Assembly (NCBI GenBank): GCA_964252035.1
Contig: OZ176215.1
From: Podarcis erhardii
Taxonomy: Eukaryota
Length of the DNA stretch: 64,000 nt
Direction: 5' to 3' (one strand)
The notes under the pieces are model-generated. The model searched no databases. It saw nothing but the letters and a program-made list of their open reading frames with translations, and was not told the DNA's origin. Made by a program: the position numbers and the translations under genes. Below, in pieces: positions 1-64,000 of this stretch (its first letter is position 1; each line of letters begins with the position of its first letter).

Positions 1-522
1 CCTTCAGACATGGAAGTGGCTCAAACATGGAACTGGAATAAAGTCAGAAGCGGAGGAGATACCGTCATTTTTTGGCAGCAGGGGATGAAAATGCAAGTCC
101 CTGCCCTGAGCTGCCACCTCAGCTCCCCCCACCCCCGAAAATAGGGCAGAGTCAGGGCATTTCTTGGTCCTCCATGGCTCTGTATCAGGTACAGTGTCCA
201 TATGAGAGAGAGGTTCTGAGTTTCCCCAAACAACAACAACAACACTTGAGCAGACGCAGATTGGCAGTAGCTCAGGATGGGGGACATACAACTGGTTCTT
301 CCAAAGTTGATGGGTGTTGTGATTCAAATGATGTGTGTGTGCTGCGTCATGTGATCAGTTATGTGGGGCGGGGCTTACCTCCCCCCCCCAATATTTTTTT
401 CAAGTTGGCACCACTCCTGGTCTCCCTCCCTGTAGGACCTGCCCCACCCCACTGCCAACAAATCCCTAATTCTGCTGGGCTGGTCAGGCTGCAACCACTG
501 GCTACATTTGCCTAATCACATA

Positions 523-603
523 CAGTGGTACCTCCGGTTGCAAATGGGATCTGTTCCAGAGGTCCAGCTGGATGCCGAGGTTTTTGCAACCTGAGGATCG
601 CTG
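523..603. mobile_element. Short Tc1/mariner (Tigger-like) MITE
   Basis: TA|cagtggtacctc start; degenerate ...caacctgaggatcgctg end; same terminus as copies at 7024, 12285 and 14493. Confidence 0.55.
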
Positions 604-627
604 TTATACACATGTGTCGACGGTAGA

Positions 628-790
628 CGTGGGTGTAGCCAAGGGGTGCAAGGGGCAGCTGCCCCATCAAGTAAATGAATAAAAATACTTAACTAACTGA
701 CCAGTTGTGTCACAGATAACTTGGTTCTGTTCCCTCAACATAAAGCCTCCCCCCCCCCCAAAAAATATATCCTGGCTATGCCTGGCTATG
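628..790. mobile_element. hAT-type MITE
   Basis: cgtgggtgtagcc...aaaatatatcctggctatg termini, homologous to the TSD-flanked copy at 24562-24706. Confidence 0.55.
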
Positions 791-1329
791 CTCTAGTGAG
801 CCATCTCTGCTTCACACAAGCAGTAAAAAGGGCAGGATCAGGCCCCAGCCGGCGAGACTCAGCACCAGTGAAACCCTGGTGAGTTTGCAGCCCTAAACAT
901 CCTTTATCCAGAAAGGGGAAAGTGCCAACTCTCATGTGACTCTCACAAGACTTGAACGGGGAAGGCAAAAACAAGTGCTGCAAGAGTTGCTAGGAAGTCC
1001 ATTTCCTGCTAGACACAATTTGGGGGGTTGTGGGGTGATCCTGCCTCTTTTTCTACTTTTATGTCATGCCCCTATGGCAGCCATTTTATGAGTGGGACCT
1101 ATGGCACTTTCTCGGTATTCCAAATGTGTCTACAGGCCCCCCAAAACTTGCAACTCAGGGTCAGATATGGTTGCGTTTTGTTGGAGAGCAAAGGGTTCAG
1201 CAGAGGAGGTGGTAATTGCTGTGGGGATCAGGATGTGGGACTTGAGCAGGTCTTTGGTTTGATCTTGTTGGGGCTCCACTGAAGTTCTTGTGCATGACTT
1301 CTTGTTGCCCCCCCCCTTTTAAATTTCAG

Positions 1330-1663
1330 GTGCAACTCTGAGGTAAAATATGGCTCTGAGAGGCATTACAGGGATGATGTTTTCTACTGCCCAATGCCCA
1401 CGGTCACCACTTACAGTGAGACCGTCATTGCTGCCCCCAACTGCACATGGCGAAACTACAAGTCCCAACTCATCTTTGAGCCGCGCCAGAAACCCCTGAG
1501 GTTCCAGAGTACAACAATCATCTTCCCCAAACATGCCAAGAACATATACCGGACCACACTCAACTATAGCCTTGGTTCTGCCAAAAGATGGTTTGCCTCA
1601 AGTGTGCAGCTAGAGCTTTGTGAAGAGAACAGCCCCTGCATTGTCTACTCAGAAAATGTTTAA
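1330..1663 (+). CDS. RFLNA: Refilin A (FAM101A) terminal coding exon; upstream exons lie outside the window
   Basis: Acceptor tttcag|G at 1330, then CNSEVKYGSERHYRDDVFYCPMPTVTTYSETVIAAPNCTWRNYKSQLIFEPRQKPLRFQSTTIIFPKHAK...WFASSVQLELC...ENV-TAA (1661-1663). Matches the refilin C-terminal domain, closer to RFLNA than RFLNB as recalled. Convergent position next to NCOR2 matches known amniote synteny. Confidence 0.92.
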
Positions 1664-2155
1664 TGCAGTGTTTTGTTTACTGAAGAACTCTTGACTACAA
1701 CATCAACGTAAGGCTTAGGCCTACGCCGGAGGAGAAGCCTTTTAAGACTTAATGGCCTTTGGCTGAAGGCATCCATTAAATGGCTCCAGGATCATTCATT
1801 TTTCACACACAGGCTTGGATATGCCAGGTAGCTTCCCTGCTCCTAGAAGCAGCTGAGGGAGATATTCTCATGTGCTGAAGCAGCTAGAAGCTGGTTTTGG
1901 TTCCCCTCAGCCTCGGATCAAACCTCTTTAATTAGCACTTGAATGCATTTTCAGTAGTGAGGGCCTTCCGTTACTTGGTCGCCATTTAGAAAGCTTACTA
2001 TAGGGTAGTGTGTGGGCCCTCTGTAGCATGTAGGATGTGGCCAAATATATCCTTAGAGAAAGTGATTGTGTCACAGAAGATCATCTCCAGTTTGGCAAAG
2101 ACTTGGCTTTGCAAAGACATCAGGTAGATCATGGCAGGCAGTTCTTAGTCATATG

Positions 2156-2220
2156 TTTCCTGCTTGGCAGGGGGTTGGACTCGATGGCCCTTGTGGTCTC
2201 TTTCAACTCTATGATTCTAT
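2156..2220 (+). mobile_element. CR1 LINE 3' tail fragment
   Basis: gcagggggttggactcgatggccctt...tttcaactctatgattctat resembles the CR1 3' terminus. Confidence 0.6.
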
Positions 2221-3118
2221 ATCAAACATTAATTTTGTCCTGGGATCTTAAGTAGAAGTCCCAGCACAATAGATAGAGGTGGAAAGGCAAAGGGCATCAT
2301 TTTTGCCAATGAGCAGGAGTTGCCAAATCCCTGCTGTGCAGGGGCCATTCGTGGAAACCAGGCATTTACAGTTCCTTGGCAACCAGCTGCCTTTATAAAG
2401 GAAGCCAACGAGAAGATTCCTTGGGCACCTGCCTCCTTGTGTGGATATAACATATGGAAAATAGCTGGACGTATAGCTGAATGTGTGGGGAAAGAGTTAA
2501 CATGTGGACTCATTCCTTCAGGAGGCTGCATTTTTTTACTTTTTGCTAAAGATCTGGAAGATAATAGCTTTTTAAAAGACGGTGTTTGAGACCAAAGGCC
2601 TTTTTTTACTTTCTGGAATAAAGGACTGTAAAACTCAGGCCAAGATTTCCCGGAAGGGAAGCTTAGCTCTTTAGGGGTATGAGGAGGGGAAATGACATTT
2701 GTTCGGATTTGCAGATTCACAAACCTAGTAAAACTGAAGTAAATGGATGAAACAGGAAGTGACTGTATGGACAACAGAATGAAGGGAAGGCACTTGAAAG
2801 TATTGGCTGAGTTGGGGAAGCAGTTGTTAATGACAGTTTTGCATACAATGCACAATTGTCTTGATGGTCATTACACATACTGCTTTTAAGAGCTGTCCTT
2901 TCGAATGGGGAAAGATGCATGGTTACACAAATGGTGCATCTTAATGTGCAACAATTATTACATATCCATTATGCTGCTTAGACATATTTGTTCTTTTGAA
3001 TGGAGGAAAGAGTTCATTTAAGTCAACTGCACATGTACCTTGCAACTATTATGCAGATTTTTTTAAAGTGTTCAGAATATATGATGCCGGTCTTATTGAA
3101 GGCAGAAAAGTTCATGAA

Positions 3119-3124
3119 AATAAA
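3119..3124 (+). terminator. Candidate RFLNA polyadenylation signal (another AATAAA at 2617-2622)
   Basis: AATAAA ~1.45 kb after the RFLNA stop, followed by G/T-rich sequence. Usage is not shown by sequence alone. Confidence 0.35.
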
Positions 3125-6100
3125 TTGTGGGTGGGTGGGTGGGTATCATATAGCTCCTATACATGAATGGATTCTTACTGTCTCATCACAAACATCTTAC
3201 TGTTCTTTCTGCAATGCTGGCTTGTTTTTCCTGACTTCAAGACTAAAATGCAAGTGAGACCCAGGCCTTAGTTTTGTTTATTGCAACAGCTGTTGCCTCA
3301 AAATGTTACCATGGTGAGTGATGGCAAATGTCGTTTGAACTTTTTTTTAATTTATAAGCCATGTTGTGTGGCATAATCAACCTCCATCACATCCCTTTAA
3401 AAAGTGTATGTTGTGGAGGGTGGGGGAAGCTCTTTATTGGAAAATGGCAGCCTTTAAATTCTTGGATTCAGATTAAAGATGTACGTTAAGGGTACATCAT
3501 GTATGCATGCATCCCACATTTGAGAACAGAGAACTGTTACAGGTAAACAGTTAGCCAAAAGGTTATTTACTACAGATGCTGAATGCAGCTGACTATTTAT
3601 CAGCATGCCTTGGGGTGCTTGTGGGTGGGGAATCGCAGGTGCTGTTTGACTTCCATCTTGCTTGTGGGCTTCCCAGAAGCACCGTGGGAAATTGTGGCAG
3701 AAAGTTTGAGGGCTTGTCCATGCCAAGTGGTGCATGTTGCTAAACGGTTCCAGAAGTGCTGTATCATTGCAAAGTGAAGGAAGGAGCTCTTCCGCACGGC
3801 TAGTTTCCCAACTGGTCGCAGAACTGGTTGTCTGCTCATCCTGCCAAGCGGTGACAAGACTTCAAAACTCACTTTTGTAAATTTATCCTACATCAGAAAT
3901 GTGGAGAAAACAGAGGAATAATAATTCTTCTAATCACCTGGAAGGACACCGTAGTCTGAACTCTCCACCCATCCAGCCCCCATCCATAACTTAACATCTG
4001 CACATGCCGTTCCACTAAAGCAGAATTACTATTGACTTTAGCCAGGCAAGACCCATGATATCCCGAGTATAATGGGTGATAGAAAGTTTATATTTTGCCA
4101 GATTCCGAAGAATTGCAAATATAAGATGAAGCTTTTTATACAACTGATGACCTGAATGCTTGAGGTAGGACTTTAGAATTGCTTTATCTATGCTATGTTG
4201 TGTAGGGATATTATTAATTTTGCATTCAGAGCACATTTTGTACATTTAAGGGAACTATTTGCCCCATTAAAAAAGGGGGTGCTATTTTTTTAAGTGACAG
4301 AACTTTATGTATTTATCCCCCCACCCTGAGATTGCCAGCTATTCAGTCTGAGTAAATTAAGCACAGCTTCTAAAATCTTGAGTGCCTTACTTCTGTAGTG
4401 CCCAAACCTTTCTTGAATATTGTATTGAAATGCTTTAATTTTAAAACTTTTATATTTCACAACTCTATACACAAATGGAAAATAGAAACCTTTACCCAAA
4501 CTGGCTGCATTCCACAAAAAATGGTGTGTGTATGGTGGCAATTAATAGATGAAGCTCTCCTATGTCACAGCTGCACAGTGAGAGTCAGGGCTCCTGCCCC
4601 CTGCCCAAATCCTGGGAACTGCACTTTCTTAAAGGTCTAACGACTCTGTACTCTTAACAAACTACAGTTCCCAGGAATCTTTGGGGAAGCCATGATTCTT
4701 AAAGGGGCGTAAGAGTGCTTTACATTTATGGTCTGGAGTGGCCTCAATCAGACCATTGGTTTGTTTAGCCTGGTACTGTCTGAGATGGGTAGCAGTGATG
4801 TGCTTTTGTCTTGGGCTGAAAAATTCCTCCACAGCCTTCTAACTGGGAAACTTGGGATTGAATTTGAGAACTTGTGCATGCATAGTGTTACTCTTCCCAC
4901 CAAGCTATCATCATGTAAGCAGTTAGATCCAAATGTGTGCTCACGCCTTGCACTAAAGCATGTGAGAAAAGCAAAACTTTTGCACACAAGCGAAAACATA
5001 AGAATGGGCTTTGACTAACATGTATGAGAATTGCCAAACCAATGAAGAAGACATTGTGTAGCATTTGGTCTTTAGACACAACCAAATTTGCACACACAAG
5101 ACAGTGACGGAAAGATAATTTATTGGTGTTAAATGAAGACTAAAAGTGCATGGTTCCATGCAAGCACATTAAAAGCACAGCATGTGGGTATTCAGTGTAA
5201 AGGTGAATTTCCCGAGAATCCCAGCTTTCATTGTTTAAGAAATCAAGAAGTTACTAGCCCTAGTTGTAGAATGACACCCACAACAGACATTTAAATTATC
5301 TCTCTTCAACGGTAATGGTTTCCCCTCAAATAATCCAAGGAACTGTAGCTTGTTAAGAGTGCCGTAACACTTTGCGAGAAGACCTGTCACTTCAAGCAGT
5401 GTAGGAGAGCTTTAAAGGTAGGGCGTGAATATGACCAGAGTTCAGGCCCCTTTAAATAATCCATTGGTTTGGCTGTGGTTGACTTTTTATCACTCTAATT
5501 AACACACGGGCAAGCTGAAGAGAGCAAGTTTTTCAAGTTCATGAGTCTGATAGCACATGAAGCTCAGGTCTAGCAACAGATAGCCTCATAAAGTCCTCTA
5601 CATTCTTGGTTTTGTTTACTCTCATGAGGCAGAACAGCCTTTTTCCAGGCATGCTCAAGCCCCACACCCTTCTCCAGGTGGTTTAAATTACAGCGCACAC
5701 AAATATACACAAATAAAAGGCCCCAAACACTGCAGCATTTAAGACGTTTCACAAAAGGATACAATTCCCCAAACACATTTGCACATTGCCACACCCTTTA
5801 TGGCTGTGCTAGCAGGCCACTTAGGTGAGGGGCCGGTTACATGCCTCTTTCAGGCAGCTGTTTCTCTTCAGAAAAGCAGGTGCAGGCATCCTGTATTCTC
5901 AAATCCAATAATTCTTTCCCTCAGGTGGTATTTTTTAAAATTGCAAGTGGCTTGTCCACCCTGAGTAACTATATGTTTTCATGCTGCAGTTCCATAAGGG
6001 GAAAGAGTAGGATTTATTCCTGTTTAAATGAATGGGAATTCCTCCACCGAGTTAGATTGGGTGGTTTTTAAAAAATCAATGTGGTGTTCTCAGTTGAAAC

Positions 6101-7023
6101 AAGTGGAATGCCACATGCAAGCCTTGGCGTCATGTTTAATATTAAGCATTGAGTAAATTAATGGATTTGTTTTTAATCCATGTTTTTAAACCATGGTTTG
6201 CACTAAGCATAGACTCCAAACCCTTACTTCCAGATGTACAGGCAAATAGTGGTTGGTGTGGTTTCCTTCTTTCCACACCTACCCTCCAAATCCCCAGATG
6301 CTATCTTAAACAACAGCCTCGTAGGGTGGACTGATGTTCCCAAGCGATGGCTTTCAGAGGAACGTGAAAGCCATGGTTTGCTTCAAATTGTGTTTTGGTA
6401 CCTAGATTGTGAGTTGTCTGTTCCTAAGTCATGACAAAACCATGCTCTGGCTGTGCAAATCATAATTTGGCATTACATCTAAATTATCTAATAGTTTGGG
6501 ACACTTTTCCCCTTTCCCATTCACAAAAGCCACTACATCTGCGGAAAACTGAAAGTAAAATTCCAGAGATTAAAGAAGGCAGTGGATGCTGATTTGATGG
6601 TCAGAAGGGAAGTTAGAAGGTAGCTAATGGCTCTGTTGACATAGATACGTAATTATTTTTGTAGCTCTGCTCTTTCTAAGTGCTTACAAAAGTATTTCTG
6701 CTGTTTTATATTTTGTGATAAGGGGTTTTGCAGTGCCTTTTTATTTTTATATCTATATAAATATGGTATTTCCCCACATCCTTTAGTCAATAATGTCTTT
6801 CTATTCGACTAATAGAAAATAATTTAAGAATTTTTAATATTGCTAAAAACCCTATATATCATAATAAATGATGGAATGTTTTTGTGTGTGTTGTGATTTA
6901 TGAGCATAAACCTGTAGAAAATATCTTGCATTAGGTTTCAGCTAGTAGTAGTAGTAATTTATTATTATGGTCAAAGACCAGTTCAAGAAGCACAACTGAG
7001 ACTGCTTTCACAAGAATGAAATA

Positions 7024-7268
7024 CAGTGGACGCTCGGGTTGCAAACGAGATCCATGCGGGAGGCACGTTCGCAACCCGCAGCGCCATGTCTGCGCACGCG
7101 CGGCTTGCGATTCGGAGCTTCTGCACATGCACAAAGCACGATTTAGTGCTTCTGCGCATGCACGGCCGCCGAAACCCGGAAGTAACCCGTTCCAGTACTT
7201 CTGGATTTCAGTGGGTCCATAACCCAAAAAAATGCAACCTGAAGTGTCTTTAACCTGAGGTATGACTG
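7024..7268. mobile_element. Tigger-like MITE
   Basis: TA|cagtggacgctcgggtt...aacctgaggtatgactg|TA; TA target duplication; inverse-orientation relative at 12285-12562. Confidence 0.8.
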
Positions 7269-7512
7269 TAGCCATTTTAAACAATATACTATAGATTAAA
7301 ATAAAAATAGTCGCATGAACGCAAAAAGGCCTAAGGTGAAACTAACATGCAGATTGCCCCTGGGATGCCCGGCTACGGCAGTTTTCCTAGCGATCTACTT
7401 GTTCCAGGGGGTGTTCTACACCTACAAATCTATGCGCAGAATCTGGCAACCATCCGGGTCATCTTGTGATTTTTGCCTAAGAAGAGAAAATTTTGTTTAG
7501 GCTTTTCCAGAA

Positions 7513-7601
7513 CATAGCTGTCAACTTTTCCCTTTTCTTGCGAGGAATCCTATTCAGAATAAGGGAATTTTCCTTTAAAAAAGGAAACGTTGACAGCTAT
7601 A
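7513..7601. mobile_element. 89-bp hAT-type MITE
   Basis: 12-bp TIRs atagctgtcaac (7514-7525) / gttgacagctat (7589-7600); flanks ttccagaa / gtccggaa (6/8 identity) fit an aged 8-bp TSD. Confidence 0.65.
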
Positions 7602-9124
7602 GTCCGGAAGGTCAGCAAGCCCCATCAGATGGGGGTCGAGAGTAAAGGCCCTTCTTGCATTTCTGGATTCGAGGAAATGGAGGTCTGCTTCTGGGACAGC
7701 AACATATCTCTAGCGTTCTGCAGTTATGTAATCGGGACCTCAGGCAGTCCTGTCGTCTCTCTATGTCCATAATTATTTGCCTGACCACGGATCTTGCTTG
7801 ATCCAATCCCAAATTTAGGATGGCTTGAAGAGCAAGGCCCAATTTCTGCAGAGAGTTCAGGACCGCTATCTGCCAGCCAGACGAACCAATCACAAAGAAT
7901 CAGTGGAGCTATACCTTGGAGCAATTTCAGTGCCAACCAGTTATAGACTGATGTTAAGCAAATATGAGCAAAAAAACCCTCTCCTCATCCCCATTTCTAA
8001 TCTATGCATTTGAAACGCATCTGGGGACTTGTAAAAGGGCTCTGAGAAATTTAGACTGGATTCTCTTGAGGGGAGTGAAAGAAGAGGGTTATAAGAAGAG
8101 CCCATAAAGGAGCTGTGCCAATGTTTTGGCCTTGTATAATTTTAGGGCCGTGGGGACCAAAAAAAACCCCTTGAGTTCTAAAGAATTTGAGGATACAGTT
8201 AGCAGATCTTTCCCCATAGGTTTCAGCTATTTCCCCTGCGTTGGCCTAACTTTATCTTTTTAAAAAATTATATATCAAATTTATCTGTACCACCTTTCAG
8301 CTGAGGACAGTTCACAATACAAGGTGCACCCAAATGCCTTGTTGGTGTCTATCTGTCTCAAGAGACAATGGAGTGCAACCTCCAGAGGTGTAGTCAAACT
8401 GTTGGAGAATCATAGTGCCTGCTGTGGCTGCAGAGACCGTTAACTCGTAACTAATGCAATAAGATGCAGTAAAATATAGAATCTATTTTTGATAGCAGTG
8501 ACCCGAAAGTCAGAAATATAAAACATACTGTTTTCCCTAGCATGGAGGTGAAATTAAAGGAAAAGCTTTACCATTTTGTTCATCAGACTTCTGTTGAAAC
8601 ACACATGCTGCCAACTAAATACTGGCAAGCATAGCACGTTCCCATTCATCTTTATTACAATCAGTAGACTTGAGCTCAATAGATACTGCCTTAAAACAGA
8701 GACTAACAATATCTAAGATTTTTGCAAATAAATAGGTAGCAAATTGTGCTATCTAGTAGTTGTGAATTCTTTGTAAGACACTTTGAGGATAAAGTTGCTC
8801 ACCTCCCAAACTGATACTGATGCAGAATCTCTCTAGGTGTCCAATGCGCCATGCGAGTGTTGTGGGATCAGTTTCACCAACCTGGTGACGTGAACAAGGT
8901 GCTTGTAGCACTGCCCCTGACACCTGTCCTCTCAACTCTTTGCAGCTCTTGGCTGATTGAAACTAACTGGTGGTGCCGATTTTCGACGGGTGGGTCTAGG
9001 GGGCAGCTAATGCATCATTGCACACAAGGGTGGTGCCTACCACTTTGAAGGGAGTGTTGATGTGATCACTTCTGAAAAAGCCTGCCCTGGATCCAGTGGT
9101 GCACAACTTCCACAGGATCACGAA

Positions 9125-9270
9125 TGCTCTCTTGAGAGGGCACTTGCATTTCAGCTGCAGTTGAATGAAACTGAGTACTTTGACCCTCACCAGACTGGAT
9201 TCCAGAGTGGGTTTGGGACTGAATTGGCCTTGGCCACTGATGGCTGACCTTCACCAAGAGAGGGGTATGA
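9125..9270 (+). mobile_element. L2 LINE reverse-transcriptase fragment
   Basis: Translates as LQLNETEYFDPHQTGFQSGFGTELAL, a decayed version of the L2 RT motif LDPFQSGFRPGYGTETAL. Confidence 0.6.
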
Positions 9271-10752
9271 GTATTGCCTGCCCCCTACGCCCATACCCAG
9301 CCACAAAGACTCTTCTCTCTGCCTTGTGACTCCAGTGCTGTGGCCCATTTAATGTGAGATCAAGCTTGTTCCAACAACCTACTGTCCCAAATGCATGCTT
9401 GAGACCTTTTTATTTACCCAAGCCTTTTCTAAATGAAATGGTTAATTATTTTCTGCTCATGATTTTCTAGTTCTTTTCACAGTCATTTTATTCATACTAT
9501 TTCTCCATGCGCGCACACACACATAGAGCCACCTCTGAAATGAGGCTTCTGAAAAAAAAAAATAGTTAATGTAGAAATACACTAGAGTAATACTGACTTT
9601 CATGGCCTTCCTCAAGGTCTCAGCCTGGACTAGAATATCAGGTAGGAAATCACCATATATAACTACAACAACAAATATTTAAAACTGTCCTCTGTTCTGT
9701 CTTATTTCAGCATACAGTAGCACTGAAGGCATCAGTGAAGTTGTTATTCAAGAAGTCAACATGCTGGTATCTCTTAAGAGTCCCCACCCTATCCTCTGAA
9801 AGCACACAGATTATTTAAAGGTGCACAATAAAAATTTGTAGGAGGAGGAGGATGAGCCTTAACTATTCACAACTTAAAATACTGGAGCACAGGTCAGCAT
9901 CATTGCACAGAAAATGGATGCATGGTTGGGTAGGAAAATGGATATATAATTTGCAGTTGTGCTGTAGTTGGAATTTGACTCTTGTGTTGCATGTTCCACT
10001 TTTTATCCAGCAGCTGGCAGGGCAGTGGGAGAGATCTCTGTTTTCCTCCATAATCTCTTCCCTGCTGGCTTTTTTTGAGAAAACATCTTAGGCTATTCTG
10101 ACTGGTAACTTGAAGAATTTTCTCCTGTTTTTTGAAATTCTATTTGGGTTATGTAGTTATGATGTCCAATATTTGTTTAAGACTACTTAGTAGATTTTGT
10201 CCTGAATAGGCAGAATTTCATCTGTGAAAATGATGCTATTATCAAAAATTATCTTTTTATTTCAAACAGTTCCAATTTGTATTCCCATTAAAACTTTGTG
10301 AGAGATGGGAGAAAATAGTTATTAATATAATACACAAATGGAAGCACCCTAGACATCTACCAGCAGAGATACCATGATACATTGCCTTGTAAAATATATA
10401 AAAACCTATGTACCTAGAGAAAACAAGTCATGGCTACATATGGAATATGATCTTTCACTGGCACTGAAAATTCTGGGACTCCCTTTTTTAATACACCACA
10501 AATGTATATGAGGGCGGCGAGGGGGGGGGGGAACCAACACAGATAAACAAACTGACACCACTAACATCACCAGTGATACTGTCTGTTTCACCTTTTTTAC
10601 ACAGAAGAAAGAGATACTTTGTGTGAGCAATGGAAAAAGACAGATTTATTTAGATTAACTTTTACACAGATGACATACCTTGACAGGGGAATAAGTATTA
10701 CTCAAAGCAAGACAAAACACCAGGAACTGTTTAAATACCGTATATACCAACA

Positions 10753-10830
10753 TGTTGTTGTTGTTTAGTCGCTTCGTGACCCCCTGGACCAGAGCACGCC
10801 AGGCACTCCTGTCTTCCACTGCCTCCCGCA
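10753..10830 (-). mobile_element. RTE-BovB 3' terminal fragment
   Basis: (tgt)n tail plus cgtgaccccctggaccagagcacgccaggcactcctgtcttccactgcctcccgca, nearly identical to 15860-15951. Confidence 0.85.
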
Positions 10831-10979
10831 TACACATTGCTAACAAATCCAACAGTTACTGAACATGCTTCTAGACCTTTAACACCATTTGAAAATTTAA
10901 TCACAACCACTAATGCAAAATCTAAGAATATATTATTAAAATAATCATTGACAGGCAATTAGGCCAAACAAATTTGACA

Positions 10980-11560
10980 AAACATACTTGGGACTCAGAT
11001 CTCAAGATGGTGATTGAAGAGGCAGATTGGCAGAACTTGTGGGACAAGAAGCCCTTAGCTTCAGTATCTATGTGCATAAAACACTCTTAAGCTCCTACAC
11101 AAGTGGCATTAAACACCTTTGAGGTGTAGTCATATCAGCAAAGCTATTTCTCCTCTTTGCTGGAGAGGTGTAAAGAGATTGGAATCGCTGTACTGTACAT
11201 ACGTGGTGGACATGTGACAAATTACAACCATTTTGGAAGAATATTATAGATTAAATAAGGTTGATCACAAAACAAAATGTTATTCATACCTCAACTTTAG
11301 TATTGTTAACAGTTTTTAAAAATAAAAATGCCAGTTTTAGTAGCAGCTCAACAACTTGTTGCCCCAAATGAAAATCTATAGAACATATGCGAATATCACA
11401 ATGGAAACAAAAAATTTGGACCATAGTACTTTCAGAGAAACTGACCAAGGAAGTTCAAGCTGTAGCTGGAAAGGGAAATGAGGACAATTTTTAAAGAAAT
11501 ATGGTAGCCCTTCACCACAGAATCAAGAAAACATAGTGGTATCCACCAGACTGACATTTG
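10980..11560 (+). mobile_element. L1/Tx1 ORF2 C-terminal fragment (decayed)
   Basis: Broken translation WDSDLKMVIEEADWQNLW...SPLCWRGC...WWTCDKLQPFW resembles the L1 ORF2 cysteine-rich domain. Ends are approximate. Confidence 0.6.
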
Positions 11561-11680
11561 AAACTTTGGAATAATGTTTTCCCGCAAGATTTTGTGCTTT
11601 GGAAGAGGGGAAATGTTTCCTATGGGGGGTTATGTTCATTTCTGTAATGGAAAAGAATAAGATAGTGCTATCATAACATA

Positions 11681-12029
11681 AGGTAAAGGTAAAGGGACCC
11701 CTGACAGTTAAGTCCAGTCGCGGACAACTCTGGGGTTGCGGCATTCATCTCGCTTTACTGGCCAAGGGAGCCAACCTTTGTCTGCAGACAGTTTTTCCGG
11801 GTCATGTGGCCAGCATGACTAAGCCGCTTCTGGCGAAACCGGAGCAGCGCATGGAAATGCTGTTTACCTTCCCGCTGGAGCGGTACCTATTTATCTACTT
11901 GCACTTTGACGTGCTTTTGAACTGCTAGGTTGGCAGGAACGGGAGCTCACCCCGTCATGGGGATTCGAACCACTGACCTTCCAATCGGCAAGCCCTAGGC
12001 TCAGTGGATCAGACCACAGTGCCACCCAC
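11681..12029 (-). mobile_element. Sauria SINE (Squam1), near full length
   Basis: (aaaggt)n tail on + (ACCTTT on the element strand) and typical body; 11-bp TSD atcataacata at 11670-11680 and 12030-12040. Confidence 0.92.
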
Positions 12030-12284
12030 ATCATAACATACACAGACACAATAACAGATCACTTAGATAGCCATAATTTAAACAACAGTGTTCAAAGCAC
12101 TGCATTTAATTTAAAAGGTTAATACTCTCTTTGTCTTAGTTTTGATTTTCAAGTGCTAACAACAATGTTCCAGAACCTCTCTGTTGCCATTCTAAGAGAA
12201 TGAGGGAGGTGTTCATGGTTCCTGTACCTGTTTTCTAGAAAAATAGCACTAGGTAAAACAATAAAGGAAAATACAAAATCGATA

Positions 12285-12562
12285 CAGTCATACCTCGGGT
12301 TACAGATGCTTTGGGTTGTGCGATTTCGGGTTGTGTACTGCGCCCGAAGTTGGAAGTACCAGAAGTTGGAAGTACCAGAACTGGTTAATTCCAGGTTTCA
12401 GCGCTTGCGCATGTGCAGAAGCGCTAGATTTGTGCATGTGCATGTGCAGAAGCGCCAAATCGCAACCCGTGCGTGCGCACACACGGTGCTGCGGGTTGCA
12501 AACGCTGCGGGTTGCAAATGTGCTTCCCGCACGGATCACGTACGCAACCCGAGCATCCACTG
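12285..12562. mobile_element. Tigger-like MITE
   Basis: TA|cagtcatacctcgggtt...aacccgagcatccactg|TA; inverted relative of 7024-7268. Confidence 0.8.
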
Positions 12563-13196
12563 TATGGATAAACAACCAGTATTCAAAAATAGCACAACAG
12601 TTGAGAACTCTTCAAAACCAACAATGCTGACCAACCTGTGGACCACTCTCTGCCCAAAAGTTTGTCCGCAGAATGAGGTTTTGGCCAGGTTGCAAGAAGC
12701 TGTTAGAGAGATTGAGCCAGGTGGGTCTCTCTTGGGAGAGCAGCCTGCAACTTTGATGCAGAGACTCCCCACCCTAATAACCCTTATCAGTATCAACAAT
12801 CCTCTGGCAAGATGGGTAGGGTGGCTATTAATCCAACTTTACAAAGGATAGCCCTCTGTTTTCAGGGCCAATCCCATGTTTGGTCCAAATCTGGTTTAAA
12901 GAGAAAGAAACGTTAAGAAGAGAGAGCAGAAGAGGGCTTGAAGTTACATGGTCACAGCCTTCCCTGCTAAAATGAGATTACTGTATTTACGTATGTTTAA
13001 ATTACAGTAATAATTATTTAAATTGTACATGCACACATAAAATATATAAAAAAATTATCCAGTAACACCTTAGAGACCAACTAAGTTTGTTCTTGGTATA
13101 AGCTTTTGTGTGCATACACACTTCTTCAGATACCTGAAGTATACCAGATACCAGGTACTGTATCCCATTTCCTCCCTAGGGATGGGAAGAAACCAG

Positions 13197-13394
13197 CAGT
13201 GCCTCCTATTTGCCAAGAGGTTGCTGTAGAGGTGGCCAAGAAGGAGGCAGATCCAGCCTCCAAGGAGTCTGCTGCCACCACCAGCACTACAACAGCAGCA
13301 GTGGTGCATTCCTTGGAGGCTGGATCTGCCGTCCCTATGGATCCTGCCACCTGAGGTGGTCGCCTCACACTGCCTCATGGGTGGGCCAGCTCTG
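13197..13394. mobile_element. Probable hAT-type MITE with internal 21-bp inverted repeat
   Basis: Right end gaggtggtcgcctcacactgcctcatgggtgggccagctctg resembles a common lizard MITE terminus (recalled). Left boundary uncertain; TSD only 5/8. Confidence 0.35.
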
Positions 13395-14492
13395 GTTGCC
13401 AGTGGTCAAATGGATATTTGGGTGTATGGTCAGTGGATTTGATCTCACTTTCCCCATGGCCTATTTGCACTCACTGAAAACAACAGGGTTTATGAGAACA
13501 CTGTGTGATCTCTTAGCCCACCACGCAGCGTACCTCTTGCTTCAGCACATTTTTGAACTTCTTTCTCAAAGAGTAACCCCACACCCCACCCCCATGCTGC
13601 CACATGTCCAAACTGCTTTTAAAACAGGGGTGTTTCCAAAGTGGGGGGGGGGGCTGTTAAAAGAAAACCAGAAGTTTGAAAATCTACTGGGCTTGTCCCT
13701 GAACTCAGCAAACTGCATTTACATTGAGGATTTCAGAAACATTATTCTCCTTTGGGGATTTTTGAACAGTGAAACAATCCAATTATTCAAAAAGCAGCAA
13801 GGCTGACAAATACCCCCATTTATCATTTTAAAAATAAATAATAAGCCAACCACAGAAATAATAATACAACAGAGCAGTGAGTTAGCCAGAGACATAATGC
13901 TGAAATCTGCCCATTCCCCCCTCACTACACCCCACTTAATAAACAGGCATCTGACCAATTTCTTGTATTTGAATCCAGGGGCATTGGGTTACAGGAAATA
14001 TAAACCCCTGGTACCTTGCAGGAGGCCTGAGAGCACTCCCCCCCCCCCCTTCTTGTTTCAGGGACACTGGTTAGGAAAATGCAGCAAAGTTAACAAGAAT
14101 TTGCCTCTAGCAGATTCATAGTCAAAGTTCAGAGCAAGTTCTCACCCAGTGTTGTTGTTTCCCAGTTTCAGGACTGGGTTTGTGCAAATATTCAGCAAAA
14201 AGAATATTAGAATATTTTACTCCAAGCTTTGCTGAAATGGCATGGTTAGGAATAGATGATGAGGAAGAGTTTATGTTCCTGGCAAAAATAGAACATATTT
14301 TATGCTGTACATAAATTTGGGCGCAACATCCAGCAAAGTTGATAAGGCCTCGGAGGCTCTGATTTACTAGAAAACACTTGCCTTGAACAAAGACCTCAAG
14401 AGCAGGCTTGTTGTTTTGTTTTGTTTTTTAAAAGTATGGAGGGGCCCTTAATGGAACTGGGTGTGGGATGTGAAACTTATAGCAGTCAAGTG

Positions 14493-14717
14493 CAGTGGTA
14501 CCTCGGGTTAAGAACTTAATTTGTTCTGGAGGTCCGTTCTTAACCTGAAACTGTTCTTAACCTGAAGCACCACTTTAGCTGAAGCACCTCCTGCTGCCGC
14601 CGCGCCGCCGGAGCACGATTTCTGTTCTCATCCTGAAGCAAAGTTCTTTACCCGAGGTACTATTTCTGGGGTATCAGAGTCTGTAACCTGAAGCGTCTGT
14701 AACCCGAGGTACCTCTG
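14493..14717. mobile_element. Tigger-like MITE
   Basis: cagtggtacctcgggtta...taacccgaggtacctctg|TA terminal inverted repeats. Confidence 0.85.
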
Positions 14718-14739
14718 TACAACATTCCTACAGTGGACA

Positions 14740-15069
14740 TGTTAGGGGATGTTTTGTCTCACCCGGGAGAAGACTTCCTGTTTCCTCCTGAGCTGGGAAA
14801 GACTTGAAGAGGACGCGGTCTGTTGTACTATCATGGAGGAGCCCACGGCCTCCATGTTTGGATCAGTGTGTCTTCTCCATTTTGGATGTTGCTTTGTGTT
14901 TGGAGAAGTGACTGCTTATGTAACCTAAGCCTGCCTTCAGGGATATGTCTGTGAACCTGAATGAATCTGTGAATAAACTACTTTTATAGTTAACGTTAAT
15001 CAGATTCTTTTTAAGATTCTTTTACCAGGAAGGAATCTTTAATAGTAAGACTCAGATGGATCAGCAACA
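14740..15069 (+). mobile_element. Possible solo LTR
   Basis: TGtta...caaCA ends, ~330 bp, internal AATAAA. No matching TSD found, so weak. Confidence 0.25.
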
Positions 15070-15859
15070 AGCTGATTGCTGCGTAATTTTAAAAGGGGGA
15101 CTCTGCTAGAATATGGAACTTGCTAGCACAAGTTAGGAAGGATATCATTAAATAATATACCCTCTCCTGCCTCCCTAATAATCCCCACACTGGGCTTCTG
15201 GGGTGCTATTTTGTTTTTAATCTTGCTGACAAAGTGACACAATTTAGTTCTATCCTAGGGTTGCCATAGGTCCTCTTTCCCCCGGACATGTCCTCCTTTT
15301 CAAGGGTAAAATGCCAGTCTGGGGGGATTTGTTAAATATGCCAAATTTTCCTGGGGTTTTTTGTTTGCTACCCTTGATCCCACCTTAGGTATACCTCTAT
15401 TGGGCACGCCTCCTGTCATTCAGCAGTACTGCGGCGCTCATTGGCTCGAGGGCCTCCCTTACCTACCTATGTCCTGCCCTCCATCACCATGGGATCAGGT
15501 GACTCCCCTGGACAACTTGATTCGCTTCAGGGCCTGCTTTTCAAGGGGCTTGGCAGGCCCGGTTGGGTGGCGGCAGTGTCCATCAGCCCTCTCTTCAAAT
15601 TAATTGGATGAAGACGAGGTCTCTCCCCTCAGCATCCCGCCCCACCGCCTGGCCTCTCCTGGAGCTCAGGGAGGGCTGTGCTGGAGAGGTCAGCTCTTCC
15701 CAGTCCCTCTTTTCTCTCACCCCCTTTTTCTGCCTCATTCCCTCTTTCCTCCCCTTCCTACCTCCCTTGCCAGGGCTTCACCTCCGCCTGGGTCTCCCCC
15801 GTACCTTCTCCTTCTTCTCTCTGGCAACTTGGTGGTTCCTCTTTGGGATCTGATACCTT

Positions 15860-16985
15860 TGTTGTTGTTGAGTCGTTTAGTCGTGTCCGCCTCTTTGTGA
15901 CCCCCTGGACCAGAGCACGCCAGGCACTCCTGTCTTCCACTGCCTCCCGCAGTTTGGTCAAACTCATGTTCATAGCTTCGAGAACACTGTCCCACCATCT
16001 CGTCCTCTGTCGTCCCCTTCTCCTTGTGCCCTCCATCTTTCCCAACATCAGGGTCTTTTCCAGGGAGTCTTCTCTTCTCATGAGGTGGCCAAAGTCTTGG
16101 AGCCTCAGCTTCACGATCTGTCCTTCCAGTGAGCACTCAGGGCTGATTTGCTTCAGAATGGAGAGGTTGGATCTTCTTGCAGTCCATGGGACTCTCAACA
16201 TTATAGTGTAGTGTTATAAGAAAAACTGCTCCCTTTCCCTTATGGGATATTCCAAAGCCCCTATAGATGTCTCTGCTTTTTAAGACGCTGTCTAGGTTTG
16301 CCATCACCTTTCTCCCAAGAAGCAGGCGTCTTTTAATTTCATGACTGCTGTCACCATCTGCAGTGATCATGGAGCCCAAGAAAGTAAAATCTCTCACTGC
16401 CTCCACTTCTTCCCCTTCTGTTTGCCAGGAGGTGATGGGACCAGTGGCCATGATCTTCGTTTTTTTGATGTTGAGCTTCAGACCATATTTTGCGCTCTCC
16501 TCTTTCACCCTCATTAAGAGGTTCTTTAATTCCTCCTCACTTTCTGCCATCAAGGTTGTGTCATCTGCATATCTGAGGTTGTTGATATTTCTTCCGGCAA
16601 TCTTAATTCCGGCTTGGGATTCATCCAGCCCAGCCTTTCGCATGATGAATTCTGCATATAAGTTAAATAAGCAGGGAGACAATATACAGCCTTGTTGTAC
16701 TCCTTTCCCAATTTTGAACCAATCAGTTGTTCCATATCCAGTTCTAACTGTAGCTTCTTGTCCCACATAGAGATTTCTCAGGAGACAGATGAGGTGATCA
16801 GGCAGTGATCAGGAGGTGATGAGGTGATTCTTTAAGAACTTGCCATAGTTTGCTGTGGTCGACACAGTCAAAGGCTTTTGCATAGTCAATGAAGCAGAAG
16901 TAGATGTCTTTCTGGAACTCTCTAGCTTTCTCCATAATCCAGCACATGTTTGCAGTTTGGTCTCTGGTTCCTCTGCCTCTTCTAA
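15860..16985 (-). mobile_element. RTE-BovB LINE, 5'-truncated, RT C-terminal half, rearranged
   Basis: ORFs 16137-16766 (GVQQGCILSPCLFNLY...NLRYADDTTL) and 15758-16201 (RVPWTARRSN...GRQRTRW) match RTE/BovB RT; (CAA)n tail at 15860. Confidence 0.95.
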
Positions 16986-17008
16986 ATATTTGCGAGTATT
17001 TATGAGTA

Positions 17009-17381
17009 AGGTAAAGGTAAAGGTAAAGGTACCCCTGCCCGTACGGGCCAGTCGTGTCCGACTCTAGGGTTATGCGCCCATCTCACTTAAGAGGCCGGGG
17101 GCCAGCGCTGTCCGGAGACACTTCCAGGTCACGTGGCCAGCGTGACGAAGCTGCTCTGGCGAGCCGACACCAGTGCAGCACACAGAAATGCCGTTTACCT
17201 TCCCGCTATAAAGCGGTACCTATTTATCTACTTGCACTTAGGGGTGCTTTCGAACTGCTAGGTGGGCAGGAGCTGGGACCGAACGATGGGAGCTCACCCC
17301 GCCGCGGGGATTCGAACCGCTGACCATGCGATCGGCAAGCCCTAGGTGCTGAGGTTTTACCCACAGCGCCACCCGCGTCCC
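17009..17381 (-). mobile_element. Sauria SINE (Squam1), full length
   Basis: (aaaggt)n tail; 11-bp TSD atttatgagta at 16998-17008 and 17382-17392; CpGs largely intact. Confidence 0.92.
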
Positions 17382-18020
17382 ATTTATGAGTATGTAGTAT
17401 CAAATGCAGATGTAGCTTGGCTGCAGAAATGCACTGCACATGTGTTAGCATCCAACATGGGTTCATGTCCTTGGAGTCATTGTTGTACCTTGATGGTAAA
17501 ATAGGATGTTTTCAGGAGAGATCAATGTTGGTTGTGTTTTAGGGGTTGCTTTGGGGTTGTTCTTTTAGTGTGTTTCCTATTCTCTTCTCCTGCCTCCCTC
17601 AGCAATTTATTACAGCTTCTATAGCCTACATATAGTAGGGGTATTTAAAATGAGAATTGTCATAGTGTCCTCTTTTTGGCTCTTCAAAATGTGGCAACCC
17701 TACTCTATCCCAGGTCGGCTCAGGATCCTGTTTCCACAGTGAGTGTCTAAAGAGATTGTTTTGCTTGGTAGCATTTCCAGCTTGAATTCAGTCAGTGGTT
17801 ATTTTCTGATCCTTACTGCCATCCTCATGGGGTTTGTGAAATTTGCACCGATGCTCAAATAGGCAGGTTGTACACAGTTTCGGGTTGGGATCAGCTTTTG
17901 GCCTTGTAGGTCAAGGGGTTATTTATGTCATACAGCAAATTTTGTTTTCTGACTGGGCATAAGAGTCACCTTAGCTCTGCTGCTGAGAAAGGAACATAAA
18001 ACAAAGGGATTTACCTCATG

Positions 18021-18490
18021 GCAAGTTAGACCATTGGTCTATCTGACTCAGTACTGTCTACACTGACTACATACTATCCAACATTGCCCTGATGAAAGTC
18101 AGGGCACCAGAAGTTGTGCATCTTTTGGTGCGACAAGAATCAGCTGGCTCACAAGAGAGCAGCACCAAAGGAAGTGTGTCTTTTGGTGCCGTGCTCTGGA
18201 CCACTGCAGCTGACTTGCACAAGAGCACGGCACCATGGCAAGCACCAGTGCTGGCTGCAAGCACTGGCTCATCCCAGGACATGCCAGGATCACATAAGAA
18301 GCCAGGGTGGCTTCTGTAATTTCAGGAATGTCCTGTTAAAACGGGTGGTTGGAGGGTATGTGCTGGCAGTGGCTCTTGCAGAGTTTCAGGAAGAAGTCCT
18401 TCCCAGCTCTGCCTGGAGATGCCACTGGGGATTAACCTCGGGACCTTTTGCATTCAAGGCAGATGCTTTGCCACTGAGCTACGGCCCTTC
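18021..18490 (-). mobile_element. tRNA-derived SINE (Squam3-like) interrupted by a hAT MITE
   Basis: Head gggccgtagctcagtggcaaagcatctgcc on - at ~18490; tail half ...agtcagtgtagacagtactgag resumes left of the insert at 18069. Homologous to 53401-53570. Confidence 0.75.
18070..18360. mobile_element. hAT-type MITE inserted in the SINE
   Basis: Inverted termini catactatccaac / gttggagggtatg; TSD not clean. Confidence 0.65.
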
Positions 18491-19797
18491 CCCACAGTCT
18501 TGATCCTTACCACCTGGTCACATGTTGCCCTCATAGTGATTTCCAGAGAAACTTTGTGGTTTTATCTAGCGTGACCATATGTTAGGCTCTGGTGATAACA
18601 TCATAATTTCAAAGCATGCACAGATGACCAGATTTCAGCTTTCTATCTATTTATGGAAGTGCCCAAACAGTTCTGATACCCTGTCAGTGAACGAGAGAGA
18701 GATAAGGCAAAAAATTATCCTGTAAAGAAGAGTGCTCTGATATGGGGCTTTCATGAAATGTTGTGCACCGTATCAGTTTAGCTTCCACTTCGGTTCAAAG
18801 CCATGGGCAGAGCTGGGCTATACTTATCTTTACAGTACGCATAGCACATGTGTTGCTGCTGTTTATGTGATTATGCCACAACTAAATATGAGGTTATGTC
18901 CAGGCGTAACTGTATTTTTAATTTGGAATTTATACTCTCCCACTCTGATACCACCATCCCTTTTGCTGTAAGATCAGAAACAATTTTCTTTAAACTTCAT
19001 AAATGACATCACATGTTGCCAGATTAAATATCCCTATAGCTGTTCCTCTTAGGTTTTGTGCAGGTTCCTGGATTTTAACCTTGAAAAGTGAAACACAGCC
19101 CCGCACAGTAATTGAATTACTGCCTTGCACTAAACATGTGACCAGGCTTTATGCAGACAGAATATATACCCTGGATACTGAAACCTCTTTGGGAGAGCGG
19201 GGAGACAAGTAAGGAAAGAGGCAGTGGCCCGCATTTTAAATCTGAGTGAGATCAAATGCAGACTGACTTGGTGGTCTCAACCTCGAGGTTACAGATCAGC
19301 GCTCGGTGCAGAATTTGATGTTTCACATGAAGAGGCTTGGTTGAATGTGGGAGAATCTTTAGGGTTTGGGGCGACAAACCAGAGCAAAGCTCTTCTGTTG
19401 AGCTTTTATTCCTTTGGAACAATAGTGCCCCATAGCAGGGGTTTGTTGTTCTCTTTCAGAATACAGAGTAAAAAGTCAAGGCGGGCAGGTGGTGGTAGAG
19501 GCCTGTCAAGATGCCTCCTTAATTCTTTTTATGTCTTACACCTGAAAACATTGGGTTGCGTCTGGACTTAACTAGCTGTACTTAAGTTATTTCAAGCTGC
19601 AGTACAAGGAAAGGAGATTCTGATTAAACATTCGGAAGAACTTTCTGAGCTGTTTGATGGTGGAACGGGCTACCTCAGAAGGTGGTGGACTCTCTTCTTC
19701 GTTGGAGGTTTTAAAGAGGAGGCTGGGCGGCCAGCTGCCCGGGATTCTTTAGCTGTGGTCCTGCATTGCAGGGAGTTGGAGCAGAGGACCATTTGGG

Positions 19798-19935
19798 CAG
19801 GCATCCCCCAACTCAGCCCTCCGGATGTTTTGGGACTACAATTCCCATCATCCCATACCACTCGTCCTGTCAGCTAGGGATGATGGGAGTTGTAGTCTGA
19901 AAAAACTTCTGGAGGGCCGAGTTGGGGGATGCCTG
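19798..19935. mobile_element. hAT MITE inserted in a CR1 3' tail (CR1 from ~19670)
   Basis: TIRs caggcatccccc / gggggatgcctg; TSD catttggg / cctttggg; internal gactacaattcccatcat inverted repeat. Confidence 0.85.
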
Positions 19936-20832
19936 CCTTTGGGGATCGCTCCCATTATTCTGTTCATGGCTCATATCCAAATCAGATGGGTGTCCATGTT
20001 TTCTATGCACATGTACATAAGTATGACAATAAACCAGTGGTGGTAAGGTCTACCTTTATCACTAAATGGAGTGGTGGGAGCAAAACCTGTCCTCTCACAC
20101 ACCTAAGGACCATCATTTCATTTCCTGCCCTGCCCTGTAACTGCCATATGCAACACTGCTTCTATTCTGCTGCCGTTTGTCTTCTGCCAAAAACTATGCT
20201 ATTTGTCTCCACTCTGGCAAAATTAAGTACTGTAACTTACATAATTATGTATATAATTACATATTTATGTAAATTAGATTGTCATTACATTATGCTGTCC
20301 CATTCATTTCAACTCAAATTCATTTCCCCCAATGCAAATGGGCAGGGAAACTGTAAACATTTACATAGCGCTTGTGGACTGAAGGCAACAACAGATTTGT
20401 ATTTGCTGGATTGATTTATCTTCTGGACATGGGCCAAATAAGTGAGCATTGGCAATTTTGCCTGGTTTCTTTTTTTAAAAAAAATAATATTTATTGGTTT
20501 TTAACAGAAAAAAGAGTTACAAATCAATACACAATAAAAGCACGAAAAACAAAATACAAAAACCAAAATTTAACATAAAAAGAAGAAAAAAGAAAAAGAA
20601 GAAAAACAAAAATCCCTCTTTCTGATATCTTAACTCTCGTTGACTTATTTTCATGACTTCCTCACACCTTCCGTTTCTGTATTTCATTTAAAAATTTGTT
20701 CAGCCAATTCATACTCTCTTAATTTACCCTTAATTGTTTACCATCACATATTATATTTTCCAAATTTTCATCTATTATCAATCCTTTCTTAGATATTCTT
20801 ATTTTACCAAACCTTTCTGCTAAAGCCAATTA

Positions 20833-21602
20833 CCGTATTTTTCATCCCATAGGACGCTCCGTCCCATAGGACGCACCTAGTTTTTTGGGGGGGAAATAAA
20901 GGGAAAAAAATTTCCCTTTATTTCCCCCCCAAAAGCAGGTCGGGGAAACCGAACCAGGTCGAGGAACGGCGCTGCGCCTCCCTGCTGTCCCCCGAGCTTG
21001 TGCGGCTGGCCGATGTCTGCCTCAGGCAGCAGGCTGCTATCCGCAGTGTGCGGAACCCTGCGGGGAACTCCTGCAGGGCTCCCCACGCTGCGGATGTCTG
21101 TCCGGCGCACGGGGCACTCTGCTTCAGGGCGCCCCGCCTGCCGGGCGGCACGCTGCTATCTGCAGCGTGGGGAGCCCTGCGGAGAACTCCCACAGGGCTG
21201 CCCAGGCTGCGGATGTGCTCCCGAAGCGCCGGGCGCTCTGCTTTCAGGGCGCCCGACGCTCCGGGAAGCAGGCTGCTATCCGCAGCCTAGACATCCCTGT
21301 CGGACCTCCTGCAGGGCTGCCCAGGTTGTGGATGTGCTCCCGAAGCGCCGGGCGCTCTGCTTTCAGGGCGCCCGACGCTCCAGGAAGCAGGCTGCTATCC
21401 GCAGCCTAGACAGCCCTGCGGGACCTCCTGCAGGGCTGCCTAGGCTGCGGATGTCTTCCTGAAGCCTGGAGAGCGAGAGGGGTCGGTGCGCACCGACCCC
21501 TCTCGCTCTCAAAGCTTCAGCGAAAGCCTGCATTCGCCCCATAGGACGCACCCAGATTTCCCCCTTCTGGGGAAAGTGCGTCCTATGGGGCGAAAAATAC
21601 GG
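20833..21602. mobile_element. Tc1/mariner (Tc2-type terminus) MITE, 770 bp, GC-rich, with ~120-bp internal tandem units
   Basis: TA|ccgtatttttc...gaaaaatacgg|TA; gctgctatc recurs at 21033, 21152, 21272 and 21391. Confidence 0.85.
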
Positions 21603-21758
21603 TAATTCCTTTCCAGCACATTCTTATATTTCATTAGGGTTACACTAATTCCAAAAATAAAAATATATAAAAGGAAATTCTCATTCTAGTTTTATCCAAC
21701 GTCCTTTCTTCCTGGTTACGGGTTATGTCAGTCCTTTCTCGCCATTATATCCTGTCCA

Positions 21759-22394
21759 TCAATCTGGTGTTCTAATGTCCGAAGCTCTCAGATCCCTTCT
21801 ATGCCCCCTCTGCAGATTTTCTTGTTCCTGTTTGTACTTGCACACTTCCTTGTCCCTTGTTGGGTTCTTTTGTGATTTCTTCCCTTTCTCCTTAGGGAGT
21901 GAGTCTCCGGGGAATTCTGTACAGTAATAATCTCCATTTTCTTTCCTCATAATGTCCCATTCCCCACTGACCCACTCCCCTGTGTTGGTTTTGTAATCCA
22001 AAAAATAGTTGTTCCAAAAATAGTTATCAACTTGTTTCACAGTCCCACCAGAGCTAAGAACTTCCTTAACTCCAAAAGCTTGCAGACACTCTCCAAGTTC
22101 GATCTTCCAGTATTGCAACTTTTGGTCCTGCAGGACTTTGAGTCTCTGAAACTTTTGAGGTGCAATCCCCACCTCTTCCATCTTCATCTGCCCTTGGACT
22201 TGCTTTATTGAATCGATTCCCTGGATTGACTGTTGTAAGGTTTCTTTGTCTTCGTTTCGTATTAGTTCGTGTTTACTAGCTGCAGTAGATATAAAATCCA
22301 ACTTTTCATTCATCAAAGACACTTTCTCATCCAGCTGCTGCAGCTTAGCATGTATTTTGCCAAGGGCAGAGAGTAAAACTTCCTCCCTGATCAT
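21759..22394 (-). CDS. 211-aa ORF of the non-autonomous element; N-terminal heptad/coiled-coil-like segment; product unknown (possibly ORF1-derived)
   Basis: ATG at 22394 to TGA without interruption; C-terminal RDLRASDIRTP is shared with the second element at ~52600. Confidence 0.55.
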   Translation of the reverse strand: MIREEVLLSALGKIHAKLQQLDEKVSLMNEKLDFISTAASKHELIRNEDKETLQQSIQGIDSIKQVQGQMKMEEVGIAPQKFQRLKVLQDQKLQYWKIELGECLQAFGVKEVLSSGGTVKQVDNYFWNNYFLDYKTNTGEWVSGEWDIMRKENGDYYCTEFPGDSLPKEKGKKSQKNPTRDKEVCKYKQEQENLQRGHRRDLRASDIRTPD

Positions 22395-24561
22395 TTCTGT
22401 TCAAGGTCAAGTAGCTGGTCCCACGGTCTGATTTTCACAGCTGTTATATCTTCTCTGTAGGTTGCAGCAAACAAGCTGACAAACTCCCTCTAGAGGACAC
22501 AGTTTCTATTTAACGTCCATCTTTAAAATGTATCCAACAAAGGAAAACATTCACTTTCAATTTTCAAATACTTTGTTTCCTTACCATACAATATAAAAAA
22601 GCAGAAAACAGCATTGAAGTTACTTTGTTTCTCTTCTGTTTCTATCTGTCAAAAGTATTCCGTTTTCAATTAATGGACATCTCCAACAATTTCTGTCTGA
22701 CGTCCCGTCCCCAAGTTAGGGACGATGGAGCTTATATTCCTTTACTCTCTCTGCAGGATTAAAAAGTCAAAACTTCTTCCCCCCTTTTCCCCTGCCGTCA
22801 AGGGGGTTTTGATGGTTATAAATGCAGGAAATTTCAATCTTAGAATCAGATTTCCAGGTTAAAGCATACAGAGTCTTTTGCTTCAGTCTGTTTACAAAAA
22901 GCGGAAGGCGGACTTCCTGTTTAGACCTTCCTGCTTCATTGCCTAATTCTTAAATTTTCTTAGCCAAATCTTCCGTTTTTACTCACGGGTGCTTGTTTAA
23001 AGTCGAATTGTCACAGGAAAGAGGACAGTGCTCTCCAGCATCGGCTATGCAGCTTCGCTCCGCAGAAGTAGCGATTGACTCTCAGCACCGCGCCAAACAC
23101 CCCGTCCCGCTCCGGAGCCCTTTGCAGGGTTCCTTTGCCAATCGGGGGGGGGGCGCAAAAGGTGCCCGCCGAGTCCCACAGTCGCAGGCTTCACCCGCCT
23201 GCGGTTTTCGGAAGGGTCCCCGCTTCGCTGTAGCGGCAGGACCCGATTTCTGCAGAGCTTCTCCCTCTAAGTTAGAGGGAATCCGCCATTGCCGCCGCTG
23301 CCTCCGGAAGTCCTTTGCCTGGTTTCATTTTCATCAGGATTCCCTGACATTCCTACACAGATTCTGTGCTGCTTCAAACCATTCTCTCCCAGCCTGCTAT
23401 GGCTCACTTCCTGTGCTGGAAAAAACAGACTCTCTCCCTGCTCTTCACTCCTGCATTATAGCCAGTCTGGAAGGCAAGTGTTTTGCAAACCAATGGCACT
23501 TTAGTCTGGCCCTAACTTAACCGTCATTGGTTTATATGGGACTAAGTGTGACTGGATCCAACCTAGGATGTGTTTGTGACCAGCACATGCTTTCAGGTGT
23601 GTGCATCATAGAAACTATTCCAGGTAGTGAGGAACTGGTTATGGCTCTTCATTGTGTATACATATAGCAGAAAATGCATATTGCTGCTCAAATGAAGTGA
23701 ATTTCTAAAGTGGCCTCCCCAAACCTGGTCCACTGCAGGGGTTTTGGATCATTTATGATTCCATTTATTTCCTTTCACGAAAAAGAGAATATCTCCAAGT
23801 GACTCCACTAAAATATATCCACTAAAACAAAGAAAACACGTTTAAAATGTTAATGCAGTCTGCTATGCCAACAGGGGGTTGTCAGAGGAGTTGTATTCCA
23901 CAACACCTGGAGGGGGGCAGGTTGGAGAAGACTACTTTGTTTTGAAATGCCACGAAACTCCTACATCAAAAGCATGTCTCTAAAGGCGTGAGCATGCAAC
24001 ATAGACTCTTGCATTTCACAGTACACACATCTTTGTTTTGCTCCTTACTGATGTGCTGGAAACAGACAGGTTAGTGTGGCTTTCATTGCAGGAATGAATC
24101 CAACACATTTGATTGTCAACTATATTTCAAAGTAGCCTTATATCAGTGGTGGAGGGGGTGGAGTTTCTGAGCTACCAAAAGGTTAGCTCAGTTAACAGTT
24201 CTTACTATGCTCCAGGTTGGGCAACTAGTGGACTAAAAATAGGGGCAGAAGAGATTCTGCATTGATCTGCAGCTTGTTTTTATGCCCATGGACACCTGCT
24301 GTCTCAGATACCAAAGCTCAAATATTTGCAGTATGGATTCTGGTGGACATATTTTGTTTACTGTTTTCAAGTGTTGACCTTTTGGATGCCTAGTATACTG
24401 AAACACCAGCTTGCTTGTTTTTAAAAGTGTGGGTTCTGAAATCTGGTTTTGTGGGGGGGGGGATCAACCCATTGGGCTAATCCGGGCCAATATCCAATAC
24501 ATCCATTGAAAGCAGTTCTGCATTAATTACTGTATCTGAATTTGAGAGGGAGATGTCTGGC

Positions 24562-24706
24562 CATGGGTGTAGCTGGGGGGGGGGCAGCGAAGGGCAGCTG
24601 CTCCCCCTAAATCGATAAAAATCAATATAAATACATAGCTAACTGCGGTTCTGCCCCCACAACAAAAGGACTGCCCACCCTAATAAAAATCCTGGCTACT
24701 CCCATG
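24562..24706. mobile_element. hAT MITE
   Basis: catgggtgtagc...ggctactcccatg with perfect 8-bp TSD tgtctggc (24554-24561, 24707-24714). Confidence 0.9.
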
Positions 24707-24750
24707 TGTCTGGCCAAGGGGGTAGAAGGGGTTACATTTGTGGGGAGCTG

Positions 24751-24769
24751 AGACCAGCAGGGGGGCTGC
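24751..24769 (+). promoter_or_regulatory. Candidate CTCF motif
   Basis: agaccagcagggggctgca fits the CCASYAGRKGGC core with one flank mismatch. Motif match only. Confidence 0.35.
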
Positions 24770-24816
24770 ACTCTTAGCTTACATTTTCAAAAAGTAAGTC
24801 CCTACATGCTCTATTT

Positions 24817-24982
24817 CAGGGGTCAGCAAACTTTTTCAGCCGGGGGCCCGTCCACTGTCCCTCAGACCTTGTGGGGGGCCAGACTGTATTTTGAAGAAAA
24901 AAATGAACGAATTCCTATGCCCCACAAATAACCCAGAGATGCATTTTGAATAAAAGCACACTTTCTACTCATGTAAAAACAC
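24817..24982. mobile_element. hAT-Charlie fragment resembling OposCharlie1 (OC1)-type elements
   Basis: caggggtcagcaaactttttcagccgggggcccgtccactgtccctcagacc...atgaacgaattcctatgc; family assignment from memory; only one end present. Confidence 0.5.
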
Positions 24983-26074
24983 AGTGAATTTCTGGTGCTA
25001 GGAAAGCAGAGCCTATGAATTGTGCAAACCTAAAATTCTTATATGTGCTTGAATCCTTCCTGCAGTTGTGGAGGAACACAAAATAATTCAGGCCAAAGAT
25101 CAATTTTCTCGGGCAGCTGTTAAGCTTTCCTCCCTCCCGCCCCCCTCCTGGTAAAAGTACGCTTAAATGTTTCAGGCTTCCTTTCAAGCTTCAAAGAGGG
25201 GACCAAAAGTCTCCAGATGGCGTTTAGTGTTATTACTAAGACAAAAGGCTTCATCAAATTACACATTTACATCATGAAGGCGTTTTGATTGTTCCCAAAA
25301 GGTGAAATTCAAAGTGGAGGGCTGGCTTCCAGGGGCTGACTTTGTACAGAAAGCAGGTCAAGGGACTGACTACACTACTGAGTAACACAGGTCCAACTCC
25401 CCAGGGATTTCTCCCTTTCGCATAAGTATCCACACCTGTTCCATATTCTTTGCTGCTTCATGGTGAAAGTTGGCCTCCCACGGTGGTAGCACATTTTCAG
25501 GGCACTGCCTGGAAAAGGACGTCTCCAGTTTCCTTCTGTGCCAAGCGGATCTGCCCCCCTTATAACCAGATCCCACTCTAGGTCCTCTCTGTAGAAATAC
25601 ATGCAGTTCAGTTCTGCTGAATGGAGCAGCATGAAGGTTGGATCCCTGCTGTTGTATCTCCTGCAGGGGAACCTGACAATCTAAAAACCTGGCCATTCAC
25701 AACTGATGGCAGTGCATATATATTTTGCAACTCAAGGCTTGGATACGTTCTGTATACAAGAAGTTCAGGTTGTCTCTCAGCACTGGGGGGGGGGGGTAGA
25801 CCAGACTGGGCTGGATGGTTGGATCCAGTTCATTTGGGTGGATTACTAGAAGCAATCAACCCAAGTGAGAGGCAAAACTGGTTTTGAGTGGTGGCAATAT
25901 GCTTAGAATTAATGAAGAAAGAGGCTTTGAGCACATCTTGAGCCCACTAACTGGTTTTCAGTTCCAGAACTGAGCTCATAGCTTTATCATATAGTTTTGG
26001 GATTCAGGCTGGCTTGGCTTTTTGGTTTTTTGTAAACAAAAGAGTTTACTATACTATACACCACCATCCCAGGT

Positions 26075-26410
26075 AGAACCTTTTTGGCACAAAGGTGGAG
26101 AAGAAGTCTAGTACCTCCTAAGGAAGAATGGCAGTGTCAAATGCTTGAATATGCTGAACTGGCTGGTCTGACGAACAGGATAAGGGAAAACAAATATAAG
26201 GAATATAAGGAGGAATGGACAATGTTTCAAGAACCAGTATAGACAAATAAATAGCTTAGCAGGTCTTGAGTAAATCCAGCAGAGTTGAAATAGATAAAAG
26301 TATTTAACAGATAACAGTTTGGATGATTAAAAGATGTGGATTATGTGGAGTAGTAGAAAAGCAAAGGAACCAGGAAAAGAGCGAGAGAGAAGTCATGCTG
26401 TGTTTGGTAT
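26075..26410 (+). mobile_element. L1/Tx1 ORF2 3' end and 3'UTR fragment
   Basis: Translation AQRWRRSLVPPKEEWQCQMLEYAELAGLTNRIRENKYKEYKEEW resembles the squamate L1 ORF2 C-terminus. Confidence 0.7.
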
Positions 26411-26969
26411 GAAGTTTAAGTGGGATTTTTAGTTCCATGCTGGCTTGTCTTGAGGAGCCTTGTCTGTGGGCACCTTATTTGCCAAACAGGAAAAAGCAAA
26501 AGCAAGGCCCCTGCAAGTGATCTTGGGGCTCAATCTGCTCTCGTGGTTTGGCAGGCAAATAGCAACTCCTCACTCAACCCTCCTGGCAGGAGCAGCATAG
26601 CACCGCCTCCTTCTCTTTGGACCCCTAGCAGACCATCTCCGTGCTGTTGGACTGGACTCCATTTCCAAGGCCAGCAAGGAGAGAGGCTGGAGGAAGCAGG
26701 AGGCCATGGGGCGACCACCAAGCTCATTGGCAGAGTACCTGCAGTGCACACAGACGTTCCCAGCATCTCCAGCAGTGGCAAACTTTGGGCTTTAGAATTT
26801 CAAGGCAGCCCTGGGCAATGCTAACATTTGGAAACCCCTCCTGCGGTGTCCTCTCAGTTCGGCGGCCAGTGCAGGTGAACTGATCATGGCCCCCAACTCT
26901 ACCTCTGTCTCCAAATCAAAGGTTCAGGCAGCAGGGGGTAGAAAATACACCCTCTGCTTGTGTCTCAGC

Positions 26970-27119
26970 ATACCTCAGTGGGTTAGAGCATGGTGCTGAT
27001 AACTCAAAGGTTGCAGGTTTGATCCCCATAAGGGACAGCTGCATATTCCTGCATTGCAGGGGGGTTGACTAGATGGTCCTCATGGTCCCTTCCAACTCTG
27101 CAATTCTATGATTCTATGA
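26970..27119 (+). mobile_element. tRNA(Ile)-derived SINE with CR1 tail (Squam2-like)
   Basis: ctcagtgggttagagcatggtgctgataac...aggtttgatcccc head fused to gcattgcagggggttgactagatg...ttctatgattctatg. Confidence 0.75.
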
Positions 27120-27464
27120 CCCTGAAGAGCCACTACCTGCCAGAGTAGATATTACTGGGATATATGTCCATCTATATAGTCTGATCTGGTTGCTTTCTAT
27201 GCTTATTGAAGTTCATGGCTTCTTTTAATACCAGGTCTCGCCAACCCAGCGGCTCCATGCTGGCTGCCAATTATAAGAGACAGACTTGTGCATTATTGGC
27301 ACTGGAAGAGAGATCTGAGACTATGCAGTTCTTAGTAGCCCACTATTCTGAAACCGCATCTCAGACTGCAAGGTTCTTGGGCCCATACCCCAGAAACCCT
27401 GGCACACAGATTTGCCAGTGCTACTGCTAACAGAGAACTGTTAGATAAATGCAATTTATTTATT

Positions 27465-27760
27465 TATTATTATTTCATAAGCTTATACATCGCTGGATCT
27501 TTAAAAAAACTCAAAGCGGTTTAAAAAAAGATAAAACAACAAAATCAAGGAAAAAATTACAAGCCCACTTAAAAAACCCCAAAAGTTAAAATGCTGAGAT
27601 TTAGAATGCCTTGACTTTCTTAGCACCTGGACAGGCTTGTCCATACAGGGATGCTTTGGACAGGTCCCAAAAAGGTGAAGGCACCTGCTTGATCTCAACA
27701 GGCAGAGAGTTTCAAAGTGCAGGTGCTGCCACAGTAAATGATCGAGTTCCTACAAATGCA
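27465..27760 (-). mobile_element. L2 LINE 3' end
   Basis: (ttta)n tail followed by aggcagagagtttcaaagtgcaggtgctgccac, the L2 3' region in reverse orientation. Confidence 0.55.
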
Positions 27761-29810
27761 GAGCCAGTGTTATATGGCGCCCATATTGGTGCCAATTGTG
27801 CCGATTGAAGCAGTCAAGTTGCCATGTCATGAATGCATTAACTTTGTTGCTGATATAACTAGCAATAAAGGGCAGCTTTGGTAAGTAAGGGAGGCGATTA
27901 TGGATTTCGGCTAGACTGGCATTGTGATGCCCTTTAGTACAGGAACAGAATCTGTGGCTGTTGCTGAGCTCCCAGTTCCCATCAACCCCAGGCAGCATGA
28001 CCAGTGACCAGTGCTCAGGATGATGGGAACTGGAGTCAAACACCCTCTGGAGTCTGCCCCCCGCTGCTTCAGAGCACCCATCAATCTTTGGCTCTACATG
28101 TATGGTAAGCAAACCTCTTTGCTCCTCCTGCCATCTCTTCTCTTTTATTAAATTTGACATCAGTTCTGGGCTGCTTGAAACTCAACCCTTCCAACTCCCA
28201 GGCTGTGGCAAGTGATTTATTATGGTTCTGCTGGCTGGACCCCTTAAATATTAATTTCAGTAATTATTAGAGGCAAGAAAAGTGAGAGATAAATAAAGGT
28301 TAACATAAATTTGTACACAAAAAATGGGAGCAGAAAGAGAGATGCCCTACTATTTGCCACCTACGCTGCTATTCTGGGGGAGACAATAGATTCTCACCCT
28401 CTGGCTGGGATTTTGAGCGCCCCAAAGTCTTCAGATCACTAATATAACAATGAACAGCATCCCACAGCTGCTCTAACTTTTCCTCCACAATTCCTGCCAA
28501 CCTTGAAAACCTTTAATGCACTGCCAAAATCTACTCTTTAGCCTGCTGCATCATTATCAGAGATCACATTTAATTTCGTGGCAAGGCTCCAGGAACTGAT
28601 GAATGATTTGTTTTGGATTGCAATTGTCAGGGGAGCAGGGAACGCTTCCTGTTGTGAGGAATGTAAGAGACGCTACCTGCTCATCTTTTGGGCCAAGGAT
28701 GTGACTGTCCAGTAGAATCCAGTATAACAGCAGCAACACCACCACCACCTCTTTGCTTTCCTGGAGGGAAAAGACTGGCTGCCCATTCTGTCAAACTGGA
28801 AACTATTTTCCAGGCACTCCTTGGGATACCTACCATCCACATTGCCCACGACAACATAGGGAAACTCTTCTGGGAACTTCCTGGAGACCAACCAATTTTC
28901 CTCTGTCCAGAACGATAGAGGGGGAGGGAATGAGTGAGTAGGTTATAGAATGGCTCAGTCTTTCTCCTTCCTACTTCCAGACTTCCCTGCCCCCCCCCCC
29001 AAAGGCAGATGAGAAGTGGCAGTGGGGGTTAGAGCCAGAATTGTTTGGAATAATCTTACTATCTAGATCTGACCTGGCAGTGGCAGACTTGATGCTCTGT
29101 GCAAAACCAAAATTTGATGCCCCCCCAGCCCTTGTGCTGCCTTTCCAAAGGCAGGAAAGGAGGCATCTGGCTTTGGGAAGGAGGAGCGGGGGCTCTGGCA
29201 GGGTCCTAGAGCCTTTTCCTAGCTTGGAAAGCACTAACTAAGCTTTGGGAAGGAAGTGGGAGGACTCTGGGCTCTGTCTGAGCCCCCACCTCCTTCCCAA
29301 AGCCCAGCACCTCACTTCCTGGTCTTTGAGATGGTGCCCTCTCAGCTCAGTGCCCAGTGGAGGTGCATCATTCCTACAGCCAATCAATTCCTACAGCCCC
29401 TGCTTCTGGAGACTGCAAAGTTCCCCAGAGGCCAGTCGAAGGAAAGCCTAGTAGTCACAGCACCATTCTGAGCTGATGTCCATTGAGTTCAAGAAGCATC
29501 TTTCAGTTTCTCCAGCATAATATAGAGTTGGGCTATGAACCCACAAGCTGGACTTGGGATGGAAGGTTCTGACAATTTCGGCTTTCTCAGTTTTGACTTT
29601 TCCAAGCTTCAATTCACATTTAAGATCTACATTTCTCTAGCAATCTGCAAATTTTCTTTCAAAAAATCCTCATGAAAATTCTTAAGCTTTTTAGTGTGAA
29701 ATTCCCATAATAAACACATTTTTGTATCCAGTTTGGGTGAACAAATTTTGAATGATGGCTAGAGTAGGGTCTTACATTCCCCTAATATGTACCTCATTTG
29801 GGGATGTGGT

Positions 29811-31880
29811 TATAATAATAATATTATAATAATTTATTATTTATACCCCGCCCATCTGGCTGGGTTTCCCCAGCCACTCTGGGTGGCTTCCAACAAAATA
29901 TTAAAAATACAATAAAATATCAGACATGAAAAACTTCCCTAAACAGGGCTGCCTTCAGATGTCTTCTGAAAGTGAGATAGTTGTTTATTTCCTTGACATC
30001 TGATGGGAGGGTGTTCTACAGAGCAGGCGCCACCACCAAGAAGGCGCTCTGCCTGGTTCTCTGTAACCTCACTTGCAGGGAGGGAACCACCAATAGCCCT
30101 TTGGAGCTGGACCGCAATGGGGTGGAAATGCTCCTTCAGGTATACAGGGCTGTTTAGGGCTTTAAACGTCAGCACCAACACGTTGAATTGTGCTCATAAA
30201 TGTACTGGAAGCCAATGTAGGTCTTTTAAGACCAGTGTTATATTGTCTTGTCGGCCACTCAGTGGCATAGCAAGGTCAGGTGGTACCCGGTGCAGAAAAT
30301 TTCTTCTCACCACCCTACATTGAATTTTTAATTTATTTTTGCCTGCAAAAATGGTTTGACTTTATTTCATATTCTCTTCCAAAGGAATGTGGATTCTGGG
30401 CCTCTGATAACAAGTAGGCGACTGTTGACAGATACTTAATTCTACAGGATGGGTTGTGTTTGGCTTGTGTTATTTTATTTATATTTATTATTTATTTATT
30501 TAATACAATTTAATTTAAAAAACAACCTGCAAAGTGGTTTACCAAAACAAAAAACAAAACTAAAAAACACCACAGCAGTAAAATCAAGAAAAATTAACAC
30601 CCTGCTTTAAAACATACAGAAGCTAAAATATTAAAACCGATGAAAATTACTTCAACTTCCTAAGCATCTAGGAGGTATGCTTGCCTAAACAAGAATGCTT
30701 TTAGCAGGTGCAAAGGCACGTGCTTCATTGCAAGAGGCTGGGAGATCCAAACAATGCAGTACAGATATTATGTGGAACCTGAAGTAGTGCTTGAAACTAC
30801 GGAAGGGGAGGTTTTATTTATTGTGATTCCACCATGCTATGTATTATCTGAAAAGGAAAACATTTATTTAAAAAGCAGGACTGCACAGCAGCAATCTATT
30901 CACCTGCAAGTCTCATCATGATCAGTGGGACCTATTCCCGAGCTGAAGGTGCATAAGATGGGCTGCAGCCCTATTCACCCCTTGCATCCAACTTGTAGCT
31001 AAAAATCTGCACAAGCGAGAATTGTAGAGTTGGAAGGGACCCCTGAGGGTCATCTAGCCAACTCCCTGGGGCAATGCAGGAATCTCAACTAGACCATCCC
31101 TGACTGATGGCCATCCAGCCTCTGTTTAAGATCTCCAAGGAGAGGGGAATACTTTCCACTGTCAAACAGCTCTGCCTGCCAGAAAGCTCTTCCTGATGTT
31201 TTGACAGCTCGGGGGAGGCTTGGGAGTCGTGGGTGGGCGGCGTGCCATTGTCCTGCGCTCCCGGGCTGCTTTGGGGGGAGGAGCCTTCCAAGCTTCCCCT
31301 GAGCTGTCCAAATGAAGGGAGAAGGGGGGACACCCAGGAGTGTGGGGCAACGACGCACAGCCTGCCCACAGCCTGCCCACAACCCCCAAGCTTCCCCTGA
31401 GCTGTCAAAACGAAGGGGGAAGGCCGCCGGCAAAGCAGTGCAGCTCCCCGCCCCCCCGCCAGGAAGCAGCACAGGAGCTGCCATTTTGTCACACACACCC
31501 CTCAGTAATGACACCCAGGTCAGCCCACACACCCCTTCCTATGCCACTGTGGCCGCTCCCAGTCCCCAGTCTAGCTGCCGCATTCTGGATTAATTGTAGT
31601 TTCCGGGTCACCTTCAAAGGTAGCCCCACATAGAGCGCATTGCAGTAGTCCAAGCGAGAGATAACTAGAGCATGCACCACTCTGGCGAGACAGTCTGTGG
31701 GCAGGGAGGGTCTCATCCTGCGTACCAGGTGGAGCTGGTAGACAGTTGCCCTGGACACAGAAGTAACCTGCACCTCCATGGACAGCTGTGAGTCCAAAAT
31801 GACTCCCAGGCTGTACACCTGGTCCTTCAGGGGCACAGTGACCCCATTCAGGACCCGGGAGTCCTCCACACCTGTTTGCC
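29811..31880 (-). mobile_element. L2 LINE 3' portion, split by a hAT insertion at 30260-31549
   Basis: ORF 31489-31893 (LGVILDSQLSM...HALVISRLDYCNALYVGLP...LQLIQNAAARL) continues into 29939-30181 and an (aat)n tail at ~29815. Confidence 0.9.
30260..31549. mobile_element. Non-autonomous hAT element (1290 bp) containing L2- and CR1-tail fragments
   Basis: TIRs cagtggcatag / ctatgccactg; TSD cggccact / tggccgct, both derivable from cggccgct by CpG decay; L2 sequence is continuous across it. Confidence 0.85.
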
Positions 31881-32669
31881 CCCTGTCTCTCAAAACAGTA
31901 CTTCTGTCTTGTCAGGATTCAACCCCAATCTGTTAGCTGCCATCCTTCTTTACATCCTTCTTGTTATACCCTCTTACCTTGTGTGATATTGACTATTCCA
32001 GCCCCCTCTTGCCACTGCTGACCTCCTCCCTCCCTCCTACTCATTCCTTATACGTTTTTTTTTATGTGTTAAAACCCACATGAAATGGTCACCACCTGTA
32101 ATAAAATAGTTGACGCTAGGCAGTCTTGACTGGCCTTTCTCAATCTTGTCTCCCCAGGTGTTGGACTACAACTCCCATCATGATGGGACACAAGGTTAAG
32201 AAAGGCCTGCCTAGAAAATAGAAGGTGCAAATTAGGCCCAGACCAATCCACCAAGCACAAATGTGCAGAGAGGGCTTGTTTATTGCCATAAATGCCCTAC
32301 CCGCCTACTGCAAAGTCTTTGCCAGAGAATGCCCACACCCCCTTTTGCCAAGGCGGACCACGGGTTTTTCCAGTTCAGCATTGTCTGCACTGGCAAGGCT
32401 CCTTCCCAGCCTTATTCAACTAGGGACCTTCTACCACTTTCCCCAAACTACAGCCTGACTCCAGGTTCTCCAGGTTTTCACCTAAGGAAGAATCACACCA
32501 CGAGGCCAACGAGGCTGAACCTGTTGACTTTTCTGCATCAGTCCCATTCTGCATTCTGTTTCTGCCTCATGCAAGAACTGGTTTTTATATAGTTTTATCT
32601 AATTTATTTAGAATACCAAGAGCTGCTTTTATATAATCTGATGAACGGAGCCTCAGCTGCTCATGGCTG

Positions 32670-33070
32670 AGGAATGGGGCAAATCTGTCAGTTTTGGTTT
32701 CTCTCATTCTTCTAGTCTTAAGTTCAGTTCTCCACATTTCTGCAGCAGTTTGCAATTAAAATAAAAAATAAGTCCTTATGACAATTCATCAGCATTTCAG
32801 TGCAGATATATTTTAATATATACATTTCTGTATTTGATTTTGTTAAACTTGCACATTTTTCGCAAAGCAATTTTCCTTAATATAGTTAATTTTTTATGCT
32901 GTTTACATGAATATATTAAGTTTTGTGCACACATTACCCTAGTATATGTGATTTTGTAAACATTACTTAGCTAGAGAACTGCACTGCAAAATTCAAGGGA
33001 ATGAGAATTTTGAAGGATCACACATGGTTTCAGAAAGTGTGGATTAGGTAGGTTTGCCTTTAAATGTGAG
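32670..33070. repeat. AT-rich interspersed repeat; further copies at ~29560-29760 and ~35276-35620
   Basis: Shared ...ttaagttcagttct(c)cacattt...atgaaaattc...cacatttttgtatgcagttt motifs in three places. Confidence 0.6.
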
Positions 33071-33129
33071 TGGAATCAGATTTCTCCTTTATCCTGACTC
33101 AGGGCTGTGATTTATTTTTCCAGTTTATA

Positions 33130-33900
33130 TTTGCACATCATACATTTTTCATCATACATGGTTTCTATAGAGATTTCCCAACTCATCACGCCATGGCATT
33201 CTAAGTATCCCTTGTTTTGCTGCATATCTGTTAGTTTTTCTACCCCATTTCCCTCCCATCAATTTCTTTGTTGTTGTTAACTGTTGCTCAAAGTACTACC
33301 CCTACTTGTAGAACAGTTTTGGTGTCATATCATTTTAGGTATTCTTCAAAATATTCCCACTCGCCCCTTATTTTGGCTGTCATATTTTCTAGTTCTGCAA
33401 GCATCAGTTTATACAGCCATTGCTCTTTTGTTGGAATACCTCTTTCTTCCCAATTCCTGGCATTTGCTTTTCAAGCTGCAGCTGCTGCATAGAGGAATAA
33501 ATTATATGCCTTTTTTGGTATCTGTTTTAATTCCTCACGTACCATCTCCCAAAATTCTTTGGCATGTTTGCCCCACCACCACATACGCATAAGAGAGCCT
33601 TCCACCTCTGAGCACTTCCAACAGAATTTAGACCCTCTTTTATACATTTCAACGTGTTTGCTGGCATTAACTACCACCTGTAAACCACCTTTTGTATATT
33701 TCCGTTTATCAAATAACAGGTCGCAAAATTCATTGTTCTATTCCTTAGCTGCTGTTTCAATGTTGTGTCCAATAACTATTGCCCAGGGTAACATTGCAGT
33801 TGTAACTAATTCATCTTTAGTCTCCCACTCTAATAAGATTTTATATGTTTTATATATTAGGTGTGTTTTTTTGTTATTTCCCAATACTGTGTGTTGCTTC
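33130..33900 (-). mobile_element. L1/Tx1 ORF2 C-terminal fragment
   Basis: ORF 33471-33677 KFCWKCSEVEGSLMRMWWWGKHAKEFWEMV resembles the L1 C-terminal Cys motif. Ends are approximate. Confidence 0.7.
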
Positions 33901-36211
33901 TGAGCCACCATGAGCTCAGAAACACATTTCCTGAGGCGAATGTGTCAGTCCCTGAAAAGGTGGACAGTTGCCTAGACAAGACTAAGTTACTGTCAATGTG
34001 AAAGTGCCTTGAAGAGATTTTTTCCTGCACCAGAGAATCTAGTCATAGGGCTTTTCAAAGGTGCCACCATTTCCCGTCACCTTTCCCAAAGCCAAGACAC
34101 AGCCACGAAAGAACGCAGCATGGAGATTTTGGGAGAGCTGAGAGGCTTTAAGATTCCCCTTGAAAACATCCAATAAAAACAGTCTACTGTGCATGGAAAA
34201 GAAGGGATGGAAGGAGCCTCCAGTCACACATATTCTGTGGTCAAGTGCTTCCTGCCATTTGTTAGCACTGCCAGTAAAAATGAGGGATTGTTTGATCCCC
34301 TTCCCTTTTTATCGAGCTGCAGGAAATGGCAAGCTCACATTTTGAAAAGAACCCCCCTCCCCGCCGCCCTCGCCTCCTCAAAATATGACATTTAGGGAAT
34401 GGAGTATTTCAGCGCTGACAGGATGGATCAGCTCAGAGAAGTTGGGGAATTAAAGCAGAGCCCTTCCACACCCTGACAACTTGGCTGCGGCCTAGCCGCT
34501 CTTAAAGCCCGGTCCCCTTGCTTCCCAAAAGAGTTTCTGGGAGGGGCAGGGGAAAACATTGGACATTTAGGCCACTGACACTTTTTAGTCGTGGGAAATG
34601 TTTCTGTGCATTTTTGTGTACTATCTGTGTGTAGGTGTGCATACTTGGTTTCTGTCCGCTGCTGACACCCACACCTCCCTCCCTCCACTCTCCGCTTAGA
34701 CTAAAAGTCCCGTCCAGCTGGAGGGGGCTACTGTGAGGCCAGCACCCCAGTAGTACACATCTGCTGGATAGACATTCTCTGACGCATTTGAGCCTTCCTT
34801 GCTTTGCGCCCAAACTCAGGCTCTGTGGTTGCAAGTGTGTTGCAGAGGAAAGGTGAGGATTCTTGATCCTCTTCACAAAGTTAAGTCGGTGCATTTGTAG
34901 TCACGCTGCTGTGTTGCATTTCTGCTCACATTGGAGGCTAATTTCTTCTGCTTCCCTTGTCCATGGCTTTTTTCAAACCCCTGCCTTCCATTCCTTGACC
35001 CTTTGCTCCTTTTCTGTGCCTTCTGCCCAGCGCAGACTTCCCCAGAAGACGTAAGCTGTTCTGGGTGCCCTGGGCACTTCGGCAAACGGAATCCTGCAAC
35101 CTGACCACCACCGCCGCCGCCCCTTGAGTTCAGATTTTAAGAGACAGCGGCAGGCGGGGAGTGGGGACAACCTCTGCTTGAAACTGCAAAATGACACTCC
35201 AACATCATTATCAGAGCCATGAATGGTGGTGGTGATCTCAAAGTAAAATTGCACTTTATTTAGCACTTCAGAGCAGGGATGGGCAAATGTGTCAATTTTT
35301 CTCCCAGTTTCTCAGTTTTTCCACTATTAAGTTCAGTTCTTCACGTATCCACATCAGTTTGTGATTTTTTAAAAGCCTCAGGATTTTAGCATGCACTTTT
35401 TCCAATATACACATTTTTGTATGCAGTTTTGTCAAAGGTACATCTTTTCCAAGCAATTCCCCACCCCCGCCCTGAATGAATTTTTTGTATGTTATTTTCA
35501 GTAATCTTTTAATGCACACTTTCTCCTGGTATTCACATTTTTGTGCACATTGCTTGGCGGGAGAACTGTGCTGCAAAAGTTGGACAAGTGCAAATTTTGA
35601 GAGATTTATTCTTTCTTGTAATTTTGGGGGAAGTGCCATGTAGGTCCACCTTTAAACAGGAACTGGATTGAACCTATTTATTAGGAAGGGTTTGGGAACA
35701 ATTAATCTACTTCACAGTCTGGGAGATTATCAGCCATTACCAGAACAAATCTGCAAATGGAAGGTGCTTGCAGAAGGAGCTGAAGAATTGCAGTGGAGTT
35801 AGGCTGGCATGGAAGGAGTGAAGGAAGAAGAAAGGAGTCATTTAAAGAGCTATTTTGCAGCTCAGTGCAAGTCCAAAGTCAACCTCAGGCCTGTCTGTGG
35901 TGCCTTTAACAAGGCAGGGCTTTGCTTGCTTATTCCACCTTCCCTGTCTCAGCCAGATGAAAAAAACATGGGGGTGGGGTCTCATTTAAAAGCTCCATTT
36001 ATAAGTTACACAAACACGCACCCCTACTTCCTCTGGCATGTTGTCTTGCTGAGGCGCTGGCAGCAGCATACAGGTCATCGCTGTCCTCGCCGCTTCTCAG
36101 CCTTTTCATTTCCCAATTTGTCTTGTTTTGGGAAAGTGTTTGAAAATCTGTTCTGTCTGAAGAGCAGCACTTAGTATTCCTTGGAATGAATTGCTTTTGC
36201 AAAGTTGCTCA

Positions 36212-36213
<2 letters not shown>

Positions 36214-36255
<42 letters not shown>
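36214..36255. repeat. (AT)21 microsatellite
   Basis: Direct reading. Confidence 0.95.
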
Positions 36256-36257
<2 letters not shown>

Positions 36258-38562
36258 GAAAATGAGCTTTTATTTGGGGGGATCAGTCATACATACCTCT
36301 TAACAAACAGAAACAAAAGGCCCCTCGAGACGTCGTTTTCATTGTGCATTCATGACTTTTGTGCTCATAGTCTTACTGGGGTGTTCACATACACAGTCCT
36401 GCTTTCAATATTGTTTGTGCAGTTTCATGCAGACATACTGCTTTGTTTCCAATCACCACGTCCCACAGTGTCCTGCTGAAACCTTGATTCAGGTGTGTGT
36501 GTCTTGCTTTTGTTGCAAGCATGCCCCTCCTGACGGCAGCCTTTGAATAACATGCCAGGACGACGAGTAACAAGCAGAATGTATGGATGGTCCAGCATAG
36601 ATCCACCATTACTATTGCTGTCTCACTGTTATGTTGCAAAATACACCTGTTCCAATATGGAATGTGTGGCGTGGGCTGTGCAGTCAACTGCAATTTAAGT
36701 GGCTAAGCTGGCAAAGGTTGCTTGGCTGCTAGGACTAGTCTCAGAGCAGCGTTCTGTAATTTCAGCAGTTGCAGGGCAAGCTAGGCTGGTGGACACCCCT
36801 TTCTTCCATGCCCCCCTCTCGCCCCACATGGCTGGGCTTGCTGATTTGCAATCCAAGTTTCTTAGGGATCAGCCCTCCATCTGTTCTCTGGGGGAACAGG
36901 ATCACATTCGGCCACACAGGTTATAATTTCTTCATTGTGATTAGTTTTCGGCATTCCCTTTTCTTAGCACTAAAGCACTGTTTTGGGGGTGGGGGAAGGG
37001 GAGCAGGAAGATCTTCTATCCACCTTAGGAAAGGGCCATTTATGGGACTTCTTCTGCACCAAAAATTGCTGGCTAGGTCAGAAAAGCCTGCCTTTGTCCA
37101 GACTGGTTTTCTGCCTCTACAATTCTCAACTTGTTCTAAAGCAAAGAAAAAAGGCCTGTGTGTTGGCTTCTCTAGGGAATGATGCTCAATAAAGCCAACG
37201 CAAACTGCTAAGGGAGGAGAAAGAAGGCCTGGTTTTGGTTCCTGCTCCCTTCTGCTGCCAGCAATAAAATGTACAACCACCGCCAGCAGCTGAGCACCCT
37301 ACCTTCACTCCTTCCAAATAAATGAAAGTGCTGGCCTTAAGAAATGCTGCCATCTAGCTGGCCAGACCTGGAACAGACACACATCCTTAAGGAGGACAAA
37401 CTTCTCACTTGCCACCAATGGTGCAGCAACATTCAATGTAACAAACTTCAGTCCTCTGAATTGTAAAGTGATGCATGTGATTTTACAACTGTCCTGATGC
37501 TACTTGGAAGACAAAACACCACTAGGCTATTTTACAGATTGGCATATATATGAGGAGGTAATGTGGGACCATAGCTGACCGCTTTGTGGGCAGTTCTCTA
37601 TGGTGGAGTGGCATGGGGGGCAGTACAGCTGTGAGACTTTGTTCAGGTGTCAGAAGTGATGACCTCGCCTGCCAGAATGCCATGATAATTGATGGACCTT
37701 CTTTACTCTGGAAGTGAAAAAGAGGCTTCCAAATTCCTTTGTGACAGATAAGCAGAGAGGATGTTGGGGAATGAGGGAAATAACTGCAAGGTGAGTGCTG
37801 CTTTCCTTTCCTTACTTTACACTAGCAGATTCAGGAAATGTGTTATTTGCAAGATTCTCTCTCTCTCAGTGTGTATAGACTAATACACTTTCCATATAAT
37901 TATACAGAATGGATAAACAGAGCTGCCTACATTTCTGGATTCTCCCTGGGGGTATGAAAGAAAGGACAGCTTAATTTGAGGCACAAAGTCAATCCAGGAA
38001 GCTATGCTAGCAGCTTTCAAATTGTGAACATGCGAAACAACACTTGAGGAAGTGCTATGCAAAATGTGTTTTAAAGCTGCTCCATGCTGCATTTCCAGGC
38101 TCTGGGCTGGGCAATCTCTGAGCTGAACTTCAGTTCACATAGCCAATGATTAGGGATGACGATGCAAGTTGAAATTCACCAACATCTGCAGGGGATCACA
38201 GCTTCCCTAGTCCTACTTTAGGGTCACAGCTTCCAGATTTTAATATAAGCATAAGGCCCTCCTGTGGCTCCCAGCAACTGGTATGCCAAAGGTCACGGAC
38301 AAACAGCACAGCTATCATGAGTGGCACCCATGGAAAACATGCAAGTCTTCCAAATGAAATAGTATAAAAGCATTAGAGTAGCAGGTGCCCGTTTCCTCCT
38401 TTAGACAGTTGCTCTGCTCCACAAGTCTCCTGGTTGGGTTCAGTGATGAGGGCTCCTGCATGCCTTGCCCCATCCTGTCATATGAAATAGCCATTTTTAA
38501 CATCACACACAAGAATCATGAGAGCTCCATATTGCTGGCAATAAGCTTCTCCCCTCTCTTTT

Positions 38563-38568
38563 TTTATT
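38563..38568 (-). terminator. Candidate distal NCOR2 polyadenylation signal
   Basis: First canonical AATAAA on - after the NCOR2 stop (manual scan of 38560-43300); GU-rich ttcttgtgtgtgatgtt lies ~50 nt downstream. Confidence 0.5.
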
Positions 38569-41500
38569 TAAACAGTAAGGCAGTGCTCTGACACTGCAAA
38601 CCCACAGTGCTTGCTTAGTGGGCATGTAGAGCGAAAAACCAAAATAACAACAGTGAACAAAAACTTCACTTTCAGTAGAAGAAAAAAAACCCCAACCTTT
38701 TAGAGCAAGCTGCATAAATATTTACAACTTAGCAGTTTCTATATACAGTCCATTCTATCATACAACTTGCTTTGAAACAACTATGCACAATTTGGTTGTA
38801 CAAAAGATAGATTTCTTTTCCCACCCTCCCCCTTGTACATGTCAAACAATAAAATTGTCCTTTTAATCTCTTTTTTTGTTTTTTTGTTTTTATGTGTTTG
38901 TACAAATTACAAAGTTGGTAACACTTCAAACTTTAATAGTTTAACATAACTTCCTTTTTTCTTGATTGCACAATTAATAAAAAAAAAAATCATAGCCAGG
39001 TAGCACAATAGAGATCTATATGTCACTAAAACCGACGCAAATTATGCAGACAGTTGTGTATGAAGGATGGCTTTCCTCTGAAGCTAACACACAGTGCTCG
39101 GTGCTCACCTTACGTAGAGCTAACAGTCAATGGGGACGAGGCTCATCTGCATTTGGTTGAACTGTAGTGAGTTAGGTTTTACCGAGATCTGGCTTGTGCG
39201 TGCAAGTACACACATGGATATGTGCCAGGCCACTGATTCAGGCACAAAGAAAATGTGTGTGTATGTATTTCTTATACATGCACACGCAAATGGAATAATA
39301 TGTATACACAGAACCCAAGAGTATATATATATATATAAATATATACACACACACATGTACAGAGAATGTACAATGTCTGGTAATGCGGGAATAACCTTTT
39401 GGAAGGGAGGAGGGGCTATTCCTAAATCCCTTAGTGGAATGTACACATGACCTCAACTTGCAAGCAGTGGCAAGAGATGGTGTTCCAAAATTGTGAACGT
39501 GTCGGTCAAGGAAAGGCTATGTGAAGCAGCACAAATTCAATATGGTCTAACAACAACAATAAAATAACCTCGTCAGCTGTGAGCAAATCCTATCTGATCT
39601 GTGCAAATGGTTCTGTGATGAGTAAGACAAATTTTTTGTGGGCAGCAAGTCTACAAAAATGTGGTCTGTGTATGTCACTTTAAAAAAAACACAGCCAAGG
39701 GCATTTGGACCAGTGATATAAATATGGATATTTTTAAAAAGATCAGGGTAAATACTGGTTAAAGCACAAAAAACCTTAGACCCACCCTGCACAATGTTTT
39801 TCCTACATGGAGATAATCTGAGTGTAGGGAGAAGCATGTATCCCATGATGTAAGAAGCAACACAAGCACAAGCCAGTCGTCACACACGGACTGGCTTTCT
39901 GATTTTTGTGCTTGTGGTAAACTAAACTTTCTCCCTGCACATGGACTCCACAGAGATTATCTTTGCATAGGTAAAAACTCTGTATGAGGCCACCCCCAAG
40001 ATAAGAAAAGCAGTGGCTGGAAGCGACAGGGACGAAGGAGAGGGAAGCTGTGCAGGTAAACTTAACACTGCCAGTGTCCAATAAATACAATAAATGCTGC
40101 TTCATCTATCACTGGGTTTGTTGGGCAAAACATGCACTATTTTCCAGTTATTACTTGATTGCAAATTAGGATGATTGTGTAAGAGTGAGTTACTGACTTG
40201 GCCTAAATGAACTGATGGCAGGAGAGATGCTTTCGTGTTAAGATTGACAGTCAATGACACTCTCAGAGCAGTCACTGGCAGAAACTCCATCTGTGCCAAC
40301 AGGCTATTGCTGACACTGGGTGTAATCCCAGCCAAGTCTCACCTCTCCGCAAGCCATTTGGCCCAACGTTGCACAATCAGCATCCAGTCATGCTTGTGGG
40401 GGCGTCCCTTTCCTTGTCAGAGTGGAGTGAATGGGCCTTCTGTCACTGGGAAAGATTTAAAGGTTTCACTACTGTGAACTGTAGCTCTTGTGACAGAGCC
40501 AGGATTTTAAGCGGCATTCATTGACGACCCCCAAAGTGGTAAAACTTCAAGTCTTGCTAGGACTGAAGAAGCACGTATCGCTGGCATTCTTGCAAGAATG
40601 GTCTTAGGCACATGCGGCTAAGTATATTTCAGTATAAAACTCTTTAACCACTTTTCTGCTAAGAACACTCAAAGGTGGTGTATGTGAAATGATAAAACAA
40701 TGCAAATCAGATGAAGTGACACAAAACAGCATGCAGGCACAAAGCACTGGTTTGGTGGTTGTTTTGTCACTAACACAACTGTGGCTCGGTTCTGGGTTAT
40801 GACATTTCCCATAAGCTGATGAGCAAACTGTTTCACTGTCTATGCAGACAGATTAAGTACGATATACAGAATAGTGTCAAGGGGGGGGGGGGAATGCACA
40901 TGACTGTATTTCTTGCCCAGTGAGAAAAGTATCCTCAGGTGGGCCTCTAGAAGGAAGGACTGGGCATTAAGGGAAGGCCCCTGATGCAAGCTCAAGGCAC
41001 CTTCTACTCCCTTTCTGGTGTGGGCCTGTTGGGTTCTCCTGACCCTGGATTTCAGAGTCCAATTTGGGTACATGTTCACAAAGCGGTCTTTTGGAAGGGT
41101 GGCTGTGCTGTTTTAATCTCCTGGAATCCACATGCAACTTGAGCTGAGCTAAGAGGAAGCAGCACTTGGAAAGCTAGACCATGCATGGCTCTAGAATTCC
41201 TCCTCTGCCCTGCCTTTTAACCTGGCCAATGTCCTGGCCCTTTTCTTCAGAGCAGTTTGCATGGCGGTAGATCTGTGCCAAACACCTGTGCTGGGGATTT
41301 TTGGTTTTGCAAACCTTTAGCAACCAGCAAAGCCCTGCAGGGCATGGAAATGGAGGCAGGGCAGTGTCATTCTGCAAGAACTGTAGCTCTGCTGGGGACA
41401 AGTGTTTTAGGAGCAGAGGCGTACAGGATAATGAGATGGATTCTCTCAGTAGATGTTCTTGCACAGAACCTCCACATTTTTGTGTCTTAACTAGTTTAGC

Positions 41501-42296
41501 AAACAACAAACAACAGTTTCATCATCAAAACTGGATGGTGTGTGGGAGAAAGATGGGTGAGAAGGAAAACAAAATAGCAAATCTCACTGTAGAAACAAAC
41601 TCACACAGTACAAAAACTCTGGTGCTGTGATGTTGATGTTCCCTGGTTGCTGTGTCAAAATACTCATCTTATGAAAACACGACTCTTGTCTGTTCCTGCA
41701 GAGAAGCTGTTCCCCAGATCTGCTCCCTCAAGGGGACAGAATGAAAATGATGTGTGAAAAAAGGAGGAGAATATATATATATGATGAAAAAGGAAGTCTA
41801 AAGTGTTATGATTGGGGGGTGGGGGGGGAGAAGCAAACACCCACAAATGGAAAAACAGAACATTGTGGGCAATACACCAAAAACATGTAAACTTCCTGTG
41901 AGTGTCTTGGCCTCTCTCACTGCTCCCAAAAGAGACAAATCTCACTTGAAAAGTGTTCATGTTATCTCCATGCTGGAGTGTTAACTATGCAAATAAGGGC
42001 CCTACAGTTGTGACTATATATTTATATATATATAATATATTATATATATACTTCTTCATTTTCTTTTTCTTTTTTTTTAAAAAACTAAGTTAATACATTC
42101 TACTGAATTACAGAACCATTTTGTTGGAACATTGTTACCTCTTGACAGTTCCATACAATGGACAAACCCATCAAAAGCTGGCATGCAACATAGAAATCCT
42201 CTTTGTACAGGAGCAGAGACCGAAAAGCAGCATATAACACTGTTTTTAACGTCCTTCCTTGCGCAAACACATCATTTGCCAAAGGTATCAAAAATA

Positions 42297-42307
42297 TACC
42301 CTGTAGA
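42297..42307 (-). promoter_or_regulatory. miR-10a/b 8-mer site with pairing extended to miRNA nt 1-11
   Basis: + strand taccctgtaga equals miR-10-5p nt 1-11, so the mRNA carries UCUACAGGGUA. Confidence 0.65.
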
Positions 42308-43300
42308 CCATATACACAGCGTTGTTTTGAAGAAACAACATATTCAAAACAGCTGCTTCCCCCCCTCCCCCCCTCTATCTGCAGCTAATGTCAATATAGA
42401 GGAATTTGTTTCAATTACAATGCAAACCCAGCATTCCTTTCTCCAAAGGAATCATTCCTTTCCTTTTCCTGTTTTTGGCTTGTCCTCTGGCTCCTGCATC
42501 CACAGCATTGCTGCCTGAATCTGTATTTGTTGAAAGTTCAGGTGAAGCTCCCCTCCATATATCTCTATGGGTGCAGAGAAACAAACTTATTTAACTGTGA
42601 GAAACAGAAGAAACCAACACTTTCTTCCAGAGGGCTGCTCTGAATTGTCTCCCTACACAACCAACATGCAACTCCATGGGTGAAACCCCTCGTGAAGGTA
42701 AAAAAAGAGGCAGGTTGAAGGAAGGGGCGGCTGAATGAATCCTATTTTCAAGTACTGGATTAACAGGCCACTACAGTGTGCAGAGGAAAGATGGGTCACA
42801 GAGGTGGGAACACGCAAGCAGCACACACCACCTTCTCCCCATGGGCCCCCCGTTCCCCCTCTCTCATCTGGGCTGAAGGACAGAATTGGAATCCCCTGAG
42901 TGTTAGTAACCGAGATTCAGCGACTGGTTACAGTCCCTTGGGGGAGCTTTCAGGGCTCCACACTGCTGCCCCCCCATTAGCTTGGTTTAATTTCTTGCTG
43001 CAATGGCTCAAGGTATCAGCACCAAATTGGGAGAGAGGATTTGGATGGGTTCCATTTTCTTGGTTTGTTTTTTTTAAGGCTTTAAAACTGAAGAGATTTT
43101 TTTCCCAACTCCCTTCCAGATGTGACAAATAATATCAGCTGACTGGAACAGTGCTGCTCCTGCACCTGGCCTAGGACAGCCGCACTCTGCGACAGCCAGC
43201 CACAATCCCCAGGCCCTTGGGCTGACTCAACAGCCAACCTATCAATATCTGTCCATTTGTTGCTGGGCTTTTTCTCCGTCTCGCTTCCTCTTCTCCCTCC

Positions 43301-43482
43301 TCATTCACTGTCCGAGAGGGTCTCGTACTGCGAGACGAGCAGCGGCTTGGGCTCCTCCTCCCAGCCGTGGTGCTGGCTGTTGGAGTTGCCCTGTGGAACG
43401 GAGGCAGGCGGTGGTGGGGCAGCTGCCACCAGACCTGTGGGAAGCCTCATTGTCAGCGGGTTGTATGGAAATGGCGTTGAAC
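43301..43482 (-). CDS. NCOR2: NCOR2 exon 46 (terminal coding part)
   Basis: cag|GT TCA ACG; GSTPFPYNPLTMRL...EEEPKPLLVSQYETLSDSE-TGA; the C-terminal LSD motif binds SPEN/SHARP in characterised orthologues. Confidence 0.97.
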
Positions 43483-44399
43483 CTGCGTTGAGACAGGAGG
43501 ACAAGGCAAGGTCAAAGAGTTGGCCAACCACTGGCCCAGAAGGTCTCAAATTCTTTGTTCCCAAGGAAGCAGCCTCCCTCTTTTCTTTCTTGCACGCTTT
43601 CCCAAAAATGTGGCACTGATCCTAGCATTTATTACTCTCCCGCCTCTAGAAGGCACTTTATTAATTTAATAGATTTCTGGCTTGCTTCTAAGGGTTAAAA
43701 CTCCCACAAAGAGGATTACAGCATATTTTTAAAAGCAGAGTAAATAATCAAACCATTAACCCCCCCCCCCCAATATGACCCACTGAGAAAGGGAGGGAGG
43801 CAGGGGGGAGGGAGAGCCTCAGTACAGGCTCTTTAGAAGAGTGTTGGATTTTCTTGCTGGGAGCAGAGGTGACCAGGTTTCATTCCCATCCTGGAGATGC
43901 TAGACCTTAGCCTGCACTGCATGTGAATGGAGAGGAGAGGAGAGCAGGAAGTATGTGAGCTGTGTCATGCATGCAACACATTGCTATAAGAATCGTTCTC
44001 CAATGCTGCAACCATGAGGTGTATATTGGAGAACATAGCTATGACTAGCTTTTTCCACCATATAACTGGGAAGCAGGTGCTGGGCAGTTTAACCAGAGAT
44101 TCCCAAGTGCCAGCAGCATCTAAACTGGGTCAACGAGAAAGCTCTCGCAAGATGAGGTACCATAACTAGAGTAAGCTGAACTGAAGGCTGGTTTGAGGAG
44201 GAAAACTGCTGCAGCATGGCCTGGCTAAGCCTGTTTGCATTGCATGGCAGGTGACTGGTGGGCTGGCTAAACCACAGCAGGGTGACCTGTCACCTTCATT
44301 ATTCATTTCTGTGGACACTTTTGAAGTGTTAGAACAATCAGAAAGCGATCACTTTTCAATATCAGCGTCCCTGTGTCCTCTAATAGAACGCATACCTAC

Positions 44400-44740
44400 A
44401 ACTGAATCTGCAAGTTTGAGTGGATAAATACGGGGCGTGTAAAGACTGAAATCGTCTCACAGATTGAGCAGCGCTATCCGAGATACACTCTATAGCAACT
44501 GTCTGACGAGTTTGTGTCAATTTTTTATGACCAGGTCTTCAAATCCTGCTGATGTCTTCTACCAAATTGTAACAGAACTCAGACCCTATTTGATAACTTC
44601 TGCAATCACTAACTACAAATAATCAACAAAGCTTCATTGGTTTGATGGTCAAGGCAAAGCAGCTAAGAAAGTTCTGGCTAAGACAATTAGGGTTTCTTGT
44701 ACGAATCCATCAGAGGAATTCCCTTGTATTGCTGACCCTG
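44400..44740 (+). mobile_element. Old LINE ORF2 inter-domain fragment (family uncertain)
   Basis: Broken reading frames with in-frame stops, containing KLHWFDGQGKAAKKVL, similar to the WFD..C..AK motif between LINE EN and RT. Confidence 0.35.
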
Positions 44741-44861
44741 GCTCCCTGAAATTCATTTCCTCACATCTTTGTACCTGCTAACACCAACCACAGTGCTTCC
44801 TGACTGTTTCCAGCCACTAGATGCAGCCAGCGTGGCACAAAGAGACTCCTTCCCTTGTTAC

Positions 44862-45038
44862 CTGCAGATGACGGCCTGTCCTCCCAGACGCGGTTGGTGA
44901 GAGGTGTCCTTCTGTTACAGTCTCCCTCTGAATGAACAGATGACACAGATGGTGGCCTCTCAGAGGAGGACAGGCCTGGTCCTGGCGACTTGGCCTTGCG
45001 GCTGTTGGCTCTGGCAGCAATCTTTGGCTTCCCTCCTC
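44862..45038 (-). CDS. NCOR2: NCOR2 exon 45
   Basis: gtcag|GA...GCA G|gtaaca; GGGKPKIAARANSRKAKSP...SEGDCNRRTPLTNRVWEDRPSSA; 177 nt. Confidence 0.96.
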
Positions 45039-45664
45039 CTGACAAAAGAAGAACCATTCAAACAACCAAATGGTGGCCAGGTGTTCTCACATGACTAGGG
45101 AGGGCTTGATGCCCTAAAAGGGGCTCTTTAATGACAGGAAGAGGAAAACAATGCTGAGCAGATAGCAGGGCAGATTTAGAAAGCTGGGAGACACAGGTAT
45201 TAAATCCTTCCCACTCAAAAACTGGCCGCAAATTCAGTATGTGGCCGATGGGGGCAAACCGCTACTAGATTCAGGTTCCCATCAGGCAAAGTGAAAACTC
45301 CTCCCTCCTCCCCCAGCACATCATAGGGTGTGTCCCTTCCTTTTGGCATCTAATAGATAGATGTCAGGGATTCATGGAAAGAGATCCCTCTTTAAGGCTG
45401 TGGGCACTTAGCCTTGGTTCCCTTTTGGGGACAGGGAACAACTAGGACAAGATCTCCAAGATCTAATGCACACCTTAGTGCAAGTGTGAGTTATCTGCAC
45501 TATGCTGCTTTTAATGGGACACATCCTCTGGTGCACACCCAAACAGGCACCTTGCACGGGCATGTGCTACCAAATGCACATTCTGTGGAAAGCCAACATG
45601 GTGCAAACAGGCAGCACTTGCAACTTGGATGTGCAGCTCCTAGTCTGGCATATAATACATCCGG

Positions 45665-46095
45665 AAAAGGCTGCTTTCACATGCACAAATGGTTTGTTCA
45701 GCACAACAAGGCAAACTATGGCTTGCCACAATTGCAAAGATGTGTGGGCTCCCAGAGAGGAGTTTGCAACAGCTTTGCTGCTTGATGGTCCTTCTTACTG
45801 TTGCATTGTGTCAAGGTTTGACTTGGCTGTCTGCCTGAACTGGAGCTTGTGATTAAGCACTCTCCTCACTAACCATGAGTTGGAGCCAAGGTTTGTTCAT
45901 GTTTTCAGCTTCTGGTTAGTGAGGAGAGTGTTTAACCACAGGCCCCTGGCTCAGTCGATATGCTGAACTGAACTGTGGCTTAGCTCAGCATGGCAGTAAA
46001 AAGGATTGGGAAGGAGCAAAGTGGCTGCCAGCTGCTCCCTTGGCACCCACATGTTGTGCGGTCCCAGTAAGCCATAGTCTGACTTGCTGTGCTGC
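45665..46095. mobile_element. Palindromic MITE (probably PIF/Harbinger-like)
   Basis: Central inverted repeat cactctcctcactaacca / tggttagtgaggagagtg with imperfect outer arms. Confidence 0.5.
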
Positions 46096-46766
46096 GAGAT
46101 CTCTGTTGCTGTACTAGGTGAGGCAACATGGGTGGTGGGGAGAGGAAACCTTTCCTTCTCTGTTTTTCTGAGGGTGGGACATAACAAACAAAAGGCAGGA
46201 ACAAACAGACAAACCATGGACACACTTTTCGCAAGTCTGCATTTGTAAATGTGTATATTGACAGCATGATGTTAAGAAAACACCTGAACATAAACACCTA
46301 GTTCTCCCTTAGCCATACAAATGTATTTTGTTCACACCCTTCCTTTGCACCCGCCCTTCACTTATCCTGGCCCTTCCCAGCAAGCCTGGAAGAGGATTTG
46401 GGGGATTTCCTGCTTTTCCTCCATGACCCCAGCATCTTCAATGCCCCCAGCCTTTCTGACAACTGCACCCCTCCCCATCAAAAAGAGAGAGAAAGGACAG
46501 CACCAATGGTCAGTGTTTCAGAGGAAGCAAAATGGCACTTCCAGCCTAACAAATTAAAGTGCTTCTTATCCAGCCAGGAACTGAGATTAATCGGTGTAAT
46601 TAAAAATGGGAACAGAAAGTAAATGCCCAAAAGCTTAAAGAGAAAGGATCTGGGGTGGGGGTGAGACACGAAAACCACTGAAAAGACAAAGAGAGAGGGG
46701 TTAACAGCACAAAGAGAGGGTTTAATAACACAGTGAAAAGGGCAACAAAGGGGGGGGGCTGCAGAC

Positions 46767-46997
46767 CTGGCAAGGAGGAGTGCATGTCGTCAATCCGTCC
46801 GTCAGCAGTGGTTACAGGCATAGCAGCGGGCAAGCTTGCACTGGCATTCAGAGGGTTAAAAGCATTGGCACTGAGAGGAGAGCGCTCGTCCCACTGCTCG
46901 TCATATTTACCCATTAGGGCCTTCCTAATAATTGCCTCCAACCCCATGTTGGTACTGGAGTTTTCTTGGACCGACTGGCTCCTACAACTGATTAACC
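46767..46997 (-). CDS. NCOR2: NCOR2 exon 44 (44a 46997-46911; 44b extension 46910-46767); CoRNR box LEAIIRKAL
   Basis: cccag|GG TTA; STNMGLEAIIRKALMG|KYDEQW...SSLP; internal donor G|gtaaat at 46910, distal donor G|gtctgc at 46766. Confidence 0.96.
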
Positions 46998-47306
46998 CTG
47001 GGAGGTGTGGAAGGAGGGGGAAGGAGAAAGAAGGGAGGGGGAGAAATTGGGTTGGGGGAAACGGGGAAACCAAATAAGAAATTGGGTTGGGTGGGAAGAG
47101 GAGGAGGAGGAAAGGCGACAAGGGAGAAGGGAAGAAACAAACAGTCAGCACATTCTTGCAAAGCAACAAACTCTGTCCGGCTGTCTTCTTGGTTCCCCCA
47201 AACCCCCTGGCACAGCCAGCTCCTCGCCTGCCCCCAAGGAGATTGCAGGGACACCAAAAAGGAAGCAGAAACTACTCACAGATTTTTGTTTCTGGAATGC
47301 CACACA

Positions 47307-47310
<4 letters not shown>

Positions 47311-47362
<52 letters not shown>
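47311..47362. repeat. (CA)26 microsatellite; reads (UG)26 in the NCOR2 pre-mRNA
   Basis: Direct reading. Confidence 0.95.
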
Positions 47363-47365
<3 letters not shown>

Positions 47366-48232
47366 TAAAGGACTGAGGGCTGTGTGTACCAGTTTCACAT
47401 CCAGTGGGGAAACCTTGGGTTGTCTTCCAACTAAATTCTACTTAGATTGGACCCACTGAAATTAATGGACCTAAATTAGTCATAGTTTCAACAGATTGAA
47501 TCCAATCCCTTCAGACCCAGAGCAGTCCCAAGGAGGAAGGAATGCTTCCCCTGGTGCCTGCCCAGCAGCATGAGCTGAAGAAACATTAACACGTGGGCTC
47601 ATGCAAATCACCAGGGAACAGGGCATTTAACTGAGGCCATGACACAACAGGCTCTGTTTGCTCAAAGTGGAGGAATTTCAGTTGTGTGACATCACTGCTT
47701 CTGGACGCGCTTAAACACAGACCTGAGCAGCAGAAAGAGCAGTGTTAACCACATTCTCTCACAGCACAAGTGATGTTCACATGGGAGAAAATGCTCGGAG
47801 AGCAAATCGCTACAGACCTGCAAAAGGTTCTCCCAGGGACAGCATGCGAGCTAAGAACATTTCAGGCTGCGTTCCTGAGCATACTTGCTTGGAAATAAGC
47901 CTTGTTGAAAGGGGTGGAATGTTGTAACTTCCAGATGTCACCAAAAACACTTTTTTGCAGTTGAGTGTCAGTGAGATGCTGGATGTCCACAGACAACCAT
48001 ATTACACAGACCTCCGCTCCAGATGTGCAGGCAAGTTCACCTTCCTACTTGGGCAGCTTGGCATGGACAACCAGGAAAGCCAATCTCCTTGGGGTGGGGG
48101 GGGGTGGGCATCAATATGACAGTCTTCCTTCAAAAAATAATCTTGATCCAGATGAAAGGGGTGGAAATTTGAATATAAGGAATATAAGGAGTGGCTGGGG
48201 AAACTCAGCCAGATGGGCGGGGTATAAATAAT

Positions 48233-48241
48233 ATCTCTATC

Positions 48242-48286
<45 letters not shown>
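48233..48286. repeat. (ATCT)n tetranucleotide repeat at an L2 3' tail
   Basis: Follows gtggctggggaaactcagccagatgggcggggtataaataat, an L2 terminus. Confidence 0.85.
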
Positions 48287-48356
48287 AGATATAGATATTT
48301 CAAGTCAGATTTTTGTCAATTCCCTTTCCTCAAAGGATCCCCCTTGCCAACATCCT

Positions 48357-48489
48357 NNNNNNNNNNNNNNNNNNNNNNNNNNNNNNNNNNNNNNNNNNNN
48401 NNNNNNNNNNNNNNNNNNNNNNNNNNNNNNNNNNNNNNNNNNNNNNNNNNNNNNNNNNNNNNNNNNNNNNNNNNNNNNNNNNNNNNNNN
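48357..48489. other. Assembly gap (133 N)
   Basis: Run of N. Confidence 1.
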
Positions 48490-48954
48490 GTTATTATGTT
48501 TTACGTGTGCTAGTCTGATTGGTGGGGTATAAATAATAAAATTATTATTCTTCCTCTAAATTTATCCTTTCTAACCAAAAAGCAAACTTTGTCACTAGGA
48601 AAAGGAGGATGCCAAACAGAAGGAGGCAGGTGATGCCCAACTTCTGCGCCTCACAGGAGAAACTGCTGATATATAATCTGGAAGTGGATTATTGTCATCT
48701 TTTCCATCCTTAGTATACATAGGAATCATTGGGCTGTATCCAACTAAGTTATACGCCACGTTCATGAGTTCCAGTGCATCTAAGTGTCAGGAGGGCATAT
48801 ACTGGATACAACCCATTCCTTCTACTGTGCTGCTTGGATTTCCCAAAATCCAAACTCTGCCACCCAATCTTCATCCTTCTATCATGATTCCACTTTCTGA
48901 TGGTGGAGGCTGTGAGGACAAAAGGACGTCTATATGGGAGACAGGCTGAATAAA

Positions 48955-48957
<3 letters not shown>

Positions 48958-48995
<38 letters not shown>
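48958..48995. repeat. (GT)19 microsatellite; reads (AC)19 in the NCOR2 pre-mRNA
   Basis: Direct reading. Confidence 0.95.
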
Positions 48996-48996
<1 letters not shown>

Positions 48997-49529
48997 GGTA
49001 TTGCGATTGTGAGTCATTAGAAGCCATGCAGTTAAGGTGCGGCAATGCACAAAGACCAGAGGCGGCATTGTGGGTCAGTGGCTTGCTAACCATTCCCAGG
49101 GCAAGAGGAGCCAAAATAAATAAAACAAAACTTTTAAGAGAGACTGAGTGATATGGAAGAGGAAGAATGTTCTTTGTAGAGACATAAAACATTAAATTAA
49201 ATCCAGCCTATGATTTGCTCCCCACTCTGCCTTCCTGGGTTGACTTCCTCATTTCCACACAGGTGCCTTAATGGGAGTTCTTTGACAACCAGTCTCATAC
49301 AAAATGGCAAATGACGCTCCCTCCACCACTACTTCCACATGACTCTCTTCTGCTGTCTTGTACAGCTGTTCAGGAACATGGCTGCGTTATCAGGAGTCTG
49401 ACACTTTGCCCAATGAGACTGCATGGCTACATTTGCAATGCTTAAATTATCTGAAGACATTTGTGATCTGCAGAGTCCTGTGTGGAATGGGAGTGTCAGA
49501 CGCCGGATGGAGAGGAAGCACAGCTGTAC

Positions 49530-49583
49530 CTGTTCCAGTAATGGCCGGCATGTTGAAGATCTCTGTTCCAGGCTGCCCGACAT
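49530..49583 (-). CDS. NCOR2: NCOR2 exon 43
   Basis: ctccag|AT GTC...ACA G|gtacag; (N)VGQPGTEIFNMPAITGT; 54 nt. Confidence 0.95.
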
Positions 49584-50119
49584 CTGGAGGAGGGGGGAAA
49601 GAGAGAACTCAAGCACAAGTCACATTCCCAGGTAGGCTAATTATAGACTCAAACTCCTGTAAACTCCCAATCATTCCAACAGGAGGAGTTGCATAAAAGC
49701 CCAATACTTTTTATCTTGGAGAGCAAAGATGGAATTGGGTTTGTTGTCCTTGAACGTACAGAACACCTTGCCTAATACAAGGCACTACCCATTTTTCTTC
49801 ATTTCCCACCTCTATGGGGGAAACGCAAGCGAGAGGCTGCAGAACTCGCTGCCACTCCTTGAAGCAGCCATGATGATGCAGTTGGGATACTGGAGATATT
49901 AAGAGGAACATCGCTTAACTCTCTTGTCCAACACAATTGTTCTAAGAGTGGCTCGAATAAAATTGAACGTGCATTTTAGGATACATTAAAAAACAGATCA
50001 ATTTGTAGTTAATGAGCAGATGGGAAGCATTTCTAATACAAATTGTCCACTGTCACAGGGACTCCAGGAAGGGCTGAGCTCTTTAGAGGTTTGAAAGCAG
50101 CCACCTGGCTGAGTCAGAG

Positions 50120-50395
50120 GCCCCACCTGCACTATACATTGGAAGCCGGATCACATGACTTTCAACAGTCAAGACTCCTCCCAATGAATCCCGAGAACTG
50201 TAGTTTGCCCAGGGTGCCGAGTGATGTTAGGAAACCCTTGTCCCCCTCACAGAGTTGCATTTTCCAGAGTGAATCAATCCCTGTGGGGTCCTGTGAGGGC
50301 AATAGGGGTTGCCTAACAACTCTCAGCAGCCTTAACAAACTACAGTTCCCAGGATGCTTTGAGGGGAGTTGTAACTGTCTTAAGGTGCGGTTGGG
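50120..50395. mobile_element. PIF/Harbinger-like palindromic MITE (related fragments near 4600-4745 and 5300-5440)
   Basis: gaactgtagtttg...caaactacagttccc inverted structure; family assignment from memory. Confidence 0.55.
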
Positions 50396-50746
50396 CCAGA
50401 TTCAGGCAGGACTGACAGCACTCATTAGTTTATGACATTCTGAGCAAATGAAACCAGGGCTCCTCTATACCGCCACTTAATGTGGATACTAAGCTTCCCG
50501 TGACTCCATTGTGCCGTTCTCCCAGTCACTGCCTTCTCACACTTTCCTCTCCCTCAGTTTGGATTTTCTCATGCCAGGGATTCTCCGAAACAAAGAGGGC
50601 ATGGGAAAATCTGGACTGGGGGAAGGGAAAGTGTGGGAAGGCAGTGATTGGGAGGGTGGGTTATATTAACAACAGGGAATTAATGGGTGTATAAGAAGCT
50701 TACTATCCACATTAAACAACAGTATGGATGAGCCCTGAGTTCATAA

Positions 50747-50980
50747 GGGAGCAGGTGGCACTGTGGTCTAAACTGTGGTCTAAACTGTGGGCTTGCTGAT
50801 CAGAAGGTTGGCGGTTCGAATCTGTGTGACGGGGTGAGCTCCCATGGCTTTGTTCCAGCTTCTGCCAACCTAGCAGTTTGAAAGCATGCCAGTGCTCCCT
50901 TGGCCTGAAAGCGAGATGAGCACCGCACTTCATAGTCGCCTTTGACTGGGTTTAACCATCCAGGGGTCCTTTACCTTTAA
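50747..50980 (+). mobile_element. Sauria SINE, internally deleted
   Basis: gggagcaggtggcactgtgg...ggtcctttaccttta; includes a 12-bp tandem duplication ctgtggtctaaa. Confidence 0.8.
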
Positions 50981-51444
50981 TTAAGGCCACCCTTTTCTTC
51001 CGATCTGTTAACTGTTTTACCTGATTTTATTTTTATATTGTTGCAATCTACTTTGGGACCTTGTAGTGAAGGGTGGGCAAGAGATGTTGTTTGTCAATTA
51101 ATTTATTTGATTATATTTGAATAAACCTGCCTTTGTATTGAAGTAATTACCTTTTAATATTTTGATGCATGTGCCATGGCATTCCCTGTTCACTCTCACA
51201 CTCAAATATCCCTTCTAAAAATGACACTTGCAATATTCAACTTTTACATGTACATGCATAAAAATAATAAAAATAAGCTGACCAGTTCATCAGGGAAACT
51301 CTTTGGGTCAATCAGAATAGTTTAGCTGATTAAGTTTGATTAACTGACTGAACATTGCAGCCCCAACTGTAACCATCACTTCATTGCTCCTGCCCTGTCC
51401 CCACAGATAACAGGAATAAAATCCCAGCCCAGAGAAGTCCTTAC

Positions 51445-51590
51445 TGTACTCTGCCTCGCTCCTGCTGTTTGTGCTCAGTTTCTTGATTATCTCTTGCTTC
51501 TTGGACTTCACCATAGCAGAATTGCTCTCTGTCAGTTTGCTGAAGAAGGCTGGTGGTTGCACGTTGTTTCCTGGAGATTTGGAGCCCATC
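51445..51590 (-). CDS. NCOR2: NCOR2 exon 42
   Basis: tgcag|G ATG GGC...TAC A|gtaagg; MGSKSPGNNVQPPAFFSKLTESNSAMVKSKKQEIIKKL; 146 nt. Confidence 0.96.
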
Positions 51591-52210
51591 CTGCACAATT
51601 GAAAGCCCATCAAACTGATTTTGTTGGAATCTTGATACCATCATTTTTGGCCTAGAGAGCCCTGATCACAAAATGTATCCCAGGATTTCTCTCTAAAATA
51701 ACAAGTGGCCCAAGCTCCTAATCCACTAGCAGTTTCACGCTAAAAGTAATACATGTTCCTGGAAGGGGGTGATCTATCTGTTGAATAATTGTAGGAATGA
51801 TGTTGTGGAGAATGTGGCAAGATTTTTGAGTGACATCATGAAATTACATCACCAAAGGTCCTAGGAGCCACTTTTGCATCTCACAACGTCTGAACAGTTT
51901 TATCCTAAAGTACCTCCAACTATGTTTTGTCACCTGTGCTGTGTTCTGATCCATGTATATGACGTACTCTTACTACGCCAATAAGGGAGTTCGACTGATT
52001 GTTCCTGGAAGGGTAATGAGTACCCTCCAAAGGCTGCTCCCCACGTTCTCCAGCCTGCTGCTTTCCTCCTATGGAAAATGGCAATTCCGGTTTGCTCCAA
52101 TTTTAAGCTTAAGAATTTTTTAAGCTTAAGTTTTTAATGAGAGGGGAAAAGGGAAAACACTCAGACCTAGGCCTAGAAACCGTGGGTCAAGCAGAAAACT
52201 GCTGCCCCCC

Positions 52211-53234
52211 CCCCCCGAAGGAGACATATGTTGCCCCTGAAGAAAAGGAAGGAGGAGCTGTTATTTTGCAGATGTTAAAGGAGAGCTGTAATTTGAGGCC
52301 TGACATGATGGCAACAAAGCAAAACAAAAACCTGATGTGGAAAGTCGGGCCTGAATTGGAGAGTGGAAAATTGAGAGATCTTCTTATGTGGAGATCTGAA
52401 GACTGAAGGATTAGAAATTTGATCAAGGAAGTTGGAGCTTTGGGGACATTTGGACTTGAAAGGAGTATGAAACAAGATTTGGAGTACCCCATAGGCCTTA
52501 CTTTTAAGTATGGAGGTCTGGCTGGAAGAAACATGGATCCTGTTGGGCCGGAGCCTCTCCGAGATTTGGGGTTTAATATTAAGGACTATCAACCAGCAGA
52601 GAGGAACTGAGAGAGATTTAAGAGCCTCGGACGTGAGATCTCCAGGCTAAACAGTGTATCAAGTCTGATGGACACTTGTTGGGGACTGAAACCGGGAAGG
52701 GGGCGGGTGGAGTTTGGGAATCCAAAGGGTATACAATTATAATTTGTTCTGTTTTTATTCTTTTTTCGCTATTTGTATGAAAATGGGGAAAGCCGTGGAA
52801 GGGAAATTTTGGTCGACTTTAGGAAAAATATTTAAGAATGAGTGATGATGTATAAATATTGATGTTTAAGTTTGGATAACTTAAAATTGGTTTTTAAAAT
52901 GGTTCAAATTAAATGAAAATAAAGTTTGCAAAAATAAATTGAGAATATGGAAGAAAAGAGGAAAAGGGAAATAACAACATGCTAAAATAAATTATTAAGT
53001 TAAAGTTGAGAAGTAAGCAATAAGGACTTGCTGAGCTAAAAATTTAAATTGGAATACAAGAAGGGGAGGTGTGAGGAGGTCTGAGAAACAAGTTAAATGA
53101 AAATAAGTAACTGAAATTCTTTGTGTTTTTAATTGTTTGTAAGTTTTGGACTTTTGTATTTTTGTTATTTTTTGTTTATTTTTGTTTCTTGACTTCTTTT
53201 TAAAAATGCTAATAAATATTCATTAAAAAAAAAC
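52211..53234 (+). mobile_element. 5'-truncated, decayed relative of the 20470-23313 element, inserted antisense in NCOR2 intron 41
   Basis: 13-bp TSD actgctgcccccc (52198-52210, 53235-53247); AATAAA plus A tail; RGTERDLRASDVRSPG* motif and shared 3'UTR motif gaggtgtgagga(g/a)gtc. Confidence 0.8.
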
Positions 53235-53400
53235 ACTGCTGCCCCCCATGCTTTCTAGGCATGGGACAAGCGGAGGTGTGGATGAGCCCTAACACAAACA
53301 CACGTGCACACCTACCTAGCTCACTTATACACTGTTCCGCATGCACGGTACGCAATGCACACAGCTGGACTAGGTGAGCAAACATGCTGCCCCGTTAGCA

Positions 53401-53570
53401 GGGACAGAGCTCAGTGGAAGAGCACCTGCTCAATCCCCAGCATCCCCAGGTAGGGCTGGGAAAGACTCCTGGGCTGAAACCCCGGACAGCTGCTGCCAGT
53501 CAGGGTAGACAATACTGAGCTAGATGGACCCAATGGTCTTACTCCGTGTAAGGTAGTTTCCTATGCTTCC
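53401..53570 (+). mobile_element. Squam3-like tRNA-derived SINE, internally deleted
   Basis: gagctcagtggaagagcacctgct...gccagtcagggtagacaatactgagctagatgg. Confidence 0.75.
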
Positions 53571-53883
53571 CACAACCATGCCTAAGTATGCCACTGATCT
53601 AAAGAGATCCCATCTGTTTTCCCTAATCAATGCTGGATGCATTGAATGATTGGTTTCTGAAAGAGCTACGTGGCTTTAGAAGATGGTTTTAACCAAGCTG
53701 GGATGTCCAGCATTCAATGCACAATTGAAAATCCTGATTGCCCACCCACAGAGCTAGTGTTGTTTGGAAGAGAACGGCAAAAATCACTGGTTGCCCAGCA
53801 GGGAATACAAAATGGGTGGAGTGGGGAGGAGGGATCATCCTCCGAAAACTCCCGCTGGACAGCCCAGCTGCTGCCTCCATTAC

Positions 53884-54024
53884 CTCTGCTCCAGCTGTTC
53901 CCCTTCTCGATACAGGATGGGATATGTGGCATTTCGCACGTGATCGGCTTCTCCCACCCCATCTGGTGGAGAGACGGGCTCTATGCAGTTGTTCAGAGCA
54001 GGTGTTCTGATCTGCTCGGGAGAC
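53884..54024 (-). CDS. NCOR2: NCOR2 exon 41
   Basis: ctcag|G TCT CCC...CAG AG|gtaatg; SPEQ...IEPVSPPDG...YPILYREGEQLEQ; 141 nt. Confidence 0.94.
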
Positions 54025-55277
54025 CTGAGGAAGGAAGCAGCAGGACTGTGTGAACCACACGGCTCTCTTTTCCTTCTGACACAGAAGAGCTGGTGTAGGT
54101 GAAGGGGTGGGGCAGAAAACCCCAATTTTTAGAGTGGGCAGAAAAGTGACAGAACTGCACTGGAAGAAATGGACAATCGCTATGGGGAAGGCTGGGGAAA
54201 ACAACACCACCCCACTCCTGCAAGGTTTGAAACAGTCTGGGCTTTCGTCTCCATATCCTATTGCGATTCCCTTATGTTGAAACTGGACACTACTATACAG
54301 TATGAGTGTGATTGTGGCGATTGGCGCTCTCAATCAAAGCTTGCAAAATGATTTCTGGGGAGAGAAGGGGGAAAGAAAGAATAACGCCAGTTCTAATTAC
54401 TGCTAGTCTAAAACAGACAAGAGCTTCTATTGCATCAGAATATAAACTGTAGCTCCAAGTCCTGCAACTGCTGGGCCTTTTGAATGAGGTGCTCCCTAAA
54501 TTGCTGGCTGGTGCCTCTCACTGGAGCAACACTCAGAGGGCATTCTCCAGTCCGTGGCATCTGTGCACAGAGTTCGTAAGAGGAAGGCATGCAGATGGCA
54601 TTCTCAGTTGTTGCTCCACATCTGTGGAACTCCCTCACTGTTGAGATTTGGTACAAGAGGAAGGGCTGCAGCTTTGCACACAGGCATCCCAGGTCCAGTC
54701 CCCGACACCTCCAGAGGACTGCCTGAAATCTCGGAGAGCCACTGCCGGTCAAGTTAGGTTCCACAGACTCCGCATTAGCAGCTTCCTGTGCTCCTATGAA
54801 ACTTGCCTTGGGCGTGTATGGAAGGCAAGGAGGATGATTCAGCTTGAAGGATCCCAATAAAGTCCCTTCTCTATCATTCACAGATTGGGAGGGGGCCGGC
54901 CTTACTGGACTGCGATTTGCAGAGCTAGAATCCCGCAGACAGGAATTGCATCCAGCTTCCTTTGCTCCTGGGGTAGGAGGAGGTGAGGAGATGTGTGGCA
55001 GCTCATGGATATTGCCTCTCCCAAGGTCCCCAGTTTCACTGACGATACCTGTGCTCCTTTGGGTTTGGATTCTATATCTGCCTGAGCTTTGGACACAATC
55101 TCCCTGATCTTAAACCCCATTTGCTTCAGTGGAACCCTGTGCCTTCCCCTCTCGCCCCAGCAAAGGGACTTTCAACTCTGTAACTTTGGCTGGAACACAC
55201 CAGTAGTATCAGAATGGGGAGAGAGAGAAATGCAAGCAACAGGCAATGGCAAAGAGACAGGGACGAAGTGGGCTCAC

Positions 55278-55483
55278 CTCTTGCTTTCTTCACTTTCGGG
55301 GGAGATTCTTGAAGCAGGGATGTGCTCCATTTGCTGCTGCTGCTGCTGCTGTTGCTGCATGTAAGCCTCACTAGGAGTTCGCCGAAGATCCAGCACAGAC
55401 CCTGGGAAGGGGTACATAGGGGTCTGGATGTGGGAGTTCAGCTGCTGGGGATGATGGCGCGTATAGTCTTGGGTGATAACCTC
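55278..55483 (-). CDS. NCOR2: NCOR2 exon 40 (second half of CoRNR box ID2; contains Q9)
   Basis: tgcag|GAG GTT ATC...AAG AG|gtgagc; EVITQDYTRHHPQQL...VLDLRRTP; 206 nt. Confidence 0.95.
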
Positions 55484-57128
55484 CTGCAAGAAGAGAACAC
55501 AGCTCTGCTTTTGTCTTCAGATCATTCCTTGTGTGCTCCAAGCAGCCTGCTTATGAGAGAGGCTGAGCATGCAGGGGGCATGCGAGTGCTCCCGCTCCAA
55601 GGCGCTGTGAGCCCCAATTGTGTGGAGGGTGTGCTGCAATCTGGCCCATGCAGGTGCTGGAAGGGGTTCTATGCATTTCCCCCCCCCTCTCTTTTCTGGG
55701 GGCAGGAACTCAGAGGGCTGCAGGGTTGCAGAGCCAGAAGAGATTCCTCACCAAAAATGTAGTAGGGAAAACCAGATCTCTTATCTGGGGAAGAATGGAT
55801 CACTCTTGGGCAGCCCTTTCCAAACTTGCACTTTCCTCAATGAAAGCCTGTGTGCCCACAGTGGAACAATGTCTGGACTTTGGAGTGTGCTCCAGGGTAG
55901 GGTTTATCAGCTTGAGGCCTAGGGGCCAAATGTGGCCCTCCAACCCTCTATCTGGCCCTCGGGACTTTCCCCAGATTGCACACACCTAGGCCACACCCCT
56001 CAAATCCCATTGGTCTGGCTGGGATGCATCACGGGAGGCTGCCCAGAAGGGAATGGTTCTAAGGTTGAATGCTCTTGTGCCCACTTGGGCCTTGGCACTG
56101 CCCTGTGTGGACCGAGAGGGCACAGCAGAACAGAGCTAGCTCCCTGCTTGCAGCTGTGCGTGGCAGGCAAAGATCAGCTGCAATGGTGAGCAAGGCTGGC
56201 TGTCAAGGAAACTTGCCTGCCATTCCAGAGCTGCTCACCAAGGAACCCCTGAGCAACTTCCAGGGAGCTCCAGGGCTCACCAAAACACACAGGAGGACAT
56301 TTTCAATTCACGAACAAAGACACTGGCAGCACCCACACTTTGGAACTCCCTGCCTAAAAGGACATCAAGAGGCACCTTCGTTTCGGAGCCCGCTAAACAT
56401 CAGGAAAAGCTTTCTGTCAGTAAGAGCTGTTTGACAGTGGTACCATCTCCCTCGGGAGATGGCGAACTCTCCTTCCTCGGAGATGCTTTAGCTGAGAGTC
56501 CTGCCTTGCAGGGAGTTGGGCTGGAGGACCCTCAAGTCCCTTCCAGCTCTCTGATTCTAACCTTCATTGTTTAGCCGAGTCTACCCAGGTGCTTAGAAAG
56601 TTGAGGTAACTTCAACCTGTTTTAGTATTATAACTTTAAAGCAGGGTTGTAATTTTTTCTCGATTTTACTGTTTTATCATTTTGTAAACTGCTTTGAGGT
56701 TTTTCACAATCAAGTGGTGTATAAATTTTATGAAATAATAAGTAAATAAATTCACATTTTTGCCAGTCGAGTCAGTTATTTTATGTTGTTAGCTGGTCCT
56801 ACATAATGCACTACAACTGCAGGGCAGTTAATACTTTGAATGAAAATGTTTTATCTGGACGAGTCAGCCATGCCGTAACCTCCAAGTCATTTATTCTGAG
56901 CTTAAAAGCAGAGACAAAGTCTGCTCCATGGATGAGTCTTGGAAGGGGCTGCATGGATCATTCCTTCCAATAGAAAATGACTGTGCTTACAGGAGCTCTG
57001 CTTAAACCTAGCCCGGGACTGCGAGGCTTTGTGTGCTATGGACTCTTTCCAAACAAGCACGGCTTTAGCACTCCCCGTCCAAGCCTGTGCAACATCGGCT
57101 GGGAAGCTAAGTGACTAATGCTAATTAC

Positions 57129-57277
57129 ATTGATATGCTGAGCCAACGTGACGACCCGCTGGTGGCCTTTGGCGCTCTGCGACCCTTGGAATGGCTGGCT
57201 CGGAGACTGCCGATCTTCAGGGAGCAGGTGGAGCTGCTGTATCTGTGAGATTTCTGCTGCAGAAGGCTTAAGAGAAC
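57129..57277 (-). CDS. NCOR2: NCOR2 exon 39 (first half of CoRNR box ID2)
   Basis: catag|GT TCT...ATC AAT|gtaatt; ...KGHQRVVTLAQHIN; 149 nt. Confidence 0.94.
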
Positions 57278-57785
57278 CTATGAAGAAAGAGAAAGATGGG
57301 CAGAGCAGCCCAGGAGGAGTTAAGACACCTGAAATTCATCTTGGTCAGATGCTTGCTGCTTCTTTTAAAATTCACACAGGCCATCCATTTCCAGTGCTCT
57401 CACCTTTCCTTTAAGTCAAGAGAAATAATGCCTTACGTATAAAGCAAGCAAAGGCCGACAGGCAAAAACGGAACGACAAGAGCCAGTGGTGACATGTCAA
57501 ACATTTTAGAGGTGACAATTTGATCTGAAGATTGCAAGCACTAGTAAAATCAATGCCACGAGCTGACTAGCAGAGATAGTCAACATGGTGCCCTTCAAAT
57601 GGTGTGGACTCCAAATCTCATCAGCCAACATGTCCGCTGGTCAGGAGTGCTGAGAATTTTAGTCCAGAGCACCTGGAGAATGTCAGGTTGGCTTGTTCCT
57701 GCTATTGGTTGTGCTTTTGGGCAAAGAGGTGATGCAACCAATGTTCACTAGGTGTATGGTGGCCCTTTCCAGGAAGTCCCCTCAC

Positions 57786-57932
57786 CTGGCTGCTTCAGCC
57801 GCGGGTCGTGCTCCGCCCCACGCCCTTTCTCAGCCTCCTGGGATGGCTTTGCCCCTTTCTCATGGAGCGTGCTGGGTGAGCTCACGGGACTTATTGCTTC
57901 TATGCCATCAGGGCTGTAGCTTCCCTGGAAAC
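57786..57932 (-). CDS. NCOR2: NCOR2 exon 38
   Basis: tccag|GT TTC...CCA G|gtgagg; FQGSYSPDGIEAISPVSSPS...KQP; 147 nt. Confidence 0.93.
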
Positions 57933-58559
57933 CTGGAAGGCATGAAAGAGAGCAAAGGGTCTTTTAAAATGGCAACAACACTCTTTCCTTCTAAGCACCA
58001 ATGCAGCAGTCGCAAAGGATTCACGCTGTATTTAACAGAGGGGTGGACAAAAGAAACCCTTAAAAGACTTTCCTGACAGCCATAAAAACCTACAGCTGGT
58101 TTCCATCCCTGCTTGGCACCTGGTGGTTCAAAGCAATTTGTCTCTGTGTTCTCAACTTGGTGGCACTTACTGATGGGGAAGGAAGGTGAGGAAAGGGGCA
58201 CAGGGGGCAAATGCCCCGGCTTCTTAGTGCTTCTTTCCTGAACAGAAAGCCAGAGGCTGACACACCAGGAAGCCAAACTAAGTAGAGAAGCTGTAGGTAT
58301 AACATGTGGCTGCTCTCAAAGCAAAATGCAACTTAAAGAGAGATAATAATCAAATCTCACAGAATCTAGTTGGAAGCAGGGAGCCTGGGGGTCACCCAAT
58401 CCAACCCCCTGCAACGCAAGTGAATTTTCTGTCACCTGTGGAAGCATCTGCATCCTTACATCTCAAAGGGCTTTACTACCTAGATCTTCCTACTTACAGC
58501 TTTGGCTTTCCATCAGATTTAGTTGGGTGCCAAGCTGTGCCCATATATAAATAAACTGG

Positions 58560-58780
58560 ACCTGGCTGCTGCCATTCATGCCCTAGCTACACCCAAGCCG
58601 GATTATTACGGAAGTTTTTACTTGGAGCTGCAATTGAGAAGTGCCTGGGAGCTTCAGCTGGTTCATAACACAGCAGCCAGAGTGATGCCTGGCATGAGCT
58701 GGTATGATCATATTACCCCAGTGGTACTTTCAGCTCAAAAGCTTGCCAAATCACTTCTAGGCTCAATTCAGAAGGAACCT
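58560..58780 (+). mobile_element. L2 LINE ORF2 C-terminal fragment
   Basis: IHALATPKPDYY...LQLVHNTAARV...DHITPV, the decayed L2 motif. Confidence 0.7.
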
Positions 58781-58948
58781 CCATAGTAACATGCAGCAGC
58801 TTAGTTTTCTGAACTTTCAGAAAATGTCATTTCATTGGCAGAGATATACAGAGCTAGGGTGTGGTCTGATGTGAACGTGCTTCAGAGCTTGGAAACTTTG
58901 GAGATTGTAACTGCCATTAAAGAAAGTCCTAGATGCATGTATTGTGTG

Positions 58949-59270
58949 TTGGCATCTGTCTGTCTCGAGAGACAACAGAGTGTGCCTTCAGAGCTGAAGT
59001 CAAACTGCTGTGTTAGCAGCCCCAAAGTGTCCTCCCTGGGGCACAAGCATGTGTGGGCAGTATGCACGGAGGACCTGAGCTGCCCAGATGACAACCCCAC
59101 TCTAAGCCTCACTGATGAGGTCCAAAGGAAAGCAGAGCTATACATTTGGCACCAGCTTGGCTGCAGGTGTTGCCGGGAAAAGGCACACAAAGCGCCATCC
59201 TTAGGGATTCCACTCCAGATTCGTGTAAGGTTAACTCCTTAGCCTTTTCTTCTCTCAGAGGAGGTTTAGG
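58949..59270. repeat. Interspersed repeat of uncertain class; shorter copy at ~8341-8450
   Basis: Shared tgttgg..tct.tctgtctc.agagacaa..gagtg...gtcaaactg between the two loci. Confidence 0.55.
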
Positions 59271-59788
59271 AACACTTTTCCTTCTCCTAGGTGGGCTACC
59301 TGTTTGGCCTTTCAGAGGCAGGGAGCAGGATGGTTGTCACAGCCCCTGGTGCCCAGCTGAATTATGCAGGCAATAACCTATGACAGGGATGGGGAACCTG
59401 TGCCCCCCTCCAGGATGTTGCCCCAGCCAGCATGACCAATGGTAACAGCTGCAGTCCCACGACACCGGGAGGCACACAGGCCCCTCATTCCTGCCCCGCT
59501 ACCGCCCAATGCCAAACACAAAATATACATGCTATGATCCATATATATCATACAAACACAGCAGATCATGCAATTTATTCGAAAAATGTAAATCTCTGGA
59601 ATTTGGAGGAGAGAATAAACTAAAGCCCCTGAAAACAAAACTCCATCCCAAAGTATCCATGCAGCATACAGTACTGTTGCCCATGACACTCTCATTCATG
59701 TTTTTTTTTCAGCCAACTCCTTTTGCCCGTCACAATCACAGCCATGTACCAGGAACTGAATGATATGCATAACAGCAGCAGCAACAAC

Positions 59789-59873
59789 AAACCAAACCAA
59801 ACCAAACCAAACCAAACCAAACCAAACCAAACCAAACCAAACCAAACCAAACCAAACCAAACCAAACCAAACC
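59789..59873. repeat. (AAACC)17 pentanucleotide repeat; (GGUUU)17 in the pre-mRNA
   Basis: Direct reading. Confidence 0.95.
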
Positions 59874-60092
59874 CAAGAAGGCATGTAGATGGGCAGGAGG
59901 AGAAAACAAATACAGGAGTAAGAGCCTTCATATGAGACACCACATGAAATAAAACAGGCCGTCACCACAAATGCAAAAATCAAATTTTAAAAATTGATGG
60001 GTGAGAAGGGTCTTCGGGGAAAAAAGGTATTTGTGTGTGTTTTAAGGCCACAAACTTGGAAGAACCGCCCCGCTCCCCCTCCAATTTCTTAC

Positions 60093-60646
60093 CATCGCTA
60101 TTGGCGTCGTTACTTAGCGAGCTTCTCTCTCGCTTCCCCTTATCGCAAGAAATTTGACGCATGATAATCACATCTATGAAGCTGGCCGCTGTCATGGTGG
60201 TCTTACCGAGTGCTCGGAGCTCCTGTTCCTGTACTGAAAAGGTTTTACTCTTTTCTCTACTGGGCTGCTCACTGGCCGAAACTGCGTGCAGCGACTGCTC
60301 CAGGGGCGGGTGGTGCTGAGGGTGGCTTTTCCCCTGTCCTCTGCTATACAGGTGGGTTGGACCTGGCCCAGAGGAGGACAAAGGCCGGGGCTCCATGGCT
60401 TTAACGGGTGAAGGCGACTGTTCCAGGGCGCCCCCAGCAGGCAGCTTGGAGGAGAACAGGTTGCTGTCTGCCTGAGGCCGCTCCGCTTTGACATCCTGCG
60501 CTCTGGAGGCCTCCTTCTGCATGTGGGCAGGATCCATCATAGAGGTATAGCTGTCCAACCCACCTATGGAGCTGCGCAGTGATGATACCGAGGAGTATCC
60601 TGAGGAGCGAACTGGTGATGTGGTGGTGGCAGAGGAGGAGGTGGAT
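60093..60646 (-). CDS. NCOR2: NCOR2 exon 37 (37a 60646-60207; in-frame 37b extension 60206-60093 encoding a third CoRNR box)
   Basis: ttcag|A TCC; ...QELRALG|KTTMTAASFIDVIIMRQISCDKGKRERSSLSNDANSD; both donors read G|gtaaga; 37b is 114 nt. Confidence 0.94.
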
Positions 60647-61899
60647 CTGAAGAGCAGAAGGCAAAGTAAGAGACCTGTGGGAAGCTTTTTGGGTGGATTT
60701 AGGGCACAACTGTGGGTTCCCTGGCACAACTGGGCAAGCGCTAACTAGGCTTCGGGAAGGAGACCTGAGGGCTCTGGCAAGGTCCTAGAGTCCTCCCACC
60801 TCCTTCCCAAAGCCAAGTTAGCACTTGCGCAGCTCTGAGAAGGAGATGGGAAGGCTCCAGGGCCCTGCCAGAGCCTCATGGCCTCCATGTATTTATCCAC
60901 CCTTTTGGAAAGCCATCTAACCAACCAGCAATCAGAACCTCTTCGAACAGCAAGGTCCAAAAACTAATTATGTACTATGGGCTGTATCTAGTGCTAGTCC
61001 TACTCAGAGCAGACACATTGACATTAATTGACATGAATATATCAGGCCCATTAGTTTCAGTGAGCAACACCGACATTGGGATATAACTTTATGCAAATAA
61101 GTAATTCCCTTTTGTTCCTCTTGGACCACTTGTCCCTGACTCTTGAACCTTGAAGCCCTTCAGATGTTGTCAACCTCCAAGTCCTATCAGCTGTGGGCAG
61201 CAAAGCCAGGATGGTGGGGAGTTATAGTCACAACAACACCTGGAGGGCCATCGGCTCCCCAGCCCTCTTCTAGTTTGAGGGGAGAGGGAGAAAAGTCTTC
61301 CATGCTCCCCACACAAATCATTTTTTTAAATGGTGGCATATTGATTATGGAATGCTCACCCCTTGAGAGGCCTTCATAACCTCCTCTCTGCTGGCTTTTA
61401 GGTGAATGTGGAAGCTTTATTTTTATTTTCTTTGCCAGGCTTTGAGTGTTATTTTTCCTGCTGTTCTGAAGTTTCATTCTGACTCTGTTTCTGTAGTTTC
61501 CCTGTTCTCTTCTACAGTATTTATTCTTGCTTTCATGTAGGATTTGCATTTTAAATGGTTCTTGTATGCCCCCCTGGGGACCCTTTTAGGCTGAAGGGTG
61601 GGCTTTGAATGTTTCAGGTATATATATGTATGCTACAAACCTCTGTCACATCCCCCACGTGCCACCTTAGCCGTGACACTAAAATGTCCTCTTTGCAACA
61701 TGATCTGCACCCAATGCAATTTCCTCCCTGCAAGGCCCCAATCGGCAATGTGAAATGTAAATCGACCTGTGATCCTTGGATGAAGGGCAGTATAGAAATT
61801 TAATAGATAAAATAAAATATATAATAAAAACATGTGCTGAGCAACCCTGCCCACGGCACGTCAGGAACCAAGAAGGCCGTTAGCGCATCTCTGACATAC

Positions 61900-62062
61900 C
61901 GCAGAACTGAGGGGCCAAGGTTCTCCGAAGGGATCATCTTCATGTTTGTGTTATGCAACACGCTGGGGCGTTGCTGAATGTTCTCCTGGGCGCGGGGCGA
62001 GACAGGGGAGTGCTTGTGATTATGAGCGTGTGCTGACGGCCGACTGCTGCTTTGGTCCGTGC
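61900..62062 (-). CDS. NCOR2: NCOR2 exon 36
   Basis: ggcag|GC ACG...CTG CG|gtatgt; HSPVSPRAQENIQQRPSVLHNTNMK; 163 nt. Confidence 0.94.
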
Positions 62063-62217
62063 CTGCCACAAAACACAAAGAAACACTGTGAAAACTCTAG
62101 ATGTGGAAAATCCAAAACAAATAACAGTTGAACAAGAAAGAACTTAACCAAGTCCCTGCCAGGCACCTCCACCCGCTGCCCCCCCCCCAAGAGGTCACTA
62201 AAGGAAAGCGATCCAAC

Positions 62218-62367
62218 CTGGTCTCCAGATGGGGGCATGCTCCACAGTGGTTGTGGCTGCTAAGACCGACTTCTTGCGCTCCTTCTCACGCTCCCGTTCC
62301 CGGTCTCGTTCTTGCTCCCTTTCAGAAACTGAAGGTCCTGTCTGCTTGGTCAGGTGTGTGTGGCCTC
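62218..62367 (-). CDS. NCOR2: NCOR2 exon 35
   Basis: catag|GA GGC...CCA G|gttgga; THLTK...EREQERDREREREKERKKS...TTVEHAPIWRP; 150 nt. Confidence 0.93.
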
Positions 62368-62668
62368 CTATGAATCATTAAACACACAGTCTGAACATGC
62401 TCAGAAAGCAGATGTTTTGACCTGAATATTAAAGCAGCTATTCTGCAGGCCCCCTGTCAGCAGCCAAAGAAAACTGCAGCCTGAAACATCCGAGGACACC
62501 CAGGCATAAAATGACATACCCATTTTAAAGTACTGCAATTTTAGCCCCTTAATTTTGCTTTGTGTTGTTTCTTATTTTCCTCCTCTCCATGTCCCTTATG
62601 CACATGTTAACTTAGGCTCTTAAAGAAGCACCTAATGGATTTCAGCAACATACCAAGAATCAGCCTAC

Positions 62669-62818
62669 CTGGGGAGAGTGGAGAGCTGCTGTGTCGGCTG
62701 GTGAAAGCCTGGGGGGCACTGTGGATGTATGTGATCCGGTCAATGGAGGCGGCAGAAGTGCCCGGGGTGGGGGGCACAAGCACAGGCAAATGTGGCACTT
62801 GAGACAGGTCAATTATTC
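62669..62818 (-). CDS. NCOR2: NCOR2 exon 34
   Basis: agcag|GA ATA...CCA G|gtaggc; IIDLSQVPHLPVLVPPTPG...RHSSSPLSP; 150 nt. Confidence 0.96.
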
Positions 62819-63663
62819 CTGCTAAGAGAATGGAGGGGGGGAGAGACAGTTAGGAGAAGCAATATGCCTTGGTACTAGAAGTGCAGTGTCAAAAAAGCAA
62901 TAACCTCTTGTGGCATTGTAAGACACTGTAGCCTGTGCTGTGTCAGCTGCGAAAGGATGCCTTAATCTGGACAGTGGGTACCACTTTCCGACTTTCCTGT
63001 CTGCCCCATGCCTCCTGCACTTTTTAGGGAGATCCATCTTCTGAAAGCAGCAAGTTCTGTCCGTGTCACATGGTATCACATCACCTGAAGGGCAAGGCCA
63101 GCTGCCCAAACTGCCTGCAGCTTGATCAGAACGGCAGGCAAAGAAGTGGGCAGACTAAACACAGTGAAGAACCTCTCTCTTGTCAGTTACACTTAATGCA
63201 ACTTGGCAATGCGGAACAGGGAAAACTACAGGCCTGAGGAAAGAGTTGCTGAAGAGTTCTAGGTAATGCAAAAGCTTCATCACCAGAATTACTGGTGCAA
63301 TTAAGAAGCACCATTGGATCCCCATGATCTGCATGCATCATGTGAAACATAAAAAGTGTTGCAGCTGATTGATGCCTTCACCAGTTAGTGTTGCCAAATC
63401 AGGCCCTTATGCCTGAAACTTGCTCCATGTTCACAAAGTCCTCCTAGTCTCAACAACACAGAGAGCCCTATGACACCTTGAATCTAATCAGTGAATTGTG
63501 GGAGATACTTTTGCAGGCTTTGTCCAGCAACGGACCAAGTCTGGCCCATGAAAACATATGCTATAAACAAACATGGTTCTCTGAAAATGCTTCAAGGTTC
63601 TCTTGCTTTTGTTGCAACAGACGAACACAGACACCTGCCAGAATTTGCCACACAACCCCAAAC

Positions 63664-63924
63664 CTATTTTCGGACCTGCTGCATAATTGAGGGCTAGCGA
63701 GGGCTCTCGCGGAGACAGGCCACGCAGCAGGTCTGCCCTCTGGGCCATTGCAGTGGCAGCCGCAGCATTGTGGTGCATCTGCTGGGAGGTGATGTAGTCG
63801 TTGATGATGGTCTGCCTGTTCTCCATGGCAGCCGTATCTGGGTAGCCGCGGATTAGGTATGGTGGGTAGAGATGGGGGTACGTAGGGCTAGGAGCGAGGT
63901 GCCTTGGCAAGTAATAAGCGGCTG
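63664..63924 (-). CDS. NCOR2: NCOR2 exon 33 (gene continues beyond the window)
   Basis: tccag|CA GCC GCT TAT; AAYYLPRHLAPSPTYPHLYPPYLIRGYPD...RQTIINDYITSQQM...LALNYAAGPKI G|gtttgg; 261 nt. Donor and NAGNAG acceptor choice uncertain. Confidence 0.92.
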
Positions 63925-64000
63925 CTGGACAGAACAGAGAAAAGGGACAATATTAGCTTTTTCACATGCTGTGTGTTTTCTTCAGCAGAGTTTGTCTCAA

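Follow-up and report, generated by a model that had tools for sequence, protein, structure and literature searches.

Half-L1 elements are known from mammals and are mostly old; the elements named HAL1 (half-L1) reportedly belong here. HeT-A of the Drosophila telomeres is a non-LTR retrotransposon of the Jockey clade and telomere-specific. For HAL1, PMC5753468 cites Smit 1999 and Bao & Jurka 2010, and ORF1-only telomeric elements are discussed in bioRxiv 10.1101/2025.06.09.658640. Among autonomous elements the closest described system is L1 clade 1 of Anolis carolinensis (Boissinot & Sookdeo 2016, PMC5381506). We compared these systems with a retroposon copy located on the minus strand at 20470..23313 of a 64,000 nt stretch of DNA from Podarcis erhardii. 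The whole of this stretch is referred to as the window; it contains an assembly gap at 48357-48489.

Like HAL1, the lizard element is a ~2 kb derivative of L1 that is non-autonomous, begins with the 5’ end of an L1 and has one ORF only, at the place of ORF1. It has no ORF2, ends in poly(A), is flanked by target-site duplications (TSDs), is amplified as a family and presumably uses the L1 ORF2 protein (ORF2p) in trans. The differences lie in the lacertid host and the independent origin from a lizard clade-1-type L1, in the ORF of 211 aa without detectable RRM and CTD of ORF1p, whereas HAL1 encodes a recognisable ORF1p, and in the young age of the lizard family, since the empty site survives in related organisms. 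With HeT-A it has in common that a Gag/ORF1-type protein alone is encoded and that the reverse transcriptase (RT) would be taken from another element; the sequences, however, are unrelated, and the lizard element inserts genome-wide with L1-type TSDs. SVA elements and processed pseudogenes, which are passengers of L1 ORF2p, resemble it in the poly(A) tail and the variable TSD and, presumably, in the Pol II transcript and the trans-mobilisation by L1, but they lack an own conserved ORF and an L1 promoter. Full-text searching of the literature did not bring up any account of half-L1 or ORF1-only elements from squamates. Overall, the element has probably inserted recently and in full length, as one copy among many in a family of non-autonomous poly(A) retroposons of lacertid lizards which goes back to a clade-1-type LINE-1.

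The insertion and its empty site

A preliminary description of this DNA had reported a perfect 13-bp TSD, and the duplication is present on both sides: TTTGCCTGGTTTC is located at 23314..23326 on the 5’ side of the element, and an identical 13-mer at 20457..20469 on its 3’ side. Exactly two matches to this sequence exist in the window, while two matches were reached in 0 of 100 shuffles. The TSD-bounded copy comprises 2,844 nt. When a nested MITE is removed at 20831..21604, its TA duplication included, 2,070 nt remain, in agreement with the ~2.07 kb given before. The core of the MITE (20833-21602) features 25-nt terminal inverted repeats and 119-nt internal tandem units. MITE-free copies of the family were detected in all four sequencing runs, with joints from 20830 to 21603 and from 20832 to 21607.

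In contigs from two related organisms (runs X1 and X6) positions 20457-23313 are precisely skipped. At this empty site 20456 is joined to 23314 with 13 nt shared, which corresponds to the absence of the element and one TSD copy. The empty-site contigs are 1.6–1.8 kb long, with a divergence of ~1.2–1.5% from the window in their flanks. Among the contigs of run X2, the flanks of which differ by ~0.2%, no empty-site joint was seen, and the flank contigs reach 2 nt and 23 nt into the element before they stop. Because precise empty-site contigs were obtained in two related organisms, mobility of the element is directly shown. The insertion at 20470-23313 is real and recent. The nick site at the insertion (AT|GAAA) is loosely L1-like.

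L1-type ends and a second copy

The 5’UTR is located at 22395..23313 on the minus strand and comprises 919 nt with 46.6% GC and 37 CpG. Reading of the element begins at 23313 with GGACTTCCGG, and ATGGCGG is found at nt 25–31. In the first 300 nt the GC content is 62–65% and the CpG observed/expected ratio 0.76–0.91. An intact CpG-rich 5’ head with a YY1-like motif ~25 nt in, as described before, is thus seen both by composition and by motif, and an internal promoter is presumed within the CpG-rich first ~300 nt.

The L1-type 5’ terminus at 23284..23312 (minus strand) consists of GACTTCCGG, AG, 12 nt and ATGGCG, and includes an ETS-like box and a YY1-like core. The published consensus of the 5’ extremity of Anolis clade-1 L1 elements is GACTTCCGGTG-N8-ATGGCG (PMC5381506). 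The first 30 nt of the element match this terminus of a distant lizard, with a spacer of 12 nt instead of 8. In the window this composite pattern has a single occurrence, at nt 2 of the element; none of 100 shuffles contained it. Lizard clade-1 L1 5’UTRs are 792–1,465 nt long with a GC content of 45.2 ± 2.9% (PMC5381506), and the 5’UTR of the element as well as its 3’UTR (515 nt, 27.6% GC) fall inside the published clade-1 ranges. The A-rich sense strand, the long CpG-containing 5’UTR (~45% GC in clade 1) and the AT-rich 3’UTR (200–570 nt in clade 1) are further similarities. In contrast to Anolis clade 1, the lizard element has no ORF2, its ORF spans 636 nt compared to ~1,066 nt, and one clear CpG-rich block is found instead of two. 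Judged by its sequence, the head of the element derives from L1; through the match to the published Anolis consensus this link is stronger than the preliminary description could know. A small-RNA-derived head was not found in Rfam at E up to 1, where only weak hairpin matches inside the MITE were obtained.

The 3’UTR is divided by the MITE into an upstream part (21605..21758, minus strand) and a downstream part (20470..20830, minus strand). It is AT-rich, with a GC content of 27.6%, and carries AATAAA at 20495..20490, 13 nt ahead of the A tail, so that the T-rich 3’UTR and the AATAAA reported earlier are both in place. The A tail (20476..20470) had also been named correctly, but it consists of a mere 7 A and follows a run of 8 T.

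A second, old and 5’-truncated retroposed copy is located on the plus strand at 52211..53234. It ends in an A9 tail and has its own ~13-bp TSD, ACTGCTGCCCCCC, at 52198-52210 and 53235-53247. Homology to the element is restricted to a 3’ module from ORF codon ~193 through the 3’UTR (z = 8 and 16.5). Within this module the last ~19 ORF codons are conserved at 52591-52647, and the 3’UTR aligns over ~450 nt including AATAAATATT (z = 16.5). The first 380 nt are unrelated (z = 2.0 and 0.9), and translated pieces of this upstream part gave no match in the PDB. The copy had been taken as a diverged relative which suggests a long-lived family. The shared 3’ module bears out the relationship, but because only this module is shared the copy lends little support to a long-lived family; the diverged Podarcis proteins described below are better evidence for it.

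The 211-aa ORF and its family

The element contains one ORF, as had been noted: the sole sense ORF is intact, extends from 22394 to 21759 on the minus strand (21759..22394) and encodes a family-specific protein of 211 aa followed by a stop codon. Its position is that of ORF1 in L1. In a heptad scan the N-terminal helical part (22206..22391, approximately residues 2–63) shows a coiled coil, with the strongest heptads in residues 5–40. AF2 with a 3-sequence alignment also placed a helix over residues 2–63 at low confidence; the mean pLDDT of 38 makes this model unusable. When three copies of residues 1–72 were predicted together, the ipSAE was 0.56 compared to 0.01 for the best control, with in-register a/d contacts. 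In calibration on solved structures, 21 of 30 homo-pairs but 0 of 23 single chains came up to this ipSAE mark. At least 98% of the contacts agreed between runs, and the partner pLDDT was at least 81. A parallel trimeric coiled coil is therefore predicted for the N-terminus. The C-terminal tail (21762..21899, residues 166–211) is basic, with a pI of 9.9 and 14 K+R.

Searched at E up to 10, none of the four family proteins has Pfam Transposase_22 or any other Pfam hit. Sequence and profile searches of the PDB returned noise only and no ORF1p chain, no usable match was found in the ESM Atlas, and HMMER against 1.84 billion representatives did not find ORF1p. Among 5.8 billion clustered proteins no similarity to families other than its own was detected. 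A word search with residues 160–211 alone matched P0001 and nothing else, and HMMER without length filter found no long protein with the tail of the ORF. Neither does any other sense ORF of at least 60 aa exist outside the MITE, in line with the earlier statement that endonuclease and RT are missing.

The assumption of a squamate non-autonomous multi-copy family is well supported. Contig pieces with at least 88% identity to the 5’UTR, the ORF and the 3’UTR were found in many separate contigs of four organisms and cover every part of the element; some of them show 0–3 differences over 128–172 nt. Summed contig depth in the element amounts to 40–1000 times that of the flanks, a rough figure that is not a copy number. 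With the same reservation, depth rises toward the 3’ end, as 5’ truncation would produce, and it is also higher in the first ~460 nt than in the ORF body, which hints that the head may be shared with other elements.

Three homologues of the ORF were identified with 43–53% identity (P0001 50%, the N-terminal part of P0002 52%, P0003 43%); P. muralis and P. lilfordi are the sources of two of these. Two of the three have the same start, and two of the three the same C-terminal end. The tail is the most conserved part across the subfamilies: residues 160–211 are 71% identical to P0001, compared to 50% for the whole protein. Of the 5 differences listed for the ORF across the family, four are synonymous and at third positions, with only 5 sites giving a p-value of about 0.05. 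Since proteins of 43–53% identity retain the start or C-terminal end, and considering the synonymous bias, we count these data in favour of selection acting to keep the ORF. Copies of the ORF also leak into gene models, e.g. a lysozyme-like isoform of Podarcis muralis.

Class of the element, its mechanism and meaning

Compared with the features of half-L1 elements, the element has no ORF2 (2,070 nt with one 211-aa sense ORF). Its 5’ non-coding end is L1-derived according to terminus, UTR sizes and GC content. Integration is of the L1 type, as seen in the 13-bp TSD, the A7 tail after AATAAA, the empty site and the 5’-truncated, TSD-flanked copy at 52211-53234, and the family is amplified, with contigs in four organisms and three diverged homologues. 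An ORF homologous to ORF1p was not found in the comparisons with Pfam, the PDB and 1.84 billion representatives; the sole resemblance is the predicted N-terminal trimeric coiled coil. The designation “HAL1-like” used before therefore holds for the architecture only, because homology of the ORF to ORF1p is not detectable. An autonomous LINE-1 would encode an ORF2p with APE endonuclease and RT, and neither is present. A SINE, which is non-coding and has a head from tRNA, 7SL, 5S or snRNA with a Pol III promoter, does not agree with the conserved ORF and with the weak hairpin matches confined to the MITE in Rfam. The class of processed pseudogenes or retrogenes, present in one or few copies that stem from a parent gene with introns, does not agree with the many copies, the missing parent homologue outside the family and the L1 5’ terminus.

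The short form could have arisen when an ordinary L1 lost its interior in a one-off deletion, either here or in a source copy. With its L1-type 5’ terminus joined to such a 3’ end and nothing to separate them, the element indeed resembles a deleted L1. But many contigs of four organisms contain the ORF body, and it recurs in three separate proteins of 43–53% identity, so that the short form has propagated and diversified. This rules out the one-off event that the preliminary description had named as decisive against its own interpretation, and leaves the explanation next to no probability. Nearly as improbable is a processed retrocopy of an ordinary host mRNA, copied by L1 once or a few times. 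A CpG-rich 5’ end, one ORF, AATAAA, A tail and TSD are also what a processed pseudogene of a capped mRNA looks like. Against it stand the many near-identical and diverged copies in several organisms, the L1 terminus motif at the 5’ end, the lack of a parent-gene homologue outside the family and the preservation of the ORF in each diverged subfamily.

The origin of the ORF itself is less clear-cut. We lean towards a shortened and strongly diverged ORF1 that has kept the coiled coil and lost RRM and CTD. A rather unlikely alternative is a chimeric retroposon, in which the ends derive from L1 while the ORF was captured from the host or arose de novo, with an RNA-coating or other role. In its favour, the ORF shows no similarity to ORF1p or to any family in Pfam, the PDB, the ESM Atlas, 5.8 billion clustered proteins and 1.84 billion representatives, and it has no RRM and CTD, two domains that L1s retain throughout the vertebrates (PMC5381506). 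The coiled-coil domain of ORF1p, however, is too variable for alignment even between related L1s. Furthermore, the ATG directly follows a 5’UTR whose length is typical of L1, the trimeric coiled coil predicted for the N-terminus is like that of ORF1p, and a host-gene homologue was not found either.

Within the window a single LINE piece was recognised, a fragment of a BovB/RTE RT at 15758-16947, and it would be an implausible source of a poly(A)/TSD insertion. Most likely the element borrows its copying enzyme from complete LINE-1 elements, the dependence on L1 ORF2p being suggested by the hallmarks of the insertion. RNA polymerase II would start at the first base from the internal CpG-rich L1-type promoter, for which GACTTCCGG and ATGGCG are present, and the transcript would be polyadenylated at its own AATAAA. 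The 211-aa protein would be translated and is predicted to trimerise via its N-terminal coiled coil, and its basic C-terminal tail may bind the own RNA. The resulting particle may then capture ORF2p with its endonuclease and reverse transcriptase from autonomous L1 elements. Target-primed reverse transcription at an A/T-rich nick would finally leave the 13-bp duplication and A tail, the outcome observed at this locus.

The family is a lizard counterpart of the mammalian half-L1 elements which has arisen independently. As copies of the ORF enter gene models, a curated family consensus is needed for masking in genome annotation. For L1 itself, RRM and CTD are regarded as the two indispensable domains of ORF1p. 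A conserved ORF without both raises the questions whether an ORF1-like protein helps an L1 parasite to compete for ORF2p, and how little of ORF1p suffices. Tentatively, the 211-aa protein may be not a degraded ORF1p but a lineage-specific minimal RNA-packaging protein, in which a trimeric coiled coil and a basic tail would be enough, without RRM and CTD, to bring the own RNA to L1 ORF2p, in a family still active in living lizards of the Podarcis group. If this were true, the family would represent a natural experiment on the minimum that a LINE-1 parasite needs.

Structure and age of the insertion

The element is a discrete insert on the minus strand (23313..20470), enclosed by two perfect copies of the 13-mer TTTGCCTGGTTTC (20457–20469 and 23314–23326). 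This target-site duplication (TSD) is absent elsewhere in the window, and no shuffle out of 100 contained two matches to it. Read along the sense strand, the element starts with GGACTTCCGGAGG..., and its first 300 nt show a GC content of 62–65% and a CpG o/e of 0.76–0.91. The 5’UTR of 919 nt is followed by a single ORF of 211 codons (22394..21759, minus strand), whose sense strand is A-rich (36% A), and by a 3’UTR with 27.6% GC. An AATAAA (20495..20490, minus strand), a T8 run and an A7 tail are located at the 3’ end. We detected neither an endonuclease nor a reverse transcriptase in the element: the ORF has no Pfam match and there is no second sizeable sense ORF. Without a nested MITE the size is 2,070 nt. 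The preliminary description of a TSD, a CpG-rich head, one ORF, an AATAAA and about 2.07 kb without the MITE, lacking endonuclease and reverse transcriptase, was thus correct; the A tail it mentioned does follow the AATAAA but is short (A7 only). Within the 5’UTR a consensus-like splice donor GTGAGT (22984–22989, minus strand) and an acceptor-like CCTGCAG (about 22750–22757, minus strand) are separated by approximately 230 nt. Judged by sequence, this pair could have arisen by chance or could delimit a 5’UTR intron, comparable to some L1 transcripts.

Logan contigs from four sequencing runs, representing four organisms, were compared with positions 19900–23900. In two of the runs (X1 and X6) single contigs of 1.6–1.8 kb pass directly from 20456 to 23314, with 13 nt in common, which is the empty target site carrying one TSD copy. 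The flanks in these runs are about 1.2–1.5% divergent from the window, those in a third run (X2) about 0.2%; X2 probably is the window’s own species. Among the X2 contigs no empty-site joint was seen, and its flank contigs end 2 nt and 23 nt within the element, as is typical of a repeat boundary. These ends are compatible with the insertion being present there, though neither contig formally spans a junction. The insertion is real and recent: given the empty site in X1 and X6, it is younger than the lineage divergence of about 1.3%, or still polymorphic.

The MITE in the 3’UTR comprises 770 nt (20831–21604 including the TA duplication). It carries terminal inverted repeats of 25 nt (CCGTATTTTTC..CCCATAGGACGC) and, internally, about 3.7 tandem units of 119 nt composed of hairpins. 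Since family copies without the MITE occur in all four runs (contig joints 20830 to 21603 and 20832 to 21607), it joined the window’s copy, or the immediate source of this copy, later, and its insertion is recent. In each run, no part of the stretch has a higher summed contig depth than the MITE ends.

A multi-copy family and its protein

The 5’UTR, ORF and 3’UTR are each covered in all four runs by thousands of short contigs whose identity to the element is 88% or more, some with 0–3 differences per 128–172 nt. The summed contig depth within the element is 40–1000 times that of the flanks; as this is not a copy number, we read the excess solely as “many copies”. A word search of proteins identified two homologues of the ORF, P0001 from a Logan contig (50% identical) and P0002 from Podarcis muralis (XP_077777216.1; residues 1–169, 52% identical). 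From 1.84 billion representatives, HMMER retrieved a single further homologue, Podarcis lilfordi CAI7935145.1 (P0003, 43% identical). The family proposed in the preliminary description is therefore borne out by many similar contigs in four runs and by homologues of 43–52% identity. Near-identical contigs in four organisms together with diverged ORF homologues rule out a one-off event.

The ORF start is common to P0002 and P0003, the C-terminal end ...DLRASDIR.P. to P0001 and P0003. That the frame is kept in subfamilies at about 50% amino-acid identity points to selection along active lineages. Four of the five best-supported family-wide ORF differences are synonymous third-position changes (small sample, p about 0.05). 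In the P0002 model (LOC114587986 isoform X1) the family ORF residues 1–169 are followed by a fused lysozyme domain of the C type (PF00062). Either a lysozyme-like gene obtains its promoter and first exon from a retroposon copy, or the fusion is an annotation artefact.

In the three runs of greater depth, the first approximately 460 nt of the 5’UTR (22848–23249) showed a summed contig depth 5–20 times that of the ORF body. Truncation at the 5’ end cannot produce a 5’ excess. One possible reading is that the head is common to more abundant elements, e.g. autonomous L1s; another is that the sum is inflated by short GC-rich contigs.

A separate retroposed copy at 52211–53234 (plus strand) is old and 5’-truncated, with its own TSD of about 13 bp and an A9 tail. 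It had been regarded as a diverged relative, which holds for the last 19 or so codons and the 3’UTR: homology extends from about ORF codon 193 through the 3’UTR, including AATAAATATT (z = 8 and 16.5), and the family HMM recognized the last 19 residues only. Its first 380 nt matched neither ORF nor 5’UTR (z = 2.0 and 0.9). This copy may be a 5’-truncated autonomous L1 partner or belong to another subfamily sharing the 3’ module.

None of the four family proteins matched Pfam at E-values up to 10. Searches of PDB, the ESM Atlas and two large protein collections revealed nothing known that resembles the ORF product, the large searches returning family homologues only. The AlphaFold model was unusable (pLDDT 38). 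Residues 5–40 or so show a strong heptad pattern, and a parallel bundle, in register and with a/d contacts, is predicted for three copies of residues 1–72 (score 0.56, best control 0.01; contact agreement between runs at least 98%, partner pLDDT at least 81). Among solved structures, 21 of 30 homo-pairs but none of 23 single-chain proteins attained the mark for this score, which was calibrated on two copies, not three. The middle of the protein is acidic, with many W and Y residues. Its C-terminal 46 residues, with a pI of 9.9, are basic and best conserved. This layout recalls that of L1 ORF1p, in which a nucleic-acid-binding part comes after a coiled coil; RRM and CTD, the defining domains of ORF1p, are missing here. 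Because the ORF1p coiled coil is too variable for alignment, an origin of the N-terminus from ORF1 is plausible, though unproven.

Relation to L1 and HAL1

The conserved 5’ extremity of Anolis clade-1 L1 is GACTTCCGGTG-N8-ATGGCG, with 5’UTRs of 792–1,465 nt (45% GC) and 3’UTRs of 194–570 nt (about 33% GC) (Boissinot & Sookdeo 2016, PMC5381506). The element starts with G-GACTTCCGG-AG-N12-ATGGCG, thus with a spacer of N12 instead of N8, and its UTR lengths and GC contents lie within these published ranges. The composite 5’ pattern has one match in the 64 kb, precisely at the 5’ end of the element, and none in 100 shuffles. From this match with the clade-1 consensus we conclude that the head is L1-derived. 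An A-rich sense strand is also shared with L1. The nick site on the sense strand is AT|GAAA. A nick of this type, a 13-bp TSD and an AATAAA with A tail are the products expected of L1 ORF2p; CR1, L2 and BovB elements leave different ends. We infer that the element uses L1 ORF2p in trans. LINE sequence in the window is limited to one stop-interrupted BovB/RTE-type fragment (15758–16947, minus strand) with an RVT_1 reverse transcriptase domain (E = 2e-18) and a typical C-terminal region.

Elements of this kind in squamates were not encountered in full-text literature searches. Like mammalian HAL1 (half-L1) elements, the element lacks ORF2, has an L1 5’ end, shows L1-type integration and has amplified as a family, and to this extent its earlier designation as HAL1-like stands; in contrast to HAL1, a recognisable ORF1p was not found. 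By its architecture and presumed mechanism the element is a half-L1 of the HAL1 type, derived from L1. It thus presumably works like HAL1, and is not to be filed with the mammalian HAL1 families.
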